Assembly: GCA_965203445.1 (NCBI GenBank)
Contig: OZ241883.1
Coordinates: 128,001 to 192,000 of the forward strand
From: Candidatus Oxydemutator sp.
Lineage (GTDB): Bacteria; Pseudomonadota; Gammaproteobacteria; Poriferisulfidales; Oxydemutatoraceae
Reading direction: 5' to 3'
DNA length: 64,000 nucleotides
Shown: piece after piece, positions 1-64,000 of the stretch
Position numbering within the stretch: position 1 is the stretch's first letter
How the letters are laid out: each line of letters begins with the position of its first letter
Position numbers and translations under genes: made by a program
Notes under the pieces: model-generated
What the model saw: only the letters and a program-made list of their open reading frames with translations
Database searches by the model: none
What the model was told of the DNA's origin: nothing

Positions 1-42
1 CGATACTCGCGTGAGGGGCTGATATACTTAAAGGGTTTATAA
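1..42 (+). CDS. probable C-terminal end of Cas3 (partial, runs off window)
   Basis: Frame 1 reads RYSREGLIYLKGL-stop just upstream of cas8e. This resembles the Y-x-R-x-GL ending of many type I-E Cas3 proteins. Only 13 codons are visible. Confidence 0.35.
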   Translation, partial: RYSREGLIYLKGL

Positions 43-120
43 GATAGACCTTTTGCAATACCCATTACTCGGCGCTATACTGAAAAGAGAGAAGCCCGCG
101 GTTGTCGAGCAGTTTATCAA

Positions 121-1722
121 GTGAATCTCATCACAGACCCAATTCTGACCCTCACGCTCACCGACGCGTCGGCCCCGACCGCGACTGGAGGCGACAAAGT
201 GTCGTTGCCCGGCCTTTTTGCGGCGATGGCTCGAGAGGAAGTGCGAGGGTTTCCGGCCCTGCGTCCACACCAGCGCCCGGCGTGGCATATGTTCCTGGTA
301 CAACTTGGCGCCCTTGCCCTTTGGGCCTCACGACGTGAACAACCATCGGAGGATACAAGCGATTGGGCGGCAATGCTGCGTAAATTGACTCCGGATTATG
401 CCGACGACGAACCATGGCGATTGGCGGTCGCAGATCCATCCAAACCCGCCTTCCTGCAAGCTCCAGAACCGCAAGAAAAAATAAATTGGAAGGCAGTACC
501 GACCCCGGATGCCCTCGACATGCTCATTACATCCTGCAATCATGACGTAAAAAAGGCTATCGCCAAACAGGCCGCAGCGGAAGATTGGGTTTATGCATTG
601 GTATCACTGCAAACATGCGAAGGTTACAGCGGACCCAAAAACTACGGTATCGCCCGTATGAACGGCGGATCATCCAGCCGCCCGATGTTGGGGCTTGTGC
701 CTTCCCGGAACGGGGACGCTTCTATCAATCCTTCTTCGTGGTGGACACGAGATGTGCGAATATTGATCAAAGATCGCGCGGATCCCGTGACACATACGAA
801 TAGCGGGATTGGCAAAACAGGTGGGCACGCTCTTCTGTGGTGCTTGGACTGGCCAGAAGGGGAACAACTCGAACTGTCTGAGCTGGATCCATGGTTCATT
901 GAGATTTGTCGCCGAGTACGACTGCTGGAAAATAACGATTTGATTTCCTCGCAACGCGGTACGTCGAAAACAGAACGAATCAATGCCAAAGACTTTCAGG
1001 GTAATCTGGGCGATCCGTGGGCGCCTGTTGAAAAAAAGGAAGGTAAGAACCTTACCCTAAGCAGCGCAAACTTCGATTATAGGAAAATCAATGATTTACT
1101 TTTCTCCGGAGATTGGAAGGTGCCGTTACTCGCCCAGGCACAAGATGATGAAACCAGCGATATGCTTTTAGTGACCGAAGCTTTTTCGCGCGGAAACGCC
1201 AAAACCGAGGGTTTCAAATCCCGCGTCGTGCCGGTCCCAGGCCATATCGTACCGCTGTTTTCGTCAGATACCATGGCAACGCTTGCCGAGTCCCAGATAA
1301 AGGAAATCAAAGGCTTCGATAAGGCTTTGCGATACGCAATCGCGTTGGTCGCCGCCCACGGCGACCGGGAAAACATACAGCGTTCGCACTATAGCTTCGC
1401 CGATTCTGCAACCGGGCATCTCAATCGCGAGGCGGACAGGCTGTTTTTTCGACACTTGTGGTGGCGAACCGCAGCCCACTCGCAAAGCGACGAGCAACGC
1501 TTTGAAGCCAAATGCCGCTTCCTCAAATCCATGTATGAGGTAGCGAAATCTTCATTAGAGGCCGCACTGCCGACAATTCCCTGTCCGACAATGCACAAAA
1601 TGAAAGCCAGAATCCGGGCGCGGCGTGCGTTCTTTCAAAAGCTGAGAAAAGACGAAGGCTGTCGTGATCTGTTCAACTGCCCTGGTCTGTTTAACAGGGA
1701 GGAATCCGATGTCGCAGTATAA
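121..1722 (+). CDS. cas8e: type I-E Cascade large subunit Cas8e/Cse1 (CasA)
   Basis: 533 aa with LRPHQRPAWHMFLVQL, TPDALDML, NHDVK and YGIARMNGG motifs; first gene of a cse2-cas7-cas5-cas6-cas1-cas2 operon. Confidence 0.9.
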   Translation: MNLITDPILTLTLTDASAPTATGGDKVSLPGLFAAMAREEVRGFPALRPHQRPAWHMFLVQLGALALWASRREQPSEDTSDWAAMLRKLTPDYADDEPWRLAVADPSKPAFLQAPEPQEKINWKAVPTPDALDMLITSCNHDVKKAIAKQAAAEDWVYALVSLQTCEGYSGPKNYGIARMNGGSSSRPMLGLVPSRNGDASINPSSWWTRDVRILIKDRADPVTHTNSGIGKTGGHALLWCLDWPEGEQLELSELDPWFIEICRRVRLLENNDLISSQRGTSKTERINAKDFQGNLGDPWAPVEKKEGKNLTLSSANFDYRKINDLLFSGDWKVPLLAQAQDDETSDMLLVTEAFSRGNAKTEGFKSRVVPVPGHIVPLFSSDTMATLAESQIKEIKGFDKALRYAIALVAAHGDRENIQRSHYSFADSATGHLNREADRLFFRHLWWRTAAHSQSDEQRFEAKCRFLKSMYEVAKSSLEAALPTIPCPTMHKMKARIRARRAFFQKLRKDEGCRDLFNCPGLFNREESDVAV

Positions 1723-2293
1723 CGATACGATAAGAAAGACGGTTCTCAATGCAACCGAAACGATTCAACACCTCGGGCCCGGCCCGTTGGCCGAGTTACG
1801 ACGGATGAAAGAAGAACGAATCGCAGCGCCTGCCTTCTGGAAGCTGGCCGTTGCCCACCCATACACAATAGGACGCGAGGAAAACGGGCAGACGTGGGTG
1901 GCCATCGTTCGCATCATCGCCATATTGATGCCAAAAGGAGATCCCGGCCGGCGCCCACCTCTGCACGATTCCAAACGGCCATTAGGTGAAGTGCTGTGCG
2001 ACGGCGGTAACCCCGATTGGCGGCCGGACAGCGCCGAAAATCCGAAGCCGGTATTCAGCGAACGACGTCTGATGCAACTTCTTTCGGCACGTGGCCGGCA
2101 GCGAGAAGTTCTACTGACCCGCGCGGCACGAGCCATCGCGCACAGCCGTAGACCAGACAGCGGGGTCAACACTGTGGACGTGGCGTACACTTTGTTGATG
2201 CCCAAAAGCGAAAGACAGTTGGCAGAACCGTACTATCGCCGTCTTGACGGCGGCAAACGGAGCGCCAATGAACCCAAAGGAGAAACTGCCTGA
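1709..2293 (+). CDS. cse2: type I-E Cascade small subunit Cse2/Cas11 (CasB)
   Basis: GPLAELRR and FSERRLMQLL motifs; GGAGG RBS before ATG 1709; lies between cas8e and cas7. Confidence 0.85.
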   Translation: MSQYNDTIRKTVLNATETIQHLGPGPLAELRRMKEERIAAPAFWKLAVAHPYTIGREENGQTWVAIVRIIAILMPKGDPGRRPPLHDSKRPLGEVLCDGGNPDWRPDSAENPKPVFSERRLMQLLSARGRQREVLLTRAARAIAHSRRPDSGVNTVDVAYTLLMPKSERQLAEPYYRRLDGGKRSANEPKGETA

Positions 2294-3450
2294 TGAACCA
2301 ACCACGCTTCCTGCAAATCCACACGCTGACCCCCTACACCGCCGTCCTGCTGAACCGGGATGACAGCGGACTGGCAAAGCGCCTGCCTTACGGAGGCGCG
2401 CTACGCACGAGAATATCGTCTCAATGCCTCAAGCGGCACTGGCGGATCGCCGAGGACCCGTACGCGCTTGGCAACATCGAAGGTGTGAAGGCCGCAACTC
2501 GGTCGCGTGAACTGGTAACCAAAAAAGTTATAGACCCTTTGCGCGAACAATTCTCTAAGGAAATCGTTGATGCAATAGAACCGGCATTCCAGGAGGCCGT
2601 CTATGGCAACAAAGGCAAAACTAAGGATAGCCGTCCAACTCTGCTATTCGGCGAACCTGAGCTGAGGTGGCTCAAGAAAGAAGCAGAACGCTTAGCCAAA
2701 GATGCAAAAGACAATGTGGAGACCGCCAAAAAGAAAGCCGAAGAATGGAAAGGGAAATCCAGCAAAGAGAGCGGCAAGCACGCCTTGAAATTCAAGCAGA
2801 ACATCAAAGCCATGCGTAAAATTACGGCTCTGCCGGCCGGCCTGACGGCAGCGTTGTTCGGACGAATGGTGACATCGGATCCCGATGCCAACATCACGGC
2901 GCCAGTACACGTCGCCCATGCGTTCACCGTCCATGAAGAGGAACCGGAAAGCGATTATTTCACGGCCGTTGACGATCTCTCTTGCGACGAGCCGGGCGCG
3001 GATACGATTCAAGAGACCGAACTGACCTCCGGACTTTTCTATGGTTACGTGGTCGTTGATCTTCCGGGGTTGTCGGGAAACCTCGGAGAGGATGACGAGT
3101 TGGCGGGGCGGGTATTGCACAACTTGATTCACCTGATTGCGGAAATTTCTCCAGGTGCGAAGCTCGGCTCCACGGCTCCCTATGGTCGAGCGTCCTTTAT
3201 GCTGCTGGAAGCCGGGGACAGACAACCGCGCAGCCTGGCGGAAGCCTACCGCAGTCCATGCGAACCTCATCTCGGACGCGCCATCGAGGCATTGTCCGAA
3301 CATCTCGAGACGCTGGACAAAACCTATGCTACCGGAGAGGAGCGACAGGTATTGTCACTGCTCGAGAGCAAAGTACCGCGAGCCGACCGAGGATCGCTGG
3401 CCGAGCTCGCAAAGTGGGCACAAAATCTTCCGAGCAGGATGGCCTCGTGA
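2293..3450 (+). CDS. cas7: type I-E Cas7 (Cse4/CasC)
   Basis: LNRDDSGLAK, RISSQCLKRHWR, ALFGRM, VAHAFTVH and DYFTAVDDL motifs. Confidence 0.95.
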   Translation: MNQPRFLQIHTLTPYTAVLLNRDDSGLAKRLPYGGALRTRISSQCLKRHWRIAEDPYALGNIEGVKAATRSRELVTKKVIDPLREQFSKEIVDAIEPAFQEAVYGNKGKTKDSRPTLLFGEPELRWLKKEAERLAKDAKDNVETAKKKAEEWKGKSSKESGKHALKFKQNIKAMRKITALPAGLTAALFGRMVTSDPDANITAPVHVAHAFTVHEEEPESDYFTAVDDLSCDEPGADTIQETELTSGLFYGYVVVDLPGLSGNLGEDDELAGRVLHNLIHLIAEISPGAKLGSTAPYGRASFMLLEAGDRQPRSLAEAYRSPCEPHLGRAIEALSEHLETLDKTYATGEERQVLSLLESKVPRADRGSLAELAKWAQNLPSRMAS

Positions 3451-4190
3451 CACATCGTTGGCTTGTCTTGCGATTTGAGGCGCCGTTAATGGCTTTCGGG
3501 GGCGTGGCGATAGATCAGGTCGGCCCGACACGGGACTTCCCGGCGACTTCGATGCTGGCCGGGCTTATCGGCAATGCGCTCGGCTGGCACTGGTCGGAAG
3601 GCACAAAACATCAGACGATCCAGGATCGCATAATTTTCGCCGCCCGACGCGAGCGGGAGGGTGAGTTATTGATGGACACCCAAAACGTGAAACTTGAGAA
3701 GAATGACAAAGGTTGGACGACTAGCGGCGAGCGGGAGGTTCGAACTGTGGGCAAGGAAAAGTATAGTGCGCCTCATCGGCGTCGGCGCGACTACCATGCA
3801 GACCTCTCGTTGCGCGTTGTGCTGCGTCTTGAACCGGCGACGGAAACGCCGACGCTCGACGAGCTGGCGGATGCTCTCGAGCGACCGGCACGCCCATTGT
3901 TCCTCGGACGCAAACCCTGCCTTCCTTCGACGCCTCTGCTTGCAGAGGAGGCATCCAGATGGGTGTCAGGTGATACCGCCTACCAGGCACTTCAAGCCGT
4001 ACCTAAGAGGCCCGATTGCCGAGACAATGATCGTCTGCGAGCACTCTGGCCTATTGGCGAAGGACCTGACACCGGCGACGACGTGGACTGCATCACCGAT
4101 TTGCCGGACTTGCGGAATTGGCGCACCGGCCTGCATGGTGGTTCGCGCCAAGTCGTACAAGGTTGGATTGCCTCGCCCACGGACAAATAA
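3447..4190 (+). CDS. cas5: type I-E Cas5 (CasD)
   Basis: LRFEAPLMAFG, GLIGNALG and LFLGRKPCLP motifs; GTG start overlaps the cas7 stop. Confidence 0.93.
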   Translation: MTHRWLVLRFEAPLMAFGGVAIDQVGPTRDFPATSMLAGLIGNALGWHWSEGTKHQTIQDRIIFAARREREGELLMDTQNVKLEKNDKGWTTSGEREVRTVGKEKYSAPHRRRRDYHADLSLRVVLRLEPATETPTLDELADALERPARPLFLGRKPCLPSTPLLAEEASRWVSGDTAYQALQAVPKRPDCRDNDRLRALWPIGEGPDTGDDVDCITDLPDLRNWRTGLHGGSRQVVQGWIASPTDK

Positions 4191-4192
4191 CC

Positions 4193-4963
4193 ATGCTGAA
4201 TCTGGTTCGTGTGCCAATAGATACCAACAAGCTCGCACGTTGGGGGGCGGAGCGCGGTTGGGCACGGCACAGAGGCCGCAACGTCGCCTTTGATGAAGGG
4301 CGCGCATTGCATCACCTAGTGCATGAAGCATTAGGCCCCGGCGTCTTCCGGTCATTTCGATTTTTCGTTCCACCCCGGCGAACCAACGGCAATCTTTACG
4401 CTTATTCGGCGTTGGATTCGGGAGCACTGCGCGCCGCTGCTGAAAATCATGCCTTGCCGGATCACCTCAAGGTTCTGCCTCCTGATCAGATAGAGAGCAA
4501 ACCAATGCCAGAAAGTTGGCGCGCAGGACAACGTTTGGGGTTTGATCTCCGCGTGCGCCCAATCCGGCGGCTTGCAAGCCCGTCAGGAAATTTCAGCAAA
4601 GGCAAAGAAATTGACGTATTTCTTGCGGATGCTTTGCGCAAACGTCCCGCCACCACCGCCAAGGAAGCGGCGACGGAAAGCCGAACGCGTGAAGTCGTAT
4701 ATCTTGACTGGCTGACGGAACGCCTTGCCCCCGCCGCCAAGCTTGCCCCCTCCTCAAGTCGCCTGACTCGTTTCCGCCGCGTCCGCGTCGCTCGCGGAGA
4801 CCGGGCTCCCGAAGGCCCGGATGCGACTATTCACGGAACACTCGTCGTTGCCGATCCGGCTGCCTTTTCCGCTCTGTTGGCACGCGGGGTGGGACGACAT
4901 CGAGCCTACGGCTACGGCATGTTGCTTCTGCGTCCGCCAAACCGTCCCGCGCCAAAGCAATAA
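4193..4963 (+). CDS. cas6e: type I-E Cas6e (Cse3/CasE) crRNA endonuclease
   Basis: C-terminal Gly-rich loop GVGRHRAYGYGML; operon position. Confidence 0.93.
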   Translation: MLNLVRVPIDTNKLARWGAERGWARHRGRNVAFDEGRALHHLVHEALGPGVFRSFRFFVPPRRTNGNLYAYSALDSGALRAAAENHALPDHLKVLPPDQIESKPMPESWRAGQRLGFDLRVRPIRRLASPSGNFSKGKEIDVFLADALRKRPATTAKEAATESRTREVVYLDWLTERLAPAAKLAPSSSRLTRFRRVRVARGDRAPEGPDATIHGTLVVADPAAFSALLARGVGRHRAYGYGMLLLRPPNRPAPKQ

Positions 4964-5832
4964 TGCTCAAGGGTCGGCTCGGCCTTGATAGCGCAAAGGT
5001 TCCGCACAAGGATCGAGCGGGGCTGCTCTACCTGGCTCGCGGGGCATTAACCGCGAAGGATGGTACGCTCGCTTTCGTCCAGAAAATGACGACAACGGCC
5101 GATGCACTCTCGCCTGGAGATTACGCCATCCCGCTCCAAGGCATTTCAATGATCCTGCTCGGTCCCGGCTCCACCGTCAGCCATGACGCACTAAGGCTCC
5201 TTGCCTATGCCCGCACGGCTCTTGCGGCGGTCGGGGAAGATGGCGTACGGCTTTACACCGCCCCACCCCTGATATCAGACCAATCTGATCTGGCGCGGCG
5301 GCAAGCGCGATTTTGGGCCGACGATAAGCAACGGCTGGAGATTGCACGGCGCATGTACGCCTGGCGCTTAAGAGAGGTTCTTCCACATCGTTCCCTTGAC
5401 GTACTTCGCGGAATTGAAGGTGCACGCATGAAAGAGAGCTATCGCTTGCTTGCCCAAAAGATCGGCGTAGCTTGGCACGGCCGCCGCTATGACCGCGCCA
5501 GGCCATACGCCGCGGACCTGCCTAATCAGGCGATAAACCACGCATCCAGTGCGGTAGAGGCCGCCGCCGCCATTGCCGTCGCCGCAACTGCAACCATCCC
5601 ACAGTTGGGCTTCATACATGAGGACCCGGGACAATCGTTTGTTCTGGATATCGCCGACCTCTACCGCGATGCCATAACGATTCCATACGCCTTTCGCGCC
5701 GCCAGGCATGCCGCCGAAAAGCCTGGCGTGAATATTGAGCGTATTACCCGTCGTTTGACCGGACAAGCACTGGCCCGCAAGCAAATCATTCCTGCGATGA
5801 TTGGCCGCATTAAATCCCTATTCACGGAATAG
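4963..5832 (+). CDS. cas1: type I-E Cas1 integrase
   Basis: LLGPGSTVSHDA, LRGIEGARMK, LGFIHED and FVLDIADLY motifs. Confidence 0.96.
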   Translation: MLKGRLGLDSAKVPHKDRAGLLYLARGALTAKDGTLAFVQKMTTTADALSPGDYAIPLQGISMILLGPGSTVSHDALRLLAYARTALAAVGEDGVRLYTAPPLISDQSDLARRQARFWADDKQRLEIARRMYAWRLREVLPHRSLDVLRGIEGARMKESYRLLAQKIGVAWHGRRYDRARPYAADLPNQAINHASSAVEAAAAIAVAATATIPQLGFIHEDPGQSFVLDIADLYRDAITIPYAFRAARHAAEKPGVNIERITRRLTGQALARKQIIPAMIGRIKSLFTE

Positions 5833-5854
5833 ACAGAAAGAGGATAAACGTTCG

Positions 5855-6142
5855 ATGCCGATGGCTATAGTCATCACTCGCAATGTCGAAGCCCGCTATC
5901 GTGGGTTCCTTACTTCTGTAATGTTAGAGGCTGCACCTGGCGTCTATGTAGGGCCAAATATATCCTCAGGTGTCCGAACACGAGTTTGGAACGTACTTTC
6001 AGATTGGTGGGCGACGCTTGGCACGGGATCAATAATTATGATTTGGCGCGACCCGAAAGCCGTAGGAAATCTCCGTATAGAGACCCTTGGAGAACCTCCG
6101 AAAGAGATCGTAGATGCCGACGGTGTTTTGCTCGTAAAATAA
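5855..6142 (+). CDS. cas2: type I-E Cas2
   Basis: RYRGFLTSVMLEAAPGVYVGP and VRTRVW motifs; follows cas1. Confidence 0.93.
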   Translation: MPMAIVITRNVEARYRGFLTSVMLEAAPGVYVGPNISSGVRTRVWNVLSDWWATLGTGSIIMIWRDPKAVGNLRIETLGEPPKEIVDADGVLLVK

Positions 6143-6211
6143 ACATGGAGGCGATACAATTCGCCTCTCGTTCTTTAACAATATAGTAAAATCAAGCACA
6201 TATGGGATAGG
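6143..6211 (+). promoter_or_regulatory. CRISPR leader (short, AT-rich)
   Basis: AT-rich 69 bp (TTCTTTAACAATATAGTAAAAT) between the cas2 stop and the first repeat. Confidence 0.7.
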
Positions 6212-9200
6212 GGTTCCCCCGCACGCGCGGGGATAGACCCTTCGACAAGGGCGTCGTCGCCGACACGGTCGGGGTTCCCCCGCACGCGCGGGGATAGACC
6301 CAATGACCAGTGGGCATCAATACCCGATCTATTGGTTCCCCCGCACGCGCGGGGATAGACCGCAGCCCTCGCCGGCGCACCACGTATCGTCGAAGGTTCC
6401 CCCGCACGCGCGGGGATAGACCCTTCTTAAGATAGTTGTAAGTTCTCCGGCGGCAGGTTCCCCCGCACGCGCGGGGATAGACCCGTAGGCCCTGCCGTAG
6501 GCCGCTTCCGCGGCGCGGTTCCCCCGCACGCGCGGGGATAGACCTGGCTTGAAGGGCATCAGGTGAATTAAAGTACGGGTTCCCCCGCACGCGCGGGGAT
6601 AGACCGTAGTCGTATCTTCAGAATTCAACAACCATGTCGGTTCCCCCGCACGCGCGGGGATAGACCCGCGCGCGCCGCAATGAGCGGCAACGGGAGCGAG
6701 GTTCCCCCGCACGCGCGGGGATAGACCCAACGGGAATATCGCCGACGCCGACTGCTGTTGGGTTCCCCCGCACGCGCGGGGATAGACCGTCGCCCCACGC
6801 GTTGGCCGCGGCCTTGAGGATGGTTCCCCCGCACGCGCGGGGATAGACCCTTGAGGAACTTTTGCGTTTTGACGAGACCGAAGGTTCCCCCGCACGCGCG
6901 GGGATAGACCTTTGGCGAGTGATGATCCGGCAGGCATTCGGTCGGTTCCCCCGCACGCGCGGGGATAGACCCAAAGCAGATACTGCAAGATGATGTAATG
7001 TCCAGGTTCCCCCGCACGCGCGGGGATAGACCCGATTAAAGAACAGGCAATACGTGATATGCGGCGGTTCCCCCGCACGCGCGGGGATAGACCTTTATTC
7101 TGTAGTGTATTTATGGATGATTGGCAGGTTCCCCCGCACGCGCGGGGATAGACCCTTACAAAGACAGAAACTTTTGATCTATCCGATGGTTCCCCCGCAC
7201 GCGCGGGGATAGACCTGTTGGAGCTGTTGGGGTTATACGCAGACTGTAGGTTCCCCCGCACGCGCGGGGATAGACCCTATAGATGAGTTTGTTGCTGACA
7301 GGCAATACGGGTTCCCCCGCACGCGCGGGGATAGACCCTCGATGACGATCAAGATGCGGAGTTTTGGAGTGGTTCCCCCGCACGCGCGGGGATAGACCCA
7401 GCTGCTCAGCAGTGGCAGGCTCCACAACTGAGGTTCCCCCGCACGCGCGGGGATAGACCCGCGCCGCAGCTTCGGCGCAGGCCTAACTTTAGGGTTCCCC
7501 CGCGGGGATAGACCCTGACGAGTCTATTAAAAGACTTGTCGGACATACGCGCGGGGATAGACCGCGAGCGCAAGAGGCTGCTGCTTGCCGGCGACGGGTT
7601 CCCCCGCACGCGCGGGGATAGACCTTTCCCCCCTCGTCTGCTCAGGGGAAGTATGGCGGTTCCCCCGCACGCGCGGGGATAGACCGTCGTCGAGCGTGCC
7701 GTCGCGCACCGTGCGCCCGGTTCCCCCGCACGCGCGGGGATAGACCTTTATCGTATCGCCCGACGTCACATTGCCGTCGGGTTCCCCCGCACGCGCGGGG
7801 ATAGACCCGAGTCGGTGATCAACCTGAACGCTGCGGGTGTGGTTCCCCCGCACGCGCGGGGATAGACCCTGACGAGTCTATTAAAAGACTTGTCGGACAT
7901 AGGTTCCCCCGCACGCGCGGGGATAGACCCTACGCGGCCAACGGCGCCAAGACGAACGGCCCGGTTCCCCCGCACGCGCGGGGATAGACCCGATGTCGCC
8001 GCTGCTGGATTGCGCCAGCGAGTGGTTCCCCCGCACGCGCGGGGATAGACCCTTTGTGCGCAACCAGTACATCGAGATGCTGAAGGTTCCCCCGCACGCG
8101 CGGGGATAGACCTGAGGACGGGATACGACGAGCCCGCGACCCTGGGGTTCCCCCGCACGCGCGGGGATAGACCCTGCTGCACCGCGGCGTATATCACGCT
8201 GGTGCCGGTTCCCCCGCACGCGCGGGGATAGACCCCGCTCGGTGGCGCGCTGGCTGAGGGATTGGAAGGTTCCCCCGCACGCGCGGGGATAGACCCCACT
8301 TCAGCATCGCATGCGTGTCATCGATCCCGGTTCCCCCGCACGCGCGGGGATAGACCCGGTGTAAGCCCCACAGTCTCGAAATCAAAAGCGGTTCCCCCGC
8401 ACGCGCGGGGATAGACCCAATGCGCGCCAGAGTCGTCTTGCCGACGCCCGGGTTCCCCCGCACGCGCGGGGATAGACCTAAATAGGTTGTTGAAAGATAC
8501 GGACGCCGTTCGGTTCCCCCGCACGCGCGGGGATAGACCTTGATATGGCATCTCTTTCTTTGTGGCAATTTAGGTTCCCCCGCACGCGCGGGGATAGACC
8601 TTGATATGGCATCTCTTTCTTTGTGGCAATTTAGGTTCCCCCGCACGCGCGGGGATAGACCCCATCCGCGCGCATCCTCTATCCGCGGCGCAAGGGTTCC
8701 CCCGCACGCGCGGGGATAGACCCCTCGCAAAGGCCGATCAGCGCAGCTATCGAATGGTTCCCCCGCACGCGCGGGGATAGACCCCGTACACCGCTTTCAG
8801 CGCGGCGCGCACTTCGGGTTCCCCCGCACGCGCGGGGATAGACCCATGCCCACCCGAACGCCCGGACGCCGGCCCACGGTTCCCCCGCACGCGCGGGGAT
8901 AGACCCTGCTCCGCGACCAGTTCTTTGAAGTGATCTTCGGTTCCCCCGCACGCGCGGGGATAGACCGCAAGGTCGGCTGGTCGCAGCTGCTCCGCGGGCG
9001 GTTCCCCCGCACGCGCGGGGATAGACCCTTGTAATCCGCGCCCGCGATCGCGACGCGCGGGGTTCCCCCGCACGCGCGGGGATAGACCCCGTCAACGGGT
9101 TCTGCGCGTCGGCCACCAACTGGTTCCCCCGCACGCGCGGGGATAGACCCCAGGTCGGGACTGGCGGCAGTACTACAACCCGGGTTCCCCCGCACGCGCG

Positions 9201-12200
9201 GGGATAGACCCCACCTGATGCGCGGGATCGGTATCCGACAACCGGTTCCCCCGCACGCGCGGGGATAGACCCTGAAGGTAAGAACCTGCCGCGCCGTGCT
9301 CGAGGGTTCCCCCGCACGCGCGGGGATAGACCCGAATGCCTTCGGCGTATTGATCAGGCGCCGTGGGTTCCCCCGCACGCGCGGGGATAGACCCACAAAC
9401 CCCGCCCTCACAATCGAAAACGACGCGGTTCCCCCGCACGCGCGGGGATAGACCCACAAACCCCGCCCTCACAATCGAAAACGACGCGGTTCCCCCGCAC
9501 GCGCGGGGATAGACCCCAGGTCGGGACTGGCGGCAGTACTACAACCCGGGTTCCCCCGCACGCGCGGGGATAGACCATCCGATCCCTGCGCGCCGTCGGC
9601 CTTGAAGTAGGTTCCCCCGCACGCGCGGGGATAGACCCGCCAATACGCCCCCCACGCGCGCGCGCCCAAGGGTTCCCCCGCACGCGCGGGGATAGACCCA
9701 TTATCCTGACAACATCGGCAGCAAATACGCCGGTTCCCCCGCACGCGCGGGGATAGACCTCACCGCCTGTTTTCTTCTCCGGGGCGCGCACAGGTTCCCC
9801 CGCACGCGCGGGGATAGACCCCTCCTCTTTCAGCGTCGCGACGCGCCAGGAGAGGTTCCCCCGCACGCGCGGGGATAGACCCTATTGACCATGGTGCCGG
9901 AGGGCACCCCTATAGGTTCCCCCGCACGCGCGGGGATAGACCCTCCTCGAGATACTCCATGCCCTTATCCCCCGGGGTTCCCCCGCACGCGCGGGGATAG
10001 ACCCAAATCAGGGCCTGCTTCTCGCTGTTCGCGCCGGGTTCCCCCGCACGCGCGGGGATAGACCCAAATCAGGGCCTGCTTCTCGCTGTTCGCGCCGGGT
10101 TCCCCCGCACGCGCGGGGATAGACCCGACGCAGGCCGGCGCGGCGGGCACCCAGGCGGGGTTCCCCCGCACGCGCGGGGATAGACCCTTGTGAGTATCCT
10201 GTGGATAAGCTGTTAGTCGGGTTCCCCCGCACGCGCGGGGATAGACCGCTATGAGATGCCGGATTCTTGGGCGTGTTCGGGGTTCCCCCGCACGCGCGGG
10301 GATAGACCCCGGCGCCCGACGGCAGCCGCTATCGCTACTTTGGTTCCCCCGCACGCGCGGGGATAGACCCGCCGTGCAGCTGCACTTCTTCCAGCGCGGC
10401 GCGGTTCCCCCGCACGCGCGGGGATAGACCTGTTGCAGGGCGTCGAGCAAAAGCGCGGCCTGAGGTTCCCCCGCACGCGCGGGGATAGACCCCGGTCGAG
10501 CGCCTGGCGGCCTTCGGTGGCATGGGTTCCCCCGCACGCGCGGGGATAGACCTGAAATATTCGGCGGCTGGATCAGGCCGCGCTTGGTTCCCCCGCACGC
10601 GCGGGGATAGACCCTACAGCGGCAAGTCTTTTATGCCCTTTCAGTGGGTTCCCCCGCACGTGCGGGGATAGACCGGACTGGTCCCGTCTTACCGGCAATG
10701 TGCCGTGGGTTCCCCCGCACGCGCGGGGATAGACCCTGACGCGCAGTAGCAAGCTCCACCACAGCCTGGGTTCCCCCGCACGCGCGGGGATAGACCTCTG
10801 CGTCACGAGGAGCCTGGACACTTTACCTCGGTTCCCCCGCACGCGCGGGGATAGACCCCACGGCTGAAGCCAAGTCAGCCTCATCGAGAAGGTTCCCCCG
10901 CACGCGCGGGGATAGACCTTTTACCCTCAGAAAACAAAAGCACAGCACGAGGGTTCCCCCGCACGCGCGGGGATAGACCAGATCCAGCTTGTTCGAGGCA
11001 ATAGCCACCTGGGGTTCCCCCGCACGCGCGGGGATAGACCTAGAGGGCCGTTGAGTCTTTCCCCCCGGAAACGGGTTCCCCCGCACGCGCGGGGATAGAC
11101 CTCTTGCCTTCAGAAAACAAAAGCACAGCACGAGGGTTCCCCCGCACGCGCGGGGATAGACCGTGATCGACTTGATAGACGCCGCCGCGGCTAAGGGTTC
11201 CCCCGCACGCGCGGGGATAGACCTCCGTCCTACAGCCTGGCCACCCTCGAGCAGGCGGTTCCCCCGCACGCGCGGGGATAGACCCTTGGGCAGAGCCGGT
11301 ATAGAGAGTATCTATGCGGTTCCCCCGCACGCGCGGGGATAGACCGGTAGCTACGCTGGTTGTTGCCGCGCTTGTGGCGGTTCCCCCGCACGCGCGGGGA
11401 TAGACCCGAGGCCGGCCCCGGAAAGCTCGGGCCGCAAGTGGTTCCCCCGCACGCGCGGGGATAGACCCGTGTACGACCTGCCGCCCAAGCGCACCGTCAG
11501 GGTTCCCCCGCACGCGCGGGGATAGACCCCGAAGCCGCGGTAGGGCACCAGCGCGCCCGCGGGTTCCCCCGCACGCGCGGGGATAGACCCTTGCACGAGC
11601 CCCGCGACGGCGCGGTCGTGAGGGTTCCCCCGCACGCGCGGGGATAGACCCTTGTGCAGGGGCCGCCGGCCGGCGACGGATACGGTTCCCCCGCACGCGC
11701 GGGGATAGACCCCTGAAGCGCATGACCGCGGATTATCACGACCTGGTTCCCCCGCACGCGCGGGGATAGACCCCACCCTTCCCTTCCATCATCACCAGAC
11801 AGACGGGTTCCCCCGCACGCGCGGGGATAGACCCCTGAAAAGGAGAAAAAGGATGACAAACAACGAGGTTCCCCCGCACGCGCGGGGATAGACCTCGAGA
11901 AGCCGGCCCGGAATCCGACGCCCTCAGGGTTCCCCCGCACGCGCGGGGATAGACCCTTTCCGCGCACAGCGCGCCCGTACGCGTGCACGGTTCCCCCGCA
12001 CGCGCGGGGATAGACCCGCGAGCTGGTCTTCGATCCGCACGAGGATCTGGGTTCCCCCGCACGCGCGGGGATAGACCTATCACCGGCAGCGCCGGCGATC
12101 AGCAAACGCAGGTTCCCCCGCACGCGCGGGGATAGACCCTCCAAGTCGCACGCGCGCGCAACTCTGCGTGAGGTTCCCCCGCACGCGCGGGGATAGACCC

Positions 12201-15200
12201 TCCAAGTCGCACGCGCGCGCAACTCTGCGTGAGGTTCCCCCGCACGCGCGGGGATAGACCCTTTCGCCGCTGCGCCCGGACGCGGTGCTGACCGGTTCCC
12301 CCGCACGCGCGGGGATAGACCCGCGGACAGAGTTGACGGCCTCGAGCGCGAGACGGTTCCCCCGCACGCGCGGGGATAGACCCGAGGGCGCGATCGCGCG
12401 CGCGCTGCCCGGCGAGGTTCCCCCGCACGCGCGGGGATAGACCGTATGACGCGCTCAGCGGCTTTCCGATGGGTGCGGTTCCCCCGCACGCGCGGGGATA
12501 GACCTTGACGAGGCCGCGCTGCGGCGCTGGGCGGTCTGGTTCCCCCGCACGCGCGGGGATAGACCTTTCCTGAAAGAACGGAAGCCAGCAAGGCCAAGGG
12601 TTCCCCCGCACGCGCGGGGATAGACCCCCTGCTAAGCAGTTTATTTTTGATCTTGAGCTGGTTCCCCCGCACGCGCGGGGATAGACCGGCTGCGGGCGAT
12701 TTTCTTTTCCGCAAGCGTGGGGTTCCCCCGCACGCGCGGGGATAGACCCGTGAGCTGACGACGGAGCGGCGAAAGCCGAAAGGTTCCCCCGCACGCGCGG
12801 GGATAGACCCGCAGCACGCACTCAACCCGGCGCGCCGGCGGTGGTTCCCCCGCACGCGCGGGGATAGACCCGTCTGCGGCTCGCGCTCGCCGGGCCAGCG
12901 CACGGTTCCCCCGCACGCGCGGGGATAGACCGTGGTCGGGACCGACGACGGCGCGCGGTTCGCGCGGTTCCCCCGCACGCGCGGGGATAGACCCGGGTGG
13001 GCGCCGGCGGCGCTCAGGCGCTACGTGGTTCCCCCGCACGCGCGGGGATAGACCCCAGGCGTTCGGCCAGGCGCACACGCCGTTTTAGGTTCCCCCGCAC
13101 GCGCGGGGATAGACCCCAGCTCTTTGAAGTGATCCTCCGGATAGTCCGGGTTCCCCCGCACGCGCGGGGATAGACCCTGATGATCCGCCCGACCGCCGAG
13201 CAGGCGCGGGGTTCCCCCGCACGCGCGGGGATAGACCTCGCGCGCCTTGTATCCCATGCCCTCTATAATCGGTTCCCCCGCACGCGCGGGGATAGACCCT
13301 TTCTCCCAAAACCTTGTGCGCCGCGAAGCCCGGTTCCCCCGCACGCGCGGGGATAGACCTCTTCCGAGCGGTTGTGGGGCCGGGGCGGCAAGGGTTCCCC
13401 CGCACGCGCGGGGATAGACCCAGGCGCCGTGGGCGCCCCATCATCGGCGACGCGGTTCCCCCGCACGCGCGGGGATAGACCCTCGTTCAGGTCATCCGAA
13501 AAAGCATAGCAACAGGTTCCCCCGCACGCGCGGGGATAGACCTGCCCGCCGGCACGTTGCGGGGCACGTCGCGGGGGTTCCCCCGCACGCGCGGGGATAG
13601 ACCATAAACATTGAAAAACTCACGCATGGTTGGATTGGTTCCCCCGCACGCGCGGGGATAGACCTTAAAAATTTCATCGAATACTCCATAAATCAACGGT
13701 TCCCCCGCACGCGCGGGGATAGACCATAATGGCAGATTTTAATTCTGCTTCTGCATCAGGTTCCCCCGCACGCGCGGGGATAGACCCTGCCCCGCCGAAA
13801 CGACGCCGTATTTCCATTTGGTTCCCCCGCACGCGCGGGGATAGACCTTATTATAGCCGCCCTGGAGGAAGGGTGCTTAGGGTTCCCCCGCACGCGCGGG
13901 GATAGACCCTTTCTTAGCTCTCCCGGACGGACTTTCTAATTGGTTCCCCCGCACGCGCGGGGATAGACCTCAATCGAAAAGGCCTTTTGCGATTGGAAAT
14001 TCGGTTCCCCCGCACGCGCGGGGATAGACCCGAAATCTTGCAGCAACCCGGCACACTTCTACCGGTTCCCCCGCACGCGCGGGGATAGACCCAGGGGCGA
14101 GTCGTAGCAGCTCACCCTGCCTGGGGTTCCCCCGCACGCGCGGGGATAGACCCTTGCCGCTGAATCTCTCCGGGATCTCCCCGGCGGTTCCCCCGCACGC
14201 GCGGGGATAGACCCGCGCCCGCTGAGCTTCAAAAAATCCTGGCTGGGGTTCCCCCGCACGCGCGGGGATAGACCTTTGGCAGGCAACGAGAGCGCCGGCT
14301 ACGCGCGGGTTCCCCCGCACGCGCGGGGATAGACCGTGAAACGGACGGCGACAATCAAAGAGTCCTCGGGTTCCCCCGCACGCGCGGGGATAGACCATTG
14401 AAACTGATAAAACAGTAGCGGGCTTAGTTGGTTCCCCCGCACGCGCGGGGATAGACCCGCGGTTTTGATAAACCGGGTTAGCGCTATCATGGTTCCCCCG
14501 CACGCGCGGGGATAGACCCGGCGGCTATCACTAACTAAAAGGTGAAAAAATGGTTCCCCCGCACGCGCGGGGATAGACCTCGGTTTTCCTGCATTTCTGC
14601 CAGCGCGTATAGGGTTCCCCCGCACGCGCGGGGATAGACCCGAGCTGGAATACTTGTGGTGGGAAATAGACACGGTTCCCCCGCACGCGCGGGGATAGAC
14701 CTTGAATAATAGTTTGGAAGTGTTGAAAGATATTGGTTCCCCCGCACGCGCGGGGATAGACCGTCATATGCCAATAACGGATGCCACGCGATACCGGTTC
14801 CCCCGCACGCGCGGGGATAGACCCGAAAGAAATATCTCGTGCGTGCCGCCGGGCGAGGTTCCCCCGCACGCGCGGGGATAGACCCGTAACGCTGGCGGGG
14901 CGCCCCACGATCGTCGCGGTTCCCCCGCACGCGCGGGGATAGACCCGGGCGGTGCGCTTCAAGCACGGCGGCGCTTGGGGTTCCCCCGCACGCGCGGGGA
15001 TAGACCGAAATATCTCTCGATCCAGGTCTGCGCGCGCGAGGTTCCCCCGCACGCGCGGGGATAGACCCTTTGGCCAATGAGCAGCGCCACCCAACCGCAA
15101 GGTTCCCCCGCACGCGCGGGGATAGACCCAATAATCACAGTACCGATCCCGATAAGTAACTGGTTCCCCCGCACGCGCGGGGATAGACCCTTCGCAAATC

Positions 15201-15311
15201 CCGATATTCTCGTTCTGTAAAAGGTTCCCCCGCACGCGCGGGGATAGACCCACGACAAGGGCATGATCGAGCACATCAGTGGCGGTTCCCCCGCACGCGC
15301 GGGGATAGACC
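6212..15311 (+). CRISPR. type I-E CRISPR array, about 150 repeats (GGTTCCCCCGCACGCGCGGGGATAGACC, 28 bp) with mostly 33-bp spacers
   Basis: 61-bp period from 6212 to the last repeat at 15284-15311; CCCCGC/GCGGGG hairpin like the E. coli I-E repeat. Two damaged repeats at 7493-7563, one C>T variant repeat at 10647-10674, one 34-bp spacer at 12932-12965. Count derived from span divided by period. Confidence 0.99.
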
Positions 15312-15429
15312 TGATGCGTAGCATCGTCTTGTGGTTTGTCAGACGCGGGGTGGTGTTCTGGATTCTATTCTTTCCTTGCCTCTTCTCTCGTGGGCTGGAT
15401 CATCGTTGCCACACCAGCGATGCTCGATT

Positions 15430-15521
15430 TCACCAGTATAGCCAACTCCTTAGCAACTGAAACCGTAAAACGAAGTGTAGAAAGCCCATCCGAAAGAAGT
15501 CTCACCAGTATAGCCAACTCC
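15430..15521. repeat. 20-bp direct repeat TCACCAGTATAGCCAACTCC x2 (15430-15449, 15502-15521)
   Basis: Exact copies 72 bp apart; reads TSIANS twice on the + strand. Confidence 0.8.
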
Positions 15522-15526
15522 CTAAA

Positions 15527-15823
15527 TCATTGAAAGACCTTCAGCGCAATGGCGATGAGCACCGCGGATTGAATGCCCGACACCCAGAATATGTACCTGA
15601 CCTGCGCCTTCAACACGGCGATGTCCGACCGCATGGCCGCCATCTCATCGCGCACGGCTGCAATTTCGTCGCGCACGGCTGCAATCTCCGTGGTGAACTT
15701 GCCGCTATCGCGGCTGCGGTCAACGACTAGGCTTATGGCTTTGGCTTGGTCATGCGTGAGGCCGACGGCCTCGAGCTCCTCGGCCGCGCCCAGGGTGTCG
15801 AAATGTCGGGCAGTCGCTTCCAT
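15527..15823 (-). CDS. CCDC90/DUF1640-like coiled-coil protein with C-terminal membrane anchor
   Basis: HFDTLGAAEELEAVGLTHDQAKAI head, heptad repeats (EIAAVRD), hydrophobic C-terminus; paralog of 41677-42105. Confidence 0.8.
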   Translation of the reverse strand: MEATARHFDTLGAAEELEAVGLTHDQAKAISLVVDRSRDSGKFTTEIAAVRDEIAAVRDEMAAMRSDIAVLKAQVRYIFWVSGIQSAVLIAIALKVFQ

Positions 15824-16336
15824 GGGGCAGATTATAGCAGATTGGCGGCGGCCGGGAAAAACGGTGTACGGGGCCACCACATTCTGGACAAATGGGGTAG
15901 TTGTTTTTGGATGGCTAGTCACGGGGTGATATTCCCCAGGCTCCGGTGCGGGCGCTCGCCGTTGTAGCGTTCCAGATACCTGAACAACGCATCGTTGAAA
16001 GCATACAGATCATCAAATAATCTGTCTTCCCGGTAGTCCACGAACTCCTCCTGCACGGTTCTGTTGAAGCGCTCGCCCAGTGTTCATCTTTGGGCGTTCC
16101 TCTTCGGACAACGCGGGTAAGTGTAACAGTGTTCTATACCCGCACGCTTCAGGTATTCGTCGAACTCTCCCTGATACTCGCTGCCGTTGTCCGTCAGCAC
16201 TTTCTCGATGCGCCCCGGAAACAAGGGTTCCCTTCGCAAGCCTTAGGCTTGCTTGCCTCTTCGCAACCCCGGATGAGGAGCGTTCAATGGCTGCGTCGCG
16301 ACTGCTGGCGCGGCGACTGGCCAACGCCAACGCAGG

Positions 16337-16374
16337 ACGACACTTCGGGAACGCCCGTGGGGGCGTTCCCTTGC
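16337..16374. repeat. short palindromic element copy 1 (GGGAACGCCC-loop-GGGCGTTCCC)
   Basis: Perfect 10-bp stem; related copies at about 16527-16564 and 46262-46291. Confidence 0.75.
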
Positions 16375-16526
16375 TTTTGTTCTGGGCGAAGCGCACTATC
16401 GTATCAACCGCCACGCAATGGCCCGCATGCCCGGCATGGAAGTCTTTGCCCAAGCGCTGGCGCTGCTGGCGCTTGAACTCCTTGCGCCGACCGCGACTGT
16501 CCAGGCGAACCGCCACCTTGCGCAGT

Positions 16527-16564
16527 ACGACACTTCGGGAACGCCCGTAGGGGCATTCCCTTGC
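16527..16564. repeat. short palindromic element copy 2
   Basis: ACGACACTTCGGGAACGCCCGTAGGGGCATTCCCTTGC, 2 differences from copy 1. Confidence 0.75.
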
Positions 16565-17046
16565 CTTGGGGCACCATCAGGCGAGAGAGCAATCCCGCGC
16601 CGCACTCGAAGCGCATCCTACCTAAATTCGGATGGCGCTCACGCAAGCGTCTGATCTCTTGGACCACCGCCACCGGCCACCGCCGCACCCGCCTGTTCTT
16701 GGGCGCCTTGCTGACGTCGTGCAACCCACTGAGACCGCCTTCGCGGTGGCGCTTGCGCCATGCATACAGGGTGCTGCGCGAAACCCCGAAGGCGTCTTGG
16801 GTTGCAGGCAAGCCATGATTATCCCAGAATATGAGGGCGTCGTATTTGCGTTCGGCACTCGTTGCCATGAGCCTCCATTTTGAAAGCGTAGGAAGCTATT
16901 TTACGCAACCCTGGGACGCGGTAGCCGACGTGCTTTATTTGCATGTCGGCTACCTTTCTGCGGCTAAGATATTGTCCAGAATGTTTCTGGCCCTATACAG
17001 GTCCGCTGCCGGATATGCCGGGGGATGCTATAATCCCTCCCCGATC

Positions 17047-17289
17047 ATGAGCACAATAGCCCTCTACCAACTGCTCAGGCGCATACCCGACGTCACCGAA
17101 GACGAGGCGCAGGCCGCGGCAGACTCGATTGCCCATGTCGACGAGGTGGCGACCAAAACCGATTTGCTCAAATTAAAAACTGAGCTCAAAGACGAGATGC
17201 ACATCCTTGAGACGAAGCTGATCAAGCTGATACTCGGCTCTGCCGGCTTTGTTGTCATCGCGGTCAGCACAATAGTGAAGCCCACCTGA
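17047..17289 (+). CDS. small CCDC90/DUF1640-like coiled-coil membrane-anchored protein
   Basis: VATKTDLLKLKTELK motif, short coiled coil, C-terminal hydrophobic helix. Confidence 0.75.
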   Translation: MSTIALYQLLRRIPDVTEDEAQAAADSIAHVDEVATKTDLLKLKTELKDEMHILETKLIKLILGSAGFVVIAVSTIVKPT

Positions 17290-17567
17290 TATGCGCCGCC
17301 GGTGGCGCCCGGCGCAGGCCTTCCATCCTCTCGGCCGCCCGAACCGTCGAACTCCGACGACCTGTAGCATTCCCGAAAATGCTTGTTTTGCGCGACATCC
17401 TCAATTCCGGGGATAGGTATCTGTGCTTGTACTTCCACCGGTATAGCCCCATTGAACGCAGTAGTTGTAGCCGGGCAGCCGTCTTTTACAGTACTGGGTT
17501 CCCGAAGGGACTCATATACAACAATGCACCAAAACCAGGGGAATAAGTTTGCGGCAAGTGCGACGTT

Positions 17568-18197
17568 TTAATAGTCATATGAGAAGGCTTCGATATCCCT
17601 TGCAAAACAGCGGCGCACGACGTCTATGCCGGCGTCGTCGTAATAGTCCCGGTAGTGGCCGCGTTGCGACGCGTTGACGTGGGGTAGGACGGGCGCGGTC
17701 ATCCGTCTATTAAAAACATGACCGCATATCGTCGCAAAGTCGTCGTTCAAATTCTCGAAACGGGCGACAAACGTGACCAGGACCTTGCCGTCTTCGTCGC
17801 TGATCCAATCCATGCAGGGCATGAACATCTTGGGATTGTCGTAGTAGCGGGAATCGCGCCTGCCGTAGGCCAACTCGACCCAGCGGTTGAAGGGCACGGG
17901 CTTGGTCTCGAGCAGCGTCGCGTCCTTGCCGAGACGGTAATGATAATGGGAAACCACCCTGTCGAACGGATTGCGCACCACCGCAAACGTATATTTCCGG
18001 CACCACCGTCGCAGGCCGATCCTGGCAATCTTCTCGCGCGCGGTGACGTGCTCAAACGGTATTTTCAGAGCCGACTCGATACTGCGTCCGGCGGTCTTGT
18101 TGATGTGGATGAAGGCAAAATCGTCGAAGCGCTCGTGGCGCCACCTGCTCGCGGCGTCCTGCCAACGGCGGATTCTTTGCGCGCGAAATAACTTCAT
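17568..18197 (-). CDS. sulfotransferase family 2 protein
   Basis: FIHINKTAGRSI (5'-PSB) and VVRNPFDRVVSHY (3'-PB) motifs. Confidence 0.85.
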   Translation of the reverse strand: MKLFRAQRIRRWQDAASRWRHERFDDFAFIHINKTAGRSIESALKIPFEHVTAREKIARIGLRRWCRKYTFAVVRNPFDRVVSHYHYRLGKDATLLETKPVPFNRWVELAYGRRDSRYYDNPKMFMPCMDWISDEDGKVLVTFVARFENLNDDFATICGHVFNRRMTAPVLPHVNASQRGHYRDYYDDAGIDVVRRCFARDIEAFSYDY

Positions 18198-18323
18198 CGG
18201 CTGGCGTGTCCGCGTCCATCGCGGATACTCGCGCCATTATCGCACGCATCCACCCATTCGCTGCCCGTCGCCGTCGCCCTCCCGTGCGCGCGACGGCGCG
18301 AAATTGTGCGATAATGGCGCGCC

Positions 18324-18728
18324 ATGTATCCCCTGATAAACGACGCGCACGCACAGGCCGGCGCGACCGGTTCGGCCGGCATGGAGTTGCTGATCATGGT
18401 CGGCATCTTCTTCCTGATCATGTATTTCATGATCATCCGCCCGCAGAACAAGCGCAACCGCGAGCACAAGCAGCTGCTGGCGTCGCTGTCGCGCGGCGAC
18501 GAAATCGTCACCTCCGGCGGTCTGTTCGGGAAAATATCGCAGGTCGAGGAAAGCTTCGTGCGCCTCGAGGTACAAAAAGGCATCGAGGTGAAGGTGCAGA
18601 AACAGGCGATCAACTCGGTCATGCCGAAAGGAACGTTCGGCGAAGAAACCGGCAAGGAAGCCGCCGCCGGCAAGAAGACGTCCGCCAGGCCCTCCGCCAA
18701 AAATACCCCCGCGAAAGACGGGCGCTGA
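18324..18728 (+). CDS. yajC: preprotein translocase subunit YajC
   Basis: YFMIIRPQNKR and GDEIVTSGGLFGKI motifs; upstream of secD. Confidence 0.95.
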   Translation: MYPLINDAHAQAGATGSAGMELLIMVGIFFLIMYFMIIRPQNKRNREHKQLLASLSRGDEIVTSGGLFGKISQVEESFVRLEVQKGIEVKVQKQAINSVMPKGTFGEETGKEAAAGKKTSARPSAKNTPAKDGR

Positions 18729-18759
18729 CGGCGCCGCCCCGAAAGCGTCGGGACGAACC

Positions 18760-40156: not shown

Positions 40157-41452
40157 TCAACGACGACCCGGCCATTCCAGCAGAACCACTTCTTCGCGCA
40201 GTTGCTCGCCGGTCACCGTCGACGTCCTGGTGCGAAACAAGTCAATGCCGATGACTTTGTAGTGCAATGATTGGGCCAAATCGGCAAGAAGTCGGCCGGT
40301 GCGAATCATGACCCGCAGATAAGACGCCTGGTCGCCCACCACGTAGGCGAGCCTCGCGCCTGGTTTCAGGGCCGGACGCAAGGACGCAAGATGCCGCAGC
40401 ATGCCGCCAAAATACAGCTGGGTAACACGCGGATACAGGCGCTCAAAGCCGGAGGTCTTGCCCAGCTCGAGGCGGCGCCTCTCGATGGCATCGGCAATTT
40501 TCCGTATCTCGGCGTTGTCCGCCACCTCACGATCGTCCACGTCGGATTTGTACACTCCTCTGGTATTGGATCTGACCAGGTCTTGTTTCAGCGACCGTAA
40601 TTCCCGCCTGCTGCGGATGAATCCAAGAACGACGGATTCCAACCGCGTCGTACGCGTATAATCTTTCTCATTCGGATACGGCGGAGACGTAATCACAACG
40701 TCAATGGATCCCGGTGCAAGCACCGCACCGGTTTCCCGGGCATCGGCCTTGACCACCCGAACGGGCACGCCGGCCCGGTCGGCGCTACGGCCGACGTCGC
40801 CGGCGATTGCCCGCATGCCGTCGAACCACGTCCCGACGACCGGGGCATCTTCCTTGATCCGGCCAACCCCCACTTCCGGCCCGAATTTCAAATTGCCGAT
40901 ATGCCGCACAAGAGCGTTCGCAAGCGCGAGCCGTCCATACCGCCGCTCGCGATGCCCGCCATGCCGGTCAATGGCATCGAGTAGCACCAACGTTTTGTGC
41001 AGCGGCAGCGGACTGATGGAATTCTTCAGCAACAGTTTCGACCGTTCGGGCGGGAGCACACGAAGCGGATTGCGGATGACCCGCCGCCGCAGGGCGCTTT
41101 TTGCCGCCGCCGCGACGGTTTCAGCGTAGTCCGTAAGCTTGGCGCAGTCAGCCGACCAGTCAACCTTTACCGTGCTTGCGAAATGCGCGACGGGGTTTGA
41201 TTCCATCCCGATGCTCCCGATGCCGAGTTTCTTGCACGCAACCAGGGTGGTGCCGGTTCCACAGAATGGATCGAGAACCGTAGCGGCGGAACCGGCCACA
41301 AACCGGTCCACGTAGTCATGCACCAGATGCGGTGGAAAAGACAAAACGAAACGATACCAGTCGTGGACGGCGCGGTCCTCGGAACGCAACCTGTTCCGGT
41401 TGGCTTGAGCGGCGACGGGGAGGGTCTCGGCCAACGTCGGTTTCCTATGCAT
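40157..41452 (-). CDS. DNA amino-methyltransferase, probably N4-cytosine
   Basis: VLDPFCGTGTT (motif I) and ITSPPY (motif IV, SPPY type). Confidence 0.88.
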   Translation of the reverse strand: MHRKPTLAETLPVAAQANRNRLRSEDRAVHDWYRFVLSFPPHLVHDYVDRFVAGSAATVLDPFCGTGTTLVACKKLGIGSIGMESNPVAHFASTVKVDWSADCAKLTDYAETVAAAAKSALRRRVIRNPLRVLPPERSKLLLKNSISPLPLHKTLVLLDAIDRHGGHRERRYGRLALANALVRHIGNLKFGPEVGVGRIKEDAPVVGTWFDGMRAIAGDVGRSADRAGVPVRVVKADARETGAVLAPGSIDVVITSPPYPNEKDYTRTTRLESVVLGFIRSRRELRSLKQDLVRSNTRGVYKSDVDDREVADNAEIRKIADAIERRRLELGKTSGFERLYPRVTQLYFGGMLRHLASLRPALKPGARLAYVVGDQASYLRVMIRTGRLLADLAQSLHYKVIGIDLFRTRTSTVTGEQLREEVVLLEWPGRR

Positions 41453-41676
41453 CGGTATCGAGCAAATATGCGCCGGCAAGAGGGGGGACGGCCGGTCGGA
41501 GCGCAAGGAGCAGCATAGCGGTAATGAAGTATGCGCGAACATGGTCGCAGAGTAAAGGCCTTATAGGGCGCTATCTGCGAGCACCTCGGGGGCGCAGGCA
41601 TACGGATGATTATCGCTTGAGGAAACATTGATCGGCACCGATATAGTAGCGTACCAAGTCTGCTATAATCGCTCTC

Positions 41677-42105
41677 ATGGCAGTTACGGCACAACATTTC
41701 GACACCCTCAGGGCGGCGGAAGAATTAGAAACCGCCGGGCTTCCGGCGCCCGCGGCCAAGGCCATCAGCATGGTCATTGATCGCAGCCGGGAGAGCGGTG
41801 TGCGTGAGAGCAGGATCGAAAAGATCGAGAACGATATATTGATACTCAACGACAAGGTGGAGAGACTTGATAACAAGGTAGAGAAACTTGATAGCAAGAT
41901 AGAGAAACTCGACGGCAGGGTAGGGAGACTTGAAACCAAGGTGGAGAGACTTGACAGCAAGGTGGAGAGACTTGATAGTAAGATAGAGCAACTTGACGGC
42001 AAGATGGAGAAACGGATTACGGAACTCGAAACTCAGTTGATCAAGTGGACGGTGGCGGTTGGTGCCGTTGTCACCGCCGTGATCAGTGTGGTCGTAAAAC
42101 TGTAG
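41677..42105 (+). CDS. CCDC90/DUF1640-like coiled-coil membrane-anchored protein
   Basis: HFDTLRAAEELETAGL head, about 7 heptads KVERLDS encoded by 21-bp tandem repeats, C-terminal TM segment. Confidence 0.85.
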   Translation: MAVTAQHFDTLRAAEELETAGLPAPAAKAISMVIDRSRESGVRESRIEKIENDILILNDKVERLDNKVEKLDSKIEKLDGRVGRLETKVERLDSKVERLDSKIEQLDGKMEKRITELETQLIKWTVAVGAVVTAVISVVVKL

Positions 42106-42395
42106 GTTTGTTTCGCGTCTGGACGAGGGATAATCCCGACGTCCCCTCAATCATTGTCAGCGAAGGACGGGTTACGCCCCGCCTGACAATCTCCGCTTAT
42201 ATTCAGCCGAGTCCTCGCCGACCACGGCCACGCGCGGCGTCGGATGGAGATTGCAGTATCGCCGCGTCATAGATACCGCAGACGCCGCGCCCGGCGTAAC
42301 CAGGCTCAAGTAAAGATGCAAGCAGCCAGGACGCTCCTCGCCCGTGCCAACGGCAACGGGCGGATACAGATACTGAAAAGCCCGCCAACAAATGC

Positions 42396-42656
42396 TCAAA
42401 CGCGATCGTCAACCGCGACTATGCTCAAAAGTTCCCTGTTTCTCAGAAGCTCCCAAAATTTTTCAGCAGCCCCCGCAGGCATCTTAGTCTCGAGCACTTC
42501 GGGATATATCAGGGTAGACATGACCAGCTTAAAAGAACCGCTATTCAGACTTTGTACAACCGATCTTATTCTCTGAATTCTGCTTGTATCTTCATTATCC
42601 CCCTTGATCCAGCTGATGAAAAACGACGAATCCCAACAAATCAAATCCTGCTTCAT
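42396..42656 (-). pseudogene. PIN-domain (VapC-like) nuclease, C-terminally truncated
   Basis: CWDSSFFISW and STLIYPEV PIN motifs; stop after 86 aa with the conserved C-terminal Asp motif absent. Confidence 0.65.
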
Positions 42657-43477
42657 TGTGGACCCTTGTTCCAGGCATTGCGCGATTCTTTTACAAATTC
42701 TTCCGTAGTCTTGTCCCCGGTCGCCTCGGGGGCCACTCCATACAAATCCTCCAAAGACGGAAGTCTTTCGCTTGGGGGCAAAACGGACATCTCACGCACG
42801 TCTATCTTGTAAGGAAATGGCGCCTCGGGACGATACCAGCACTCACCAGAAACGGAAACAAACTTCCCTAGAGAGTTCTGCACTTTCCCCAGCAAATCCT
42901 GTGGAAATTTGCACCTCACGGAAAAGACGGCCGGCAAGGACGCATAAATCTTGAACGTGTTCGCTCCGTTGTGGATATTGATTTGCTCAAGCTTCCCGTC
43001 AATGGTATTGATGACCGTTCGCTCGTCGCTTCGAACCCTTCGCAATTTCTCGTTAAAGCGGTCATCCAACTTGTAAATGGCCGGCTCTTCACGAACTCCG
43101 CCTATGGTTCGTATTTCAGCACGGGCCACCTTATCAGGACTTAATTTTGCCAGTTTCTCAAGAGCAGAAAGAGAGTCATCAGAAAGACCCCGGCCTTCAC
43201 ACTTCTGTACCGAATCGAAGATTTTATTGATGTGGCTAAAGGTGGCGTTATCAACGAGACGACGCGTATCACTGAATCTTGTCTCGCACACTATTGTCGC
43301 CGGACTGGAGTGAGAAAGCTTTACGACGTGGAACGTAACTCGTTTGTCGCTGTCTTTTACACGGCTTTTCAAAGTGTCCAGAAATTGCCCGACTTTTTCG
43401 GCGAAAACGGACAACTCCAAATGATTGCCGTTTGCCTCCGGGCCTTCAAGGATGAAAGCAATTTTCTGCTCTGCCAT
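42653..43477 (-). CDS. hypothetical protein coupled to the PIN gene (possible antitoxin/partner)
   Basis: 274-aa ORF whose stop overlaps the PIN ATG; low GC. Confidence 0.75.
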   Translation of the reverse strand: MAEQKIAFILEGPEANGNHLELSVFAEKVGQFLDTLKSRVKDSDKRVTFHVVKLSHSSPATIVCETRFSDTRRLVDNATFSHINKIFDSVQKCEGRGLSDDSLSALEKLAKLSPDKVARAEIRTIGGVREEPAIYKLDDRFNEKLRRVRSDERTVINTIDGKLEQINIHNGANTFKIYASLPAVFSVRCKFPQDLLGKVQNSLGKFVSVSGECWYRPEAPFPYKIDVREMSVLPPSERLPSLEDLYGVAPEATGDKTTEEFVKESRNAWNKGPQ

Positions 43478-43636
43478 GGGCGGATGATTCTATCAAAAAT
43501 ACAGCCACCGACAACCGCCCGGTTGTCTGGTTGACAGCGTAACCCTTTGTTGCAAAGACCGCCATAGAGAGATATATCGGATCGCGCCCCCGCCCAATCC
43601 GGCCTCGCCGGATTTTCGCTACAATGGACGCGGACG

Positions 43637-45475
43637 ATGAGCAAAACTTCACTGCCAGACGAGCGCTTCGACGCGGCGAACTTCACGGACACCCTGCCGC
43701 GGGAACCCGGCGTCTATCGCATGCTCGACGCCGACGGCGCGATACTCTACGTCGGCAAGGCCAAAGACCTGAAGAAAAGAGTCTCGGCCTATTTCCGCAG
43801 GCGCGGCCTGAGCCCGAAGACGCGCCGCCTGATGGAGCGCGTCGCCGACGTCGGCGTCGCGGTCACACGCTCCGAGGCCGAGGCGCTGTTGCTCGAGAAC
43901 AACCTGATCAAAAAGCACCGTCCGCGCTACAACGTGCTGCTGCGCGACGACAAAAGCTACCCCTACATCTACGTCTCGGAACAAGACGAGTTCCCGCGCA
44001 TCGGCTTCTACCGCGGCGCGCGCAAGGCGCCGGGACGCTACTTCGGCCCCTATCCGAACGCGGCCGCGGTGCGCCAGACGCTGAACCTGCTGCAAAAACT
44101 GTTCCGGCTGCGTCCATGTCAGGATTCGTTCTTCCGCAACCGCACGCGCCCGTGCCTGCAATACCAGATCAAGCGTTGCAGCGCGCCGTGCGTCGGCCTC
44201 ATCGGCGAAGACGACTACCGCGCCGACCTGGCGCTTGCGACCGAGTTCCTGTCCGGCAACAGCCGCAAGATCATCGAGACGCTGATCGCGCGCATGGACG
44301 ACGCCGCGCGCGAGACGCGCTACGAGGACGCGATCCGCTACCGCGACCAGATCGCGCTGCTGCGCCAGGTCGCCGAGCAGCAGTCGGTCAGCAGCGACGG
44401 CGGCGACAGCGACGTCATCGCCTGCCACCTGCAAGGCGGCTTCGCGTGCGTGCAGGTGTTCAACGTGCGCGGCGGCGTCAACATCGGCAACAACGCGTTC
44501 TACCCGATCCTGCCCGACGACGAGATCGGCGCGGCGGCGCTGCTGACCGCGTTCGCCGGCCAGTACTATCTGACCCACGAGGTGCCCGGCGAGATCGTGT
44601 GCAGCCACGCGCCCGACGACGCCAAAGCACTCACCGAGATGCTGTCGGACAAGGCGCGGCGCAAGGTCGCGCTGACCACCGCGCCGCGCGGCAAAAAGCG
44701 GCTGTGTCTTGCGACCGCGCGCAACAATGCCGAAATCGCGCTGCACTCGAGACTGGCGTCGCGCGCCGGAATGCGCCGGCGTTTGCAGGCGCTGCAAGAG
44801 GCGCTCGACCTGCCGACGCTGCCGACGCGCATGGAGTGTTTCGACATCAGCCACACGATGGGAGAAAGACCGGTGGCCGCGTGCGTGGTGTTCAACCAGG
44901 AAGGGGCGGCGAAGCAGGAATACCGCCGCTTCAACGTCGACAACGTCGCCGCCGGCGACGACTACGCCGCGCTGCGCCAGGCCATCGAGCGCCGCTACCG
45001 CCGTCTCAAGCGCGGCGAAGCGCGACTGCCCGACGTGCTGTTCATAGACGGCGGCAAGGGACAGGTCAACCAGGCCAGGGCGGTGCTGAGCGAACTTGCG
45101 ATCACCGGCGTCGAGGTCATCGGCGTCGCCAAGGGCGAGGCGCGCAAGGCCGGGCTGGAAACCATCGTCTACGGCGATTACGGCGAGACCACCAGACTCA
45201 GGCCCGATTCCACGGCGCTGCATCTGATCCAGCAGGTACGCGACGAGGCGCACCGCTTTGCGATCACGGGCCACCGCCGGCGCCGCAACAAGGCGCGGCG
45301 GCGGTCGCCGTTGGAAGACATCGCCGGCCTGGGCCCGAAGCGCCGCCGGCAGCTGTTGCGCTACTTCGGCGGGGCGCAAGGCGTCGCACGCGCCAGCACC
45401 GACGAACTCGGCAAAGTGCCCGGCATCAGCCGCCGTCTCGCGGCGTCCATCTACGAGACCCTGCACGGCCAATGA
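43637..45475 (+). CDS. uvrC: excinuclease ABC subunit C
   Basis: PGVYRM..LYVGKAKDLKKRV GIY-YIG, ECFDISH, IDGGKGQ and RDEAHRFAI motifs. Confidence 0.98.
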   Translation: MSKTSLPDERFDAANFTDTLPREPGVYRMLDADGAILYVGKAKDLKKRVSAYFRRRGLSPKTRRLMERVADVGVAVTRSEAEALLLENNLIKKHRPRYNVLLRDDKSYPYIYVSEQDEFPRIGFYRGARKAPGRYFGPYPNAAAVRQTLNLLQKLFRLRPCQDSFFRNRTRPCLQYQIKRCSAPCVGLIGEDDYRADLALATEFLSGNSRKIIETLIARMDDAARETRYEDAIRYRDQIALLRQVAEQQSVSSDGGDSDVIACHLQGGFACVQVFNVRGGVNIGNNAFYPILPDDEIGAAALLTAFAGQYYLTHEVPGEIVCSHAPDDAKALTEMLSDKARRKVALTTAPRGKKRLCLATARNNAEIALHSRLASRAGMRRRLQALQEALDLPTLPTRMECFDISHTMGERPVAACVVFNQEGAAKQEYRRFNVDNVAAGDDYAALRQAIERRYRRLKRGEARLPDVLFIDGGKGQVNQARAVLSELAITGVEVIGVAKGEARKAGLETIVYGDYGETTRLRPDSTALHLIQQVRDEAHRFAITGHRRRRNKARRRSPLEDIAGLGPKRRRQLLRYFGGAQGVARASTDELGKVPGISRRLAASIYETLHGQ

Positions 45476-46029
45476 TGCACCCGGCGGCATTGCCGAACTT
45501 CCTGACCATGCTGCGCGTGCTGCTGACGCCGGTGTTGGTCGTGCTGTTCCACCTGCCGTGGGCGTGGAGCGGCGCGGCCTGCGCCGGCGCCTTCGTGCTG
45601 GCGACGTTGACCGACGCGCTCGACGGCTGGATCGCGCGCCGCCTAAGGCAGGAGACGCGCTTCGGCGCCTTTTTGGATCCGGTCGCCGACAAGCTGATCG
45701 TCAGCGCCGCGCTGGTCATGATTGTAAGCCGCGATCAATCGCTGATAATCACGGCCCCGGCGATGATCGTGATCGGGCGCGAGATCGCGGTGTCCGCGCT
45801 GCGCGAGTGGATGGCGCAGCTCGGTCAGCGTAAACTGATAGACGTATCCCAACTCGGCAAAGTCAAGACCGCGGCACAGATGGTGGCGATCAGCCTGCTG
45901 CTCTACAACGAGCCGCTCCTCGGCCTCGATACCAGGCAGGCAGGCCTGGTGCTGCTCTACGTCGCCGCGATCCTGACGCTGGTCTCCATGACCGCGTACC
46001 TGCAGACCGCTTGGCGGCACCTGCGATAA
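45472..46029 (+). CDS. pgsA: CDP-diacylglycerol--glycerol-3-phosphate 3-phosphatidyltransferase
   Basis: TDALDGWIARR...FGAFLDPVADK motif; follows uvrC. Confidence 0.96.
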   Translation: MMHPAALPNFLTMLRVLLTPVLVVLFHLPWAWSGAACAGAFVLATLTDALDGWIARRLRQETRFGAFLDPVADKLIVSAALVMIVSRDQSLIITAPAMIVIGREIAVSALREWMAQLGQRKLIDVSQLGKVKTAAQMVAISLLLYNEPLLGLDTRQAGLVLLYVAAILTLVSMTAYLQTAWRHLR

Positions 46030-46123
46030 CGGTCGGGTTTGCGGCGCCGGGAGGCGCAAAGCGATTCGTCGGGAAAAGACCGGGAGCCTCGCTCGCGCGC
46101 ATAGGCCCGGCGCAACGGAGCGC

Positions 46124-46199
46124 TGGAGCGGGAAACGGGGTTCGAACCCGCGACCTCAACCTTGGCAAGGTTGCGCTCTACCAACTGAGCTATTCCCGC
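46124..46199 (-). tRNA. tRNA-Gly(GCC)
   Basis: Reverse complement GCGGGAATAGCTCAGTTGGTAGAGCGCAACCTTGCCAAGGTTGAGGTCGCGGGTTCGAACCCCGTTTCCCGCTCCA. Confidence 0.97.
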
Positions 46200-46462
46200 G
46201 CCACTTTCGCGGGCGCCATTTTCCACCAACGCCGCCACTCAGTCAACACGATGTACGGCTGCTTCGGGAACGCCCGCGGGGGCGTTCCCTTACCTTTCAG
46301 GGGCGCTCATGGGGCGTTTCCTCGCCTCGGGTTGCTATCAGGCGAGAGGGTGACTCCGCGTCGCACTCGAAGTGCGTGCCACCTGCATTCGGATAAGGTG
46401 CTGCGGCTGACCCCGAATGCGCCTTGGGTTGCAGACAAGCCGTGTTTGTCCCAGAATAGTAG

Positions 46463-47774
46463 GGGAATTATATATCTAAATCTACAGAATAGTGGTGAAG
46501 TACTTGATTTTCTATAGGAATATGGTATGATGTTTTGTGATGAAAGTCCATAGAACAATCCGGTATAGGTTGCATCCTGGTACGCAGGCCAAAGCCCGCA
46601 AGTTGGCGGGATTGGCGGGGGCGTGCAGGTTTGTATGGAATCATTTCGTAGGGAAGTTAAGGGACGAATATCTGGCATATGGATGCTGTAAGCCTTGGTA
46701 TTTTACATTGGGCAAGCAGTTCACTCTGTTACGTCGCCACTGTGAACCCTGGTTGCAGGAATACTCGGCCAACATAGTAAAGGCATCTTTGAAACAGTTG
46801 GAAACGACGTACAAGCAGTTTTATAAGAAAGAGGGCGGATTGCCGAGGTTCCATGCAAAATATATGCATCCCGATAGTTTTCCCTTGGTGACGGGGACGT
46901 TCCATCTGAAAGGCCGTTACTTGCACATCGCCAAGATAGGCGAGGTGCTGTTGCTTGGCCACTATCCCTATCCGGACGGCGTGCCGAAGTCCGGCGCGGT
47001 CAAGCGGGAATGCGGCAGGTGGTATGCGTATATCACGTATGAAGTGGAACAATCCGAAGCATTGAAACCTGTAAGAGAAGTCGGCATAGACCGCAACGTC
47101 GGTCAGGTAACATTATCCGACGGGACGATGTATCGTATGCCGGATACGGCAAAACATGAACGTCGCGTCAGGCGTTATCAGAAGAAGATGGCCAGGCGAC
47201 AGGGGCCGAACCGCAAGAAAGGGATCAAGGCGTCGAACCGGTGGAAGCGCGCACAGTTGCTTCATCAGAAGGCACAGGCCACGTTGCGACACGTCAGACG
47301 GAATTGGTGCCATGGCGTATCGAGGGAAGTGGCCGATAAATACTCCCTTGTGCACCTGGAGCAGTTGAACAATCCAGGGATGACAAGAAGCGTCAAGGGA
47401 ACAAAGGAGAAACCCGGAACCAACGTTCGCGCGAAGAGCGGCTTGAACCGCGTGATCCTGGCGTCATGCTGGGGCAAGTTTCACCAGTGCCTGGACTACA
47501 AGACGAATACGAATTACATAAACCCTGCATACACAAGTCAGACATGCAATAAATGCGGGAACGTAGATAAAGAAAACAGAAAGACGCAGGCGGCGTTTAT
47601 TTGCACCGCTTGCGGTCATCGGGACAATGCGGATGTAAATGCCACATCGAATATATTGGCCTTCGGGAATGGGGCTACTGGACGTGGAGGCGGCGAGGTT
47701 ACTCGGCCTGTGAAGCGTCAAATGGATACCAGAAATCAACAAGAAAGTCTTGTAGATTTAGGTATATAATTCCC
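46463..47774 (+). mobile_element. non-autonomous tnpB cassette with 24-bp TIRs and 8-bp TSD (IS1595-family-like ends)
   Basis: Left TIR GGGAATTATATATCTAAATCTACA (46463-46486) vs right TIR reverse complement GGGAATTATATACCTAAATCTACA (47751-47774), 23/24 identical; AATAGTAG duplicated at 46455-46462 and 47775-47782. Confidence 0.9.
46537..47769 (+). CDS. tnpB: TnpB RNA-guided endonuclease
   Basis: N-terminal YRLHP..GACRFVWN; RuvC-I VGIDRN, RuvC-II LEQL, Zn finger CNKC..CTAC, RuvC-III NADVNA; start GTG 46537 or ATG 46540. Confidence 0.93.
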   Translation: MMKVHRTIRYRLHPGTQAKARKLAGLAGACRFVWNHFVGKLRDEYLAYGCCKPWYFTLGKQFTLLRRHCEPWLQEYSANIVKASLKQLETTYKQFYKKEGGLPRFHAKYMHPDSFPLVTGTFHLKGRYLHIAKIGEVLLLGHYPYPDGVPKSGAVKRECGRWYAYITYEVEQSEALKPVREVGIDRNVGQVTLSDGTMYRMPDTAKHERRVRRYQKKMARRQGPNRKKGIKASNRWKRAQLLHQKAQATLRHVRRNWCHGVSREVADKYSLVHLEQLNNPGMTRSVKGTKEKPGTNVRAKSGLNRVILASCWGKFHQCLDYKTNTNYINPAYTSQTCNKCGNVDKENRKTQAAFICTACGHRDNADVNATSNILAFGNGATGRGGGEVTRPVKRQMDTRNQQESLVDLGI

Positions 47775-47794
47775 AATAGTAGAACATCCCATTG
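47620..47794 (+). ncRNA. predicted omegaRNA overlapping the tnpB 3' end (boundaries approximate)
   Basis: Stem-loops at about 47681-47719 and 47726-47765; TnpB omegaRNAs are known to overlap the ORF 3' end and element right end. Confidence 0.5.
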
Positions 47795-48032
47795 GCGTTC
47801 GGCGCTTGTCGCCATGGGCTTCCATACGGTTTGCACAGGAAGCTATTTTACGCAACCCTGGGACGCGGTAGCCGACGTGCTTTATCTGCACTTCGGCTAT
47901 CTTTTTGTGGCCAGGATATTGGCCAGTACGTTTCTGGCCCTATACAGAGTAATCCGCGCCGAATAGTGGTAGTCTTTGCGCCATGGGTTCGTCGCGGATT
48001 TCACAAGCCCGTGCGAGGATCACCTATACGGG

Positions 48033-48103
48033 GGCTAGTTGGCAGAGTGGTTATGCAGCGGCCTGCAAAGCCGTGTACGCCGGTTCGATTCCGGCACTAG
48101 CCT
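48033..48103 (+). tRNA. tRNA-Cys(GCA)
   Basis: GGCTAGT/ACTAGCC acceptor stem, CTGCAAA anticodon loop, GGTTCGATTCC T arm; followed by TCA rather than CCA. Confidence 0.93.
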
Positions 48104-48136
48104 TCACCCGCACCGTCGCCGGCGACGGCGAAAAAC

Positions 48137-48220
48137 GGGGACGTGGCGGAATTGGCAGACGCTTTGGACTTAAAATCCAATGGCTTGAGAGCCGTGCGGG
48201 TTCGAGTCCCGCCGTCCCCA
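48137..48220 (+). tRNA. tRNA-Leu(TAA)
   Basis: GGGGACG/CGTCCCC acceptor stem, CTTAAAA anticodon loop, long variable arm, GGTTCGAGTCC; followed by CCG. Confidence 0.93.
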
Positions 48221-48239
48221 CCGCTTCGGCGCACCGCCG

Positions 48240-49883
48240 GTGACACAAAGCGCCGGCGCGAGAAAAACCCGCGTCGTGATCGTCGGCGGCGGCTTCGCCG
48301 GCGTGTTCACCGCGAAATACCTGCGCCGCTACGCCGCGGGCGCCGACGTCGAGCTGATCAACGGCAACAACTATTTCGTGTTCCAACCACTGTTGCCGGA
48401 AGTCGTCGCCGGCACGATCGGCATTGCCGACGCGGTGTCGCCGCTGCGCCTGCTGTTGCCGAAAACCCGCTTTCGCATGGCCGACGTTGCGTCGTTGGAC
48501 CTGAAGAAACAGATGGTGCGCGTGCTGCAGGGCATCAAAACCCGCTACATCCGCGTACCCTACGACCACCTTGTCATCGCCTGCGGGCTTGCGCCCGGCC
48601 TGGAGTCGCTGCCCGGCTTCGCCGAGCACGGTTTGGCGCTGAAGAACGTCGCCGACACCTACGCGCTGCGCAACCACCTCATCCAGTGCCTGGAACACGC
48701 CGACGTAACCAACGACCCGGAACTGAAGAAGAGACTGTTGACCTTTGTCGTCGCCGGCGGCGGTTTCTCCGGCGTCGAGACCGTCGGCGAAATCCACGAG
48801 ATGCTGCGCCGCACGGTGCGTTACTACCCGTACGTGTCGCCCGCCGAAATCCGGCTGGTCATCGCGCACGGCGGCGCGCGGCTGCTGCCGGAGTTATCGC
48901 CGGCGTCGAGCCGCTACATACGCCGGCTGTTCGAGAAACGCGGCATCGAGGTTCTGCTCGACCGCCGCCTGGCCAGCGCCACCGGCACTTCGGTGCGTTT
49001 CGAGGACGGTGGCGAAATCGAGACGATGACGCTGATCACGACGGTCGGCATGACGACGGCGCGGGTGATCGCGTCGTCGCCGCTGCGCCTGAGGCGCGGG
49101 CGCGTCGTCACCAACCGCCTGCTCCAGGCCGACGGCTACGACAACGTCTGGGCAATCGGCGACGCCGCCTGCATCCCGCTCGACGACGACGGCGGGGAAT
49201 ACGCGCCGCCGACCGCGCAATTTGCGGTGCGCGAGGCGAGGCAACTCGCAAAAAACGTCGCGGCGTCCATCGCCGGGCGCGCACCGGCGCCGTTCTCGTA
49301 CACAAGCAGGGGCGCGCTCGCGTCGCTCGGCAACCACCGAGGCATCGCCGAAGTCTTTGGCGTGCGCCTGTCCGGTATCTCCGCGTGGCTGTTGTGGCGC
49401 AGCCTGTACCTGTCCATGCTGCCGGGCGCCGCTACGCGGCTGCGGGTTGCGATCGACTGGCTGTTCGATCTGTTCCTGCCGCGCAGCATCGTCCAGATCG
49501 AGCAAAAAACGGGGCACGCCTGCCGCATGCTGCGCTTCCGGAAAGGCGACCTCGTCTCGCAACCGGGGCAAGTGACGCGGGGGCTGTACACGGTCGTGTC
49601 GGGGGCGCTCGAGGAATATTCTCGGGATCCGCGGACTGGCGAGGAACTGGTGCGGGTGCTCGGCGCCGGCACGCACTGGGGCGAACGCACCGCCAGCGAC
49701 GAGACGCCGACGGTCGGCACGTTGCGCGCGATCAAAGACAGCGTCGTGCTGGTGCTCGACAAACGGGACTTCAGACGGCTGCGCCGCTCGTTCAACGTGC
49801 TGAACGAATACTTCGAGCAGCTGCCCGAATCGCTCTACCCGAGGGAGCAGCAACACCGCGTGCCGCACTCCGACGACGAATGA
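48240..49883 (+). CDS. type II NADH dehydrogenase-like FAD oxidoreductase with C-terminal cNMP-binding-like domain
   Basis: VVIVGGGFAG, VVAGGGFSGVE, WAIGDAA, PPTAQFA; C-terminal FRKGDLV..QPGQ..GLYTVVSG..HWGE. Confidence 0.85.
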   Translation: MTQSAGARKTRVVIVGGGFAGVFTAKYLRRYAAGADVELINGNNYFVFQPLLPEVVAGTIGIADAVSPLRLLLPKTRFRMADVASLDLKKQMVRVLQGIKTRYIRVPYDHLVIACGLAPGLESLPGFAEHGLALKNVADTYALRNHLIQCLEHADVTNDPELKKRLLTFVVAGGGFSGVETVGEIHEMLRRTVRYYPYVSPAEIRLVIAHGGARLLPELSPASSRYIRRLFEKRGIEVLLDRRLASATGTSVRFEDGGEIETMTLITTVGMTTARVIASSPLRLRRGRVVTNRLLQADGYDNVWAIGDAACIPLDDDGGEYAPPTAQFAVREARQLAKNVAASIAGRAPAPFSYTSRGALASLGNHRGIAEVFGVRLSGISAWLLWRSLYLSMLPGAATRLRVAIDWLFDLFLPRSIVQIEQKTGHACRMLRFRKGDLVSQPGQVTRGLYTVVSGALEEYSRDPRTGEELVRVLGAGTHWGERTASDETPTVGTLRAIKDSVVLVLDKRDFRRLRRSFNVLNEYFEQLPESLYPREQQHRVPHSDDE

Positions 49884-49896
49884 GGGACGCGCCCGA

Positions 49897-50409
49897 CTAC
49901 CCCGGCGCGCGGTATTTCCGCCGCGCCTGCAACAACAGATCGCACGCCTCGCGCACCGCGCCACAACCGCCCGCGCGCGACGCGACCCAATCGGCGCACG
50001 GCAGCACCTCGCGGTGGGCGTCGGCGGGCGCCAGCGCAAGCCCGGCGCACCGCATCGCCGGCAAATCCACCAGGTCGTCGCCCATGTAGGCGGCCCGCGG
50101 CGCGTCGAGACTGAGACGCACCAGCAACGCGGCAAGCACCGCGGCCTTGTCGCGGCAGCCTTGGTACACGTGCGCGACGCCGAGCTCGCCCATTCTCGCG
50201 GAGACAACGGCCGACTCGCGCGCGCTGGCGACGGCGACCTCGACACCGTGGTGCAGCAACAGACGAACGCCGTGCCCGTCCTTGACGTCGAAGCGCTTGA
50301 TCTCGCCGCCGTTTGCGCCGAAATACAACTTGCCGTCGGTGAGCACGCCGTCCACGTCGAACACCATCAGGTGCACGTTCGCGGCCTTGCGCAGGATGCC
50401 CTCGTCCAT
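49897..50409 (-). CDS. kdsC: KDO 8-phosphate phosphatase (HAD)
   Basis: FDVDGVLTDG, FDVKDGHG, YMGDDLVD and GGCGAVRE motifs. Confidence 0.93.
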   Translation of the reverse strand: MDEGILRKAANVHLMVFDVDGVLTDGKLYFGANGGEIKRFDVKDGHGVRLLLHHGVEVAVASARESAVVSARMGELGVAHVYQGCRDKAAVLAALLVRLSLDAPRAAYMGDDLVDLPAMRCAGLALAPADAHREVLPCADWVASRAGGCGAVREACDLLLQARRKYRAPG

Positions 50410-50498
50410 CGAAAAAGAACCGACGGCGAAACGCGCGGCCAACGGTGATAAAATCGCCCCGTATCGCCGGCCCGCCTCGGCGCGCACATACTACAACA

Positions 50499-51824
50499 AT
50501 GCTGGCAACCGCTCCACTGCTGAAGACCTCCCGGCGCCTGGCGCTGACGCCCGGCGTACAACAAGCGCTGCGGCTGCTGCGGCTGTCCGCGGCCGAGTTG
50601 CGCGAAGAGGTGCAAAGCGCGTACGAGGCCAATCCGCTGCTCGAGGCGGAACACACCGACCCGGGCGAAACGCGCGTGTTTTCCGGCGCCGCCCCACAAG
50701 ACGCACCTGCGCTCGAGCAGCTCGCAAGTGAAAACCTGAGCCTGTCGCAACACCTGCTGCGCCAAACCGCCATGCTCGGCCTGGACGAACGCCGCCAAGC
50801 CGCGGTCGAGACCATTGTCGGGGCGCTGGACGACGACGGTTATCTGCGCGAGCCGCTCGAAACGCTGCAAGATCACCTGCGCGCGCCGCCGCCTTCGGCC
50901 GCGGAGCTTGAGCAGCTGCTGCGGCTGGTGCAAAAACTCGACCCGGTCGGCTGCGGCGCGCGCTCGCTCTCCGAATGTCTGGCGGCGCAACTCGGGCAGC
51001 GCCCCGCAAACCGCGCGCACGCCGCACTGGCGAGGAGCATCGTCGAAAAGCATCTCACGGCGCTGGCGGCGCACGACTACCGCAAGATAAGGCGCGCGTG
51101 CGGGTGCGGACAGACCGAGCTGGAGGCGGCGGTGACACTGATCCGCGCGCTCAACCCCAGGCCCGGCTCGCAAATCGGCGACGACCACTCGATCTACGTG
51201 ATTCCCGACCTGATCGCGACCCGCGACGACGGACGCGGCTGGAGGCTGCGGCTGAACCCGCGCCTGCTGCCGCGCCTCTCGATCAACAAGAATTACCGGC
51301 GATTGCTGACACAAAGCGCCGCCGCCGGCGACCGCGACTACTTGAAAAAGTGCCTGGCGCAGGCACATCAGCTGATCTACGGCGTCAACGGCCGCAACCG
51401 GACGCTGCTCAGGGTCGGACGCGCGATCCTCGAGCGGCAACGCGGTTTCATCGAACACCGCGAGCTTGGCCTCAGGCCGCTGACGGCGCGGCACGTCGCG
51501 CAGCGCTTGTCGCTGCACGAGTCCACCGTGTGTCGCGCGACCAAGGAAAAATACATGATGACACCCGCCGGATTGTACGAGTTGCGGTATTTCTTCTCGA
51601 CCGGCCTCGGCGGCGAAAACGGCCACTCGGCGGCGGCGACCAAGGCGAGGATACGCGAACTGCTGGCGCACGAAGACCGCGCCGCGCCGCTCAGCGACCG
51701 CCGGATCGCCGAACGCCTCAACGCCGGCGGCGTCCGCATCGCGCGCCGCACGGTCGCCAAATACCGCGAAAACATGCGCATTCCGACGGCCTCGGTGCGA
51801 CGCGCGATGCGATTCGCAATATAA
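50499..51824 (+). CDS. rpoN: RNA polymerase sigma-54 factor
   Basis: LTPGVQQALRLL region I, LHESTVCR HTH, RpoN box ARRTVAKYRE. Confidence 0.96.
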   Translation: MLATAPLLKTSRRLALTPGVQQALRLLRLSAAELREEVQSAYEANPLLEAEHTDPGETRVFSGAAPQDAPALEQLASENLSLSQHLLRQTAMLGLDERRQAAVETIVGALDDDGYLREPLETLQDHLRAPPPSAAELEQLLRLVQKLDPVGCGARSLSECLAAQLGQRPANRAHAALARSIVEKHLTALAAHDYRKIRRACGCGQTELEAAVTLIRALNPRPGSQIGDDHSIYVIPDLIATRDDGRGWRLRLNPRLLPRLSINKNYRRLLTQSAAAGDRDYLKKCLAQAHQLIYGVNGRNRTLLRVGRAILERQRGFIEHRELGLRPLTARHVAQRLSLHESTVCRATKEKYMMTPAGLYELRYFFSTGLGGENGHSAAATKARIRELLAHEDRAAPLSDRRIAERLNAGGVRIARRTVAKYRENMRIPTASVRRAMRFAI

Positions 51825-51859
51825 TCGCCGTTTGTCACCGGAAAAACCAGGAGCAGTCC

Positions 51860-52183
51860 ATGCAAGTACAGATCTCAGCGCAGCATTTCGACATGACCGA
51901 AGCCATCGAGCGGCACGTGCACGACAAGCTGGCACGCCTGAAAAAACATTTTGACCACGTCGTCAACGCCCACGTCGTCCTCAAGGTGCAAAAGAGCGGG
52001 CACGTCGCCGAGGCGACGATACACGTCAGGCACCACGACTTCTTCGCTGACGCCCGCGCCGAAAACCTGTACACCGCGATAGACACGCTGGTGCACAGGC
52101 TAGACCGCCAGATCCTGAAGTACAAGGAAAAGGTCAGGGATCACCACAACCAGGAGAGCCAGCACCACCTGCCGCCCAGGTAA
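51860..52183 (+). CDS. hpf: ribosome hibernation promoting factor
   Basis: MQVQISAQHFDMTEAI and NLYTAID motifs; follows rpoN. Confidence 0.93.
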   Translation: MQVQISAQHFDMTEAIERHVHDKLARLKKHFDHVVNAHVVLKVQKSGHVAEATIHVRHHDFFADARAENLYTAIDTLVHRLDRQILKYKEKVRDHHNQESQHHLPPR

Positions 52184-52190
52184 CGCCGCG

Positions 52191-52652
52191 ATGCACTTCA
52201 GCAGCTACCTGAACACTGACCACATCAGGCTACTTTCCTCGATCAGCAGCAAGAAAAAGACTCTCGAGCTGCTGGCCGAGCTGCTGGCGTCGCAAAACGG
52301 CGCGCTCGACGCGCACCGGATTTTCAACCAGCTGGTCGAGCGCGAGCAGATGGGCAGCACCGCGATCGGCCACGGCGCGGCGATTCCGCACTGCCGCCTG
52401 GCCGGCCTCGACGCGCCGCTGGCGGCGCTGCTGCGGGTGGACGCCGGCGTCAACTACGACGCCGACGACGGCCTGCCGGTGCGCCTGTTGTTCGCGCTGC
52501 TGGTGCCGGAAAACGCGACCAAACAGCACCTCGAGCTGCTGGCCGGGCTGGCGACGCTATTGAACGAACCGGTGTTCGTGCGGCGCCTGCTCGAGGCGGA
52601 CGGCGAACAACAGGTGCTCGACCTGCTCAAACGGGAGGCGCAACCGCAATGA
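52191..52652 (+). CDS. ptsN: PTS IIA(Ntr)-like protein
   Basis: SKKKTLE and REQMGSTAIGHGAAIPHCR motifs. Confidence 0.93.
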   Translation: MHFSSYLNTDHIRLLSSISSKKKTLELLAELLASQNGALDAHRIFNQLVEREQMGSTAIGHGAAIPHCRLAGLDAPLAALLRVDAGVNYDADDGLPVRLLFALLVPENATKQHLELLAGLATLLNEPVFVRRLLEADGEQQVLDLLKREAQPQ

Positions 52653-53581
52653 GCGACTCGCTGACCGTCGCCGAACTCCACGACAATCTCCGCGACCAGT
52701 TGAAACTGGAGTGGATCGCCGGCAGGAACGCCGACGACAGAAAATTCATCAAACTGCAGGAAGGCTCGCCGATCGGGATGGCCGGATATTTCAACCCGAT
52801 CCATTCGAGCCAGGCGCACGTGATGGACGAGGCGGAGATGAACCACCTGCGACGGCTGGAGCCGGACAGGCGCGAGATTGCGTTCGAGAGGCTGTTCGGC
52901 AAGGCGTGCCTTGCGGTCATCATCACCGGCGGGCAGGCGCCGACGCCGGAAATGCGCGCGCGCGCCGACGCCAGCCACGTCGGCCTGTTCACTTCGAGCG
53001 TGTCGGGGGAACACGCGGTCAACGATCTGCGCTATTTCCTGGCGCGCTCGCTCGCCGAGAAAGTCACGATGCACGGCGTGCTGATGGAGATCACCAGCGT
53101 CGGCGTGCTGCTGACCGGGGAAAGCGGCGTCGGCAAGAGCGAACTGGCGCTCGAACTGATCACGCGCGGACACCGCCTGATCGCCGACGACGCGCCGGTG
53201 TTCACGCGCATCGCACCGGACATCGTCGAGGGCCGCTCGCCACCGGTGATCCAGGACCTGCTCGAGGTGCGCGGCCTCGGCATACTCAACATCCGCAAGA
53301 TGTACGGCAACAGCGCGATCAAGAAGAGCAAATACCTGAAACTGATCATCCACTTCGAGAGCGCGCGTTCCGGCGGCGGCGACCGCATCACCGGCATTCG
53401 CGCGGGCCGGGACGTGCTCGGGCTGCCGATGCCGGTGTTCAAACTGCCGGTGGCGCCGGGACGCAACCTCGCGGTCATGGTCGAGGCCGCGGTGCGCAAC
53501 CACCTGCTGCAAGTCGAGGGCGACTTCACCGAAAAAGAAATCAGCGAACGCCAGAAAGCCGCGATGGCCGCGGGTGCATGA
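52649..53581 (+). CDS. hprK: HPr kinase/phosphorylase
   Basis: HGVLM, GESGVGKSELALEL, LIADD and LEVRGLGI motifs. Confidence 0.96.
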   Translation: MSDSLTVAELHDNLRDQLKLEWIAGRNADDRKFIKLQEGSPIGMAGYFNPIHSSQAHVMDEAEMNHLRRLEPDRREIAFERLFGKACLAVIITGGQAPTPEMRARADASHVGLFTSSVSGEHAVNDLRYFLARSLAEKVTMHGVLMEITSVGVLLTGESGVGKSELALELITRGHRLIADDAPVFTRIAPDIVEGRSPPVIQDLLEVRGLGILNIRKMYGNSAIKKSKYLKLIIHFESARSGGGDRITGIRAGRDVLGLPMPVFKLPVAPGRNLAVMVEAAVRNHLLQVEGDFTEKEISERQKAAMAAGA

Positions 53582-54483
53582 GGATCGTCATCATCAGCGG
53601 CCTGTCCGGCGCCGGCAAATCGGTGGCGATGCACACGCTCGAGGATCACCAGTTCTACTGCATAGACAACCTGCCGCTCGATCTTTTCGGCGGCTTCATC
53701 AGCGGCATCGTCGGCGGCAAAACCTCGCTCGGCGACAACGTCGCAGTCAGCGTGGACGCGCGCAGCCTGCACGCGCCCGGCGCCGACTTCAAGGAGGCGC
53801 TCGAGTGCCTGAAGGAGGCCGGCATAGAGACCGACGTGCTGTTCATAGACGCCGACAAGGAGACCCTGTTGCGGCGCTACAACGAGACGCGCCGCCCGCA
53901 CCCGATGGCGGTGTATCAGCCGCACAAGAGCCTCGAGGAACACGTCGACAACGAAAAGGAGCTGCTAGGCGACGTCCTGATGAGCGCGACGATAAAAATA
54001 AGCACCGCCGACCTCAACCAGAATCAACTGAGGGACCTCGTGGCGCGGGAGTTGTGCCGAGACAAAACGGCGCTGTCGGTACTGCTGCAATCGTTCGGCT
54101 ACAAGAACGGGGTGCCGTCGAACTCAGATTACGTGTTCGACGTGCGCTGCCTGCCCAACCCGTACTGGCAGCCCGAACTGCGCAACTACACCGGCAACGA
54201 CGAACAGGTGGCGCGGTTTCTCGACGGCGACCGACACTGTAGCGAGCTGCTGGAGGACGTGTACCGTTTTCTGCACAAGTGGCTTCCGCAATTCAGCCTC
54301 GACGCGCGCAGCTACGTGACGGTCTCGGTCGGCTGCACCGGCGGGCGCCATCGCTCGGTGTACGTGGTCGAAAAACTCTACCGGCGGCTGCGCCGAGAAA
54401 TACCCGAAACGCAATGCATCACCGCCAGACGGCACCGCGATCTCGCCGACGCCCACGCCGCTGGCGGCACCGGGACGCAGTGA
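53578..54483 (+). CDS. rapZ: RNase adapter RapZ
   Basis: SGLSGAGKS, SFGYKNG, FDVRCLPNPYW and GCTGGRHRSV motifs. Confidence 0.96.
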   Translation: MRIVIISGLSGAGKSVAMHTLEDHQFYCIDNLPLDLFGGFISGIVGGKTSLGDNVAVSVDARSLHAPGADFKEALECLKEAGIETDVLFIDADKETLLRRYNETRRPHPMAVYQPHKSLEEHVDNEKELLGDVLMSATIKISTADLNQNQLRDLVARELCRDKTALSVLLQSFGYKNGVPSNSDYVFDVRCLPNPYWQPELRNYTGNDEQVARFLDGDRHCSELLEDVYRFLHKWLPQFSLDARSYVTVSVGCTGGRHRSVYVVEKLYRRLRREIPETQCITARRHRDLADAHAAGGTGTQ

Positions 54484-54490
54484 ACTCCCC

Positions 54491-54892
54491 ATGCCCACGC
54501 CGATACTGCTGATCACACACGACGGCATCGGCGAGCAGCTGCTCGAGACGGCGGCGGCGATCCAGCCGCTGGCGACCGAGGCGCGCGTGCTGCCGGTGCC
54601 GTTTTCGTGCGATCCGGAACGAGCCGTCGAGAAGGCGCGACGCCTGTGCGACGAGATGGACCGCGGCGCGGGCGTCCTGATTCTGACCGATCTCTACGGC
54701 GCCACGCCGTGCAACGTCGCCACCCGCCTGTGCGCCCCGGACAAAAGGCGCGTCGTCAGCGGCGTCAATCTGCCGATGCTGCTGCGCTCGCTCAACTATT
54801 GCGAGCTCGGCGTCGAGGAACTGGCGGCCAAGGCCGCCGAAGGCGGGCGCGACGGCGTCGTCGCCCTCGCCCACCGGGGGCCGCCGGCGTGA
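54491..54892 (+). CDS. PTS mannose/fructose-type IIA component
   Basis: LLITHDG, LTDLYGATPCN and SGVNLPML motifs. Confidence 0.92.
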   Translation: MPTPILLITHDGIGEQLLETAAAIQPLATEARVLPVPFSCDPERAVEKARRLCDEMDRGAGVLILTDLYGATPCNVATRLCAPDKRRVVSGVNLPMLLRSLNYCELGVEELAAKAAEGGRDGVVALAHRGPPA

Positions 54893-55158
54893 TCGAGAAA
54901 CGAGTCACCATCGTCAACAAGCTCGGGCTGCACGCGCGCGCGGCCTCCAAACTGGTGACGCTGGCGTCGAACTTCGCAAGCGACGTGCAACTATCGAAGA
55001 GCGGACAGACCATAAACGGCAAAAGCATCATGGGCGTGATGATGCTGGCCGCGTCCCAGGGCACGACGCTGGAAATGACCGTCAGCGGCGAGGACGAGCA
55101 GGAGGCCGCGGCGCGGCTCGAGCGCCTGATCCGGGAACGTTTCGGGGAAGACGAGTAA
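54889..55158 (+). CDS. ptsH: phosphocarrier protein HPr/NPr
   Basis: NKLGLHARAA and GKSIMGVMMLAA motifs. Confidence 0.92.
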   Translation: MIEKRVTIVNKLGLHARAASKLVTLASNFASDVQLSKSGQTINGKSIMGVMMLAASQGTTLEMTVSGEDEQEAAARLERLIRERFGEDE

Positions 55159-56882
55159 TGACTCTGCTGCTTACCGGCGTCGGCGTATCGCGCGGCATCG
55201 GCATCGGCCCGGTGCACGTGCTCGAGCGCGGCAGGCCTGAAAGCATCCGTTACGCGATCGCCGACGACCGCCTCGGGGAAGAAGTCGCACGTTTCAGAAA
55301 AGCGCACCGCCGCGCGTTGAAACATTTGAAACACATCCGCAGCGCGATCCCCGACGACGCGCCGCGCGACATCGCGGCCTTCATAGACTCGCACCTGCTG
55401 ATGATAGACGACGCGCTGCTGAAAACAACGCCGGCGGAAATCATCAGGCGCCAGAAATGCAACGCCGAGTGGGCCCTGCAAACGCAGGAAAACGAACTGG
55501 TGCGCGTGTTCGACGAGATGCAGGACGGCTACCTGAAGACCCGGCGCGACGACGTCGAACACATCATCCGCCTGATACGGGGTTTCCTCGACGACGAACA
55601 CTACGCGCTGAAGGATCCGCACAAGAACCTGAAGGGACACGTCATCGCCGCCGACGACCTGACGCCGGCGGACACTATCATGCTCGAGCACCGACACATC
55701 GCCGGCTTCATCACCGAGTGCGGCGGGCCGACGTCGCACACCGCGATTCTGTCGCGCAGTTTCGGCATCCCGTCCATCGTCGCGGTCGCGGGCGCGCGCG
55801 CGCACCTGGTCGAGGGCGAGCGCGTCGTCATAGACGGCACCAGGGGGCTGCTGGTGATCGGCGCGGACAACAAAACCCTGCGCGAATACCGGCGCCGTAT
55901 AAAACTCGAAAAAGAGCACCAGAAAAAGCTCGAGACCATCAAGGACAAGCCGACGCGCACGCGCGACGGCACCCGCGTCGCGCTGATGGCGAACATCGAG
56001 CTGAACGAGGACATCCGCGCGCTCAGGCGCCACGGTGCCGACGGCGTCGGGCTGTACCGCACCGAGTTCCTCTACATAGATCGCCACCGCGCCGCCGACG
56101 AGGACGAGCAACTCGCCGCCTACCGCAGGATATTGCGCGCCGCAAACGGCAACCCGGTAACAATCCGCACGCTCGACCTCGGCGCCGAGAAGGAATTTGA
56201 CCCCAACTATTCCGGGCCGCTCGCGCCCAACCCGGCGCTCGGCCTGCGCGCCATCCGGCGCTCGTTGAAAAACCCGGAGCTGTTCCTACGGCAGCTGCGG
56301 GCCATCCTGCGCGCCTCGGCCCACGGAGAGTTGCGCATCCTGATACCGATGCTGACCAGCAGCCACGAGGTGTGCCAGATCATGGAGCTGTACCGGCTCG
56401 CGCAAAAGCAGCTGGCGACGGCCGGGAAACGCTTCGACGAAGGCATCGCGATCGGCGGCATGATAGAGGTGCCGGCGGCGGCGGTGGCGGCGGAGACGCT
56501 CGGCCGCGACCTCGACTTCCTGTCCATCGGCACCAACGACCTGATCCAATACGCCCTCGCGATAGACCGCATAGACGAGGAGGTCAGCTATCTCTACGAC
56601 CCGCTGCACCCGGGCGTGCTGCGATTGATAGACGCGGTCATCCGCGCCGGTCGGCGCCTGAAAATTCCGGTCGCAATGTGCGGGGAAATGGCCGGCGACC
56701 GGCGCTTCACCCGGCTGCTGCTGGCGATGGGCCTGCGGGAATTCAGCGTCCAGCCGAACGACCTGCTGGAGATCAAAAGCATCATCCTCGACAGCGACGT
56801 CCCGGCGCTGCAACGCAAATACCGCCGCGTCCTGGCGTCGCGCAAACCGGAGCGGGTGGCCGAAATGATGGACGACTGCTGA
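55158..56882 (+). CDS. ptsI: PEP--protein phosphotransferase (enzyme I)
   Basis: GGPTSHTAI, GVGLYRTEFL, SIGTNDLIQY and MCGEMAGD motifs. Confidence 0.95.
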   Translation: MTLLLTGVGVSRGIGIGPVHVLERGRPESIRYAIADDRLGEEVARFRKAHRRALKHLKHIRSAIPDDAPRDIAAFIDSHLLMIDDALLKTTPAEIIRRQKCNAEWALQTQENELVRVFDEMQDGYLKTRRDDVEHIIRLIRGFLDDEHYALKDPHKNLKGHVIAADDLTPADTIMLEHRHIAGFITECGGPTSHTAILSRSFGIPSIVAVAGARAHLVEGERVVIDGTRGLLVIGADNKTLREYRRRIKLEKEHQKKLETIKDKPTRTRDGTRVALMANIELNEDIRALRRHGADGVGLYRTEFLYIDRHRAADEDEQLAAYRRILRAANGNPVTIRTLDLGAEKEFDPNYSGPLAPNPALGLRAIRRSLKNPELFLRQLRAILRASAHGELRILIPMLTSSHEVCQIMELYRLAQKQLATAGKRFDEGIAIGGMIEVPAAAVAAETLGRDLDFLSIGTNDLIQYALAIDRIDEEVSYLYDPLHPGVLRLIDAVIRAGRRLKIPVAMCGEMAGDRRFTRLLLAMGLREFSVQPNDLLEIKSIILDSDVPALQRKYRRVLASRKPERVAEMMDDC

Positions 56883-56883
56883 C

Positions 56884-57756
56884 GTGGAAACCATCACCTA
56901 CCTGGTCGCCAATTACAACAACGCCCGCTACGTCGAGGACTGCCTGGTGTCGCTGAAAAACCAGAGCTGCGACCGCTGGCGGTGCATCGTCTGCGACGAC
57001 CACAGCACCGACGACTCGGTCGCGATCATCAAAAGACACCCGGACTCCAGGATTCGTTTGCTGGAGAACTCGAGAAACGTCGGCTATATCAAGACCCTGA
57101 AAAGGATGATCGCGGCCGCGCCGAGCGATATCGTCGGCATTCTGGACTCCGACGACGCCTTGGGAAAAGACGCCACCGCGTGCGTGCTGCAAGCATACGC
57201 CGACGACAAAAACGCAGGCTTTGTGTTCACGAGATATACGACCATGGATGAAAATCTATCACGTCAAATCAGAGGTCCTATCACCCCCAGCATTGAAGGC
57301 GGCAAATATTCGGCGCTGCTGGACACCAGCGGCGTCGGCCAACTGAGAAGCTTCAGAAAATCGCTTTATTACCGCACGCAGGGACTCGATGAGAGCATGC
57401 TCTACGCGGAGGACAGAGACTTGATCTACAAGATGGAAGAAGTAACCCCCCTGGTTTTCGTCGACGAAGTCCTGTACAAATACCGCCTAGTCGGAAATTC
57501 GCAATCTCACGACCCGGTAAAGGTCGTAATCGGCGCGCGCAACCACCTTAGGGCGCGAAAAAACGCACTGCGCAGAAGGAACGTCACAGGTCCGTATTAT
57601 GCCCTTCACTTCGTTTACAATACGGCCGTTCACTATCGCTATCTGTATGAGGGTTCTACCAAAATACATCTGCGGTGTCTGGTAAATATCCTCAGGAAAA
57701 TCGAGTACGTGTTTCTGCGCGTCCTGCGCGCGGGATGCCGCGGATGGGGAACATAG
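56884..57756 (+). CDS. GT2 family glycosyltransferase, paralog 1
   Basis: YNNARYV, CDDHSTDDS, ILDSDD and AEDRDL motifs. Confidence 0.9.
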   Translation: METITYLVANYNNARYVEDCLVSLKNQSCDRWRCIVCDDHSTDDSVAIIKRHPDSRIRLLENSRNVGYIKTLKRMIAAAPSDIVGILDSDDALGKDATACVLQAYADDKNAGFVFTRYTTMDENLSRQIRGPITPSIEGGKYSALLDTSGVGQLRSFRKSLYYRTQGLDESMLYAEDRDLIYKMEEVTPLVFVDEVLYKYRLVGNSQSHDPVKVVIGARNHLRARKNALRRRNVTGPYYALHFVYNTAVHYRYLYEGSTKIHLRCLVNILRKIEYVFLRVLRAGCRGWGT

Positions 57757-57787
57757 CCACCCCAGAAATATCAACGGAACTACACCG

Positions 57788-58663
57788 ATGGGAACCATCA
57801 CCTACCTGGTCGCCAATTACAACAACGCCCGCTACGTCGAGGACTGCCTGGTGTCGCTGAAAAACCAGAGCTGCGACCGCTGGCGGTGCATCGTCTGCGA
57901 CGACCACAGCACCGACGACTCGGTCGCGATCATCAAAAGACACCTGGACTCCAGAATTCGTTTGCTGGAGAACTCGAAAAACGTCGGCTATATCGGGACC
58001 CTGAAAAGGATGATAGCGGCCGCGCCGAGCGATATCGTCGGCATTCTGGACTCCGACGACGCCTTGGAAAAAGACGCCACCGCGTGCGTGCTGCAAGCGT
58101 ACGCCGACGACAAAAACGCAGGCTTCGTGTTCACGAGATTCGCGTACATGGATGAAAACCTGCGATGTCAACTGCGCGTTTCCGGTGCCCCCGACTTCAC
58201 AAACGCCAGACCTTCGGCGCTGTTGGACACCGACGGCGCCAGCCACCTGAAAACCTTCAGAAAATCGCTTTATTACCGCACGCAGGGACTCGATGAGAGC
58301 ATGCTCTACGCGGAGGACAGAGACCTGGTCTACAAGCTGCAAGAAGCAACCCGCCCGGTCTTTATTGACGAAGTCCTGTACAAATACCGCGTAACCAGAA
58401 ATTCGCAATCTCACGGCGACCCGGTAAGTACCGTAATCGGCATGCGCAACCATCTTAGGGCGCGAAAAAACGTGCTGCACAGAAGGAACGCCACAGGTCT
58501 ATATTATGCCCTGCACCTTGTTCACTCCACGGTTTACTGCCATATGTACGTGTACGAGGCTTCCACCAAAATACATCTGCGGTGTCTGGCAAGTATCCTG
58601 AGGAAAATCGAGCCCAGGCTGCGGCGCACCCTTCGCGCCAGACGCGGCGAATCGGATGTATAG
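57788..58663 (+). CDS. GT2 family glycosyltransferase, paralog 2
   Basis: N-terminal half nearly identical to paralog 1. Confidence 0.9.
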   Translation: MGTITYLVANYNNARYVEDCLVSLKNQSCDRWRCIVCDDHSTDDSVAIIKRHLDSRIRLLENSKNVGYIGTLKRMIAAAPSDIVGILDSDDALEKDATACVLQAYADDKNAGFVFTRFAYMDENLRCQLRVSGAPDFTNARPSALLDTDGASHLKTFRKSLYYRTQGLDESMLYAEDRDLVYKLQEATRPVFIDEVLYKYRVTRNSQSHGDPVSTVIGMRNHLRARKNVLHRRNATGLYYALHLVHSTVYCHMYVYEASTKIHLRCLASILRKIEPRLRRTLRARRGESDV

Positions 58664-58694
58664 CCGCCCCGGGAATATCAACGGAAATACACCG

Positions 58695-59636
58695 ATGGAA
58701 ACCATCACCTACCTGGTCGCCAATTACAACAACGCCCGCTACGTCGAGGACTGCCTGGTGTCGTTGAAAAACCAGACCTGCGACCGCTGGAGGTGCATCG
58801 TCTGCGACGACCACAGCACCGACGACTCGGTCGTGATCATCAAAAGACACCCGGACTCCAGGATTCGTTTGCTGGAGAACTCGAAAAACGTCGGCTATAT
58901 CGGGACCCTGAAAAGGATGATAGCGGCCGCGCCGAGCGATATCGTCGGCATTCTGGACTCCGACGACGCCTTGGAAAAAGACGCCACCGCGCACGTGCTG
59001 CAAGCGTACGCCGACGACAAAAACACAAGTTTTGTGTTCACGAGATTCGCGTACATGGATGAAAACCTGCGATGTCAACTGGGCGTTTCCGGCGTCCCCG
59101 GCAGCAGGGCCGGCGGACATTCGGAACTGCTGTTGACCTGCGGCAACGTCAGCGCCTTGAGAAGCTTCAGAAAGTCACTTTATTACCGCACCGAGGGACT
59201 CGATGAGAGCATGCTCTACGCGGAGGACAGAGACCTGATCTATAAGCTGGAAGAAAAAACCCGCCCGGTTTTCATTGACGAAGTCCTGTACAAATGGCGC
59301 GTAATCGGCGATTCGCAATCTAACGACCCCGTAAAGAACAGAATCGGCAGGCACAATCACCGCAGGGCGAGAAAAAACTCGCTATGCAGGAGACAAATCC
59401 GGGGTGCACAATATTTTCTTTTGCGCGCCTACCTGAGACTGATCGCACATTCCCCCACCTCCCCCAAGGGGGAGCGATGGCCGAAGCGCCTATGCAGAAC
59501 CGTGATCAGGGCCGCGCAAAACGGACTTGCACGGCGCATTACGCCCTTGGGCACTCACGCGGCCGCTGATCAGGCCACAACCGGGAAAATGCCGGCTGGC
59601 TGCGGCGACGCCAAACACGCCCCGCGCCGTCTCTGA
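58695..59636 (+). CDS. GT2 family glycosyltransferase, paralog 3
   Basis: N-terminal half nearly identical to paralogs 1 and 2; divergent C-terminus. Confidence 0.9.
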   Translation: METITYLVANYNNARYVEDCLVSLKNQTCDRWRCIVCDDHSTDDSVVIIKRHPDSRIRLLENSKNVGYIGTLKRMIAAAPSDIVGILDSDDALEKDATAHVLQAYADDKNTSFVFTRFAYMDENLRCQLGVSGVPGSRAGGHSELLLTCGNVSALRSFRKSLYYRTEGLDESMLYAEDRDLIYKLEEKTRPVFIDEVLYKWRVIGDSQSNDPVKNRIGRHNHRRARKNSLCRRQIRGAQYFLLRAYLRLIAHSPTSPKGERWPKRLCRTVIRAAQNGLARRITPLGTHAAADQATTGKMPAGCGDAKHAPRRL

Positions 59637-59643
59637 ACGGCCG

Positions 59644-60813
59644 CTATACCATCAGGTCGCTTTCCGCGGGCAGGGAGACTCCGCGCAGGTCCCGCGCAAT
59701 CGCCCGTGCTTTCAAATAGGGCAGCAATAAATCGAACAAGAATTGAGACCGAAACTTATAGCGGGCGCCGACAAAGGGCAGGACAAATTTTCCTAGAAAC
59801 GGCCTCATCCAATGATATTCGAGTACGTGCCTTAAGGTTGCCCGCCGCGGGATTTGCAACACGCGAACGTCGGGAAGAAGCCGGCTGTCCCGACCGCCGA
59901 ACAAGGCGACGAATTCCTCAAACGAGACAACCTCGAGATCGCGCTCGAAGGCGGCGACGTAACCGTGCCACTTCTCGCCGCCGCACGATGGCCCTGCATC
60001 CCGGCTGAGACCGTAGTACCCTTCCTTCACTATCGAATCGTCGGTCTGGTAGCGTCGCAGCCACTGGTGCAACCCGTAGTGCCGTTGCAGACATTTCAGA
60101 TGCCAGAATCCGAAACCAGCGTCTACGTGCCGACACCGCGGCAGGTGCAGCACTTCATATCGGTCGGTATGGACAAAGTACGTGTCCCGTGACACCGGGA
60201 AAAACATCAGGTCACCGCCGCCGCAGACCGGGTAGCGCAGGTACACGCCGAGGCTGCCCGCGCGCGAACGCGCCAGATTGACGCCCAAGACGTGCACGAC
60301 GCCGTCGTCGGCGCGACCGCTGCGCACGAAATCGGCAATTTTCGCAAAACGCGAAAAATACAAGTGGTCAGCGTCGTGCTTGATGACAAAGCGCCGCGTA
60401 GTCCTCGCCAGCGCGTAGTTGCACAGCGCCGCGATCGTGTGCGGCGATTCGGCACCCTGCGCCGCGTGCTCCCTGGTGTTCGGCGGAAAAACCTCGTGCG
60501 GGTACTCGTACACCTTGAACCGATCCGGGTACGCGGCCGCGTATTCATGCAGAATTTGCGGCGTGTCGTCGCTGCATTGGTGATGCACGGCGACGATCTC
60601 GTCGAACACGTCGATGCACGAATCCAGGCCGATACGCAGAAACTGCGCGCCGTCGCGCACCCGCAGCATCGCGCTGATACCGTCGGCGCGCTTGTCGCTC
60701 ACGATACGTGGGGGGCGGCCGCCGGCGGCGCGGGCGTCAGGCGCGTACGGTTCATGGATGCGTTTATGGGTTTCCGTCGCCGCCTGCAGCGGCATTGTCG
60801 GAACGGGCGACAT
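59644..60813 (-). CDS. GT-A fold glycosyltransferase
   Basis: GISAMLRVRD, DEIVAV..CSDDT and KHDADH (DxD) motifs. Confidence 0.72.
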   Translation of the reverse strand: MSPVPTMPLQAATETHKRIHEPYAPDARAAGGRPPRIVSDKRADGISAMLRVRDGAQFLRIGLDSCIDVFDEIVAVHHQCSDDTPQILHEYAAAYPDRFKVYEYPHEVFPPNTREHAAQGAESPHTIAALCNYALARTTRRFVIKHDADHLYFSRFAKIADFVRSGRADDGVVHVLGVNLARSRAGSLGVYLRYPVCGGGDLMFFPVSRDTYFVHTDRYEVLHLPRCRHVDAGFGFWHLKCLQRHYGLHQWLRRYQTDDSIVKEGYYGLSRDAGPSCGGEKWHGYVAAFERDLEVVSFEEFVALFGGRDSRLLPDVRVLQIPRRATLRHVLEYHWMRPFLGKFVLPFVGARYKFRSQFLFDLLLPYLKARAIARDLRGVSLPAESDLMV

Positions 60814-60895
60814 TATAACAGTGGGAAAACCCCGCCAATCCGTTTACAGGAAAACTTGTATAATTCCCTTCCCTTTTTATCCACCCTTCGGAGCG

Positions 60896-62233
60896 GTGAG
60901 CAACGAAGCCACAGTCGAGAATCTGACCGAGTTCCTGCAGGACGGAGCGACGCTGCACGTGCGGGAGACCCTGGGCGGCATGCACCCCGCGGAAATCGCC
61001 GATCTATTGGAAGCGCTGCCGATTCCGCAACGCCACGTCGTCTGGGAACTGACCGATACACGACGGGAAGGCGAGGTGCTGGTGCACGCCAGCGACGAGG
61101 TGCGCGCCAACCTGATCGAAATGACGAACGACCACGACCTGGTACTGGCGACCGCGGGACTGGACATAGACGACCTCGCCGATCTGATGCGGGATCTGCC
61201 CGATACGGTCACCGACCGCGCCCTGGCCGGCATGGACCGGCAGCACCGCAGACGCCTCGAGCGGGTACTCGCGTACGACGAAAATACCGCCGGCGGCCTG
61301 ATGAACACCGACGTCGTCACGGTGCGCGGCAACGTGACGCTCGACGTCGTGCTGCGCTATCTGAGAATGCGCCGCAAGGTCCCGAAGCAGACCGACAAAC
61401 TGATCGTCGTGGATTACTCGAACCGCTACCTGGGCACCCTGCCGCTCGCCAGACTGGTGACGAAGGAGCCGCGAACCCGCGTCGCCGAAGTGATGGAGAC
61501 CGACACCAGGCCGATACCGGTCGCGACGCCGGCGTCGGAGGTCGCGACCCTGTTCGAGAACCGCGACCTGGTGTCGGCGGCGGTCGTGGACGAGGACGGA
61601 AAACTGCTCGGGCGCATCACCGTGGACGACGTCGTCGACGTCATCCGCGACGAGGCGCACAAGGAACGCAAGGGTTTCACCGGCATGTCGGGCGAGGAGG
61701 ATCTGTTCGCGCCGGTGTTCGCGTCGGCGAAGAGACGCGCCGTGTGGCTAGGCGTGAACCTGGCGACGGCCTTCCTGGCGGCGTGGTTTGTGAGTCTTTT
61801 TCAGGACACGCTGGAGAAGGTCATAGTGCTCGCGATACTCGTACCGATCGTCGCCAGCATGGGCGGAATCGCCGGCGGTCAGACGCTGATCGTCGTCATT
61901 CGCGGCCTTGCCACCGGCCACGTCGTCGGCGGCAACTCGCCGCTGCTGCTGGTCAAGGAACTGCTCGTCGGGCTGCTGAACGGCCTGTTCTGGGCGGCCA
62001 TCGTCGCGCTGTTGACCGTGTTCTGGTTCGAGGATCTGAGAATCGGCGGCATCATCGGCGTGGCCATGGTCGCCAACCTGCTGTGCGCGGCGCTGGCCGG
62101 CGTCTCGATCCCGATCTTCTTAAAGAAACTCGGCATAGACCCGGCGCTGGCCGGCGGCGTCGCACTGACGACGGTCACCGACGTCATCGGCATCATCGCT
62201 TTTCTCGGCCTGGCGACGCTGTTGCTATTGTAG
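60896..62233 (+). CDS. mgtE: magnesium transporter MgtE
   Basis: HPAEIADLLE, TAGGLM, CBS pair, GRITVDDV, MGGIAGGQ and DPALAGG..TTVTD motifs; start approximate. Confidence 0.96.
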   Translation: MSNEATVENLTEFLQDGATLHVRETLGGMHPAEIADLLEALPIPQRHVVWELTDTRREGEVLVHASDEVRANLIEMTNDHDLVLATAGLDIDDLADLMRDLPDTVTDRALAGMDRQHRRRLERVLAYDENTAGGLMNTDVVTVRGNVTLDVVLRYLRMRRKVPKQTDKLIVVDYSNRYLGTLPLARLVTKEPRTRVAEVMETDTRPIPVATPASEVATLFENRDLVSAAVVDEDGKLLGRITVDDVVDVIRDEAHKERKGFTGMSGEEDLFAPVFASAKRRAVWLGVNLATAFLAAWFVSLFQDTLEKVIVLAILVPIVASMGGIAGGQTLIVVIRGLATGHVVGGNSPLLLVKELLVGLLNGLFWAAIVALLTVFWFEDLRIGGIIGVAMVANLLCAALAGVSIPIFLKKLGIDPALAGGVALTTVTDVIGIIAFLGLATLLLL

Positions 62234-62348
62234 GCGGGATGAAGACCGGCGACGCCGTCGCGGTTGGTGGCGGCGCTGCCGCCCGATTTCTTGACCGGAT
62301 TCCGCTTTCGCGGGGACGACGCGCGCGGGAGGCGGGGAGCCGGTGCGG

Positions 62349-63374
62349 TTATGCGGCTTCCATCGCGGCGTCGTAGGCGCCGTCCGACGCCGCGCCGTTC
62401 AGGCGGGCGCGTTTGCAAATTGCCTCCTGCGCCTGCGTCGCGCGCGACGCATCTCCGCCCCACACCGTCAGCGCGCGCTGCTGCAGGGCGCGCCCGTAGG
62501 AAAAAGTAATCCGCCACGGCGCGCCCTCGGCGGCGGCGAGCCGGTTGATCGCATCGAGGTTCGCGGTCGCTTCCTCGTCGCCCTGGCCGCCCGACAAAAA
62601 CGCGACGCCGGGCACCGCCGCCGGCACCGTGCGCTTCAGGCAGCGCAACGTCATCTCGGCGACGCGCGCGCAACCGGCCTGCAGCGGGCACTCGGAGCCG
62701 GAAACCACCATGTTCGGCTTCAGCACGATGCCCTCGAGCACGACGCCGCGCGCCGCCAGTTCGGCGAACACCGCGCGCTGGACAAATTCGGTCGCCTCGA
62801 AACAGCGCTCGATAGAGTGGCCGCCGTCCATCAGCACCTCCGGTTCGACGATCGGCACCAGGTCTTGCTCCTGGCACAACGCCGCGTAGGCCGCCAACGC
62901 CTGCGCGTTGGCGCGCGCGCACGTCGCGGACGGCAGCCGCTCGGCGACGGCGATGACCGCGCGCCACTTGGCGAAACGCGCGCCGAGGCCGGCGTATTCG
63001 GCGAGGCGCTCGCGCAAACCGTCCAGACCCTCGGTCACCTTCTCTCCGGCACAACCGGCGAGCGGCTTCGCGCCCTTGTCCACCTTGATACCGGGAATGA
63101 TGCCGGCGGCCTCGAGATGCCCGGCAAAAGCGGCGCCGCCGTCGGTGCGCTGGCGTATCGTCTCATCGAACAAAATCGCCGCCGAGACGTGGCGCCCGAG
63201 ACCGGGGGCGGTGACCAGCATCTGCCGGTAGCAGCGGCGGCTGTCGGCGTTCGCCTCGACGCCGATCCGGTCGAAGCGCTTCTTGCAGGTCGGGTGGCTC
63301 TCGTCCATCGCGAGAATGCCCTTGCCGGCGGCCACCATCGCGCGCGCCGTCGTTTGCAGTTTGTCCATGTTCAT
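62349..63374 (-). CDS. class I fructose-bisphosphate aldolase (eukaryote-type family)
   Basis: GILAMDES, FAKWR, PIVEPEV, LKPNMV, FLSGGQ and SYGRALQ motifs. Confidence 0.93.
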   Translation of the reverse strand: MNMDKLQTTARAMVAAGKGILAMDESHPTCKKRFDRIGVEANADSRRCYRQMLVTAPGLGRHVSAAILFDETIRQRTDGGAAFAGHLEAAGIIPGIKVDKGAKPLAGCAGEKVTEGLDGLRERLAEYAGLGARFAKWRAVIAVAERLPSATCARANAQALAAYAALCQEQDLVPIVEPEVLMDGGHSIERCFEATEFVQRAVFAELAARGVVLEGIVLKPNMVVSGSECPLQAGCARVAEMTLRCLKRTVPAAVPGVAFLSGGQGDEEATANLDAINRLAAAEGAPWRITFSYGRALQQRALTVWGGDASRATQAQEAICKRARLNGAASDGAYDAAMEAA

Positions 63375-63462
63375 GGGAAGTCCGTGGTCGTGCTCGCTTT
63401 TGCGGTGCGTGTAGTGTAAAGTATATAACTCCCGCAGTGAACGACTCGCTACAGTCAATCCG

Positions 63463-64000
63463 CTACGACACCGTAATGATCTTCATCGTGTTGGTGCCGC
63501 CGTGCAGGCCGACGGTCTCGCCGCGCGTCATGATGACGCGGTCGCCGTCGGCGACCGCGCGACGGCCGCGCAACGCGCCGATGACCTCGTCCCTGACGTG
63601 GCGCCCCGGGTCGCGCTCCACGAGCACCGGATAGACGCCGCGGTACAAGGTCACCTTGCGGCAGGTCTCAAGGTGCGGCGTCACCGCGTAGATCGGCGTG
63701 GCCGAGTCGAAGCGCGACATCCACAGCGCGGTCGCGCCCGATTCGGTCAGCGCCGCGATCACCGCGACGTCCATCTGCGTCGTCGCGTATATCGTCGAAA
63801 GCGCTATCGCCTTGTCGAAGCGCTCGACCTTCCGCCCCGGCGCGCCCGGGTCGAGCGCGCGGTACTCCTCGCCGCGCTCGGCGCCCTGGCAGATGCGGCT
63901 CATGGTCGCGACGGCGCGCGCCGGATGGCGCCCGATCGCCGATTCCGCCGACAGCATCAGCGCGTCGGAGCCGTCGAGCACGGCGTTGGCGACGTCGGAG
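63463..64000 (-). CDS. pyk: pyruvate kinase, C-terminal part (runs off window)
   Basis: [27 protein letters not shown] and GGTNTMKI motifs. Confidence 0.95.

Follow-up and report, generated by a model that had tools for sequence, protein, structure and literature searches.

TnpB, the ancestor of Cas12, is commonly credited with a homing function that assists the scarless transposition of IS605 and IS607 elements, and for IS605 TnpB the cutting of empty alleles has been shown to favour copying or retention of the element. Elements of the IS200/IS605 group carry a Y1 transposase and have neither inverted repeats nor a target-site duplication (PMC13565253). TnpB has also been linked to DDE transposases: Altae-Tran et al. 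(2023, PNAS; PMC10691335) described six DDE-associated branches (DDE-1 to DDE-6) with inverted terminal repeats, including solo TnpBs that share almost the same ends with transposase-bearing elements and are therefore moved in trans. The main text of that study names only IS630 (DDE-6) and contains none of the terms 'IS1595', 'TSD' and 'target site duplication'. A 2026 review lists ISL2, IS630 and IS1031 for DDE-linked TnpB, considers such TnpBs to be rare in prokaryotes and raises the question of whether homing is of any use to them (PMC13565253). The IS1595 family is characterized by repeats that begin with GG and by an 8-bp duplication (PMC8101967). A literature search, judged by titles and abstracts, returned no paper linking TnpB with IS1595. 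ISNwi1-like ends follow a GGnnATTAT-type consensus. The '+' subgroups and ISNwi1 of the IS1595 family are reportedly covered by ISfinder and by Siguier et al. 2009. A preliminary description of the locus studied here had regarded the pairing of TnpB with DDE-type ends as little-described; this holds for the IS1595 family and not for DDE-linked TnpB in general, which, solo trans-moved copies included, has been known since 2023 (PMC10691335).

The TnpB cassette is a unit of 1312 bp at positions 46463-47774 of the window, as we call the whole stretch of 64,000 nt that was analysed. It is bounded by 24-bp terminal inverted repeats that are complementary at 23/24 positions, the left one (46463-46486, plus strand) being of the IS1595 type and starting with GGG, the right one (47751-47774) lying on the minus strand. 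The 24-bp end pattern occurs in the window exactly at these two places, with 0 occurrences expected by 100 shuffles, and an exact 8-bp target-site duplication, AATAGTAG, is found on both sides of the unit (46455-46462 and 47775-47782, assigned to neither strand). The sole long open reading frame of the cassette is tnpB (46537-47769, plus strand). Just 5' of the gene, a promoter-like TTGATT-16-TATGAT in which TG precedes the second hexamer (46504-46531, plus strand) is a consensus match of which one was seen and 1.7 were expected in shuffles. The cassette interrupts an IS481-like remnant on the minus strand, of which the downstream part (...FWDKHGLSATQGAFGVSRSTL...) occupies positions 46307-46462 and the upstream part (MATSAERQWDV...) positions 47783-47836. 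When the unit and one duplicate were taken out by script, a frame of 71 aa was restored that reads ...MATSAERQWDVLLFWDKHGL..., and the rejoined IS481-like DNA could be aligned with positions 16770-17000 of the window without a gap over 231 nt (82%) and with positions 897873-898106 of the genome (84%). The paralogous open reading frame at 16404-16868 (minus strand) finds its best match in the NCBIfam IS481 transposase model at 3e-12, which is below the cut-off because this frame is a fragment. The cassette is cleanly inserted in the IS481-like remnant, and the preliminary description had read the anatomy correctly in each respect: a 1312-bp unit holding only tnpB, inverted ends at 23/24 with an exact duplication, and an insertion in an IS481 frame collinear with the region at 16.8 kb. 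The contigs of four sequencing runs, compared with positions 46100-48150, bridge the left junction as assembled, and none of them connects the two flanks directly at the borders of the element. A single contig of run X5 (side 35) contains the joint 46296>47838, which misfits the element ends and probably stems from a paralogous repeat.

The deduced TnpB protein of 410 aa scores above the cut-off for three Pfam domains, Cas12f1-like_TNB (7e-15), HTH_OrfB_IS605 (6e-8) and OrfB_IS605 (1e-7), and reaches 200.5 bits with the NCBIfam model guided_TnpB (cut-off 100). The scores with IS200_TnpB (143 bits, cut-off 425) and IS607_TnpB (88 bits, cut-off 350) stay below the respective thresholds. As stated in the preliminary description, the three acidic RuvC residues (D185, E275 and D366) and the C4 zinc finger (C337/C340/C356/C359) are intact, and all of these residues are invariant in an alignment of 14 sequences reaching down to 43% identity. 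The catalytic motifs align with the GVD, E and DRDENA motifs of the solved ISDra2 TnpB chains 8h1j/8bf8, which we take to contain the catalytic residues D191/E278/D361. Both the profile match and the D-E-D/C4 residues place the protein in the RNA-guided nuclease family.

The cassette is not a solitary occurrence. In its genome, 13 full-length tnpB cassettes are present, each with GGGAATTATATA-type inverted ends and an open tnpB frame; eight are flanked by perfect 8-bp duplications, each different, four by duplications matching at 6-7/8 positions, and one has none. At 97% identity, even the two most similar copies do not document very recent movement. The genome encodes one intact IS1595 transposase, the cassettes outnumbering the transposase element 13 to 1. 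This element of 2616 bp (genome positions 1978350-1980965) has inverted repeats matching at 24/24 positions and a perfect duplication, ATCAGAAA, and its repeats agree with those of the cassette at 22-23/24 positions (22/24 for the left repeat). Beside a methylase-HNH fusion as cargo it encodes an IS1595-family DDE transposase of 314 aa, as judged by the Pfam domains DDE_Tnp_IS1595 (1e-43) and Zn_ribbon_IS1595 and by the NCBIfam model transpos_IS1595 (6e-61). The inner repeat of this element matches only the subfamily to which the studied cassette belongs; other subfamilies differ there. The assignment of the ends and of the 8-bp duplication to the IS1595 type, and the pairing of TnpB with DDE-type ends, both proposed in the preliminary description, are supported by these ends shared with a transposase-bearing IS1595 element, and the ends are not confined to a single copy. 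In the same genome, scored 100% complete, neither a Y1 transposase (PF01797, 0 matches) nor a serine recombinase or resolvase (PF00239, 0 matches) was detected. It had further been suggested that TnpB was captured by IS1595-type ends and is mobilised in trans, a suggestion which gains support from the partner with matching ends, whereas the direction of evolution implied by 'captured' cannot be shown.

In its composition, the cassette family is similar to the passenger-gene insertion sequences of the IS1595 family and the transposase-less cassettes derived from them, with which it has in common the GG repeats, the 8-bp duplication, a cargo and a partner transposase with N-terminal zinc ribbon and DDE_Tnp_IS1595 domain. 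Unlike in known IS1595 passenger cassettes, the cargo is an RNA-guided nuclease, with a putative RNA scaffold fused to the right repeat. The cassette itself has GG-starting repeats and an 8-bp duplication and lacks a transposase with zinc ribbon of its own, and should therefore be regarded as a non-autonomous derivative and not as a full member of the IS1595 family. It likewise resembles the DDE-associated TnpBs, as described in the main text of PMC10691335, in that TnpB resides between the inverted repeats of a DDE transposon with the 3' end of tnpB near the transposon end, and in that solo copies share their ends with transposase-bearing elements. In comparison with DDE-1 to DDE-6 as treated in that main text, tnpB is solo here, with the transposase in a separate element, in every locus where the element could be delimited. 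Similarity to the IS1341-type tnpB-only elements extends to the size of about 1.3 kb, a transposase acting in trans and a 3' guide-RNA region that reads into the flank, both of them putative in our case. Elements of the IS607 family, which use a serine recombinase, likewise lack inverted repeats and a target duplication. The cassette differs from both the IS200/IS605 (IS1341-type) and the IS607 elements by its inverted repeats and duplication, and its genome by having neither a Y1 gene nor a match to PF00239.

Among 40 related genomes, TnpB was identified in 16, and each of these 16 also has an IS1595 transposase match, compared with only 8 of the 24 genomes without TnpB. Such repeats together with a duplication of at least 7/8 were present at 14 of 27 loci checked in the relatives, whose simple IS1595 elements show the same end type and 8/8 duplications in 8 of 20 cases checked. 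The sample from distant MAGs (37-59% aa identity) comprised 78 loci, the genome search having given 582 hits; 34 of these loci have repeats and a duplication of at least 7/8 (8/8 in 30), and the distant elements with repeats and duplication all measure 1235-1497 bp. End motifs at both ends were found in 57 of the 78 loci versus 2 and 1 of 76 control windows, and IS1595 DDE domains in all five distant cassette-bearing genomes tested. The record titles of the distant MAGs name at least five phyla, and the groups named are largely sponge-associated. In a tree of 106 proteins annotated by end type, the end type needs 2 changes, and three end classes need 3 changes compared with a shuffled mean of 32.4. 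Thus, close and distant homologues keep such ends, and the pairing of IS1595 ends with TnpB is real and widespread.

The last ~116 nt of the cassette (47659-47774, plus strand), which cover the 3' end of tnpB, form a conserved and covarying RNA-like fold according to RNAalifold on 47 right ends. This putative omegaRNA scaffold consists of stem A (47659-63 with 47671-75), stem B (47681-85 with 47715-19), a terminal hairpin (47726-47765), the 3' arm of which is formed by the inner part of the right inverted repeat, and a 9-nt tail (47766-74). Of the pair cells of the fold, 91.6% are paired, compared with 77.5% in shuffles (0/500 as high) and 31-49% when the fold is slid along the alignment; double-change cells number 83 versus 24.5, and the single-sequence fold has a z of -3.3. 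In a comparison of fixed-length ends, the terminal hairpin reached -13.3 kcal/mol at the right end versus -8.5 kcal/mol at the left (n=59, Wilcoxon 1e-8), and the right hairpin was more stable with its own repeat arm (-13.06) than with foreign arms (-10.08; p=4e-9), an effect not seen at the left end (p=0.08). Some left ends fold as well, such as that of e430970 at -16.3 kcal/mol, and a cruder measure, at least 8/15 paired repeat positions, separates the right (48/59) from the left ends (31/59) more weakly. The right-end fold resembles the scaffold of a guide RNA that extends into the duplicated target. A scan of positions 46300-48000 against Rfam at E <= 1 gave no match, and the search of sequencing runs yielded no RNA run containing the cassette sequence; the RNA as well as its ends and the guide are therefore predictions.

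The fold also bears on the question of whether a tnpB element of the IS200/IS605 or IS607 type might simply have inserted in a pre-existing miniature IS1595-type element, in which case the repeats and the duplication would represent an outer shell. Short elements with the same ends and without tnpB do exist in the genome, one of 163 bp (113341-113503) and one of 180 bp (757576-757755), and the right end carries, some 9 to 12 nt inside the tip, a subterminal hairpin with the geometry of IS608-type right ends. In all 13 copies of the genome, however, the stop codon of tnpB (TAA in the studied cassette) sits inside the right repeat, at a distance of 5-19 nt from the element end, and the 3' arm of the hairpin is the repeat and co-varies with it. 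The same tight layout recurs in the relatives and in MAGs of several phyla, and the lack of Y1 transposase and resolvase genes and the unmatched IS200_TnpB and IS607_TnpB models argue in the same direction. No internal IS605 or IS607 ends fit, and we regard a nested insertion as largely refuted and extremely improbable.

Conservation of the fold similarly speaks against a TnpB that has ceased to be a homing nuclease and has become a regulator or accessory of DDE transposition, for instance an RNA-guided repressor, as the TldR proteins are. Whether a cut-and-paste element gains from homing is indeed debated, and as excision by a DDE transposase leaves a break anyway, the advantage of an additional homing nuclease is harder to see than in the case of IS605 (PMC13565253). 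Nevertheless, the invariant RuvC and zinc-finger residues and the open frames in all 13 copies, in addition to the covarying RNA fold, make such a role quite improbable.

The base directly 5' of the left duplication (46454, plus strand) is a G, and this position is strongly biased across the cassette family. With tnpB oriented forward, the -1 base is G in 51, A in 13, T in 3 and C in none of 67 distinct cassette insertion sites, a non-independent sample drawn from related elements and genomes; the mirror position, a C after the right duplication, is occupied accordingly in 16/67. Transposase-bearing IS1595 elements, a control of 19-20 sites from few genomes, have a G at -1 in 3/19 sites (Fisher 3e-6 versus the cassettes). 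When a longer conserved motif was sought in the sequence preceding the duplication, only -1 (1 bit) and, weakly, -3 proved informative. The one-sided G is compatible with a recognition motif of TnpB and is a candidate for the last base of such a TAM-like motif. Alternatively, the G might reflect a target preference of the transposases that move the cassettes, or the sampling of related sites, TnpB being a passive or differently acting passenger. That strong information is restricted to one position, that the sites are related by descent and the control is small, and that the left and right repeats of the cassettes differ more from each other than those of autonomous elements, which could render the transposition complex asymmetric, would be in accordance with this explanation. 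We nevertheless consider it rather unlikely, as the bias occurs at the side and position required of a TnpB motif for a guide beginning at the right end, and as C, the base supplied by the repeat at the occupied junction, is absent from all 67 sites. In addition, a second and unrelated repeat family (starting with GGGGCTTCAGG), which is associated with a distant TnpB clade, has a G at -1 in 5/5 sites, whereas autonomous elements with near-perfect repeats have a G at -1 or a C at +1 in just 5/19 sites (6/38 flanks).

A TnpB that recognizes this motif can be integrated into the following model. Judging from the anatomy, an IS1595 transposase made elsewhere, in this genome presumably by the 2616-bp element, would bind the 24-bp repeats and insert the cassette via an 8-bp staggered cut. 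Transcription of tnpB may start at the promoter in the left end; no terminator-like site is present before the right end of the cassette, and the RNA would run past the element end. As the scaffold appears to be rebuilt on the right repeat, the guide would begin with the 8-bp duplication, the right copy of which is, by its position relative to the scaffold, predicted to provide the first 8 nt, and would continue into the right flank. Such a guide would match the unoccupied allele, and the motif recognized there by TnpB would be the sequence immediately preceding the duplication, with G as its last base. In an occupied allele, the equivalent position at the right junction holds the C that terminates the repeat. 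This base is unseen at insertion sites, and the resident copy would thereby be protected. Cutting of the empty allele might then result in copying or retention of the cassette through recombination, as for IS605 TnpB. Taken together, it is highly probable that the locus represents a non-autonomous cassette of the IS1595 lineage with tnpB and its putative scaffold as cargo, which would be moved in trans and whose TnpB would cut empty alleles. The data directly show the anatomy, the family of copies, the ends in common with a transposase-bearing element, the covariation of the RNA fold and the asymmetry of the flanks, and from these we infer mobilisation in trans, expression of the RNA, the role of the motif and cleavage. 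We are more hesitant, with doubt slightly prevailing, to extend the detailed arrangement to a whole clade of IS1595-borne TnpBs, in which the scaffold would be rebuilt on the right repeat, the guide would start with the duplication, a G-ending motif would lie upstream, the terminal C would act as a shield and the one-sided G would be the footprint of homing or retention.

A similar situation may be seen in Fanzor, the eukaryotic TnpB, in DDE transposons, where a TnpB-type nuclease also resides in a target-duplicating transposon. There, the 5' duplication counts as part of the TAM and has a short, fixed sequence, e.g. TA or TTAA (PMC13565253). In contrast, the duplication of the cassettes is 8 bp long, variable and AT-rich. 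It would need to fall within the guide, and the motif would precede it. A literature search pairing Fanzor with Merlin gave only unrelated papers.

The IS1595-borne TnpB lineage is large, occurs in multiple copies and, by MAG titles, in many bacterial groups, with tnpB always residing in a cassette without transposase. For annotation, it follows that units which contain tnpB alone and are bounded by GGG...CCC inverted repeats and 8-bp duplications should be kept apart from IS200/IS605. The lineage provides a concrete and testable model of how guide and motif may be arranged around the 8-bp duplication, and, if correct, the homing footprint would indicate how RNA-guided cutting stays useful when the 8-bp duplication is variable and the transposase is encoded elsewhere. 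The asymmetry of the insertion sites constitutes a natural data set that can be enlarged and from which the motif may be read without experiments. Among metagenomes, the best 80 of 573 hits were mostly distant (31-43% identity), and 50 loci had both flanks. As most of these lack the ends (46/50 show nothing), the scan marks the limit of the clade and is no replication of the flank bias; the end motif is present in L238, L240 and L242, and L239 is the only locus with both inverted repeats and an 8/8 duplication.

The 1312-bp cassette (window 46463-47774) is delimited by 24-bp inverted repeats at 46463-46486 and 47751-47774, complementary at 23 of 24 positions, and by the 8-bp target-site duplication AATAGTAG, which is present at both flanks. 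Both features had been proposed in the preliminary description and were recovered here, the 24-bp end pattern occurring at these two places only in the 64 kb (none expected from 100 shuffles). The sole long open reading frame, tnpB (46537-47769, 410 aa), matches three Pfam TnpB domains and the NCBIfam model guided_TnpB (200.5 bits, cut-off 100), and stays below the cut-off of the narrower NCBIfam models IS200_TnpB (143/425) and IS607_TnpB (88/350). No substitution of D185, E275, D366 or the four zinc-finger cysteines occurs among 14 aligned copies and relatives with identities down to 43%, in agreement with the earlier view of a tnpB-only unit with intact RuvC acidic residues and zinc finger. 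In solved chains of ISDra2 TnpB, the three acidic residues align with the catalytic motifs, at positions which we take to be the catalytic D191, E278 and D361. The cassette resides between tRNA-Gly (46124-46199, minus strand) and tRNA-Cys/tRNA-Leu (48032-48222, plus strand), within the remnant of an IS481-like element (46307-47836). Removal of the cassette and one duplicate by script restores the frame of the remnant, and the rejoined DNA forms an ungapped 231-nt alignment with a paralogue at window 16770-17000 and also aligns to other genome copies, supporting the proposed clean insertion into an IS481 frame collinear with sequence at 16.8 kb. The paralogous open reading frame (window 16404-16868, minus strand) has the IS481 transposase model as its best match; the N-terminal remnant occurs genome-wide in at least eight partial copies of 75-90% identity, and no full transposase was seen among the copies in this genome. 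Solo sequences resembling the cassette repeat, with one or two mismatches to its outer 12 bp and no partner end nearby, are located at window 17507 (adjoining the IS481-like paralogue), 60868 and 63433, and are probably relics of further elements.

The genome of Candidatus Oxydemutator sp. is a single contig of 2,378,814 bp with a completeness score of 100% and a G+C content of 63.6%, compared to about 50% in the cassette. It yielded 15 TnpB-profile matches, 13 of them full-length open frames, each of which lies between inverted repeats with GGGAATTATATA, or a single-mismatch variant of it, as their outer 12 bp. The inner 12 bp vary between subfamilies, with about six versions among the 13 cassettes, and are concordant between both ends of each element. 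The 8-bp flanks are identical in eight copies, all eight duplications being different, match at 6-7 of 8 positions in four and are unrelated in one; the family further includes several solo ends, a 786-bp deleted copy, and two miniature elements of 163 and 180 bp. An autonomous element with corresponding ends was identified in the same genome, outside the window (1978350-1980965; L021 2001-4616). This 2616-bp partner element has perfect inverted repeats (24/24), with one or two mismatches to the cassette repeats, and a perfect duplication, ATCAGAAA. Its 314-aa protein contains the Zn_ribbon_IS1595 and DDE_Tnp_IS1595 domains (Pfam 1e-43; NCBIfam transpos_IS1595 6e-61), identifying the partner family as IS1595, and is the sole intact IS1595 transposase of the genome, the other match being a 167-aa fragment; its element matches just one inner-repeat version among the cassettes. 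The second protein (436 aa) is an N6/N4 DNA methylase fused with an HNH nuclease (Pfam 5e-50 and 6e-12), possibly a single-chain restriction-modification or orphan-methylase cargo. Neither a Y1 transposase nor a serine recombinase was found in the genome, while the same searches were positive in 6/14 and 12/14 control genomes, respectively. The IS1595 family is described as having an 8-bp duplication and a single transposase, in which a zinc finger at the N-terminus is combined with a DDE_Tnp_IS1595 domain, and GG-initial ends are reported for Merlin elements, their eukaryotic relatives (PMC8101967); the family features agree with our findings on cassette and partner. The element with matching ends supports the initial reading that TnpB is carried on IS1595-type ends and mobilised in trans by a DDE transposase.

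The cassette belongs to an already published kind. Six TnpB branches associated with DDE transposases, each of them with inverted terminal repeats, were reported by Altae-Tran et al. 2023, along with solo TnpBs whose ends hardly differ from those of transposase-bearing systems (PMC10691335); likewise, those TnpBs reside on DDE transposon ends and are moved in trans, movement in our case being inferred from anatomy. That work names IS630, and its main text contains neither IS1595 nor TSD or 'target site duplication' (PMC10691335). The DDE partners of TnpB named in a 2026 review are ISL2, IS630 and IS1031, and its authors call the association rare and its benefit questionable (PMC13565253); the partner family here, in contrast, is IS1595. 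A full-text search, judged from titles and abstract openings, returned no paper on a TnpB-IS1595 link. Hence the pairing is less novel than first described with regard to TnpB on DDE ends, while the IS1595 part of that claim stands as far as the main text of Altae-Tran et al. is concerned.

TnpB homologues (E <= 1e-30; best matches 45-60% identical) were found in 16 of 40 related genomes, and an IS1595 transposase match in all 16 of these versus 8 of the 24 without TnpB, these relatives not being independent. Among the related-genome loci checked, 14 of 27 combine GG-initial repeats (17/24 or better) with a duplication of 7/8 or better, and the simple IS1595 elements (1246-1410 bp) of these genomes have the same type of ends, e.g. 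GGGAATTATGTAGGTAACTTGACA, with 8/8 duplications in 8 of 20 examined. A wider scan, taking one genome from each species, gave 582 relatives, of which the best 80 (37-59% identity) come from MAGs titled Candidatus Porisulfidus, Arenicellales, Chromatiales, Rhodothermales, Caldilineaceae, Dadabacteria, Thermodesulfobacteriota, Paracoccaceae and others, many of which are sponge-associated groups, and the distribution of these closest TnpB relatives (L083-L162) across several phyla suggests horizontal spread within one habitat. Where both flanks were available, repeats and a duplication of at least 7/8 occur at 34 of 78 distant loci (30 perfect); all delimited distant elements measure 1235-1497 bp and are therefore each tnpB-only. 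By motif alone, the right end was detected at 70, the left at 61 and both at 57 of the 78 loci, compared to 2 and 1 of 76 control windows. IS1595 DDE domains were present in five of five distant genomes tested, and the cassettes of a Rhodothermales MAG share the sequence of their left repeat with a repeat of the ~1.78-kb elements that bear the transposase there. A quick, arbitrarily rooted maximum-likelihood tree of 106 proteins, picked by similarity to the query, requires 2 changes for end type; the three end classes require 3 changes versus a shuffled mean of 32.4. Repeats at the loci of relatives and at distant loci argue against ends confined to this site or lacking from close homologues. 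Drawing on the related-genome, distant-MAG and tree results, we conclude from sequence comparison that the association with IS1595 ends is a property of a TnpB clade, beyond one copy. Among metagenome TnpBs of 31-35% identity, 46 of 50 loci had no such ends. The Rhodothermales MAG G041 (L103-L159) harbors at least 23 tnpB cassettes and 55 IS1595 DDE matches; many of its cassettes are preceded 8 bp upstream by a ~172-bp miniature element, and the pair moves as a single unit with its own 8-bp duplication. Units of 1.46-1.60 kb carry a TnpB clade of greater distance (L212-L222 in G030, G032, G034 and G036; 37-40% identity). They have a different inverted repeat beginning with GGGGCTTCAGG and 8-bp duplications that are 8/8 in 3 of 11 loci and 7/8 in two more, suggestive of a second family of DDE-type ends that carries TnpB.

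The reading frame of tnpB ends inside the right repeat in each of the 13 copies, its stop codon being 5-19 nt from the element tip. Nucleotide-level conservation extends over the terminal ~116 nt, e.g. a block around GAAGCGTCAA from Gammaproteobacteria to Chloroflexota, and RNAalifold found two stems in 47 right ends. A third stem, the terminal hairpin, draws its 3' arm from the right repeat (positions ~10-26) and its 5' arm from variable C-terminal codons, and is followed by the 9-nt tail ATAATTCCC; its arms are subfamily-specific in sequence with complementarity kept. Counting the two stems and the base of the third, 91.6% of cells are paired, versus 77.5% in column shuffles (0/500 as high) and 31-49% with partners slid, and 83 versus 24.5 cells changed on both sides. 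Over 59 distinct ends, fold energy is -13.3 kcal/mol at the right and -8.5 at the mirrored left end (Wilcoxon 1e-8). Right ends fold better with their own arm and upstream sequence (-13.06) than with arms of other subfamilies (-10.08, p=4e-9), an effect absent from the left end (p=0.08). A promoter-like site lies upstream of tnpB, no terminator-like site was found before the right end of the cassette, and an Rfam scan matched no family to the fold. We read the right end, on grounds of conservation, as a putative guide-RNA scaffold fused to the repeat; the guide would therefore begin with the duplicated 8 bp.

A census of flanks, with all cassettes oriented to tnpB on the plus strand and empty sites rebuilt, showed AT-rich duplications, as in autonomous elements. 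For the base directly 5' of the left duplication, a first set of 56 sites gave G in 42, and an enlarged set of 67 distinct sites gave G in 51, A in 13, T in 3 and C in none (28% G in the flank background; binomial 4e-16). At the mirror position, C follows the right duplication in 16 of 67 sites (Fisher 2e-9). In a small control set of autonomous IS1595 sites, G is at -1 in 3 of 19 transposase-bearing insertions with 8/8 duplications (3 in the opposite orientation; Fisher 3e-6) and not at one additional site. If the guide starts at the right tip, a motif of TnpB has to be at this -1 position, and the base supplied there by the repeat at the occupied junction is C, the one absent from the 67 sites. 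Alternatively, the one-sided G might reflect a target preference of the transposase or an effect of non-independent sites. In the GGGGCTTCAGG-repeat family, which also has 8-bp duplications, G occupies -1 in 5 of 5 sites. We propose a candidate G-ending recognition motif of TnpB and shielding by the terminal C of the repeat, which would protect the occupied site from its own nuclease. Both the putative RNA-repeat fusion and the one-sided G provide new leads, by which the mechanism becomes testable. Outside recognisable elements, the genome contains 133 GGnAATTATATAC-like words with up to two mismatches to the 12-mer (25 exact), several single copies continuing with CGC; these single words may be either element relics or host promoter-like sites (TATAAT on the reverse strand).

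Follow-up and report, generated by a model that had tools for sequence, protein, structure and literature searches.

What is understood of TnpB comes chiefly from IS200/IS605 and IS607 elements, whose excision leaves no scar. According to a 2026 review (PMC13565253), IS200/IS605 elements have no TIRs, make no TSDs and insert beside a target of 4–5 nt that doubles as the TAM. TnpB has also been found in association with DDE transposases. Altae-Tran et al. (2023, PNAS, PMC10691335) reported that the 3′ end of DDE-associated tnpB lies within 250 bp of the transposon end, and that solo TnpBs can have ends near-identical to those of transposase-bearing elements, suggesting mobilisation in trans. 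The DDE families named are IS630 in the main text of that paper, where the term 'IS1595' does not occur, and ISL2, IS630 and IS1031 in the 2026 review. Judged by titles and abstracts, the literature joining TnpB with IS1595 included no paper on such an element. TnpBs that have inverted ends and accompany DDE transposases have been described before, and the kind as such is not new; one of the six DDE branches in PMC10691335 may be the IS1595-linked clade described here.

A further comparison is offered by Fanzor/HERMES in eukaryotic TIR transposons, where the guide RNA overlaps the TIR and enters the TSD, and the TAM agrees with the insertion site (PMC10312701, PMC13565253). As presented in these sources, such systems are eukaryotic or viral, their RNA lies downstream of the ORF, and their TSDs are often fixed. 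The 2026 review lists as open both why a cut-and-paste DDE transposon keeps an RNA-guided nuclease and how a TAM is specified when the target is duplicated.

Here we describe a locus that is probably a non-autonomous element of the IS1595 lineage carrying a catalytically intact TnpB, with an omegaRNA scaffold fused to the TIR and a guide taken from the flank. It resembles the ISDra2 type of IS200/IS605 TnpB in protein family and catalytic triad, in a structured RNA that overlaps the tnpB 3′ end and stops at the right boundary, and in a predicted guide drawn from the flank. It differs in having 24-nt TIRs and 8-bp TSDs in a genome without Y1 TnpA, and in that the last two RNA helices coincide with the TIR. 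Both the 3′ end position and the shared solo-TnpB ends reported in PMC10691335 hold for this element; RNA covariation and a TIR serving as scaffold were not met with in the pertinent passages of that paper. In contrast to Fanzor/HERMES, this element has a bacterial host, its RNA overlaps tnpB itself, and its 8-bp TSD varies in sequence and is AT-rich. IS1595 elements with passenger genes share the GGGAATTAT termini and 8-bp TSDs, but in the TnpB elements the transposase is missing, whether by loss or from the outset, and only the passenger is kept.

Boundaries, family and cargo of the element

All positions are coordinates of the window, the whole 64-kb stretch of DNA that was analysed (Table 1).

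Table 1. Features of the tnpB element and its surroundings
Feature	Position	Strand	Basis or remark
Whole non-autonomous IS1595-type element, 1312 bp, sole cargo tnpB	46463..47774	+	TIRs and TSD
Left TSD copy, 8 bp, AATAGTAG	46455..46462	.	Same 8-mer at 47775-47782
Left TIR, 24 nt	46463..46486	+	Complementary to 47751-47774 at 23/24 positions
Right TIR	47751..47774	+	Doubles as P4 3′ arm, stop codon and P1 3′ strand
tnpB ORF, 409 aa from conserved ATG (longer frame from GTG 46537)	46540..47769	+	Pfam, NCBIfam
tnpB stop codon TAA, inside right TIR, 5 nt before element end	47767..47769	+	ORF end
P0, upstream stem	47627..47647	+	Within RuvC-III codons; 92.9% of cells paired vs 11-47% with slid partners
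P1, closing helix, 5′ strand GGGAAU (codons Gly-Asn)	47665..47670	+	Partner 47769-47774 in MFE
P2, 5′ strand (GACG stem)	47681..47685	+	Partner 47715-47719; 95.6% of cells paired
P3, hairpin	47688..47709	+	47688-47691 and 47694-47697 pair with 47702-47709
P4, terminal hairpin	47726..47765	+	3′ arm is right TIR from 47751 on
Predicted guide, first 8 nt are right TSD copy	47775..47794	+	Inferred; homology between copies stops at 47774
IS481-like remnant, downstream part, transposase codons about 14-60	46311..46462	-	BLAST to paralogous copies, alignment
IS481-like remnant, 5′ end with start codon	47783..47946	-	84-90% identity to 7 other copies

The TIR 24-mer matched the window at exactly two places (0.00 expected, 100 shuffles). 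A second copy at another genomic site (copy B) is 97% identical to the one in the window (copy A, 46463-47774), and the identity stops exactly at the element ends. The only long ORF inside the element is tnpB; a DDE_Tnp_IS1595 transposase of its own was not found. The element is a non-autonomous IS1595-family derivative and, strictly speaking, not an IS. Among 40 elements for which both ends were located by terminus-anchored searches, 22 had a perfect TSD and 7 more had one with a single mismatch.

The TIRs and 8-bp target duplication are those of the IS1595 family, and the same termini border IS1595 transposase genes. Elsewhere in the genome a 2.6-kb element with an 8-bp TSD shares 23 of 26 TIR bases and encodes a transposase matching DDE_Tnp_IS1595 (1.3e-43) and NCBIfam IS1595 (6.5e-61). 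This element is the one autonomous copy with near-identical TIRs in the genome, and it carries a methyltransferase-HNH passenger. In related genomes, IS1595 elements have GGGAATTAT termini, 8-bp TSDs and matching inner-TIR subtypes in common with the TnpB elements. These termini seem to resemble those of the ISNwi1 subgroup; a literature search on ISNwi1 returned nothing relevant. The TIR and TSD belong to the IS1595-family DDE type, and the element appears to be mobilised in trans. Counting against the overall reading, four genomes contain the RNA described below but gave no match to an IS1595 transposase at E 1e-40; among these four, one has 28 copies.

IS200/IS605 elements, including the TnpB-only IS1341 type, are defined by the lack of TIRs and of a TSD and by Y1 TnpA in cis or in trans, a combination this element does not show. 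Y1 TnpA (PF01797) was absent from the complete genome, while control genomes did give matches. That an IS605-type element had come to nest by accident in an IS481 sequence is ruled out by the element's own TIRs and TSD and by the genome's lack of TnpA. The empty site was not seen in the contigs of four DNA-type runs, which offered short fragments only. One contig from a single run joins 46296 to 47838; this joint does not lie at the element ends.

The tnpB product matched Cas12f1-like_TNB (7.1e-15), HTH_OrfB_IS605 (5.9e-08) and OrfB_IS605 (1.1e-07) above the Pfam cut-offs, and NCBIfam guided_TnpB with E 5.2e-59 (200.5 bits, cut-off 100). Its catalytic D, E and D line up with those of the solved ISDra2 TnpB (chain 8bf8), to which its CxxC...CxxC zinc finger could also be aligned. 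In 10 copies D184, E274, D365, C336, C339 and C358 are invariant and C355 is nearly so. The genome holds 13 open tnpB frames of 406-442 aa. The TnpB cargo is intact and, judged by these residues, catalytically intact.

Structure at the 3′ end of tnpB

The original prediction described a hairpin running from ATACC at 47726 to GGTAT ending at 47765, with a 3′ arm made largely of the right TIR and with the tnpB stop codon inside that TIR. The hairpin is present, and both the TIR (Table 1) and the TAA lie where this requires. Folding of 47722-47770 by itself reproduced the hairpin exactly (-14.5 kcal/mol, z -4.18; 1/200 shuffles equally stable). When 135 nt (47640-47774) were folded, the structure (-41.4 kcal/mol, z -2.28) included the upstream stem that had also been proposed, GACG (47681-47684) with CGTC (47716-47719), and it added a closing helix of GGGAAU (47665-47670) with the terminal AUUCCC (47769-47774). 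This closing helix, P1, and the IS1595-family identity of the TIR and TSD had been overlooked in the original prediction.

Covariation shows that the final ~150 nt of the transcript of tnpB (47627-47774) fold into stems P0-P4. The structure was specified by hand before the covariance model was built, and the model alignment is fitted to it. This alignment covers 72 distinct ends; pairing is seen in 87.8% of its cells, and 25 of the 32 pairs show compensatory changes. The observed values were reached by 0/500 shuffles, a control that ignores relatedness among ~20 related genomes. An alignment of 70 ends made with MAFFT only gave 81% of cells paired, vs 20-43% with slid partners, and 159 double-change cells vs 68 in shuffles, a number reached by 0/500 shuffles (relatedness uncorrected). 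RNAalifold recovered P1 alone from the plain MAFFT alignment because hairpin lengths differ.

Individual stems behaved as follows. One P0 pair, in the third positions of Ala codons, is G-C in 27 sequences, A-U in 25 and C-G in 4; P0 of copy A has one C-A mismatch. P1 pairs in 98.1% of cells, and its fifth pair is A-U in 57 sequences, U-G in 7 and C-G in 5. In P2, G-C is replaced by C-G in 13 sequences and A-U by G-C in 3, with the encoded residues altered too. P3 shows both-side changes in 8/8 pairs (92-97% of cells paired); between copies A and B one pair there has switched from G-C to C-G, a compensatory change, and two C-to-U changes keep wobble pairs. P1b is weak (76% of cells paired). P4 pairs in 74.9% of cells, and the alignment of its inner half is poor: at three pairs there, 26-36 of the 72 cells are unpaired. 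Both-side changes occur in 10/10 modelled P4 pairs, and conservation of the peptide encoded by P4 is lost past KRQMDT, in line with the earlier proposal that ORF tail, RNA and transposon end have co-evolved.

We considered whether the right-end hairpin and the nearby stems could be signals acting in DNA during transposition, as transposase-binding repeats or a single-stranded hairpin, with no RNA involved. The 5′ arm of P4 does amount to a third copy of the inner TIR, the left end of one element (copy G) forms a strong hairpin (-16.2 kcal/mol), and some TIR-based pairing was found, on folds read by eye, at about 2-3 of the 16 ends of 8 autonomous IS1595 elements. Most autonomous ends, however, have no such hairpin. 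A right-end hairpin with its 3′ arm in the TIR was present in 12/12 full-length copies analysed in this genome and is no chance fold, although the inner TIR sequence varies among them, and 11/12 had no equivalent at the left end. P0, P2 and P3 covary even though they lie inside the ORF, far from the TIR. In addition, G-U cells far exceed A-C cells (255 vs 53 overall, 74 vs 18 in P4), an asymmetry that is unexpected for double-stranded sites and that assigns the structure to the sense strand of tnpB. We therefore regard a purely DNA-level role as very unlikely.

The structure might instead merely stabilise or regulate the tnpB mRNA, through 3′-end protection or translational control, with no guide. 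It is located where the ORF finishes. An Rfam scan covering 45900-48400 (E up to 1) returned three tRNAs and chance-level matches, with no family of omegaRNA type. Against this, there is no U-tract after P4, and the closing helix takes up the last six bases of the element. Among 12 copies the stop codon lies 5, 14 or 19 nt from the element end, which means that the structure goes with the transposon boundary and not with the stop. All copies have kept an intact RuvC triad, implying a guide-dependent nuclease, and insertion sites show the orientation-specific bias described below. A role confined to the mRNA is thus improbable. Matches to the RNA model in this genome fell at the 3′ end of tnpB copies in 15/15 cases, and 76/76 model matches overall ended at an element terminus. 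TnpB systems are marked by a structured RNA that overlaps the ORF 3′ end and stops at the right end of the transposon, as is found here. The RNA is best read as a TnpB omegaRNA scaffold in which the TIR itself makes up the closing helix and the terminal hairpin.

Predicted guide and insertion sites

Provided that the guide starts at the element end, it would open with the TSD, as originally predicted, and read AATAGTAGAACATCCCATTG. The original prediction also held that it would match IS481-family sequence. The flank derives from an IS481-like transposase gene, read on the minus strand, and corresponds to the 5′ part of that gene, of which ~320 bp surround the TnpB element; a full-length paralogue is best matched by NCBIfam IS481 (E 3.2e-56, 190.9 bits, under the curated cut-off of 224), with IS3 second. 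The predicted guide, however, has 8/20 mismatches to the six other aligned IS481-like copies, which rules them out as its targets. Genome-wide, no site besides its own flank matched with <5 mismatches, and the guide therefore fits only the pre-insertion form of its own degenerate remnant. For 12/12 guides, the guide's own flank was the sole close match in the genome.

Post-scaffold sequence shows no similarity from one copy to the next and is unique genome-wide. This bears on whether a functional TnpB with its RNA has ceased to serve the element and been exapted by the host, for instance in defence or regulation, with guides that are not simply flank. Exaptations of TnpB have been published, and copy numbers are high in small symbiont genomes. 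The copies are nevertheless mobile, as fresh perfect TSDs and two copies 97% identical attest, their catalytic residues are intact, and what follows the scaffold differs from copy to copy. We consider exaptation extremely unlikely.

At 33 insertion sites of the main family, the base immediately 5′ of the TSD (position -1) was G in 24, A in 8, T in 1 and C in 0. At the mirror position (+9) C was found in 4/33 sites, and IS1595 elements without TnpB had G at -1 in 2/8 sites. A further 40 right ends were examined, of which 14 had an acceptable left end and a TSD. The preference varies with lineage, being G or A for the main family, T for the Arenicellales type and ATA for one TIR subtype. The orientation-specific purine immediately before the TSD may be a TAM. 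As a one-base preference it is very short by comparison with the 4-5 nt TAMs that PMC13565253 gives for IS200/IS605. The survey of bases 5′ of the TSD foreseen by the original prediction has thus yielded an orientation-specific preference. RNA-guided, TAM-dependent DNA cleavage by TnpB is predicted, and this base bias is the observation here that bears on it.

Proposed mechanism and significance

Taking the element as an IS1595 derivative with a TIR-fused scaffold, we propose that an IS1595 transposase supplied in trans would recognise the 24-nt TIRs and generate the 8-bp TSDs, and that the RNA at 47627-47774 would act as the omegaRNA scaffold of TnpB. The right TIR would then do three jobs: it is the putative transposase binding site, it codes for the last part of the ORF with its stop codon, and it would supply 3′ strands to both P4 (as its hairpin arm) and P1. 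Since these strands lie within the TIR, the scaffold would finish on the last base of the element. Transcription reading through into the flank would yield a guide made of the TSD (AATAGTAG...) followed by unique flank; the 5′ end, 3′ end and guide length of the RNA are likewise inferred.

An empty site would present host bases 5′ of the TSD where the occupied site has ...AATTCCC, and the occupied site would be safe because this sequence precedes the guide match. The host bases may act as a TAM, a step that is the weakest of the scheme and is suggested only by the purine, mostly G, at -1. Cut-and-paste excision may leave no intact empty site for cutting, which counts against the scheme.

The family bears on both questions that the 2026 review lists as open. 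It provides dozens of natural insertions with exact ends and matched autonomous partners, and it supplies an RNA model supported by covariation together with a candidate TAM position. The overlap is very compact, as one 24-nt stretch would serve as putative transposase site, coding sequence with stop, and part of two RNA helices. We think it possible, if rather doubtful, that a lineage of bacterial TnpB and omegaRNA now travels as an obligate passenger on IS1595-type cut-and-paste transposons, with the TIR as guide-proximal scaffold, the TSD as nt 1-8 of every guide, and a TnpB-imposed TAM outside the TSD that shapes which insertions persist. If true, this would parallel the Fanzor arrangement in prokaryotes and would provide a natural example of how RNA-guided cutting of the empty site works alongside a TSD-making DDE transposase.

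The TnpB element, its surroundings and its copies

The 24-nt terminal inverted repeat (TIR) of the tnpB-carrying element (copy A) occurs twice in the window, both times at an element end, with no occurrence expected by chance. The G+C content is 46-57% within the element versus about 65-70% around it. The tnpB product carries the Pfam domains HTH_OrfB_IS605, OrfB_IS605 and Cas12f1-like_TNB, and scores 200.5 bits against the NCBIfam model guided_TnpB (cut-off 100). In an alignment to the solved ISDra2 TnpB (8bf8 and 8h1j) the RuvC acidic triad and the cysteines of the zinc finger are in place; it ends at residue 375, and the last ~35 residues, outside the conserved core, are encoded by the structured RNA region.

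Features of the element and its surroundings (window coordinates)
Feature	Position	Strand	Remarks
Mobile element (copy A)	46463-47774		1312 bp; bounded by TIRs and an 8-bp direct repeat
Inverted repeats, 24 nt	46463-46486 and 47751-47774		23/24 positions match
8-bp direct repeat AATAGTAG	46455-46462 and 47775-47782		flanks the element
tnpB	46537/46540-47769	+	only long ORF of the element; Pfam and NCBIfam
Stem P0	47627-47647		inside RuvC-III codons; covariation
Closing helix P1	47665-47670 with 47769-47774		GGGAAU with AUUCCC, the element's last six bases
Terminal hairpin P4	47726-47765		-14.5 kcal/mol, z -4.18
tRNA gene	46127-46199	-	Rfam, 62-72 bits (all three tRNA genes)
tRNA gene	48033-48103	+	
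tRNA gene	48137-48220	+	
Repeat, ~35-70 nt	46259-46331		between a tRNA gene and the IS481-like remnant; >30 genome copies, 75-97% identity
Second IS481-like copy	16343-17000		transposase frame 16404-16868, minus strand

The element is inserted in an IS481-like remnant of ~320 bp that derives from the 5' end. Three tRNA genes bracket this remnant and the TnpB element, and mobile DNA has accumulated in a tRNA-flanked gap. The target site AGAATAGTAG (46453-46462) and the sequence AGAATAGTGG just inside the left TIR (46485-46494) are alike at 9/10 positions; AGAATAGTGG is kept in copies B and F, which are inserted at other sites. The likeness may be coincidental, or it may hint at homology-biased insertion.

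The genome is a single 2.38-Mb contig with a completeness rating of 100%. Its 12 full-length copies of the element (74-100% nucleotide identity) were analysed end to end; two deleted copies and a more divergent full-length thirteenth, which BLASTN recovered only in part (G000:C1:895601-896973 on this genome's contig; 433-aa open frame, RNA-model match of 77.8 bits), are also present. The tnpB frame is open in 12/12 copies (406-434 aa), and its stop lies within the TIR in every one, 5, 14 or 19 nt from the element end. The target-site duplication (TSD) matches at 8/8 positions in seven copies, 7/8 in two and 6/8 in two, and is absent from one. The TIR is conserved over its outer 12 nt (GGGAATTATATA), and the inner TIR varies by subfamily; in 12/12 copies the bases just 5' of the right TIR are complementary to the inner TIR of the same copy. 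The peptide past KRQMDT is not conserved among copies. An ORF-less element of 163 bp (G000:C1:113341-113503) has TIRs of this kind and is probably a miniature derivative; there are also several solo ends, e.g. near 68712, 937479 and 1821061.

A scan of one genome per species yielded 76 related loci, with best-segment protein identity of 46-79% (50-61% for near-full-length matches). Their hosts are metagenome-assembled Gammaproteobacteria (Arenicellales, Porisulfidus, Thiotrichales, Chromatiales and others) and one member of the Opitutales. Their termini are those of the copies in this genome, with GGGACTTATATA in the Arenicellales type. Both ends could be defined for 40/72 right ends, with 22 perfect TSDs, 7 with one mismatch and 11 with two or more.

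Structure and covariation of the right end

The original prediction described a long hairpin whose 3' arm is largely the right TIR, with a GACG/CGTC stem (P2) upstream. All of its coordinates agree with the sequence and the hairpin (P4) folds as described. P2 is present in the fold of 47640-47774 (-41.4 kcal/mol, z -2.28), which adds the closing helix P1.

We examined 70 distinct right ends aligned with MAFFT only, taking the structure from the copy A fold. In this alignment 81.0% of cells pair, versus 19.8-43.2% with partners slid by 1-3 columns, and 159 cells changed on both sides, versus 67.8 in shuffles; the observed values were reached by 0/500 shuffles. A covariance model built from 44 of the 70 ends gave 76 matches in 93 loci. 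The covariation among homologs by which the prediction was to be checked was found: in the model alignment (72 distinct rows) 87.8% of cells pair, 25/32 pairs show compensatory change and 278 cells are double changes versus 90 in shuffles (0/500). Because this alignment was fitted to the structure and draws on related sequences, these figures overstate independence. Both the slid controls and the MAFFT-only alignment agree with them in direction.

Individual pairs illustrate the pattern. P2 changes from G-C to C-G in 13 sequences and from A-U to G-C in 3, altering the encoded amino acids on both stem strands. One P0 pair, at third positions of alanine codons, is G-C in 27, A-U in 25 and C-G in 4 sequences. 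The fifth pair of P1 is A-U in 57, U-G in 7 and C-G in 5, and it changes along with the TIR terminus (AATTCCC to AAGTCCC). Between copies A and B (97% identical), stem P3 differs by one compensatory pair plus two C-to-U changes in which wobble pairing is retained. G-U cells are more numerous than A-C cells (255 vs 53 overall, 74 vs 18 in the terminal hairpin alone), and the structure accordingly belongs to the sense strand of tnpB.

No comparable left-end hairpin was found in 11/12 copies, and folds of eight autonomous IS1595 elements gave a TIR-based hairpin in about 3 of 16 ends. In this genome each of the 15 RNA-model matches is located at the 3' end of a tnpB copy, 14 directly after the TNB-domain match and the fifteenth in a deleted copy. 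The structured region matches no Rfam family. We infer an RNA here, and the region probably represents an omegaRNA (TnpB guide-RNA) scaffold of about 110-150 nt that would end on the element's last base.

IS1595-type ends

A 2.6-kb IS1595-family element outside the window (G000:C1:1978350-1980966; about 551-3167 of locus L021) has an 8-bp TSD, ATCAGAAA, and termini identical to those of copy A at 23/26 bases. It encodes an IS1595-family transposase, whose gene is the genome's sole intact one of that kind, together with a 436-aa passenger in which an N6/N4 DNA methyltransferase is joined to an HNH nuclease domain. IS1595 elements of related genomes likewise have GGGAATTAT termini and TSDs of 8 bp, and the subtypes of their inner TIR correspond to those of the TnpB elements. 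No Y1 TnpA was found in the genome. Together, the shared termini and TSDs and the lack of a Y1 TnpA indicate that the TnpB elements are non-autonomous IS1595-type elements. From the shared ends and TSD length we infer that they would be mobilised in trans.

Of 53 genomes of the order, 23 have the transposase and 20 have the RNA (both in 16, RNA only in 4, transposase only in 7, neither in 26), which weakly suggests an association with IS1595, since the genomes are kin and one family is without both features. One RNA-only genome, G019 of the same family (97% complete, 80 contigs), has 28 RNA-model matches and no IS1595 transposase match at E 1e-40; its partner transposase may be divergent, unassembled or lost.

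Guide, insertion sites and known systems

A guide starting at 47775 would read AATAGTAGAACATCCCATTG. The original prediction that it would match the IS481 family is borne out for this single remnant, in its state before the insertion. At the homologous place in six other IS481-like copies 8/20 positions differ, and the genome outside the element's own flank has no match with <5 mismatches; the statement is therefore true only for this remnant. No guide of the 12 copies has a second genome match with 2 or fewer mismatches. A full-length IS481-like paralogue encodes 358 aa (best NCBIfam match IS481, below the curated cut-off); the copy at 16343-17000 looks disrupted, judging from its frame of only 154 aa.

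We pooled 39 distinct insertion sites with TSDs of 7/8 or 8/8, counting identical sites once; 11/40 elements of the first set and 26/40 of the second were dropped beforehand for want of an acceptable left end or TSD. The pooled TSDs are AT-rich. Of the 33 main-family sites, 24 have G at position -1, 8 have A, 1 has T and none has C, and C occupies the mirror position +9 in only 4/33. The Arenicellales type has T at -1 in 5/6 sites, and one TIR subtype has ATA at -3 to -1. Of eight IS1595 elements lacking TnpB, two have G at -1, and the TSDs of these eight have 5.4 AT bases out of 8, versus 6.8 for TnpB elements (Mann-Whitney p 0.005, with only n = 8). A symmetric transposase is not expected to show an orientation-specific and lineage-specific preference beside the TSD. 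The preference at -1 would fit a candidate TnpB target-adjacent motif (TAM) 5' of the TSD, but is no more than suggestive.

The observation behind the original prediction is thus confirmed and its interpretation partly supported. Six TnpB branches that are associated with DDE transposases and have inverted terminal repeats are described by Altae-Tran et al. 2023 (PMC10691335), as are solo TnpBs whose ends are nearly identical to those of elements with a transposase; the main text does not mention IS1595. A 2026 review (PMC13565253) lists ISL2, IS630 and IS1031 as DDE partners and discusses reasons for the rarity of such associations. In eukaryotic Fanzor/HERMES, according to PMC10312701, the RNA overlaps the TIR and runs on into the TSD. 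The papers retrieved for TnpB together with IS1595 describe no such element, judging by titles and abstracts. DDE-linked TnpB elements with inverted ends are therefore already known as a kind; what is added here is an IS1595 partner, a covariation-supported model in which the TIR serves as scaffold, and the asymmetry of the insertion site.
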